Of a stretch of 32,000 nucleotides of DNA, positions 1 through 32,000 are shown one piece after another. Position 1 is the stretch's first letter; every line of letters begins with the position of its first letter. The stretch is from Cardiobacterium valvarum (lineage in GTDB: Bacteria > Pseudomonadota > Gammaproteobacteria > Cardiobacteriales > Cardiobacteriaceae). The position numbers and the translations under genes were made by a program. Under the pieces are notes generated by a model. The model was given only the letters and a program-made list of their open reading frames with translations, was not told the DNA's origin and searched no databases. Location: positions 1,144,738 to 1,176,737 of the forward strand of contig NZ_UFUW01000001.1 in assembly GCF_900460955.1 (NCBI RefSeq), given 5' to 3'.

Positions 1-653
1 CGCATCACCTTGTCGGCGTCCTCGGCGGAGACGGGCGAAAGATTATCGGCGCGCATCGTCACCTCGCTCTCATCCGGGGTATAACCGGCGGCGACCAGCG
101 CGTCATACACCGCCGCATAATTATCCGGCGACGTCAGCACCTCGGCACCGTTCTCATCGATTTCCAAATCATCCGCGCCCGCATCCAGCGCCACTTCCAT
201 AAAAGCGTCCTCATTCTCGACCTTCTCGAAAAAGAGCACACCGCGCTCAGTGAACTGGAAAGCGACCGAGCCGGAGGTGCCGAGATTGCCGCCTGCCTTA
301 GTGAAAGCATGGCGCACCTCGCCGACCGTGCGGTTCTTGTTGTCTGTCAAACAGTCAACCATTACCGCGATGCCGCCCGGACCGTAGCCCTCATAACGAA
401 TCTCCTCCATCTGCGCGCCGCCGAGTTCGCCCGCGCCGCGCTTGATGGCGCGATCCATCGTGTCTTTCGACATATTCTCGGCCTGCGCCTTGGTGATGGC
501 GAGACGCAGGCGCGGATTACTGCCGGGATCCGAGCCGCCGTGGCGCGCGGCAATCGTCAACTCGCGAATCAGACGGGTGAATACCTTGCCGCGCTTGGCA
601 TCTTCCTTTGCCTTCTTGTGCTTGATATTCGCCCATTTACTATGACCGGCCAT
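1..653 (-). CDS. yebC: YebC/PmpR-family transcriptional regulator (3' end runs off the window)
   Basis: Reverse-strand translation from the ATG at 653..651 reads [53 protein letters not shown]..., the characteristic YebC/PmpR N-terminus. The frame stays open to position 1, which explains its absence from the ORF track. Confidence 0.9.
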
Positions 654-703
654 AAAAATCCTCCAATAAAAAACAAAATAAAAGAAACAGAAAGGCGCGT
701 ATT

Positions 704-1642
704 CTAGCTTTCAGGCAATAACCCACGCAAACGCGCCGCGCCCCACTCCGAAGCGACAATCCCCGCTGCGACCAGCACAAGCGCGATCAGCACATAGCCG
801 CCCAAGCGCTCATCGGCAAACACCGCCACCCCGACCAGCGCACCGAACACCGGCAGCAAATTCATGGTGAGCGCCGCCCGTCCCGCGCCGATGGCAATCA
901 CGCTCTCCATATAAAATAGTTTCGACAAAATCGCAATAAATACCGTCACATAGACGAGCAGCAGCCAGGCCTGCCACACAGGCAGACGGAACCCGCGCGA
1001 GAGGCCTTCCCAGAGAAAAAACGGCACGGACACCACCACTGCCGCGACGCACATCGCCCAGAGCAGGCTCGCCCAATGCACTGCCGGGGCGCGACGTAGT
1101 GCCAGCGAATAACCCACATAAATTGCCGATGTCACCAGAGCCAGTGCATCGCCCTGGGCCAGCCCCGTATCCAGCAACGTGCGCGGATTGCCCTTGCTCA
1201 CCACCCAGACCACGCCGGCAAACGACAGTGTCACCCCCAGCCATTGCAACGGATGCGCCCGCCCGCGCAGACAAAAGACCTCGACCAGCAGCACCATCAC
1301 CGGAATCAGGGCGGTGATAATCGACACATTGACCACCGACGCACCACGCGCAAACGCGCTGTACAACACAATATTAAAAAGCGCGAAACCGCTGCCGCCG
1401 ACGACCAGCAGCCATCCTGCCCGCCGCTTGAGCACGGGCAAATCATGACGAATCCGCGCACGGAACAGCCACGACAACAACGCTGACGCCAGCACCCAGC
1501 GCCAGAAAGTGAATTCATACGGCGTCAGCCAGGCCTTGCCGAGCTTGCCGGTGACATTACTCGTCGCCCAAAAGAGCGGCGCCAAAAAAAGCATGACATA
1601 CGGATGCGGCAGGCCGTTTGCCTGCCAAAAACGAAAAGACAC
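704..1642 (-). CDS. EamA/DMT-superfamily permease
   Basis: 312-aa ORF that is hydrophobic throughout, with about 10 predicted TM segments. It shows the duplicated EamA-like pattern ([11 protein letters not shown]..., ...[10 protein letters not shown]...). The overlapping + ORFs are Pro/Arg-rich shadows. Confidence 0.8.
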
Positions 1643-1987
1643 AGGAAAACCCTCATAAGAAAAAACGGCGGAATCATACCAAGCCCGCCCCGCCGGAAAA
1701 ATCCGGTTGTGCGATGGCAGTACAAAGAGATTATTGGGCAGCTATGCACCGCTCGCACGCGCTATGGCAGAGCGAGAAATGCAGAGACGTTGCTGCAACG
1801 TCTCCAAAATCAAGAAACTTCGGCATTTATTCCGCTTGGAGGCCTGCGATTCCACCGCTGGATGATGCCTGTTGGCAGTCTGCGATGATCCAGAAGGACG
1901 GCGATCAGCAGTCATGCGGTTTCGCGCAGGTGGAACGTCGCTTCTCGCGGATGGTAATGCCGCCACATGAGGAAGCCTGCCATGACC

Positions 1988-3745
1988 TTATTCCTTGATG
2001 ATGTGATCCACCCGCATCATTCCGCGCAGACTGTTGCAGAGGATGACGGCCTCGGCGCGGGCGAGGTCGGCGGTGGTGAGGACGCGTTCGCAGAGCGGTC
2101 CGCCGCCGAGCGGGAGCGGGTTGGCCAGGAGGCGGGCGCGCCGGATGCCGGGCAGGATGTCGGCGGCAAGCGGCGGGGTGTACCAGGCGCCGTCAAGACG
2201 CAGGATGAGGCTGCTGCGGCTGCCTTCGAGCAGTTCGCCGCGTGTGTTGGTGAGGATGGCATCGAAGGCGCCGCGCGTGGTGGCGCAGGCGAGGGCGCGG
2301 TCATTCATGACGCGGTGGCTGGTTTTGTGGCGGCGCAGCAGGTCGCGCACGGGCAGCGCTTCGGGGTAAAGGTAGCAGGTGACGGTGGCGGGTTGCTCGT
2401 CCAGCGGGTGCTCTCCGATGTCGTGACGGCCATCGGGGTGCAGGGTGATTTTCAGGCGGTGTGGGGCAATGGTAGCCGCGATGGTGCGTTGTACGGCAGC
2501 CTGGATGACAGCGATGTCGCAGGGGATGGCGAAGGTGGCGGCGCTTGCGGCAAGGCGTGCGAGGTGGTTGGCAAGAAACCGTGCTTGCCCGTCTGCAACG
2601 AACAGGGTTTCGATGAGGCCGAAGTCGGGCAGGGCGTGCAGGAAGGCAGCTTTGGTTTGGCATTCGCGGTATTCGTCGGCAGCGTCGCTCAGGATGGTGA
2701 TGCCGCCGCCGACGCCGAAGGTGGCGTTTTCTTCGTTTATTGCGAGGGTGCGGATGGCGACGTTCAGGCGCAGGCGGTCACGCTCAACATAGCCGAGGGC
2801 GCCGGTGTAGATGCCGCGCGGGCTGGTTTCAAAGCGGTGGATGAGGCGCATGGTGTTGTGTTTCGGCGCGCCGGTGATGGAGCCGCAGGGAAAGGTGGCG
2901 TGCAGGATGGCGGCGGTGCCGGTGCCTTGGCGCAGGCGGGCGTTGACGCGGCTGGTCATTTGCAGGACGCGGCCATGCCGCTCGACGTGGAAGGGCTGTT
3001 CGACGTTCACGCCGAAGGGCTCGGCGAGGCGGCTCAGATCGTTACGCAGCAGGTCAACAATCATCAGGTTTTCGGCGCGGTTTTTGGGGTCGGCGGCGAG
3101 GGTGGCAGCTGCCGCCGTGTCCGTGGCATCGTCGCCTGTTGCGGGCGCGGTGCCCTTCATCGGCAGGGTGTGCAGCAGGCCGCCGTCGCGGGCGAGGTAG
3201 AGTTCGGGCGAGAGGCAGAGGGTGTAGCCGTCGTCGGGATGCCAGGCATAGGCGGCGTAAGGCGCGGGCTGGCGGGCGCGCAGGCGGCGGTAGAGGGCGG
3301 CGGGCTGGCCGTAGGCTGCGCCATGCAGGCGGATGGTGTGGTTGATTTGGTAGCTGTTGCCCGCGCGCAGTTCTTCGTGGATGGCAGCGATGACCGCGGT
3401 ATAGGTGGCAGGGTCGCTGTCGGCGTGCAGGCCTGCCAGGCCGGCGGGAGCACCGTCGTCCTGTGTGGCCAGCCAGGCGTCAATAGCGTCGCCATGCAAA
3501 TGGTGCAGCGCGGCGTACCAGTCAAGGGCAAGCGGTGCGGCAGGAGCAGCAAGGCCGAGCAGGGCATGGCCGAATTCGTAGGGGATGCGCAGGGTGGCAT
3601 GCAGGCCGCGTGCCCAGCCGTCTGCCAGCAGTTCGTCCAGTTCGTCAAGGCGGGCGGCTGGCAGCAGGATGCGGGCGCGGTGATCTTGGTAGAGACGGGC
3701 GCGGTTGGCGCGGGCGTCGTCAAGGAGGATAAAGGTGTCGTTCAT
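1988..3745 (-). CDS. pabB: Aminodeoxychorismate synthase component I fused to aminodeoxychorismate lyase (PabB-PabC, class IV aminotransferase fold)
   Basis: 585-aa ORF. The N-terminal ~2/3 carries chorismate-binding-enzyme motifs (ENLMIVDLLRNDLSR, TFPCGSITGAPK, RGIYTGALGYV). The C-terminal ~200 aa carry class-IV aminotransferase motifs (LIETL..., RRHKTSHR, EGSRSSLI, LPGIRR, CNSLRG). Confidence 0.85.
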   Translation of the reverse strand: MNDTFILLDDARANRARLYQDHRARILLPAARLDELDELLADGWARGLHATLRIPYEFGHALLGLAAPAAPLALDWYAALHHLHGDAIDAWLATQDDGAPAGLAGLHADSDPATYTAVIAAIHEELRAGNSYQINHTIRLHGAAYGQPAALYRRLRARQPAPYAAYAWHPDDGYTLCLSPELYLARDGGLLHTLPMKGTAPATGDDATDTAAAATLAADPKNRAENLMIVDLLRNDLSRLAEPFGVNVEQPFHVERHGRVLQMTSRVNARLRQGTGTAAILHATFPCGSITGAPKHNTMRLIHRFETSPRGIYTGALGYVERDRLRLNVAIRTLAINEENATFGVGGGITILSDAADEYRECQTKAAFLHALPDFGLIETLFVADGQARFLANHLARLAASAATFAIPCDIAVIQAAVQRTIAATIAPHRLKITLHPDGRHDIGEHPLDEQPATVTCYLYPEALPVRDLLRRHKTSHRVMNDRALACATTRGAFDAILTNTRGELLEGSRSSLILRLDGAWYTPPLAADILPGIRRARLLANPLPLGGGPLCERVLTTADLARAEAVILCNSLRGMMRVDHIIKE

Positions 3746-3907
3746 GCAGGTATTGTAACGATGGCGTGGCTGACCCGCTTGGCTAGTCAGTCGTTTGCTT
3801 ATTGGCAGATGCTCAATTGTGATAACCCAATCATGAAGAATCGGTTATAGTTTCCGCCCCGCTTACGGGAATTTTGTGCAATTTTCTCTATGGTTAAAGG
3901 AAAAATA

Positions 3908-4777
3908 ATGAAGAAGTTTTTGATGGCAACTGCCGCTTTTTTTGTCATTGCCGTGCCGCTCTGGGCGCAGAAGAGTGATGCTGAATTGGAAGCTCTGATC
4001 ATGCAGAACTCCCAAGTCGGGCCACAAACAATTGATTTGGGTAGCGAGGCGACGTTGCAATTACCCGCCGGCATGACGTTTATTAAAAAAGACGCCGCCA
4101 ATAAAATTATGGAAGCCTATGGCAATGGTTCAGATCCTGACCGTTACGGCATTATTATGGGGGACGAAGGCTGGTTTGCCGATTTGAATTATGTTGATAG
4201 TGGTCATATTAAAGACGATGATGCCCAACAACTCAAAGGCGATAAAATCATGAAGATGATGAAAGATGCCGAGAAAGAGGGTAATAAAAGCCGACGTGAA
4301 CGCGGTGTTCCAGAGCTTTATCTGGATGGTTGGGCACAGGAACCGAGCTACGACAGCACCAATCATCGCCTGATTTGGGCCGTTAAAGTGCATTCTTCTA
4401 ATGACCCCAGCCCAACTATCAATTACAGCATTATTGCCTTGGGACGTAAGGGCATGATGGACATGACGATTGTTAATAGCGAAGACAAACTGAATGAAAT
4501 CAAAACCAGTGCTAATGAATTATTGGCGGCTATTACTTTCAAGGATGGTAACCGTTATAGTGATTTCAATCCCACAACTGATAAAATTGCCGAATATGGT
4601 TTGACAGCATTAGTCGCTGGCGGTTTGGCCGCGAAGAAATTCGGCCTCTTTGCCATTATCGGTGCCTTTATCCTGAAATTTGCCAAGATATTCGCCATTG
4701 CCGGTGTGGCTTTGCTGGTTGGTCTGAAAAAGCTGTTTTCTATCCGCCGTCGTCGCGATGAAGATGATTGGAAATGA
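3908..4777 (+). CDS. DUF2167-like membrane-anchored protein (signal peptide plus C-terminal TM segments)
   Basis: The ORF track gives 3890..4777. The ATG at 3908 is preferred because AAAGGA lies 6 nt upstream. The N-terminus MKKFLMATAAFFVIAVPLWAQ is signal-like, and the C-terminus (GLTALVAGGLAAKKFGLFAIIGAFILKFAKIFAIAGVALLVGL) is hydrophobic. I recall this overall pattern from the DUF2167 family. Confidence 0.7.
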   Translation: MKKFLMATAAFFVIAVPLWAQKSDAELEALIMQNSQVGPQTIDLGSEATLQLPAGMTFIKKDAANKIMEAYGNGSDPDRYGIIMGDEGWFADLNYVDSGHIKDDDAQQLKGDKIMKMMKDAEKEGNKSRRERGVPELYLDGWAQEPSYDSTNHRLIWAVKVHSSNDPSPTINYSIIALGRKGMMDMTIVNSEDKLNEIKTSANELLAAITFKDGNRYSDFNPTTDKIAEYGLTALVAGGLAAKKFGLFAIIGAFILKFAKIFAIAGVALLVGLKKLFSIRRRRDEDDWK

Positions 4778-4790
4778 AATGGTTTCGGTA

Positions 4791-4819
4791 AAAAACGGCG
4801 GTTATTCCGCCGTTTTTTT
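4791..4819 (+). terminator. Rho-independent terminator after the DUF2167 gene
   Basis: AAAAACGGCGG-ttatt-CCGCCGTTTTTTT: a GC stem (4796-4801 / 4807-4812) followed by a T7 run. Confidence 0.6.
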
Positions 4820-4942
4820 ATGGTTGTCTTTGGATGCGCTAAGCGGCGCAAACACTGAACCTACCAGGCAGGATAGTCGTGCGGTTTATGGAAGGGGGCA
4901 GGGCGGCCGCCAAGCGGCGTAAATACTGGGTCTGCCAAGCGG

Positions 4943-5192
4943 CCATAGGTATCTACCTATCTCGCAGCGAGAAAAATCTCTTATAAAACAATGAACAATC
5001 CCTCCTCCCGCTTGCGGGAGGAGGTGTCGCGAAGCGACGGAGGAGGGCAAAAAAGGCCAATCTGTCCCGCTTGCCGAGATTCATCCTGCGGACGAACACC
5101 CTCACCCCTGCCCCTCTCCCGCAAGCGGGCGAGGGGTTCCTCTTCGTTTTTGCAGCTATTTTTTGGCTATTGAGATGTGTAGATACCTATGG
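4943..5192. repeat. 250-bp imperfect palindromic, MITE-like intergenic element
   Basis: Exact 14-bp terminal inverted repeats: CCATAGGTATCTAC at 4943-4956 and GTAGATACCTATGG at 5179-5192. Two internal GC hairpins share CCCGCTTGCGGGAG in mirrored positions (loops at ~5011-5014 and ~5122-5125). All pairs are symmetric about ~5068. The element has no ORF. Confidence 0.45.
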
Positions 5193-5278
5193 TTAAGCAG
5201 CGCAAACACTGGGTTTGTCAAGAGAGAGGCTTTTTATGCCGTGCAAGTGCCTTATCAACGGATATGTGTCTGCCCCGC

Positions 5279-6346
5279 TCAACGTCGTTCCAGCAGTACG
5301 CCGCTTTCGATGTGCGGGGTGAAGGGGAATTGATCGAAGAGGGCGCAGGCACTGATGCGGTGCGTAGCGTCCAGCACGGTGAGATTGGCAGCGAGGGTTT
5401 CCGGGTTGCAGGAGATGTAGAGGATGCGCGGAAAGCGGGCGAGCAGGGCGAGGGTTGCGTCATCGATGCCTGCGCGCGGCGGATCAACAAAGACGGTATC
5501 GAAGTTATAGGCAGCAAGCACAATGCCATCCTGTTGCAGGCGGCGGAAGCTGCGCTCACCGCGCATCGCCTCGCTCAGTTCTGCCGCCGAAAGGCGGGCG
5601 ACGGCGATGTTGGTGCAGTCATTCAGAAGGATGTTTTCACGCAGGGCGCGGATGCCGCTCTTGCTCACTTCGGTGGCAAGCACGCGGCGGTAACGCTTCG
5701 CGAGCGGCAGGGTGAAGTTGCCGTTGCCGCAGTAGAGTTCGAGCAGGTCGGCTTGCAGGTTGCCCGCCTGCTGGCAGGCCCAGGCGAGCATTTGCGCGCA
5801 GACGGCAGCGTTTGGCTGGCTGAAGCTGTTTTCGTATTGGCGGTAGTGGAAATCCTGCCCGCCGACATGGAAGGTTTCCTGCACGAAGTCGTGGCCGAGG
5901 ATGATTTTCTGTTTGCGGGCGCGGCCGATAAGGCTGACGCCGAGCGTGGCGGCGAGCGTTTGCGCTTCCGTCTGCCAGGCATCATCCAGCGGGCGGTGAT
6001 AAACGAGGCTGACCATCACTTCACCCGTTTGCGCGGCGTGAAATTCGGCCTGAAAGAGGCGGTAGCGCAGGGCGGGACGGTTGCGGATGGCGGCCATAAG
6101 CGGCGTCATCAGACGGTTGATGGCCTCACAGGCGGACGGGAAACTGTCGCAGCGGATACGCTCTCTGGTAGCGTTGGTCATGGCAAAGTAGCAGTCATCC
6201 CCATCATGCCAGACGCGGAATTCGGCGCGCATCCGGTAGCCCACCGGCAGCGAGGGATACACGGCGGGCGGCGGAGCGGTGAAGGGGGCGAGCAGGGCGG
6301 CAAGGCGCGCGGTTTTTTCGGCTAACTGGCTTTGGTATGCTGGCAT
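5279..6346 (-). CDS. trmA: tRNA (uridine54-C5)-methyltransferase TrmA
   Basis: 355-aa ORF with TrmA-type motifs: YRMRAEFRVWH, LLELYCGNGNFTLPLA, VFVDPPRAGID, YISCNPETL. Confidence 0.9.
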   Translation of the reverse strand: MPAYQSQLAEKTARLAALLAPFTAPPPAVYPSLPVGYRMRAEFRVWHDGDDCYFAMTNATRERIRCDSFPSACEAINRLMTPLMAAIRNRPALRYRLFQAEFHAAQTGEVMVSLVYHRPLDDAWQTEAQTLAATLGVSLIGRARKQKIILGHDFVQETFHVGGQDFHYRQYENSFSQPNAAVCAQMLAWACQQAGNLQADLLELYCGNGNFTLPLAKRYRRVLATEVSKSGIRALRENILLNDCTNIAVARLSAAELSEAMRGERSFRRLQQDGIVLAAYNFDTVFVDPPRAGIDDATLALLARFPRILYISCNPETLAANLTVLDATHRISACALFDQFPFTPHIESGVLLERR

Positions 6347-6369
6347 GCGGTTCTTTCAGGGAGTCTTTG

Positions 6370-6888
6370 ATGCTGAACATTGTATGTTATGTGGGTATTT
6401 TCAGCCTGCTTGCCAGCGGGTGCAGTACGCCGCAGCCTATTCGCCCACCGTTTACCGCCGAGGCTTCGGCGCAACAGGCGTTTATTGAGTTTGCCGAGAA
6501 GTCTGCCGAACCGCCGGCGCGCAATGTGCTGTTCACCCTGCGGCAGATGGTGCAGAACCGCGAGATCGTGCGCGGCGGCTGCTGGGATTATCTGCATGCG
6601 GGCTTCAACCGCGCCGGTATTCCTACCAAGCGGCGGCAGGTGTTGTTTTCCGGCACCCTGCGCGGTGGGCCGTATGCCCCGGCGGAGCTGTTGGAGCCGG
6701 GCGACTGGCTGTATTACGTCAACCATTCGTATAACGACATCGAGCACAGCGGTGTGTTTATCGGCTGGACGGATTATGAGCGGCGGCAAGGGCTGATTTT
6801 GAGCTACGCCGGCGAGGGTCGGGGCGAGCCGGGACGCTATAAGGTCTATGATTTATCGCATGTGTATCAGGTGACGCGGCCGCGCTGA
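6370..6888 (+). CDS. Putative lipoprotein with an NlpC/P60-like Cys...His pattern
   Basis: The ATG at 6370 is preferred over 6337 because AGGGAG lies 7 nt upstream and 6337 would overlap the trmA start. The signal peptide plus lipobox reads MLNIVCYVGIFSLLASGC. GGCWDYLHAGFNRAGIP and GDWLYYVNHSYNDIEHSGVFIGW resemble the catalytic Cys and His regions of NlpC/P60 enzymes (inference). Confidence 0.55.
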   Translation: MLNIVCYVGIFSLLASGCSTPQPIRPPFTAEASAQQAFIEFAEKSAEPPARNVLFTLRQMVQNREIVRGGCWDYLHAGFNRAGIPTKRRQVLFSGTLRGGPYAPAELLEPGDWLYYVNHSYNDIEHSGVFIGWTDYERRQGLILSYAGEGRGEPGRYKVYDLSHVYQVTRPR

Positions 6889-6998
6889 AGAGGCAGGCGG
6901 TTTTTGTCAATGGTGAATGAAAAGTTAGAATGCTGCCCGTCCTGTAATTCTGATGAGTTGAGGATGTTTTTTCTTTTTAGATTGACAAGGAGTTTTCC

Positions 6999-7361
6999 AT
7001 GCCGCAAAACCGGACTGGCCCGGAACGCGCGCCGTACAAGATATCCATTATGGTGATTTACATCTTGTATATCGTCAGTTTCGTGGTGCCGTTTACTTCT
7101 TTCGTTGGCGTCATCATGGCGTACATCCAATGCCGCGATGAGCTCGGAATGTTGCTCTACGGCGACCACCTGCGTTATCTGATTAAAACCTTCTGGATAA
7201 TGTTTGTGGGCGTCATTATCGGCATCGGGCTGTTTGCGGTTGGCATTAGCTTCGGCTTCATCCTGATTGCGGTGGGGCTTCTCTTCCTGGTGCGCTCGAT
7301 ATACGGGCTGGTGAAATTATTGAGCAATGGACCGGTCAATCCCGCCAGCTGGCTGATCTAA
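6999..7361 (+). CDS. Small integral membrane protein (COG3671/DUF4870-like by motif recollection)
   Basis: 120-aa ORF with AAGGAG 6 nt upstream of the ATG. It has three hydrophobic segments. The pattern AYIQCRD...HLRYLIKTFW resembles a conserved small-membrane-protein family. Confidence 0.6.
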   Translation: MPQNRTGPERAPYKISIMVIYILYIVSFVVPFTSFVGVIMAYIQCRDELGMLLYGDHLRYLIKTFWIMFVGVIIGIGLFAVGISFGFILIAVGLLFLVRSIYGLVKLLSNGPVNPASWLI

Positions 7362-7373
7362 GCTTCTGCAATA

Positions 7374-7406
7374 AAAAAGCCCCTTGCGCAAGAAAGGGGC
7401 TTTTTT
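7374..7406. terminator. Bidirectional rho-independent terminator between convergent genes
   Basis: AAAAAGCCCCTT-gcgcaaga-AAGGGGCTTTTTT. An A-run and a T-run flank a 7-bp GC stem. It lies between the + gene ending at 7361 and recJ ending at 7418. Confidence 0.65.
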
Positions 7407-7417
7407 ATGGGAAGCGG

Positions 7418-9091
7418 TTATAGCGCTTCGGCATATTGCACGAGCAGGTCGAGGCGTTCGTCGCGGTAGAAGCGGTTGACTTGCAGTTGGTAGGCGATGC
7501 GCAGGCGGGTGCCGCTTTTGTAATCGGCGGTGTGGAAGAACCATGAGGCGTTATAGACGTTGTCGCTGTCCAGTTCGCGCAGGACGAGGCGGGTATGTGC
7601 ACTGCCGAGCAGGCGACAATCCAGTACTTCAAAGGGGTTGGCAAAAACGGGCACGGGCAATGCCGCGCCCCAGGGTTCGAGGCGTTCGAGGTAGCGTGCC
7701 CAGTTGAGGTTGAGCAGGGTCGCGGGCAGTTCGCCGTCGATATAGACAGGTTCGGGCGGGACGGTTGCGCCGTAGCGTTCGGCAAAGGCGCGGTTGATGG
7801 CGGCAATAAGCGCCGGATAGTGTTCGCGCTGCACGGAGAGTCCGGCGGCAGCGGCATGGCCGCCGTAGCGCAGGGCGGCAGACGGCAGGTCGCGCGCGGC
7901 ACTGTCCAGGAGCGGCACCAGCGGCACGGCACTGACGGAGCGCAGCGAGGCTTTGATCCAGCCTGTTTCGCCGCTGTCGGTGGCGACCAGTGCCGGGCGG
8001 GCGAAGCGGCTTTTCAGGCGGGCGGCAAGGATGCCGATGATGCCTTCGTGCCAGGCGGGATCGTAGGCGGCGGCAAGCGGCAGCGCCGGCGAGACTTGCC
8101 GTGCGGCTTCTTGTACGGCTTCGTTTTCCAGCGCTTTGCGGTCGCGGTTCAGGTCGTCGCATTGTTGTGCGTAGTCGAGTGCGGTCTGGCGGTCTTTAGC
8201 AAGCAGCAGGGCGACGCCATCGGCCATGTCGCCGAGGCGGCCGAGCGCGTTCAGGCGCGGGGCGAGGGAAAAGGCGATGTCTTGCGCGGTGAGGCGGGCG
8301 GGATCGAGGTTGGCGACCGCCATCAGGGCATTGATGCCGGTATTGCCGTGGCCGCTGCGGATACGGGCGAGGCCGTGGTTGACGAGGATGCGGTTGTTGT
8401 AGTCGAGCGGGACGAGGTCGGCGACGGTGCCGAGGGCGACGAGGTCGAGGTAGTCGGAGAGGCGCAGGGTATCCGGCCAGCGGTTGTCCGCGAGCAGGCG
8501 GCTGCGCAGGGCGAGCAGCAGGTAGAAGGCGACGCCGACGCCGGCGAGGTGTTTGCCGGCAAAGGGGCAGTCGCGCCGGTTCGGGTTGACGATGGCGTTC
8601 GCAGGCGGCAGGGTTTCGCCGGGCAGGTGGTGGTCGGTGACGACAACGTCAATGCCGCGCGCGCGCGCGGCGGCAATGGCATCGTGGCTCTGGGTACCGT
8701 TATCCACGGTGAGGATGAGGCGCGGCGTGACTGGCAGGTCGGCGAGTCCGGCGAGGCTGAAGCCGTAGCCGTGCACGCTGCGGTTGGGGATGAACCAGGC
8801 AACGTTCGCGCCGAGTTGACGCAGGACGCGCACGGTAAGTGCAGTCGCGGTTGCGCCGTCCACGTCGTAATCACCGTAGACGAGGATGGGTTCGCGGGCG
8901 CGGATGGCGTGATCGAGGCGGTCAAGCGCGGCGTCGAGACCGGTGAGGTTGTCCGGTGGTAGCAGGTGTTGCAGGCGTTTTTCGATTTCGTCGTGATGGT
9001 TGAGGCGGCTGGCGTAGATGTTTTTGACGAGCGGATGCCAGTCGGCGGGCAGCGCGGCGGTGTCGATGCGCAGGGGGCGGGGGGTGATCAT
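7418..9091 (-). CDS. recJ: Single-stranded-DNA-specific exonuclease RecJ
   Basis: 557-aa ORF with DHH-family motifs (ILVYGDYDVDGATATA, VVVTDHH, GTVADLVPL) and the DHHA1 region (GGHAAAAG). Confidence 0.95.
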   Translation of the reverse strand: MITPRPLRIDTAALPADWHPLVKNIYASRLNHHDEIEKRLQHLLPPDNLTGLDAALDRLDHAIRAREPILVYGDYDVDGATATALTVRVLRQLGANVAWFIPNRSVHGYGFSLAGLADLPVTPRLILTVDNGTQSHDAIAAARARGIDVVVTDHHLPGETLPPANAIVNPNRRDCPFAGKHLAGVGVAFYLLLALRSRLLADNRWPDTLRLSDYLDLVALGTVADLVPLDYNNRILVNHGLARIRSGHGNTGINALMAVANLDPARLTAQDIAFSLAPRLNALGRLGDMADGVALLLAKDRQTALDYAQQCDDLNRDRKALENEAVQEAARQVSPALPLAAAYDPAWHEGIIGILAARLKSRFARPALVATDSGETGWIKASLRSVSAVPLVPLLDSAARDLPSAALRYGGHAAAAGLSVQREHYPALIAAINRAFAERYGATVPPEPVYIDGELPATLLNLNWARYLERLEPWGAALPVPVFANPFEVLDCRLLGSAHTRLVLRELDSDNVYNASWFFHTADYKSGTRLRIAYQLQVNRFYRDERLDLLVQYAEAL

Positions 9092-9148
9092 GGGGTGTGA
9101 GTCGTGTTAATAAGGATGGCGGGCGTTGCGCTCGCCTGTTTTTTGGCC

Positions 9149-10459
9149 TTATCCGAAGTGTTCGACACGGATGCGTTTGACGGCACCCGATACGGCGGGC
9201 AGGGCGGCAAGTTGCGCGCAGGCAGCGTCCATCTGTGCTTCGCGGACTTTTTCGGTGAGCAGCACCAGCGGGATGTAGCTGTTGTGTTTGTGGCGGTTTT
9301 TCTGGCTGACGGAGTTGATGGATATGCCGTTATCCGCGAGGATGCGGGTGATGTCGGCGAGGACACCGGCGCGGTCGGCTACTGTCAGGCGCAGGTAGTA
9401 GGCGCTGTTGAAGTCTTCAGGCGGCAGCACGGGCAGGGTGTTGCGGTCCAGCACCTGGCTGTAGCCGAATTCGGCGAGGCGGTCTTCGCTTTTGAGGTTG
9501 AGTTCGCGCACGACGTCGATGAGGTCGGCGACAACCGCCGAGGCAGTCGGCAGTTTGCCCGCACCAGGGCCGTAGTAGAGGCTGTTGCCGATGGCGTTGC
9601 CCTGGATTTGCACGGCGTTCATTACGCCGTTTACGCTCGCAATCAATGCGTCTTGAGGGACAAGGGTCGGGTGAACACGGATTTCCACGCCGTTATCGCG
9701 CCGCACCGCCAGACCGAGGTGCTTGATGGTGTAACCGAGTTCGGCGGCGTCCTGGATGTCGTCCGGGGTGAGGGCGTCAATGCCTTCAATGTAGACGCTG
9801 TCGAATTGCAAAGGAATGCCAAAAGCCAGCGAGGCGAGGATGGTGATTTTGTGCGCGGCATCGGTGCCGTTGATGTCAAAGGACGGGTCGGCTTCGGCGT
9901 AGCCCAGCGCTTGCGCTTCTTTAAGCACGTCGGCGAAGCCGCGGCCTTTTTGTGTCATTTCGCTGAGGATGTAGTTGCTGGTGCCGTTGATGATGCCGGC
10001 GACGCGTTTGACTTCGTTGCCGCTCATGCTTTCGCGCAGCACTTTGATGACCGGGATGCCGCCTGCGACCGCCGCTTCAAAGGTAAGCTCCAGTCCTTTT
10101 TCGCGGGCTAAAGTGAAGAGGGTGTCGCCGTGGCGGGCGATGAGGGCTTTGTTGGCAGTGATGACGTGTTTGCCGTGTTCGAGGGCGGTTTTGATGATTT
10201 CAAAGGCGGGGTGTTCGCCACCAGCCAATTCGATGACGATGCCGATATCCGGGTCGCTGGCGATGGCAAAGGGGTCAGTGTCGCAGGCGAAGGGCAGGGC
10301 GCTGGTGTCAATGCCTTGCCAGCTGCGTTTCGCGACACGTTTGACTTGTAACTGGTAGCCGCTGCGCCGCTCGATTTCGCGGGCGTTGCGGGCGAGGACT
10401 TCGACCACGCCTTGTCCGACGGTGCCGTATCCGATGATGCCGATGGCCACGGTCTTCAC
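9149..10459 (-). CDS. hom: Homoserine dehydrogenase (with C-terminal ACT domain)
   Basis: 436-aa ORF with an NAD-binding N-terminus (IGIIGYGTVGQGV), catalytic-region motifs (GIINGTSNYILS, EADPSFDINGTDAAHK), and an ACT-like tail (YYLRLTVADRAGVLADITRILADNGISI). Confidence 0.95.
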   Translation of the reverse strand: MKTVAIGIIGYGTVGQGVVEVLARNAREIERRSGYQLQVKRVAKRSWQGIDTSALPFACDTDPFAIASDPDIGIVIELAGGEHPAFEIIKTALEHGKHVITANKALIARHGDTLFTLAREKGLELTFEAAVAGGIPVIKVLRESMSGNEVKRVAGIINGTSNYILSEMTQKGRGFADVLKEAQALGYAEADPSFDINGTDAAHKITILASLAFGIPLQFDSVYIEGIDALTPDDIQDAAELGYTIKHLGLAVRRDNGVEIRVHPTLVPQDALIASVNGVMNAVQIQGNAIGNSLYYGPGAGKLPTASAVVADLIDVVRELNLKSEDRLAEFGYSQVLDRNTLPVLPPEDFNSAYYLRLTVADRAGVLADITRILADNGISINSVSQKNRHKHNSYIPLVLLTEKVREAQMDAACAQLAALPAVSGAVKRIRVEHFG

Positions 10460-10641
10460 GTTTTTCTGCCTTGTTTCAATGAGGTAAGGCGGGGCAGTAT
10501 AAGGCGGGCTTGTGGGCTGTCAATATAGCCTCAGGCAGCGGTAACACAGGCTGTTTTTGTAGGCATGGTTGTGGATATTTGAGCATTCTGTGCTGGATTG
10601 CCTTGCCGCATATCGCGGTCATCATCCAAGAGGTACTCAGT

Positions 10642-11985
10642 ATGTCCCCTTCTTTCCTTGAATCCGCCATTTCTTGGTTGAACGGCATTATCTGAAATCC
10701 CGCTTTCATCTGGCTGATTCTGGCCGCTGGGTTGTTTTATTCCATCATGACCCGTTTCGTACAGGTGCGGCATCTCGGTGAGATGTGTCGTTTGCTGCTG
10801 AAATCCGGCGGGCAGTCCGAGCATGGTATTTCTTCGTTTCAGGCGGTGACGGTGTCGCTCTCCGGCCGTGTCGTGCCGCCGTCGCTATTGGTTTTGGTGG
10901 GCCGGGCGTCGTGTTTTGGATGTGGCTTGGTACTTTCTTCTGCGCGGTCACCGCTTATGTTGGATCCAACTGGCGCAGATTTATAAGTCGCGTGATCCGG
11001 AAACCGGGCAGCATCTTGGTGGTCCCGCCTATTATTTCGAGTGTTGCCTTGGCTGGAAGTGGTACGGCATCGTGTTCGTCATCTCCGCCGTTGTAGCATT
11101 TTCCTGCTCGACCCGCAGGCCAACGGCATGGCCAACGCCGTGGTGCAGGTCATCGGTGAAGGCACTGCTGCCAATAGTGGCATTGCCGGTGAAATCAGCA
11201 TTTATCGCCTGACGGCCACCGCATTCACCCTGCTTTTGTCCGACTTTATCATCTTCGGCGGCATCAAGCGCATCGCCCACTTCGCTGAAGTAGTAGTGCC
11301 GTTCATGGCTATTGCCTACATTGGTCTCGCCCTGATTATCGGCGATGCATTCAGTCCGCAGGTGGGCTTTGGTGCTGCCATCGGCCGGGGCGTGAAGCGT
11401 GGTATTTATTCTAACGAAGCCGGACAGGGCTCCGGCGCGCATCCCGCTGCTGCCGCTGACGTTGAGCACCCCGTGCAGCAGGGGCTGATTCAGGCGTTTT
11501 CCGTTTATATCACCATGCTTCTGGTTTGCTCCGTGATCGCACTGGTCATCCTCATGACCAAGCAATACAACATTGTCGCCGACCAAGCCTTTGCTGGCGC
11601 TGGCACGCAATATATCGCTTCCTATCTACATGATGCGGCAGACGCAGTCATTCATGCCGATCCAAACTTGCCCGCCTTCACGCAAATCGGCATGGAAAGC
11701 GTCTTTGGCAAAATTGGACCGGTGCTGGTTGCCATCGCCATTTTCTTCATTGGCGTGGGCATGACCACCTGGCTGAACATCATCGGCATGCTCATTATCT
11801 TCCTTACTGTTGGCCGCCCGACCATTGTTGCCCTGCGCGACTACGAGCGGCAACAGAAAGCAAATCTGCCCGTCTATACCTTCGACCCGCAGGCGCTTGG
11901 CATCAAGGGGGCAACCTTCTGGGAAGAAAAACTGCAACGACAGCAAGAAGACAAAGCAGTGCAACCGCCGCCGGGCGACCTATAA
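10642..11985 (+). pseudogene. Alanine/glycine:cation symporter (AGCS family), multiply disrupted
   Basis: AGCS motifs are spread over three frames. MSPSFLESAISWLNGII is followed by TGA (10693-10695), then NPAFIWLILAAGLFYS...GISSFQAVTVSLSGRV in the same frame. The frame then shifts to AAVAIGFGGPGVVFWMW, shifts again to LAQIYKSRDPETGQHLGGPAYYFE, and shifts again to QANGMANA...GGIKRIAHFAEVVVPFMAIAYI...SNEAGQGSGAHPAAAADVEHPVQQG. Several inter-motif spacings look shorter than in intact family members. Confidence 0.85.
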
Positions 11986-12020
11986 TGCGCGTCATCATGA
12001 CCGCGTAATCAGAGAACCCC

Positions 12021-12560
12021 ATGCAAGACAAGGAAATCGACAACCCGTTTGTTCCCGCCTGGCAACTGCTCCAGCAGGAAATCAATCCCGCCGTGGTAGC
12101 GCAAGCCGCTGCTACGGCGGAAGAATACAGGGAAGCCGTCTACACCCAAGCTGAATACGACAAGCTCTATCGTCAGTACCTGGAACAGAAAGCACGCGCT
12201 GACGCGTTGCAGGATAGCTTCTTTGCAAGCGCCGATGTCATGTATGAAATGCTGGCCTATCTCAACGCTGCCCGTCTTTTTGATGGTAAAGAACCCGTGA
12301 TGGCCAGCGACATCAACGCCATCGTCGAAGACAATCCTATCCTGAACGAACTGTGCAACGACCTGCGCCAGGCGAGTATCCAGTCCGGCATCGGCATTGT
12401 CAGCGAATTGGCCGCCTCGCAAGAAAACCTGCGACAGAAAGTCATGCAGGCGTGGAAAATCCGGATGCGCAACAGCAGCGAGCGCAAGCGCATCAAAAAC
12501 CAGCTCTTTCACCGCCCAAAAGAAGGCAAGCGTGGCAACGACGAGGCATTATTCGAGTGA
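12021..12560 (+). CDS. Hypothetical protein (179 aa, acidic and helical-looking, basic tail)
   Basis: This is the longest ORF in the interval, and its codon usage resembles that of neighbouring genes. A terminator follows it. I recognise no family. The antisense ORF 12009..12512 is judged a shadow. Confidence 0.5.
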   Translation: MQDKEIDNPFVPAWQLLQQEINPAVVAQAAATAEEYREAVYTQAEYDKLYRQYLEQKARADALQDSFFASADVMYEMLAYLNAARLFDGKEPVMASDINAIVEDNPILNELCNDLRQASIQSGIGIVSELAASQENLRQKVMQAWKIRMRNSSERKRIKNQLFHRPKEGKRGNDEALFE

Positions 12561-12611
12561 GAAAAAACAGCAGGCAGAAAAGAACGTAATCCAGTAAAAT
12601 ACGTCCCATAG

Positions 12612-12640
12612 AAAGCCTTGCAGCCGCAAGGCTTTTTCTT
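12612..12640 (+). terminator. Rho-independent terminator
   Basis: AAGCCTTGC-agcc-GCAAGGCTTTTTCTT, located after the 12021..12560 ORF. Confidence 0.55.
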
Positions 12641-12735
12641 ATATCCATCCCCGCCGTTTCTTTTGTATCTCGCCGCATGCATCCGCTGCGGTGAGGCGTC
12701 AGAACATCCGGCATTTACGATTAACAGAGGAAGAC

Positions 12736-13218
12736 ATGGTAGCCAAGATCCCCATGACCAAAAAAGGCGAGCAGGCATTGCGCGCCGAACTCGAAAAACT
12801 GAAAAGTGAAGACCGCCCACGCGTCATTGAAGCGATTGCCGAGGCGCGTGAGCACGGTGATTTGAAAGAAAACGCCGAATATCACGCTGCCCGCGAACAG
12901 CAGGGGTTCATCGAAGGGCGCATCCGCGAACTTGAACACAAACTAAGCCATGCGAACGTTATTGACGTGACCACCCTGCCGCAGAATGGCAAAGTCGTCT
13001 TCGGCACTACCGTTGAACTCGAAGACGCCGACAGCGGCGAAGAAATGACCTACAAAATTGTTGGCGAAGATGAAGCAGATATCAAAAACGGCCTGCTCTC
13101 CAACACCTCACCCATCGCCCGCGCCCTGCTTGGCAAAGAAGAAGGTGAGACTGTGGAAGTTATTATTCCTGGCGGGCACAAGATGCTGGAAATCGTCAGC
13201 GTACGTTACGAAGCCTAG
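12736..13218 (+). CDS. greA: Transcription elongation factor GreA
   Basis: [63 protein letters not shown]... is a canonical GreA sequence. The ATG at 12736 is preceded by GAGGAAGA. The ORF track's 12691 start is probably an upstream extension. Confidence 0.95.
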
Positions 13219-13264
13219 CAGTCACGACATTCATATAACTCCGCTTGGGACGTAAAAACAAAAA

Positions 13265-13294
13265 GCAGTCTGACGAAAATCAGACTGTTTTTTT
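13265..13294 (+). terminator. greA rho-independent terminator
   Basis: GCAGTCTGA-cgaaaa-TCAGACTG followed by a T7 run. Confidence 0.7.
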
Positions 13295-13302
13295 ATCTAT
13301 AG

Positions 13303-14384
13303 CTTCGTACACGACAAAAAAACCTTCATCCCACATCCTCCTTGACCGCCAGTAAATCCATCACCTCACCGCCTAATACCTCCAACAGCCTCATCCCCCT
13401 GAATAACACAGAAACCAGCCGGTCCAACCCCGCCCGGAATAAACTTTGTGCAGACCTGCCATGCGTCTTCACCTTGATCGGTCGCCGTTTATCTTATGCT
13501 TCCTCCGCGCGGCAGGACAGCACAAAGCCTATCGCCAGCACTGACATCAACCTGTCTATCTTTGCCGGGGCGGTCATATGTGTGTCTTCCAGGTTGAACC
13601 CTTTGCTTTTCAGGCTGCCAAACAGCGTCTCTATCTGCCAACGCTCGCCGTATGCTTCAATCCCCTTGCCCTCTTCGTCACTGCAAACCACCGGCAGTTG
13701 CCCGTCGGTCAGACGGGTCGCCTCAAGATAGTGCTGTTGCCCATACATCATCACCGGCCCCAATCTTTTCCCTTCACCTTCCCGCTATCTGCGCGTTTTC
13801 CTTGCAGCGGGTGCAGTAAGAAATCCCTGCTTGACGCAGATACGCCAGCCATTCATTGCCAAAGAACTTCCGGTCAGCATAGAGGGTTTCGATATGGACT
13901 TCGGGAAAGGTCTCACGGAAAAGTTCCAGCAAAAGCATTCGTTCGCCTGTGTTGGAACCGGGATAGCGACACCATGCCAGACTACAGCCAGCACCAGGAT
14001 GTTGATACAGGATTTGCCGTATTCCCATGTTGTGCGCTCGAGGGTGAGGCGGAGGTTTTGCCAGCCGAAAACCGGGAAGACGAAGCAGGCTACATCGGTT
14101 CTGCCGATAAGGTCCCCGGCAAAGAAACGCTGCATACGGCGATAGATGGACTCCGGCCTGGCCTTTGAGGAAAAGGCGTTTTTGAGCGCGGACAGATTGA
14201 CGGTTTGGCGGACAAACAGTGCGGTGATGATGCTGGCGAGGCAGTCAATTCTTGCTTTGTGCCAGGAAAGGTGTTGCTTTAAGATGTCGGAAAACCCGCT
14301 GGAATTTGGCATGGTGTGCGTCGTCGCAAAACTTACACTTTGCTATGTTTTTCAGCGGGTTTTATTTTTTTGTCGTGTACGAAG
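13303..14384 (-). mobile_element. IS4-family (DDE_Tnp_1-type) insertion sequence, 1,082 bp, decayed transposase but intact ends
   Basis: Exact 20-bp terminal inverted repeats: CTTCGTACACGACAAAAAAA at 13303-13322 and its reverse complement at 14365-14384. They bracket a single transposase reading region. The 9 bp flanking each end (TATCTATAG and GAGGAAGCG) do not match, so no target-site duplication is visible. Confidence 0.85.
13326..14312 (-). pseudogene. IS4-family DDE transposase, disrupted (two frame changes plus an in-frame TAA)
   Basis: There are three pieces: 14312..13785 (MPNSSGFSDILKQHLSWHKARIDCLAS...LERTTWEYGKSCINILVLAVVWHGVAIP), 14028..13774 in another frame (GSNTGERMLLLELF...LYADRKFFGNEWLAYL), and 13763..13494 back in the first frame (YGERWQIETLFGSLKSKGFNLEDTHM). 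A TAA occurs at 13496-13494. The same frame then continues (DKRRPIKVKTHGRSAQSLFRAGLDRL...) to a TGA at 13328-13326. Confidence 0.8.
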
Positions 14385-14394
14385 GAGGAAGCGT

Positions 14395-14723
14395 TAAAAA
14401 AATCAGGTGGCCGCAGCACGTCGAAAGCAGGGACGCCATGAAGAAACCACCTTCCTGATTATTGATGTGCAGAGTGTGATGAACACGGATACCGCTATGG
14501 AAAAAGGCTACGATGCGGGTAAGAAAGTGAGCGGTATCAAGCGGCATATAATTGATAGGTGCGGAGGTAGAGATTGCGAAACGAGTTGCACCGTTTTGAG
14601 GTATTGCCGAAGCGATGGGTAGTAGAGCGCAGTTTTTCCTGGCTGGAAAAGAACAGACGGCTTTGGAGAAACTGCGAGCGTAAGTTGAGCACCAGTCTGT
14701 AAATGGTGGTTTTGGCTTTCTAG
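14395..14723 (+). pseudogene. IS5-family transposase remnant (5'-truncated, internally deleted, in-frame stop)
   Basis: TFLIIDVQSVMNTDTAMEKGYDAGKKVSGIKRHII matches the conserved IS5-family DDE core. After an apparent deletion and frame change, the sequence reads [42 protein letters not shown], which is the C-terminal motif of the family interrupted by a TAA. No N-terminal part is present. Confidence 0.7.
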
Positions 14724-14784
14724 GGAGTCCTGCTATGAAGGCTATGAACATCTTTCTTAAAAAGATGGCAGCCCCAAGCGGGTG

Positions 14785-14813
14785 TTGTGCTGAAATAAAA
14801 AAGTGCGTACTAT
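14785..14813 (+). promoter_or_regulatory. Candidate sigma70 promoter for tRNA-Ser
   Basis: TTGTGC (14785-14790), a 17-nt spacer, then TACTAT (14808-14813), ending 15 nt before the tRNA 5' end. This is a pattern match only. Confidence 0.35.
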
Positions 14814-14828
14814 ACACTCCCTTACAAC

Positions 14829-14918
14829 GGAGAGATGGCAGAGTGGTTTAATGCACCGGTCTTGAAAACCGGCGAGGGTTCACGCCCTCCCAGGGTTCGA
14901 ATCCCTGTCTCTCCGCCA
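14829..14918 (+). tRNA. tRNA-Ser (anticodon UGA), class II with long variable arm, CCA encoded
   Basis: Manual fold. Acceptor stem GGAGAGA/TCTCTCC. Anticodon stem CCGGT/ACCGG with loop CT-TGA-AA. Long variable arm CGAGGGTTCACGCCCTCC. T arm CAGGG-TTCGAAT-CCCTG. Terminal CCA present. Confidence 0.95.
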
Positions 14919-14925
14919 ATTCAGC

Positions 14926-14953
14926 AAAAACGCCATGTTTCATGGCGTTTTTT
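14926..14953 (+). terminator. Rho-independent terminator immediately after tRNA-Ser
   Basis: AAACGCCATG-ttt-CATGGCGTTTTTT. Confidence 0.65.
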
Positions 14954-15017
14954 CGTCTGCATCCGTTTGGTATTTCGTAAAGAGTCCTCGATAAACAGAC
15001 TGTAACAAGAAGTTCCT

Positions 15018-15032
15018 GTTTATTTGTGTTTG
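15018..15032 (+). repeat. Left copy of the 15-bp direct repeat GTTTATTTGTGTTTG (candidate att core)
   Basis: This is an exact 15-mer. The second copy is at 19445-19459. It lies 29 nt upstream of the integrase ATG and about 65 nt after the tRNA terminator. Confidence 0.4.
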
Positions 15033-15061
15033 CAAGTTGCATGTCCGTTTAAGCGCAACGA

Positions 15062-16291
15062 ATGAAAAACGGGGTTCTTTTGGGATTCATTCCCGCTGGT
15101 TACAATCCCGCCGACCCTGTGCGATTGACCAAAAAGACCATCAAAAATGCCCCGGCAGGCGAGCGCCCTTACAAACTGTTTGACGGCGGCGGGCTGCATC
15201 TGTTCATTACCCCGCCTGGCGGCAAACACTGGCGTTACGATTACCGCTTTGACGGCCAGGATTGCACCCTGTCACTGGGTGTATATCCAAAAGTCAGGCT
15301 GAAACAGGCGCGGCAACTGCACCGTGACGCACAAAGCCTGCTTGCGCAAGACACCGACCCGCACCGCCACAAGCAGAAGCAGAAACAGGCAGAAAAGCAG
15401 CAAGAAAACTTTGAGAAAGTCGCGCGTGAGTGGTACGCCCACCAGCGCCCCGCGTGGAAGAACGAGAAACACGCCTGGCAGGTCATCCACACCCTGGAGC
15501 AGTACGTTTTCCCACATATCGGCAGTAAAGCCGTCAGCGAGATCCAGCCGCCTGCCATCGTCAGCATCCTGAACCGGCTGGCCGATAAACCCGAAACCAG
15601 AACCCGCGTCAAACAGCGCATCAGTGCTGTTTTCGCCTTCGCCATCCAAACCGGCAGGGCGACGCTCAATCCCGCCTTATCCGCCCCAAAAACGGTACGC
15701 AGCGCGCAAAACCGGGTTCGACACCAGCCATCTTTGCCGACGGCAGAAATCCCTGCCTTCTTTCAATGCCTCGAGCGCTATCCTAACCGTAAAACGGCGT
15801 TGGCATTGCGCCTCTTGATCTTGACCCTGACCCGTAGCGGCGAAGTCAGGCTGGGACAATGGGCGGAACTGCACGGCGATCAATGGCATATTCCCGCCGA
15901 GCGCATGAAGATGGGCATTGCCCATGTAGTGCCACTGTCAGATTGGGCACTGGCAACACTGGACGAACTGCGTGCCCTGAACCGCTACAACAGCCCCTAT
16001 TTCATCACTGGCAACCGCAACCAGTCCCTTAGCGACACAACCCTGTCGCTGGCGATGAAGCGCATGGGCTATGGCGGACGCGCCGTGCCGCACGGTTTTC
16101 GCGCGATGGGTTCGAGCATCCTCAACGAAAGCGGGCAATGGAATCCCGATGCCATCGAGCGACAGCTGGCGCACCGTGAGGGCAATCAGGTCAGGGCAGC
16201 CTATAACCGCGCCGAATATCTGGAAGAACGGCAACGCATGATGCAATGGTATGCCGATTATTTACGCGCGCAGATTAGCAGCGGGGGATAG
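15062..16291 (+). CDS. int: Tyrosine recombinase, P4-type integrase (DUF4102 N-terminal arm-binding domain plus phage-integrase catalytic domain)
   Basis: LTKKTIKNAPAGERPYKLFDGGGLHLFITPPGGKHWRYDYRFDGQDCTLSLGVYPKVRLKQAR is the typical P4-integrase N-terminus. The catalytic region carries TRSGEVR, HVVPLS, HGFRAMGSS and ...QLAH....VRAAYNRAEY. The gene lies next to a tRNA. An in-frame GTG at 15119 is an alternative start. Confidence 0.9.
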   Translation: MKNGVLLGFIPAGYNPADPVRLTKKTIKNAPAGERPYKLFDGGGLHLFITPPGGKHWRYDYRFDGQDCTLSLGVYPKVRLKQARQLHRDAQSLLAQDTDPHRHKQKQKQAEKQQENFEKVAREWYAHQRPAWKNEKHAWQVIHTLEQYVFPHIGSKAVSEIQPPAIVSILNRLADKPETRTRVKQRISAVFAFAIQTGRATLNPALSAPKTVRSAQNRVRHQPSLPTAEIPAFFQCLERYPNRKTALALRLLILTLTRSGEVRLGQWAELHGDQWHIPAERMKMGIAHVVPLSDWALATLDELRALNRYNSPYFITGNRNQSLSDTTLSLAMKRMGYGGRAVPHGFRAMGSSILNESGQWNPDAIERQLAHREGNQVRAAYNRAEYLEERQRMMQWYADYLRAQISSGG

Positions 16292-16688
16292 AGCGATTAT
16301 TGATAATAACTGCCCAATTTGTCATTCCGTTGATCCTGGTACAGATAATGGCGACCTATATCATGACTTTTCATCAGCAGCCTACCGCTTGCCATGTAGG
16401 GGCTAGTCGAAACCATAGGCGCATTGCCTTTAGCCATCATGCGGAATAATATGCGACTTAATCGCTTAGGAGTATAAACCTGCGGTGGGCCGGTCATTAT
16501 GCGCCGGTCGGCGATTGGCCCGAACTGTTTTCAAGAACTGTTCGGGTTTTATTTTTATCTTCTTTATTGGCATCGTATCTATCCTTTTCTTCAAATTATG
16601 AACGGATGTCATGACAATAGTTATTCCGGCATCCGGCCGCTGTATTACGGCGAGATAAATAGCATTGGCACACTATACCTATATTGCT

Positions 16689-16836
16689 CCCTTTTGTGTC
16701 AATAACCACTTAATTAACCCTGCTTTGTATCAATGTTGACCCTAATTATTGACCCAACTTTGTGTCAGTATTGACACACTTTCGTGCCAATCCCTATATC
16801 CATTCTGCTAATAACCCTTCTCTGTCATTGGTTCAA
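16689..16836 (+). promoter_or_regulatory. Cluster of CTTTGTGTCA-like and TTGACCC-like repeats in the AT-rich int-alpA spacer
   Basis: Copies are cccTTTTGTGTCAATaacc (16689-), cccTGCTTTGTATCAATgTTGACCC (16718-), attaTTGACCCaaCTTTGTGTCAGTaTTGACAC (16747-), CTTTCGTGCCAAT (16779-), and a weaker TCTCTGTCATT (16819-). Confidence 0.35.
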
Positions 16837-17068
16837 TTAAACCATTTTTGACTATTCTGAATAAATGGTAATTCTGTATTATTTGTTTCTTTCAATAGTG
16901 TTCGAAGTCTGCTTTTTCAAGCCATTACCAATTTGCCGTTTTTTGACAGGGCACGACGGCGGTTGTTTACAAATCTGACGATTTGCCCCAACCGTTCGTG
17001 CCAAAGGGGCGACGCCCCTTTGCAACCCCGCTATGATGCGATGACCTACAAACCAGCGAGAAGAAGCC

Positions 17069-17338
17069 ATGAAGGAAAGCGAAGCTGTCATGAACGAACC
17101 CCCGTCTCCCTCTTTTGCAACACAGGAAAGCGAAGCACGCCTGTTACGCATTGATGAAGTCAGCGCGATAGTGGGTTTGAAGCGCACCACGATTTGGCAT
17201 CGGTGTAATCCGGATAGTCCCTATTACGATGCGAGTTTCCCAAAACCCATCCGTATTGGCAGCCGATGGATTGCCTGGAACAGCCGCGATATTCAAACAT
17301 GGATTGCTGCTATTACCGCACAAGGCCATTCCGGTTAA
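17069..17338 (+). CDS. alpA: AlpA-family (MerR-type HTH) phage/island transcriptional regulator or excisionase-like protein
   Basis: LLRIDEVSAIVGLKRTTIWHRCNPDSPYYDASFPKPIRIGSRWIAWNSRDIQTWI matches the AlpA/Phage_AlpA helix-turn-helix pattern. The position after a P4-type integrase is typical for this family. Confidence 0.8.
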   Translation: MKESEAVMNEPPSPSFATQESEARLLRIDEVSAIVGLKRTTIWHRCNPDSPYYDASFPKPIRIGSRWIAWNSRDIQTWIAAITAQGHSG

Positions 17339-17632
17339 TTCAATTCATCAAGGATAAATGTTTTCCTATTGATTATTGCCATGGTTATCGTGATTGTGTC
17401 ATTTAATATCATTACCGTAAGAAACGGCAATCAAATTATGCAGCCCGAATTTCAACAAGCGTAATGAGTGCTATGTGCGCTCTTTTTATGCCCTATTCTT
17501 GCGCCCGTTTTTATGGCGGTATACGTGGTAACGCTATTTTCTTACTTGATCGGTAATGCGAATCCCCTGTACGTCGCCTTTTGGGTTCGCAGCAATGGCA
17601 ATGGTTATTCTGAAATCAGCAAGGAGACTGTC

Positions 17633-17734
17633 ATGTCGTGCCATTTTCCCTTGCCGCGCAGCGATATCGCCGCTAGTGTCTGCGTACCCCTCGCAAGCAA
17701 CGCTTGCTGCCAAATGACGGGCGGTGCCGCATGA
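17633..17734 (+). CDS. Possible 33-aa Cys-rich leader ORF translationally coupled to the DUF927 gene
   Basis: AAGGAG (17621-17626) lies 6 nt before the ATG at 17633. The peptide is MSCHFPLPRSDIAASVCVPLASNACCQMTGGAA. Its TGA overlaps the next gene's ATG (ATGA at 17731-17734). The ORF track shows a longer GTG-initiated version, 17468..17734. No family is recognised. Confidence 0.3.
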   Translation: MSCHFPLPRSDIAASVCVPLASNACCQMTGGAA

Positions 17735-19410
17735 GCGATCCCCGCTTTACCTGCCGCGATGGCGGTTTGTGGTTCGATAGTGGCAACGGCGAGCCGCAAC
17801 GCATCAGCGATGCCTTCGAGGTGGTCGGCGATGCCTACGACGACAACGGCGAACCGCACTACATCCTCAAGCACAACGGTCAGCACTTCGCCTTACCCTG
17901 GGCGGAAGTGGGTGAACGCAACGGCTGGCGCATCATGCGCCGCCACATCCGCCGCATTCCGACTTCCCGCCGCCAGCAGGAACGCCTGGCCGACTACCTG
18001 CAAGCCCAACCTCTGCCGCAACGCTGGACACTGACCGATACCGCCGGTTGACACGGACACGGCTACATCCTGCCCAACGGCGACACCCTCGGCAGCGCGA
18101 ACAATATTCTCTTCCAGCAACCCGCACCGCGTCATGGTCATGACGCCTTCACCCCGCGCGGCACTCTTGCCGAATGGCGCGACAGCATCGGCCGTTACGC
18201 CGCCGGTAACAGCCGCATGTGCCTGATGCTGGGCGCCGCCTTTGCCGCCCCGCTGCTGCAACGTTTCGGACTGGAAGGCGGCATCCTGCACCTCTACGGC
18301 CCGTCATCGAGTGGCAAAAGCACCCTGCAACGCGTGGCGCTATCGGTGTGGGGACACGGCCGCGACGCCGGCCATAGCTGGAACGCCACCGGTTACGCCC
18401 TGACCAACGCCGCCGCCGCGCGCAACGACGGCCTGCTCTCCCTCAACGAAATCGGCGAAGACAGCAAACAGGCCGTAGAAACCTGCGCCTACGCCATTGC
18501 CAACGGACGCGCCCGTCTGCAAGGGGCGAAAGAAGGCGGCAATCGCCCGGAATTACGCTTCCGCGTCCTCGCGATCTCCAGCGGCGAAACCAGCCTGCAA
18601 GCCCACTTCGGCAAACAGGGACGGCAAATGATGGCCGGGCAGATGGTGCGTTGCCCGTCCATCCCGCACCGGTTGGAGGACAAACACGGCTTCCCCGACT
18701 TCCGTGCTTTCACTGACCACCTCAACTATACCGCTATAACCACCTATGGCAGCGCAGGGCGGCTTTTTATCCAAATCCTGATGAAGGACATCACCCAGGC
18801 GGAAAAACGGCTGAAAACACTGTACACAGCGTTCTTGGGAGAGGCACACGACTGCCACCCCATGACCGCGCAACAGGGACGTAGCGCGCGTATCTTCGCC
18901 CTCTGCGCCGCCGCGTTGATGCAGGCGAGTGACTGGGGCATCAGCGGCATCAGCGCAGAAGCCGCGCGCGAAGGCGTCATGCAAGCTTTCGCCGACTGGT
19001 ACGCCTTGCAACCCCGGGGCAGCTACGAAGAAGCACGGATACGCGAAGCGGCAGAACGCTTTCCCCTGTTGCTGCCGCGTTTCGTGCGCTTGAGCGAGGG
19101 GCAAATGTTCTATCCCAACGACTGGGCGGGTTACGTCTGGGACGAGGCAAACGGCGCACTGTACGATGTACTGCCCGCCGTCTTCGTCGCCCACTTCTGC
19201 GACGGCGACAAAGAACGCATCGCCGATGCCTGTGACATCCTCGGCGGCAAAATGGGCTGGCTGGCGCGCCCTGCAGGCAGCCGCCATGGCGACCGCCGCT
19301 GGCAGCACCGCCGCAAGGTCAGGGGCAATTTATTGCGCGTTTACCGCTTCAAAGGTGCCCAGCTGCCTGTAGCAGGCGAAGAAGAGGCGGAGGAAGGGAA
19401 AGACACCTGA
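17731..19410 (+). pseudogene. DUF927-type P-loop helicase-like replication protein of integrative elements, interrupted by one in-frame TGA (18049-18051)
   Basis: ORFs 17704..18051 and 18217..19410 are in the same frame. My translation of 18052-18216 has no other stop. The joined product reads ...RWTLTDTAG*HGHGYILPNGDTLG...GILHLYGPSSSGKSTLQRVALSVWGH..., with a Walker A motif and DUF927-like architecture. Confidence 0.8.
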
Positions 19411-19428
19411 TCCGTCCACAAATGCGAC

Positions 19429-19458
19429 AAGCCGCCTACGGGCGGTTTATTTGTGTTT
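19429..19458 (+). terminator. Rho-independent terminator after the DUF927 gene (overlaps the right 15-bp repeat)
   Basis: GCCGCC-tacg-GGCGG followed by TTTATTTGTGTTT. Confidence 0.5.
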
Positions 19459-19459
19459 G
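19445..19459 (+). repeat. Right copy of the 15-bp direct repeat GTTTATTTGTGTTTG (candidate att core)
   Basis: Exact match to 15018-15032, located 35 nt after the DUF927 stop codon. Confidence 0.4.
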
Positions 19460-19635
19460 GGCGGTACAGCGGCGGCGGTGGAATGATGCTGCCTAGCGGG
19501 TACATGGGAATCGCCGGGATGCCCCGAAATCCGCCCGGGAAGGCAGGTGAACATGGATAAAATATGGGCAATCTGTAACGGCAAGAAATCAGAAAGGATC
19601 GCATCACGCACTCGCACGCCTGATGCGAGAACGGC

Positions 19636-19830
19636 AAAAACAGCGGGAACCCCATTGATTTTATTACCAGCACAACGGGAACCATAACGGGAATCTAACG
19701 GGAACCCGATGGGAATTTTGATATAGATCAAGCAGATGGCACCTAGCCGGTTCCCGCCGGGTTCCCAGCAACGTTCCCGCCCTATTTCTTTAAAAAACAA
19801 TGTGGTTCCCGTGGTTCCCGCTGTTTTTCG
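19636..19830. repeat. Dyad-symmetric array of ten GGGAAY / RTTCCC hexamers (iteron-like)
   Basis: Forward GGGAAC/T copies are at 19645, 19677, 19689, 19700 and 19711. Reverse GTTCCC copies are at 19750, 19761, 19773, 19805 and 19814. The outer arms AAAAACAGCGGGAACC and GGTTCCCGCTGTTTTT are inverted copies. An AT-rich centre contains GATC. Confidence 0.6.
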
Positions 19831-20255
19831 ATTTTTGCCCACTTTTACATCACACCCTGCTTTTCCCCACAAGATGAACCGTAATGTTTACCGCTTGGGC
19901 TGTTAATGTTTCTCCTCTGCCACGCTCACCCACGTCAGCGTGTCATCCACCCCGCTTCCCCAATTTGACGGAACAAAGCCGATAGCGTAGTTTGTTTAAT
20001 GCTTCCAGTACCGCCTGGGCCGAGGAACCCCCGCATCGGATGATGTGGAAGGTCCGGTAGAACCCAGAGCGGCACTGGGGCTTTCTCTTTCTATCAAGCT
20101 CCCCTCCCCTCTTTCTCTACCTATTGTTCTTTGGTATTGGACGATCTCTGAACTCAAGGAAAATTCCCTCGGGTTTCCCGTCATAAAGCCATTGACAAAT
20201 TCATTGCGCATCCTTTGTCAGGACATCGCCTATTTTTTAGGGGCGTTCAAAAAGG

Positions 20256-20264
20256 TGGTATAAT
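20256..20264 (+). promoter_or_regulatory. Extended -10 promoter element (TGgTATAAT) upstream of cdiB
   Basis: An exact TGnTATAAT lies 50 nt upstream of the cdiB ATG (20314). No convincing -35 is present, which is compatible with an extended -10 promoter. Confidence 0.4.
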
Positions 20265-20313
20265 ACGATTTATACAATCAAACTACGGATGGACCATCAT
20301 CCAAGGAAGGCCT

Positions 20314-22056
20314 ATGCGCTACCTCCCCTGTTTCTTGCTGCTGGGAGCTATTTCTACCACGGCACAACAAACCGCTCCCGTTGACCCCGACTTGATCTAC
20401 CGCCGTGCCGAGGCACGACAGCAGCGCCTCAACCAAAGCGTGACACCGCAAGATTTTTCCACTCTTGACTTCTCTGCCCCCGCTGCTGACGAAACGCCGC
20501 TATCGCAAGAAGCACGCGAAGCCTGCACCAGCTATAAGAACCTCACGCTGCAAGCGCCCAGTCGTGCTTTTTACCGCTATTTGGAACGGGCTGTGGACAC
20601 CCAGCATCTGCAAGCGAGAGGATCAAACACTTACGGCAAAGCACAAGGCTGCATCCGCGCCGGGGAAGTGATGGATATCATCAAAGCGGCGCAAAACCAG
20701 TTGATTGCCGATGGTTGGGTGACAACACGCGTTGTCTTGCAGACACAAGGCGCACAGCAGGACACCCTGCAACTTGCCGTACTACCAGGGAAAATAGCGG
20801 CCATCCGCGAGGAGAAAAACGGCGTACAGCGGACACCAAAAACCTTTACACACCTGCGCGGACGAGTGCTCAACCTACGTGAACTAGAGCAAGCGCTAGA
20901 TAACGTGCGCCGTCTCAGCGGTCTGGACGCCAACATTGACATTGCGCCAGCGGCACGCGAAGGTGAGAGCGAGCTGATCGTGCATTGGACGAAGACCGGA
21001 CGCCCCTACCAGTTTAGTTTCCTCATTGATGACAGCGGCAGCAACGCGTTGGGCAAATACCTGGCAACCGCCAGTATTGCGGTGGACAACCCGCTGAACT
21101 TTAGTGACAGTTTTTATGCGAGCTACACCCGTACCCTCAAACCGGGTACACGCTTGCGCGACCGCGAGGGTAAGCGGCACAAAACCTCTACGGATAACTA
21201 CTACCTCAACTACACGATCCCCTACCGTGACTGGCAGCTAGGTCTGAGTGCGAGCCGTTACCACTACGACCAAGTCATCCCCGGCTATGCCCGCGTTTAC
21301 CACTACAAGGGCAACAACCAGAAATTTGCCGCCGACATCAGCAATACCATTTATCGCGATCAGAACAAGAAGACCACGCTTGATGCCGGATTGTGGTGGC
21401 GAGAAAACCGAAACTACATCGGTAGTGCGGAAATTGACGTGCAAAAAAGACGCACGGCTGGCTGGCAGCTGGGCATACGGCAGAGCATCCTCTTCCCACA
21501 AGCCGTCTTTCAGGGCGCTATCCATTACAAAAAAGGAACGCGGATGCTTGGTGCCGACCCTGTACCGGAGGAAGGCTTTAACGAAGGCAACGCCAAAGCG
21601 GGCATCTGGACGCTGGATTCGGGCTGGCATGTTCAGCTGGATAAAAACCGCAACTGGAGCTGGCAGAACGACCTGCACCTGCAATACAGCGACAGGCGCC
21701 TCATCTCCCTAGATCTGTTGACCTTGGGTGGGCGCAACAGCGTACGCGGCTTCAGCGAGAACAACAGCCTTTCCGGCGACAGCGGCTGGTACTGGCGCAA
21801 CACCCTGAATTGGGCCTACCAACCGAATCACCAGCTCTACCTAGGGGCGGACATGGGCCAGGTATGGGGCAAAAACACCGCCTGGCTACGGGACAAATTC
21901 ATCGCCGGTACGGTACTGGGCGTACGCGGCGCGGTGAATTACCACGGGAGCTGGCAATACGACGCCTTTATCGGCACCCCGATTCTCAAATCACGAGACT
22001 GGAAAAAAACCGACCGCTTCGTGCTTGGCTTCAGCGCCGGCTACCACTGGCAATGA
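20314..22056 (+). CDS. cdiB: Two-partner-secretion outer-membrane transporter (ShlB/FhaC/HecB family; CdiB)
   Basis: The ATG at 20314 is preceded by AAGGAAGG and begins a signal peptide, MRYLPCFLLLGAISTTAQQ. A POTRA-like segment (LQLAVLPGKIAAIREEKNG) is present, along with beta-barrel motifs including GGRNSVRGFSEN (the conserved VRGY/F loop-6 motif) and a C-terminal aromatic residue. The gene lies directly upstream of a TpsA/CdiA gene. Confidence 0.9.
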   Translation: MRYLPCFLLLGAISTTAQQTAPVDPDLIYRRAEARQQRLNQSVTPQDFSTLDFSAPAADETPLSQEAREACTSYKNLTLQAPSRAFYRYLERAVDTQHLQARGSNTYGKAQGCIRAGEVMDIIKAAQNQLIADGWVTTRVVLQTQGAQQDTLQLAVLPGKIAAIREEKNGVQRTPKTFTHLRGRVLNLRELEQALDNVRRLSGLDANIDIAPAAREGESELIVHWTKTGRPYQFSFLIDDSGSNALGKYLATASIAVDNPLNFSDSFYASYTRTLKPGTRLRDREGKRHKTSTDNYYLNYTIPYRDWQLGLSASRYHYDQVIPGYARVYHYKGNNQKFAADISNTIYRDQNKKTTLDAGLWWRENRNYIGSAEIDVQKRRTAGWQLGIRQSILFPQAVFQGAIHYKKGTRMLGADPVPEEGFNEGNAKAGIWTLDSGWHVQLDKNRNWSWQNDLHLQYSDRRLISLDLLTLGGRNSVRGFSENNSLSGDSGWYWRNTLNWAYQPNHQLYLGADMGQVWGKNTAWLRDKFIAGTVLGVRGAVNYHGSWQYDAFIGTPILKSRDWKKTDRFVLGFSAGYHWQ

Positions 22057-22158
22057 CGAAGCCTGAATAACCGCCGTCAAGCGGGAAAACCGCTGAATTT
22101 GCCATCAAGTACAACAACCACGGGCCTTGCCCGCACCACCTGAATACAGAGGACAACC

Positions 22159-25100
22159 ATGAACAAAGGAATTTACAAAACCATCTACAGTGCAGCCCTG
22201 CAACAAATTATTGTTACCTGGGAATACGCACGCGGTAAGGGCAAAAGCCATGGCGGATATAGCAGACGGACGCCAGGAATCCGCATCCGTCTGCTGCCGG
22301 CCTGCATTGCCCTGGCCTGTGGCCTCAGCCCACAACTACTCTGGGCAGAAAGCGTAATTAGCGAAGATGATCGCGCCCCTGCCCACGAACGTCCGGTCAT
22401 CCTGAAAACGGCGAACGGCCTGCCACAAATCGACATCCAGACTCCGGACGCCTCCGGCATCTCGATGAACCGCTACAGTCAATTTGACATAGACGCGGCA
22501 GGCGCCGTAATGAATAACGCGCGCAAAGACAGTGCGACCCTGAGTGGTGGTGTGGTGGCGGGCAACCCGCATCTGGCCAAGGGCGAAGCGGCGCTTATCG
22601 TCAACCAGGTACGCAGCCAAAACCCTTCCCACTTGCAGGGCATGGTGGAAATTGCCGGACAAAAAGCCGACGTCATCGTGGCGAATCCGGCGGGGCTGAT
22701 GGTGAACGGAGGATTTATCAACGCCGGCAAAGTGCAATACACCGCCGGACAAGTCGCTATCGAACAGGGCAGGCCGGTGCAACACAGTGCACCGAATGGC
22801 CTGATCGAAATCACCCCCGGTGGACTGAACGCGCAGCAACACGACTACACCACCCTGCTAGCACGGCAAATCAAGCTAAACGGAGAAATCCAGGCAGGTG
22901 CCGGGCAAGTGGATCTCATCACCGGCAACAACAGCCTGGGAGCCGACGGCAGCATCACCCCTAAAAATACGGACGAACAATATGCAGCGCCGCGCTTCGC
23001 CGTGGACAGCAGTGCACTTGGAGGCATGTACGCAGGCCGCATCCGCCTCATCGGCACAGAACAGGGCGTCGGCGTGCATCATGCCGGCACCCTCCAGGCA
23101 GAGAGTCTGAATATCCAGCTGCCTGGCACCTTGGAAAACAGCGGCAACATCAGAGCCAATGCCCTCGACATCCAGCTGGAAAACCTGCAAAACAGCGGCG
23201 AACTGTGGCACAACAGCAACAACACCCTCTACCTGCGCAGTAACGCATTCAGCAACCGCGACAAGGCTACCTTGCAGGCGCGTACAGCCGGACAAGAGCA
23301 AGCAGAAAAGAACACCCCGGAAACCCAAAACAACGCCGACAGCAAAAACAGCAACGCCATTGGCCGCATCACCGCCAGCGGCAAGATAGACAACCGGGGC
23401 AACATCAGTAGTGGCGGCAATATCGACCTCAATACTCGTGACTACCAAAACAGCGGCACCGTCACCATCAGCCAAATCACCCTGCGCGACGGCAATTTCG
23501 ACAACCGCGGCGGCACAAGCCACTTTGAAAATGCCGACATTCGGGCGAGCAGCCTCGACAACCGCAGCGGTACCCTCAACTTCGAACGCGCAAAACCCAT
23601 CATCATTCAGGGTCAGCTGGATAACCACCGGGGCGGCATCAACAGCATCGCGCCGCTTGACATCAGCGCCGGGCAAATCAGCAACACCGGAGGGGGTAAC
23701 ATCAGTAGCGCGACCACCCTCAGTCTCTACGCCCGTCGTGACATTGCCAACGACGGCAGCATTAGCGCTGGCAGCAGCGCCAACCTGAAAGCAGGACAAA
23801 ATATTACAAACAGCGGCTTGATCAGCGCAGGCGAAGCCCTGGCTCTTGACGCCGGCAATAACATTGAAAACAGCGGCTCCCTCTATGCGGGCAGCACCCT
23901 CGATCTCAACGCGGGTAACACCATTGACAATAGCGGCAACATCTCCGGCGAGCTACTTAATATCAGCGCTGACAGCCTGGAAAATCGCGAGAGCGGCACC
24001 ATCACCCAGCGCGGCCCCTACTCGCTCAACATCCATACCGCCGACTACGACACTGCGACCAGCCCGTACAACAGCATCCGCACCCGAAAACCGGGGACAA
24101 GCGCAGGCAGCGCGGCGGGCACGAGCGGGGGCGAATCCGCCGGCCCCGAAGGCAGCCTGAAAATCCGCTCCGGCTTCAACAACCGGGGCGTCTTTGAAAT
24201 CAATCACTTGCTCTCGGTCACGGCAAGCAAGAGCTTCACCAATCACCAGGACAGCGAATTTGCCCGCCTCACCCTGACTCAGGGCGCAAACCTCGACAAC
24301 AGCCACGGCACCCTGCGCAGCCAAAGCATGCGTTTTGATGCAGGCGACATCAACAACCAGCACGGCAGCCTGCAAACCAACACCCTGCACCTGAAAAGCC
24401 AGAATCTGGACAACCGTTTCGGGCGCATAGAAGTCGCGGATAAAGCCGAATTCAACATCAGCAAACGGTGGGACAACAGTCACGGTCAGGTGAAAGCCGG
24501 CACCCTGCGTATTGACAGCATAAAAACCAGTAACGACGGCGGCAGCATCAGTGCCCAGAACAACCTGCACCTCTACAACCGGGGACACTGGGACAACGGA
24601 AGCGGCCAGCTGCTGGCCGGCGGTGACATGACCCTAAATGACGGTACCTTGGATAACCGGGGCCGCATCCAGGCGGGCGGCGAACTGAAATACCAGAATT
24701 TCACCCAGCTGAACCAGCAAGGCGAACTGTACAGCAACAACATCGCCCTGCATGGCAAGACACTGAGCAACAGCGGCACCACCGCCAGTGCGCAGCACAT
24801 CACCATCCACAGCGATACCACTGAAAACAGCGGCAAGCTCAGCGCGGCAGAGACGCTCACCGTCAACAGCCAAAACGTCAACAACCGGGGAGAACTCCAG
24901 GCGGGCGGTGACATCGGATTACAAGCACAAAACACGACGAACAGCGGCCGCATCATTAGCAACCAGAACAGCCGCATCAGCGGCGAAAAACTCGACAACA
25001 GCGGCCTTATCCACGCCCAACAACAACTCTACCTGCGCAACCGCCACCTCAAAAACAGCGGCACGGTAACCGCCTCAGACGAAACTACCATTGATGCCGC

Positions 25101-26457
25101 CGAGCTGGATAACAATGGCAAACTGGCCGGCAAAACCCGTATCACCGTAAACACGCCGCAGTTTGCGAACAAAGGCGGCAACATCGGCAGCGACAAGGAA
25201 GTCATCATCAATACCCCTGAGCTTAATAACAGTCAGGGACAAATCGCCAGCCGGGGCCGCCTCACCCTGAATGTCGCCGGCAACATTAACAACAGCGGCG
25301 GCGTGCTGGCTACCGAAGAAGACTGGCACATCAAAACCCCGCAACTCAATAACAACGGCGGCAACATCCACAGCGGCAAAAAGCTGCACATAGAAACCCC
25401 GAAGCTCGATAACACGGGCGGCAGCATTGACGGCAGCGAATACCACCTGCAAAGCAGCGACATCAACAACCAGGGCGGACACCTCATCGGGCGCAACAAA
25501 CTGCACATAGAGACCGACGGCGAACAACTGAATAACCGGGGCGGACAAATCGTCAGCCAGGACGAACTGCGCATTGATGGCAAAAAAACCACCATTGACA
25601 GCAGCGGCGGCCACATCGTCGGCAACAACCTGAACGTTGACGTCGATAGCGTCAAAGGCGGCAAAGTGAAAAGCTGGGCCGACCTGCAAATGCGCGCGCG
25701 CCGTATTGATGACCTGGAAGAAGTGCGCACCGGCGGCAACATGGACATCCAGACCAAAGAACGCTACACCTTCAATGCGCCGCACTACAGCGGCGGCTGG
25801 GCGAAGATTGGTGCCAAGGAGGGCGTAACTTTCACACCCGATGCCAAATTCGAATTCAAAGAAAACGCCGAAATCACCAGCGATGGCTTCATCAACAACG
25901 AAGGCCAGATTGCCGCCTACGGTACCCTGCTGCTCAAAGCCGGCACCACCATCGAAAACAGACACAGGGCAAAAATCCAGGGCGGACACGTTGCGATGGA
26001 GGCGCAAAGCCTGAAAAACTTCGATGGTGCCACCATCGCTGCCGCCGATCGCATTGACCTGGCTGCCGGTGAAATCATCAACGAACACGGCGCGAAAATC
26101 GAAAGCGTGGGCGGCCTCCATGTTGGCCGCACCCTCGATGGCAATCACCAGGCAACCGGACAGGCAGATCTTCTGCGCAATGACAACAATGGCGAAATCA
26201 ATGCGGATGGCGATGCTACTTTCAATGCGGCCCGCATCGAAAACATCGACAGCCGGAAATTTATCGGTAACGATATTTACGAGTTGAAAGAAGTCACCTT
26301 CTATTCGGACCGAAGTAGGAAGAACGAGTGGATCCCGGAAGAATATCGAAGCCAGACCCCTCATGGACACCACACCAAATATCATTACATATTAGAAAAA
26401 GTGTCGGTGTGGTACGCAACGTTGCACCCGGCAAGATCAGTGTGGGCGGCAACCTAA
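22159..26457 (+). CDS. cdiA: CdiA / FhaB-family TpsA exoprotein, N-terminal 1,432 codons (frame 1; interrupted by a frameshift)
   Basis: The N-terminus MNKGIYKTIYSAALQQIIVTWEYARGK is like an extended signal peptide. The TPS/haemagglutination-activity domain is present (ISMNRYSQFDIDAAGAVMNN, VAGNPHLAKGEAALIVNQV, ADVIVANPAGLMVNGG). It is followed by about 1,100 aa of degenerate FHA-type repeats (NxGxLxAxxxLxLxxxxLxN). Confidence 0.9.
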   Translation: MNKGIYKTIYSAALQQIIVTWEYARGKGKSHGGYSRRTPGIRIRLLPACIALACGLSPQLLWAESVISEDDRAPAHERPVILKTANGLPQIDIQTPDASGISMNRYSQFDIDAAGAVMNNARKDSATLSGGVVAGNPHLAKGEAALIVNQVRSQNPSHLQGMVEIAGQKADVIVANPAGLMVNGGFINAGKVQYTAGQVAIEQGRPVQHSAPNGLIEITPGGLNAQQHDYTTLLARQIKLNGEIQAGAGQVDLITGNNSLGADGSITPKNTDEQYAAPRFAVDSSALGGMYAGRIRLIGTEQGVGVHHAGTLQAESLNIQLPGTLENSGNIRANALDIQLENLQNSGELWHNSNNTLYLRSNAFSNRDKATLQARTAGQEQAEKNTPETQNNADSKNSNAIGRITASGKIDNRGNISSGGNIDLNTRDYQNSGTVTISQITLRDGNFDNRGGTSHFENADIRASSLDNRSGTLNFERAKPIIIQGQLDNHRGGINSIAPLDISAGQISNTGGGNISSATTLSLYARRDIANDGSISAGSSANLKAGQNITNSGLISAGEALALDAGNNIENSGSLYAGSTLDLNAGNTIDNSGNISGELLNISADSLENRESGTITQRGPYSLNIHTADYDTATSPYNSIRTRKPGTSAGSAAGTSGGESAGPEGSLKIRSGFNNRGVFEINHLLSVTASKSFTNHQDSEFARLTLTQGANLDNSHGTLRSQSMRFDAGDINNQHGSLQTNTLHLKSQNLDNRFGRIEVADKAEFNISKRWDNSHGQVKAGTLRIDSIKTSNDGGSISAQNNLHLYNRGHWDNGSGQLLAGGDMTLNDGTLDNRGRIQAGGELKYQNFTQLNQQGELYSNNIALHGKTLSNSGTTASAQHITIHSDTTENSGKLSAAETLTVNSQNVNNRGELQAGGDIGLQAQNTTNSGRIISNQNSRISGEKLDNSGLIHAQQQLYLRNRHLKNSGTVTASDETTIDAAELDNNGKLAGKTRITVNTPQFANKGGNIGSDKEVIINTPELNNSQGQIASRGRLTLNVAGNINNSGGVLATEEDWHIKTPQLNNNGGNIHSGKKLHIETPKLDNTGGSIDGSEYHLQSSDINNQGGHLIGRNKLHIETDGEQLNNRGGQIVSQDELRIDGKKTTIDSSGGHIVGNNLNVDVDSVKGGKVKSWADLQMRARRIDDLEEVRTGGNMDIQTKERYTFNAPHYSGGWAKIGAKEGVTFTPDAKFEFKENAEITSDGFINNEGQIAAYGTLLLKAGTTIENRHRAKIQGGHVAMEAQSLKNFDGATIAAADRIDLAAGEIINEHGAKIESVGGLHVGRTLDGNHQATGQADLLRNDNNGEINADGDATFNAARIENIDSRKFIGNDIYELKEVTFYSDRSRKNEWIPEEYRSQTPHGHHTKYHYILEKVSVWYATLHPARSVWAAT

Positions 26458-32000: not shown

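Follow-up and report, generated by a model that had tools for sequence, protein, structure and literature searches.

A dyad-symmetric iteron array 3′ of a DUF927 helicase gene is a likely SaPI/PICI-type replication origin in a Cardiobacterium valvarum island

PICIs are elements of ~10-20 kb that use a specific att site and depend on a helper phage for induction and packaging. The SaPI origin is made of 6-12 penta- or hexanucleotide iterons located directly downstream of rep, with an AT-rich region near the centre and at least two iterons on each side in opposite directions (PMC9371898). SaPI Reps are self-loading helicases that recognise these iterons through a C-terminal winged-helix domain (PMC9371898), and DUF927 corresponds to the SaPIbov1-Rep/Cch helicase family (PMC7581432). 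The origins of Gram-negative (E. coli) PICIs have the same organisation; plasmid maintenance by an E. coli PICI depended on rep and ori, and no other known bacterial replicon has an origin organised in this way (PMC6092414). Here, we describe an array of opposed short repeats in a 32,000-nucleotide stretch of the Cardiobacterium valvarum genome (the window), located between a DUF927 gene and cdiB. This array is most likely a SaPI/PICI-type iteron origin in a new host, with a mechanism already known from SaPIs and E. coli PICIs.

The initial annotation of the window listed ten hexamers, five GGGAAY (starting at 19645, 19677, 19689, 19700 and 19711) and five RTTCCC (starting at 19750, 19761, 19773, 19805 and 19814). 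All were exact on recheck, and the spacings given for them were correct. The ten copies lie within ~180 bp, all five left copies being forward and all five right copies reverse. GGGAAC occurs three times on the + strand of the window, every time inside the array, which also contains five of the seven GTTCCC copies and forms the single GGGAAC/GTTCCC cluster in 32 kb. The density of GGGAA/TTCCC reached 10 per 200 bp at the array, against a window mean of 0.31. Following the proposed comparison with shuffled sequence, 5000 dinucleotide-preserving shuffles of 19630-19830 gave a mean count of 1.24 and a maximum of 6, compared with 10 in the array, which is a genuine and strongly non-random feature. 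The repeated unit is longer than a hexamer, with the consensus RCGGGAAC(C), and Tandem Repeats Finder reported a period of 11 over 19674-19706. Two looser copies (GGGAAT/GGGAAG at 19506 and 19537) had been grouped with the array; as neither is retained in Cardiobacterium sp. Marseille-Q4385 (L001), the closest relative, both were rejected as members and probably lie outside the array. Two minus-strand ORFs drawn across the array have no Pfam match, consistent with the earlier view that they are spurious. The features of the locus are collected in Table 1.

Table 1 Features of the island and of the putative origin region (positions in the window)
Feature	Position	Strand	Evidence or remark
tRNA-Ser(tga), left island junction	14829..14918	+	ARAGORN, Rfam
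P4-type tyrosine integrase	15062..16291	+	Pfam Arm-DNA-bind_3, Phage_int_M, Phage_integrase
AlpA-family regulator/excisionase	17069..17338	+	Pfam Phage_AlpA, E = 3e-12
Small ORF, 88 aa, 4-bp overlap with rep start	17468..17734	+	
rep, DUF927 initiator-helicase gene, 559 codons	17731..19410	+	Pfam DUF927; in-frame TGA 18049-18051
Terminator-like hairpin followed by a T-run, end of rep transcript	19429..19448	+	
11-nt inverted repeat (hairpin), just left of array	19599..19628	.	
Whole dyad-symmetric putative origin region, GGCAAAAA to TTTTTGCC	19633..19839	.	Conserved in L001
Left outer iteron GCGGGAAC	19643..19650	+	9-bp twin of L001 absent in window
Left AT-rich spacer	19651..19674	.	65% AT over 19650-19669
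Left inner iteron set, 4 forward copies	19675..19716	+	Starts 12, 11, 11 bp apart
Central spacer, left half AT-rich (TTTGATATAGATCAA)	19717..19749	.	GATC 19726-19729 on dyad axis
Right inner iteron set, 3 reverse copies	19750..19780	-	Starts 11, 12 bp apart
Right AT-rich spacer	19781..19804	.	75% AT over 19780-19799
Right outer iteron doublet	19805..19821	-	Starts 9 bp apart
cdiB, ShlB/FhaC-type transporter, cargo 3′ of putative origin	20215..22056	+	Pfam ShlB + POTRA
cdiA, split	22159..32000	+	Pfam TPS, Fil_haemagg, ESPR; frame analysis

Analysis of the dyad supported the mirror symmetry reported previously and moved its centre. Four forward/reverse pairs (GGGAA/TTCCC starts 19700/19751, 19689/19762, 19677/19774 and 19645/19806) share one centre, the starts of each pair summing to 39451; the probability of finding at least four such mirror pairs under random placement was P = 0.0017. 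The axis had been placed at ~19733, but the four pairs put it at 19727.5, the middle of the GATC. The 16-nt outer arms (19636-19651 and 19813-19828), described as inverted copies, are 100% complementary and centred at 19732, an offset explained by the lack of one 9-bp outer-left iteron in the window. L001 keeps this iteron, and all five of its pairs are placed with exact mirror symmetry around the middle of the same GATC. An AT-rich core containing a GATC had also been described: the GATC does lie on the axis, but the AT-richness is only modest (70% AT over 19710-19729) and the central AT-rich stretch is short (~20 bp). Two further AT-rich spacers are found at 19650-19669 and 19780-19809. No DnaA-box-like site (at most one mismatch) or IHF-like site was detected in 19401-20215. 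An Rfam scan of the whole window returned tRNA only. At the DNA level, no match to 19400-20200 was found in E. coli genomes, and plasmids and phages contained none to 17000-20200. Neisseria dRS3/NIME repeats, which have the structure ATTCCC-N8-GGGAAT, were considered and rejected as an identity for the array because their orientation, spacing and context differ.

The island most likely has the order int - alpA - rep - ori - cdiBA and is integrated at tRNA-Ser. The array starts 226 bp past the rep stop, just beyond the terminator. The tRNA-through-cdiA block is shared with L001 at 91-95% identity, with array and cdiB in one block; homology of the L001 island starts exactly at the tRNA, which is a tRNA-Ser(cga) in that genome. 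The presence of the same block at a different tRNA-Ser gene indicates that the island is mobile as a unit and that cdiBA is its cargo. At the level of the whole element, the int, alpA, rep, ori order at tRNA-Ser expected of a PICI is present; recognisable terS, par, capsid and interference genes were not found in the window island, and a primase gene is absent, unlike in the Neisseria and Suttonella relatives described below. The 88-aa ORF preceding rep matched nothing in Pfam and PHROG searches. The right end of the island is not in the window. A T-rich 15-mer from the attL side (15018 and 19445) is not conserved in L001 and was treated as a chance match. The two cdiA pieces are an ORF at 22159-26457 and a frame without stops that starts at 26319 and continues past the window end; a 910-aa minus-strand ORF (26676-29408), antisense to this long stop-free frame and lacking a Pfam match, was rejected as a gene.

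To assign the protein encoded next to the array, the rep reading frame was reconstructed across the premature stop; the TGA at 18049 stands in place of Trp107, an invariant residue of the family alignment (A1). The Rep family profile matched the SaPIbov1 replication initiator-helicase (PDB 8tch_A, E = 6e-26) and SCCmec Cch (PDB 5dgk_A, E = 4e-22), and in PHROGs the DUF927 protein groups with DNA primase/helicase families. Rep is an MCM-like DUF927 helicase without a primase domain. An AlphaFold model of its last 150 residues had a pLDDT of 90.8. Foldseek comparison of this model returned the C-terminal part of 8tch with a probability of 0.99 and the wHTH protein 5vfx with a probability of 0.98, both with weak E-values (0.03-0.04); over the best PDB matches overall (the C-terminal parts of 8tch and 5dgk and the oriT-binding protein), probabilities were 0.9-0.99 and E-values only 0.03-0.1. 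The Rep C-terminal domain is predicted to resemble the C-terminal domains of Rep and Cch and a winged-helix protein.

The initial annotation suggested a search for the same architecture beside DUF927 genes in other genomes. We collected 80 loci encoding protein relatives and 9 more through exact-protein look-ups, and scored an array when one 7-mer was found at least 6 times, both orientations counted, within 700 bp 3′ of the DUF927 gene. Among the 69 loci with enough downstream DNA, 42 passed this test, compared with 17 of 852 control windows from the same loci (2%). In these 42 loci, a different 7-mer is present in 6-14 copies in both orientations. The iterons are lineage-specific and include TGGTTACC, TTGTTACC, GTCGTTACC, GCGGGTATG and GGTTGGTATG, as well as TGTCGGAAC, TGTGGGAAT, AGTGAAA, GGTAGTAAC and GCGGGAACA, in a common layout: the copies are offset by 8-9 bp in the opposed outer doublets and by ~9-12 bp in the inner triplets, and the spacers are AT-rich. 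Judging from their gene content, the relatives look like PICI-type elements: one Neisseria locus encodes AlpA, a wHTH protein, TerS, a Toprim primase and Rep, and Suttonella sp. R2A3 carries an island of ~6.3 kb with int, AlpA, HTH_39, a Toprim primase, Rep and 13 iterons, followed by housekeeping genes. Two small Enterobacteriaceae plasmids, E. coli pSYM9 (circular, 12.7 kb) and an Enterobacter plasmid record of 6.9 kb, encode a DUF927 protein and, 3′ of its gene, carry 13 ACTGGTTCCA iterons arranged as opposed triplets. Gene and array are separated in these plasmids by a small gene annotated as 'Rop family', so that a second replication system is possible there.

The locus was then compared with described origins. 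The SaPI origin (SaPIbov1 Rep, 8tch) is likewise directly 3′ of rep, according to Ubeda et al. as cited in PMC9371898 and PMC7581432, and shares with the window short opposed iteron sets around AT-rich DNA, a homologous DUF927 Rep and a C-terminal winged-helix-like domain. The array is positioned immediately 3′ of rep and has five opposed iterons on each side, with four pairs mirror-placed, where at least two per side characterise SaPI/PICI origins. Its iteron sets surround AT-rich DNA, the centre being shorter than described for SaPIs, and the adjacent SaPI-Rep-homologous helicase has a C-terminal winged helix according to the profile match and the predicted structure. Since every sequence-level feature of a SaPI/PICI origin was found, we read the array as the origin of the island, bound by Rep. 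It differs from SaPI origins in its Gram-negative host, in iterons of 8-9 bp (RCGGGAAC) instead of 5-6 bp, and in the combination of a ~20-bp AT-rich centre with two extra AT-rich spacers; the window element lacks a primase and packaging genes and has a truncated rep. With the Gram-negative PICI EcCICFT073 (pri-rep-ori; PMC6092414), it has in common the co-directional int - alpA - replication gene - ori order, two iteron sets flanking an AT-rich region and accessory cargo 3′ of the origin. Gram-negative PICIs are described in Enterobacteriaceae and Pasteurellaceae, whereas this island is found in Cardiobacterium and, in place of capsid, terS and interference genes, carries cdiBA.

Other systems share less with the array. 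The initial annotation drew an analogy with the ori and crr of P4; the idea of an origin bound by its own helicase was retained, but the closest analogue is the SaPI/PICI origin and not P4 ori/crr. P4 likewise has short repeats in both directions served by its own replicative helicase, and the island integrase is of P4 type. P4 alpha is however a primase fused to a D5-type SF3 helicase, in contrast to the DUF927 initiator of the window; P4 needs two separated clusters (ori and crr) where the window has one, and its iteron sequence is unrelated, so that the array does not have the features of P4 ori/crr. SCCmec Cch (5dgk) is a DUF927 helicase like the window Rep, and an SCCmec origin has been proposed directly downstream of the helicase gene. 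The SCCmec iteron origin was described for Cch2, a different helicase family, and consists of 3 direct AAGTG repeats without a dyad array. Classical iteron plasmids (RepA/pi/TrfA) also have initiator sites beside AT-rich DNA with a spacing of about one helical turn, but their repeats are direct and 17-22 bp long, accompanied by DnaA boxes, and their initiators are non-helicase WH1-WH2 Reps; the window has inverted sets of 8-9 bp, no DnaA box was found, and its initiator is a helicase. The array therefore lacks the features of a classical RepA-family origin.

We consider the array to be the likely replication origin of a small, satellite-like island integrated at tRNA-Ser, with a replication module of the PICI/SaPI type. 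An iteron origin for the adjacent DUF927 protein had been proposed in the initial annotation; the same architecture 3′ of DUF927 genes in dozens of loci, the two small plasmids carrying the module and the Rep family match to SaPIbov1 Rep all support this proposal. The accompanying statement that no annotated feature type explains the array was too strong, as a rep_origin with iterons does (PMC6092414, PMC9371898). By homology to SaPI Rep, the DUF927 Rep would assemble into hexamers after induction and excision, its C-terminal winged-helix domains binding the RCGGGAAC iterons. The opposed sets, spaced by about one helical turn, would place a hexamer on either side of the dyad. Melting would then affect the AT-rich DNA that separates and borders the iteron sets, the central spacer being the proposed site, and the two helicases would unwind outwards from the dyad.

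A regulatory platform for the cdi operon had also been proposed; in this reading, the array would be an operator or enhancer of cdiBAI to which a regulator such as AlpA or a host protein binds cooperatively. The array lies 386 bp upstream of the cdiB start and in the same intergenic region, helical phasing is usual for cooperative operators, and array and cdiBA are co-inherited in L001. This explanation is very unlikely. The genes 3′ of the array in the 10 relatives checked are mostly housekeeping (Obg, a NarXL-like pair, OmpA, SDR, FdhE, ligase and lipoyl synthase) and cdiB was found in 0/10, indicating that the array belongs with rep and not with cdi. The architecture recurs 3′ of DUF927 in dozens of loci, the iterons change with the Rep lineage despite unrelated downstream genes, and a scan of 19300-20300 found no sigma-70-like promoter. 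The other alternative raised initially, integrase arm-type or AlpA/excisionase sites for excision and integration of the island, has a very slim chance of being correct. The island does encode an integrase with an arm-binding domain and AlpA, and in minimal relatives no more than a few hundred bp separate the array from the right end of the island. Arm sites are expected close to the att core at the island ends, at most a few hundred bp away; here, the array is internal, at a distance of 4.7 kb from the tRNA junction. A search for attR, taken as a repeat of the 3′ end of tRNA-Ser with at most 3 mismatches, was negative over the window, including the remaining 12 kb past the array. In addition, no tyrosine integrase is annotated in the two plasmids with DUF927 and array, and between loci L007 and L018 all iterons switch while AlpA remains 86% and the wHTH protein 97% identical, against 55% for the Rep C-terminal domain.

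That the array is a packaging (pac/TerS) or centromere-like partition site instead of an origin also appears highly improbable. Some relatives encode TerS, and centromere-like sites are likewise short phased repeats, but the array is present without a recognisable terS or par gene in the islands of the window and of Suttonella and in the plasmids, and its position is tied to the 3′ end of rep and not to terS. A structural DNA or RNA element, such as a long imperfect hairpin or cruciform acting as a single-strand origin or terminator, would account for the folding of single-stranded 19630-19835 at -49.4 kcal/mol (z = -7.2 versus shuffles). This pairing comes from the iterons alone; the spacers of the two arms are unrelated in sequence, which indicates that a set of sites is conserved and not a hairpin. 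Relatives mix orientations within an arm, so that a single hairpin is not preserved, and there was no match to an Rfam family. We regard a structural element as barely credible and retain the array as the likely Rep-bound origin.

Comparisons between loci gave mixed evidence for a joint change of iterons and helicase C-terminal domain. Rep residues 1-470 of L007 and L018 are 95% identical but their C-terminal domains only 55%, and every iteron is switched by one base (TGG- to TTGTTACC) on an otherwise similar scaffold. Between the window and locus L002, the helicase core is 73% and the C-terminal domain 32% identical, and the iterons are different. However, the rule that the same iteron goes with a similar C-terminal domain was rejected. 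It fails on Neisseria loci sharing the GCGGGAAC iteron with the window, to which the window C-terminal domain is ~25% identical; on L002 and L083, in which the winged-helix region is identical yet all 11 iterons differ at 2 positions (TGTCGGAAC/TGTGGGAAT); and on L015 and L039, with C-terminal domains 92% identical and GGTTACC versus GGGTACC iterons. As the C-terminal domain is encoded right next to the origin, one recombination tract could swap both, and their joint exchange could be partly due to this adjacency.

In the 193-bp array, the window and L001 differ by 13 substitutions, of which a single one affects the 60 hexamer bases; that change is towards the consensus. The rep gene of L001 has an early frameshift, and an IS is inserted between its rep terminator and the array. 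The intact homologue P0001 (96%) is on a contig that also ends in the same IS as L001. Given the premature TGA in rep and the deletion of one outer iteron, the origin is probably silent in this genome unless an intact Rep is provided in trans. The truncation of rep here, together with its frameshift and the intervening IS in L001, suggests that the origin may be a recent relic.

Under the proposed assignment, a replication origin would replace two spurious ORFs in an unannotated intergenic region, and the island would be identified as a PICI-like replicative element with a contact-dependent inhibition (CDI) operon. Iterons placed directly 3′ of DUF927 were found in ~60% of the 69 loci, a rule that could help to annotate many origins. 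Natural iteron variants on near-identical scaffolds (TGG- versus TTGTTACC; TGTCGGAAC versus TGTGGGAAT) could serve to study origin recognition by self-loading helicases. The breadth of this unannotated origin family and the change of all iteron copies without a change of the winged helix are the more unusual aspects. A broader reading, which we hold to be doubtful, would combine a widespread, apparently undescribed lineage of minimal islands, the capture of cdiBAI and an extra specificity determinant. Islands of this lineage, ~5-6 kb long and ordered int - alpA - [pri] - DUF927 rep - ori, would occur in Cardiobacteriaceae, Neisseriaceae and Moraxellaceae, and one of them would have taken cdiBAI directly 3′ of its origin. 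If this were true, Rep-driven replication would amplify the toxin/immunity gene dose, and the comparison of L002 with L083 would mean that origin specificity is set by more than, or by something other than, the C-terminal domain.

Some minor elements around the array recur in relatives. GC-rich 'GCGAGA' and A-run motifs, related to the hairpin just left of the array, precede the first iterons in many of them. The TTGATATAGAT motif of the central spacer is also found between the iteron sets of the GCGGGAAC-type Neisseria origin L034, and near copies with 1-2 differences are present in L025 and L054. Similarly to the 88-aa ORF of the window, a small gene of 74-91 aa ends at or overlaps the start of rep in L081, L082, L086 and L088.

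In both the window and Cardiobacterium sp. Marseille-Q4385 (L001), the iteron pairs have their dyad axis exactly at the centre of a GATC (the axial GATC). This tetranucleotide is scarce here, the 32-kb window having 55 sites, and a link of the axial site to methylation is possible. Short elements lie beside the arrays, at 19599-19628 in the window and on the left and right sides in the loci L007, L016, L018, L025 and L035, which contain DUF927 relatives. Many relatives had a GC-rich short hairpin or a 'GCGAGA' motif and an A-run ahead of the first iterons; past the last iterons, the Neisseria loci had the motif 'TATATACGC' and then a T-run. These elements are conserved flanking features of the arrays.

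Two further origins, L002 (4827-5177) and L083 (7789-8139), share a single scaffold, yet in every one of the 11 iterons the same two positions are changed (TGTCGGAAC versus TGTGGGAAT). The winged-helix region of the Rep protein is identical between these loci, the differences being confined to the acidic tail and a few core residues. The iterons have changed in concert, with no obvious change in the protein. Another arrangement was found in two small Enterobacteriaceae plasmids, the E. coli plasmid pSYM9 (L091, 1389-3830) and a 6.9-kb Enterobacter plasmid record (L090, 1453-3900), where the DUF927 gene is followed by a 61-aa gene annotated as 'Rop family' and then by 13 ACTGGTTCCA iterons. This combination may represent an uncharacterised plasmid replicon type.

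Analysis of the DUF927 initiator-helicase gene (rep) of the window revealed that the codon for Trp107, a family-invariant residue, is replaced by an in-frame TGA; this copy is therefore probably a pseudogene. The rep gene of L001 has a frameshift close to codon 19, and an intact 96% version (P0001) is present in metagenomes.

The island occupies tRNA-Ser(tga) in the window versus tRNA-Ser(cga) in L001. The 3' halves of the two genes are identical and the homology between the islands starts exactly at the tRNA, which suggests that one integrase uses two tRNA-Ser genes as targets. In L001 an inserted IS element separates the array from the rep terminator, and a partial copy, 87-88% identical, lies immediately upstream of the window tRNA-Ser. 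The int-alpA-rep genes of the window are bracketed by an exact 15-bp direct repeat, GTTTATTTGTGTTTG, with one copy upstream of int and the other just past the rep terminator. The repeat is T-rich, its second copy is not conserved in L001, and it is probably due to chance. Elsewhere in the window, GCGGCA is locally clustered, with 7 copies in 200 bp; the cluster falls within a GC-rich stretch where long ORFs overlap and is probably a coding repeat.

Coordinates of features in the window and in L001
Feature	Sequence	Position	Remark
GCGGCA cluster	window	7751-7950	
Partial IS copy	window	14385-14760	minus strand
tRNA-Ser(tga)	window	14829-14918	
15-bp repeat, first copy	window	15018-15032	
In-frame TGA in rep	window	18049-18051	
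15-bp repeat, second copy	window	19445-19459	
Axial GATC	window	19726-19729	
cdiA, first ORF	window	22159-26457	split gene
cdiA, second stop-free frame	window	26319 to beyond window end (32000)	
910-aa ORF	window	26676-29408	minus strand
tRNA-Ser(cga)	L001	2702-2791	
IS element	L001	~7760-8640	
Axial GATC	L001	8869-8872	

Downstream of the array, cdiA is split between two overlapping frames, which implies a frameshift around 26319-26457. The 910-aa ORF on the opposite strand has no Pfam match and is probably an antisense artefact rather than a gene. The GC content falls to 39% in the final ~1 kb of the window, in line with what a variable CdiA-CT region should show. The data hint at a recurrent link between islands of this family and cdi loci in Cardiobacterium. 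CDI-related fragments (Fil_haemagg_2, DUF6966) were also observed upstream of alpA in another island of the same family (L083, 65-3598).
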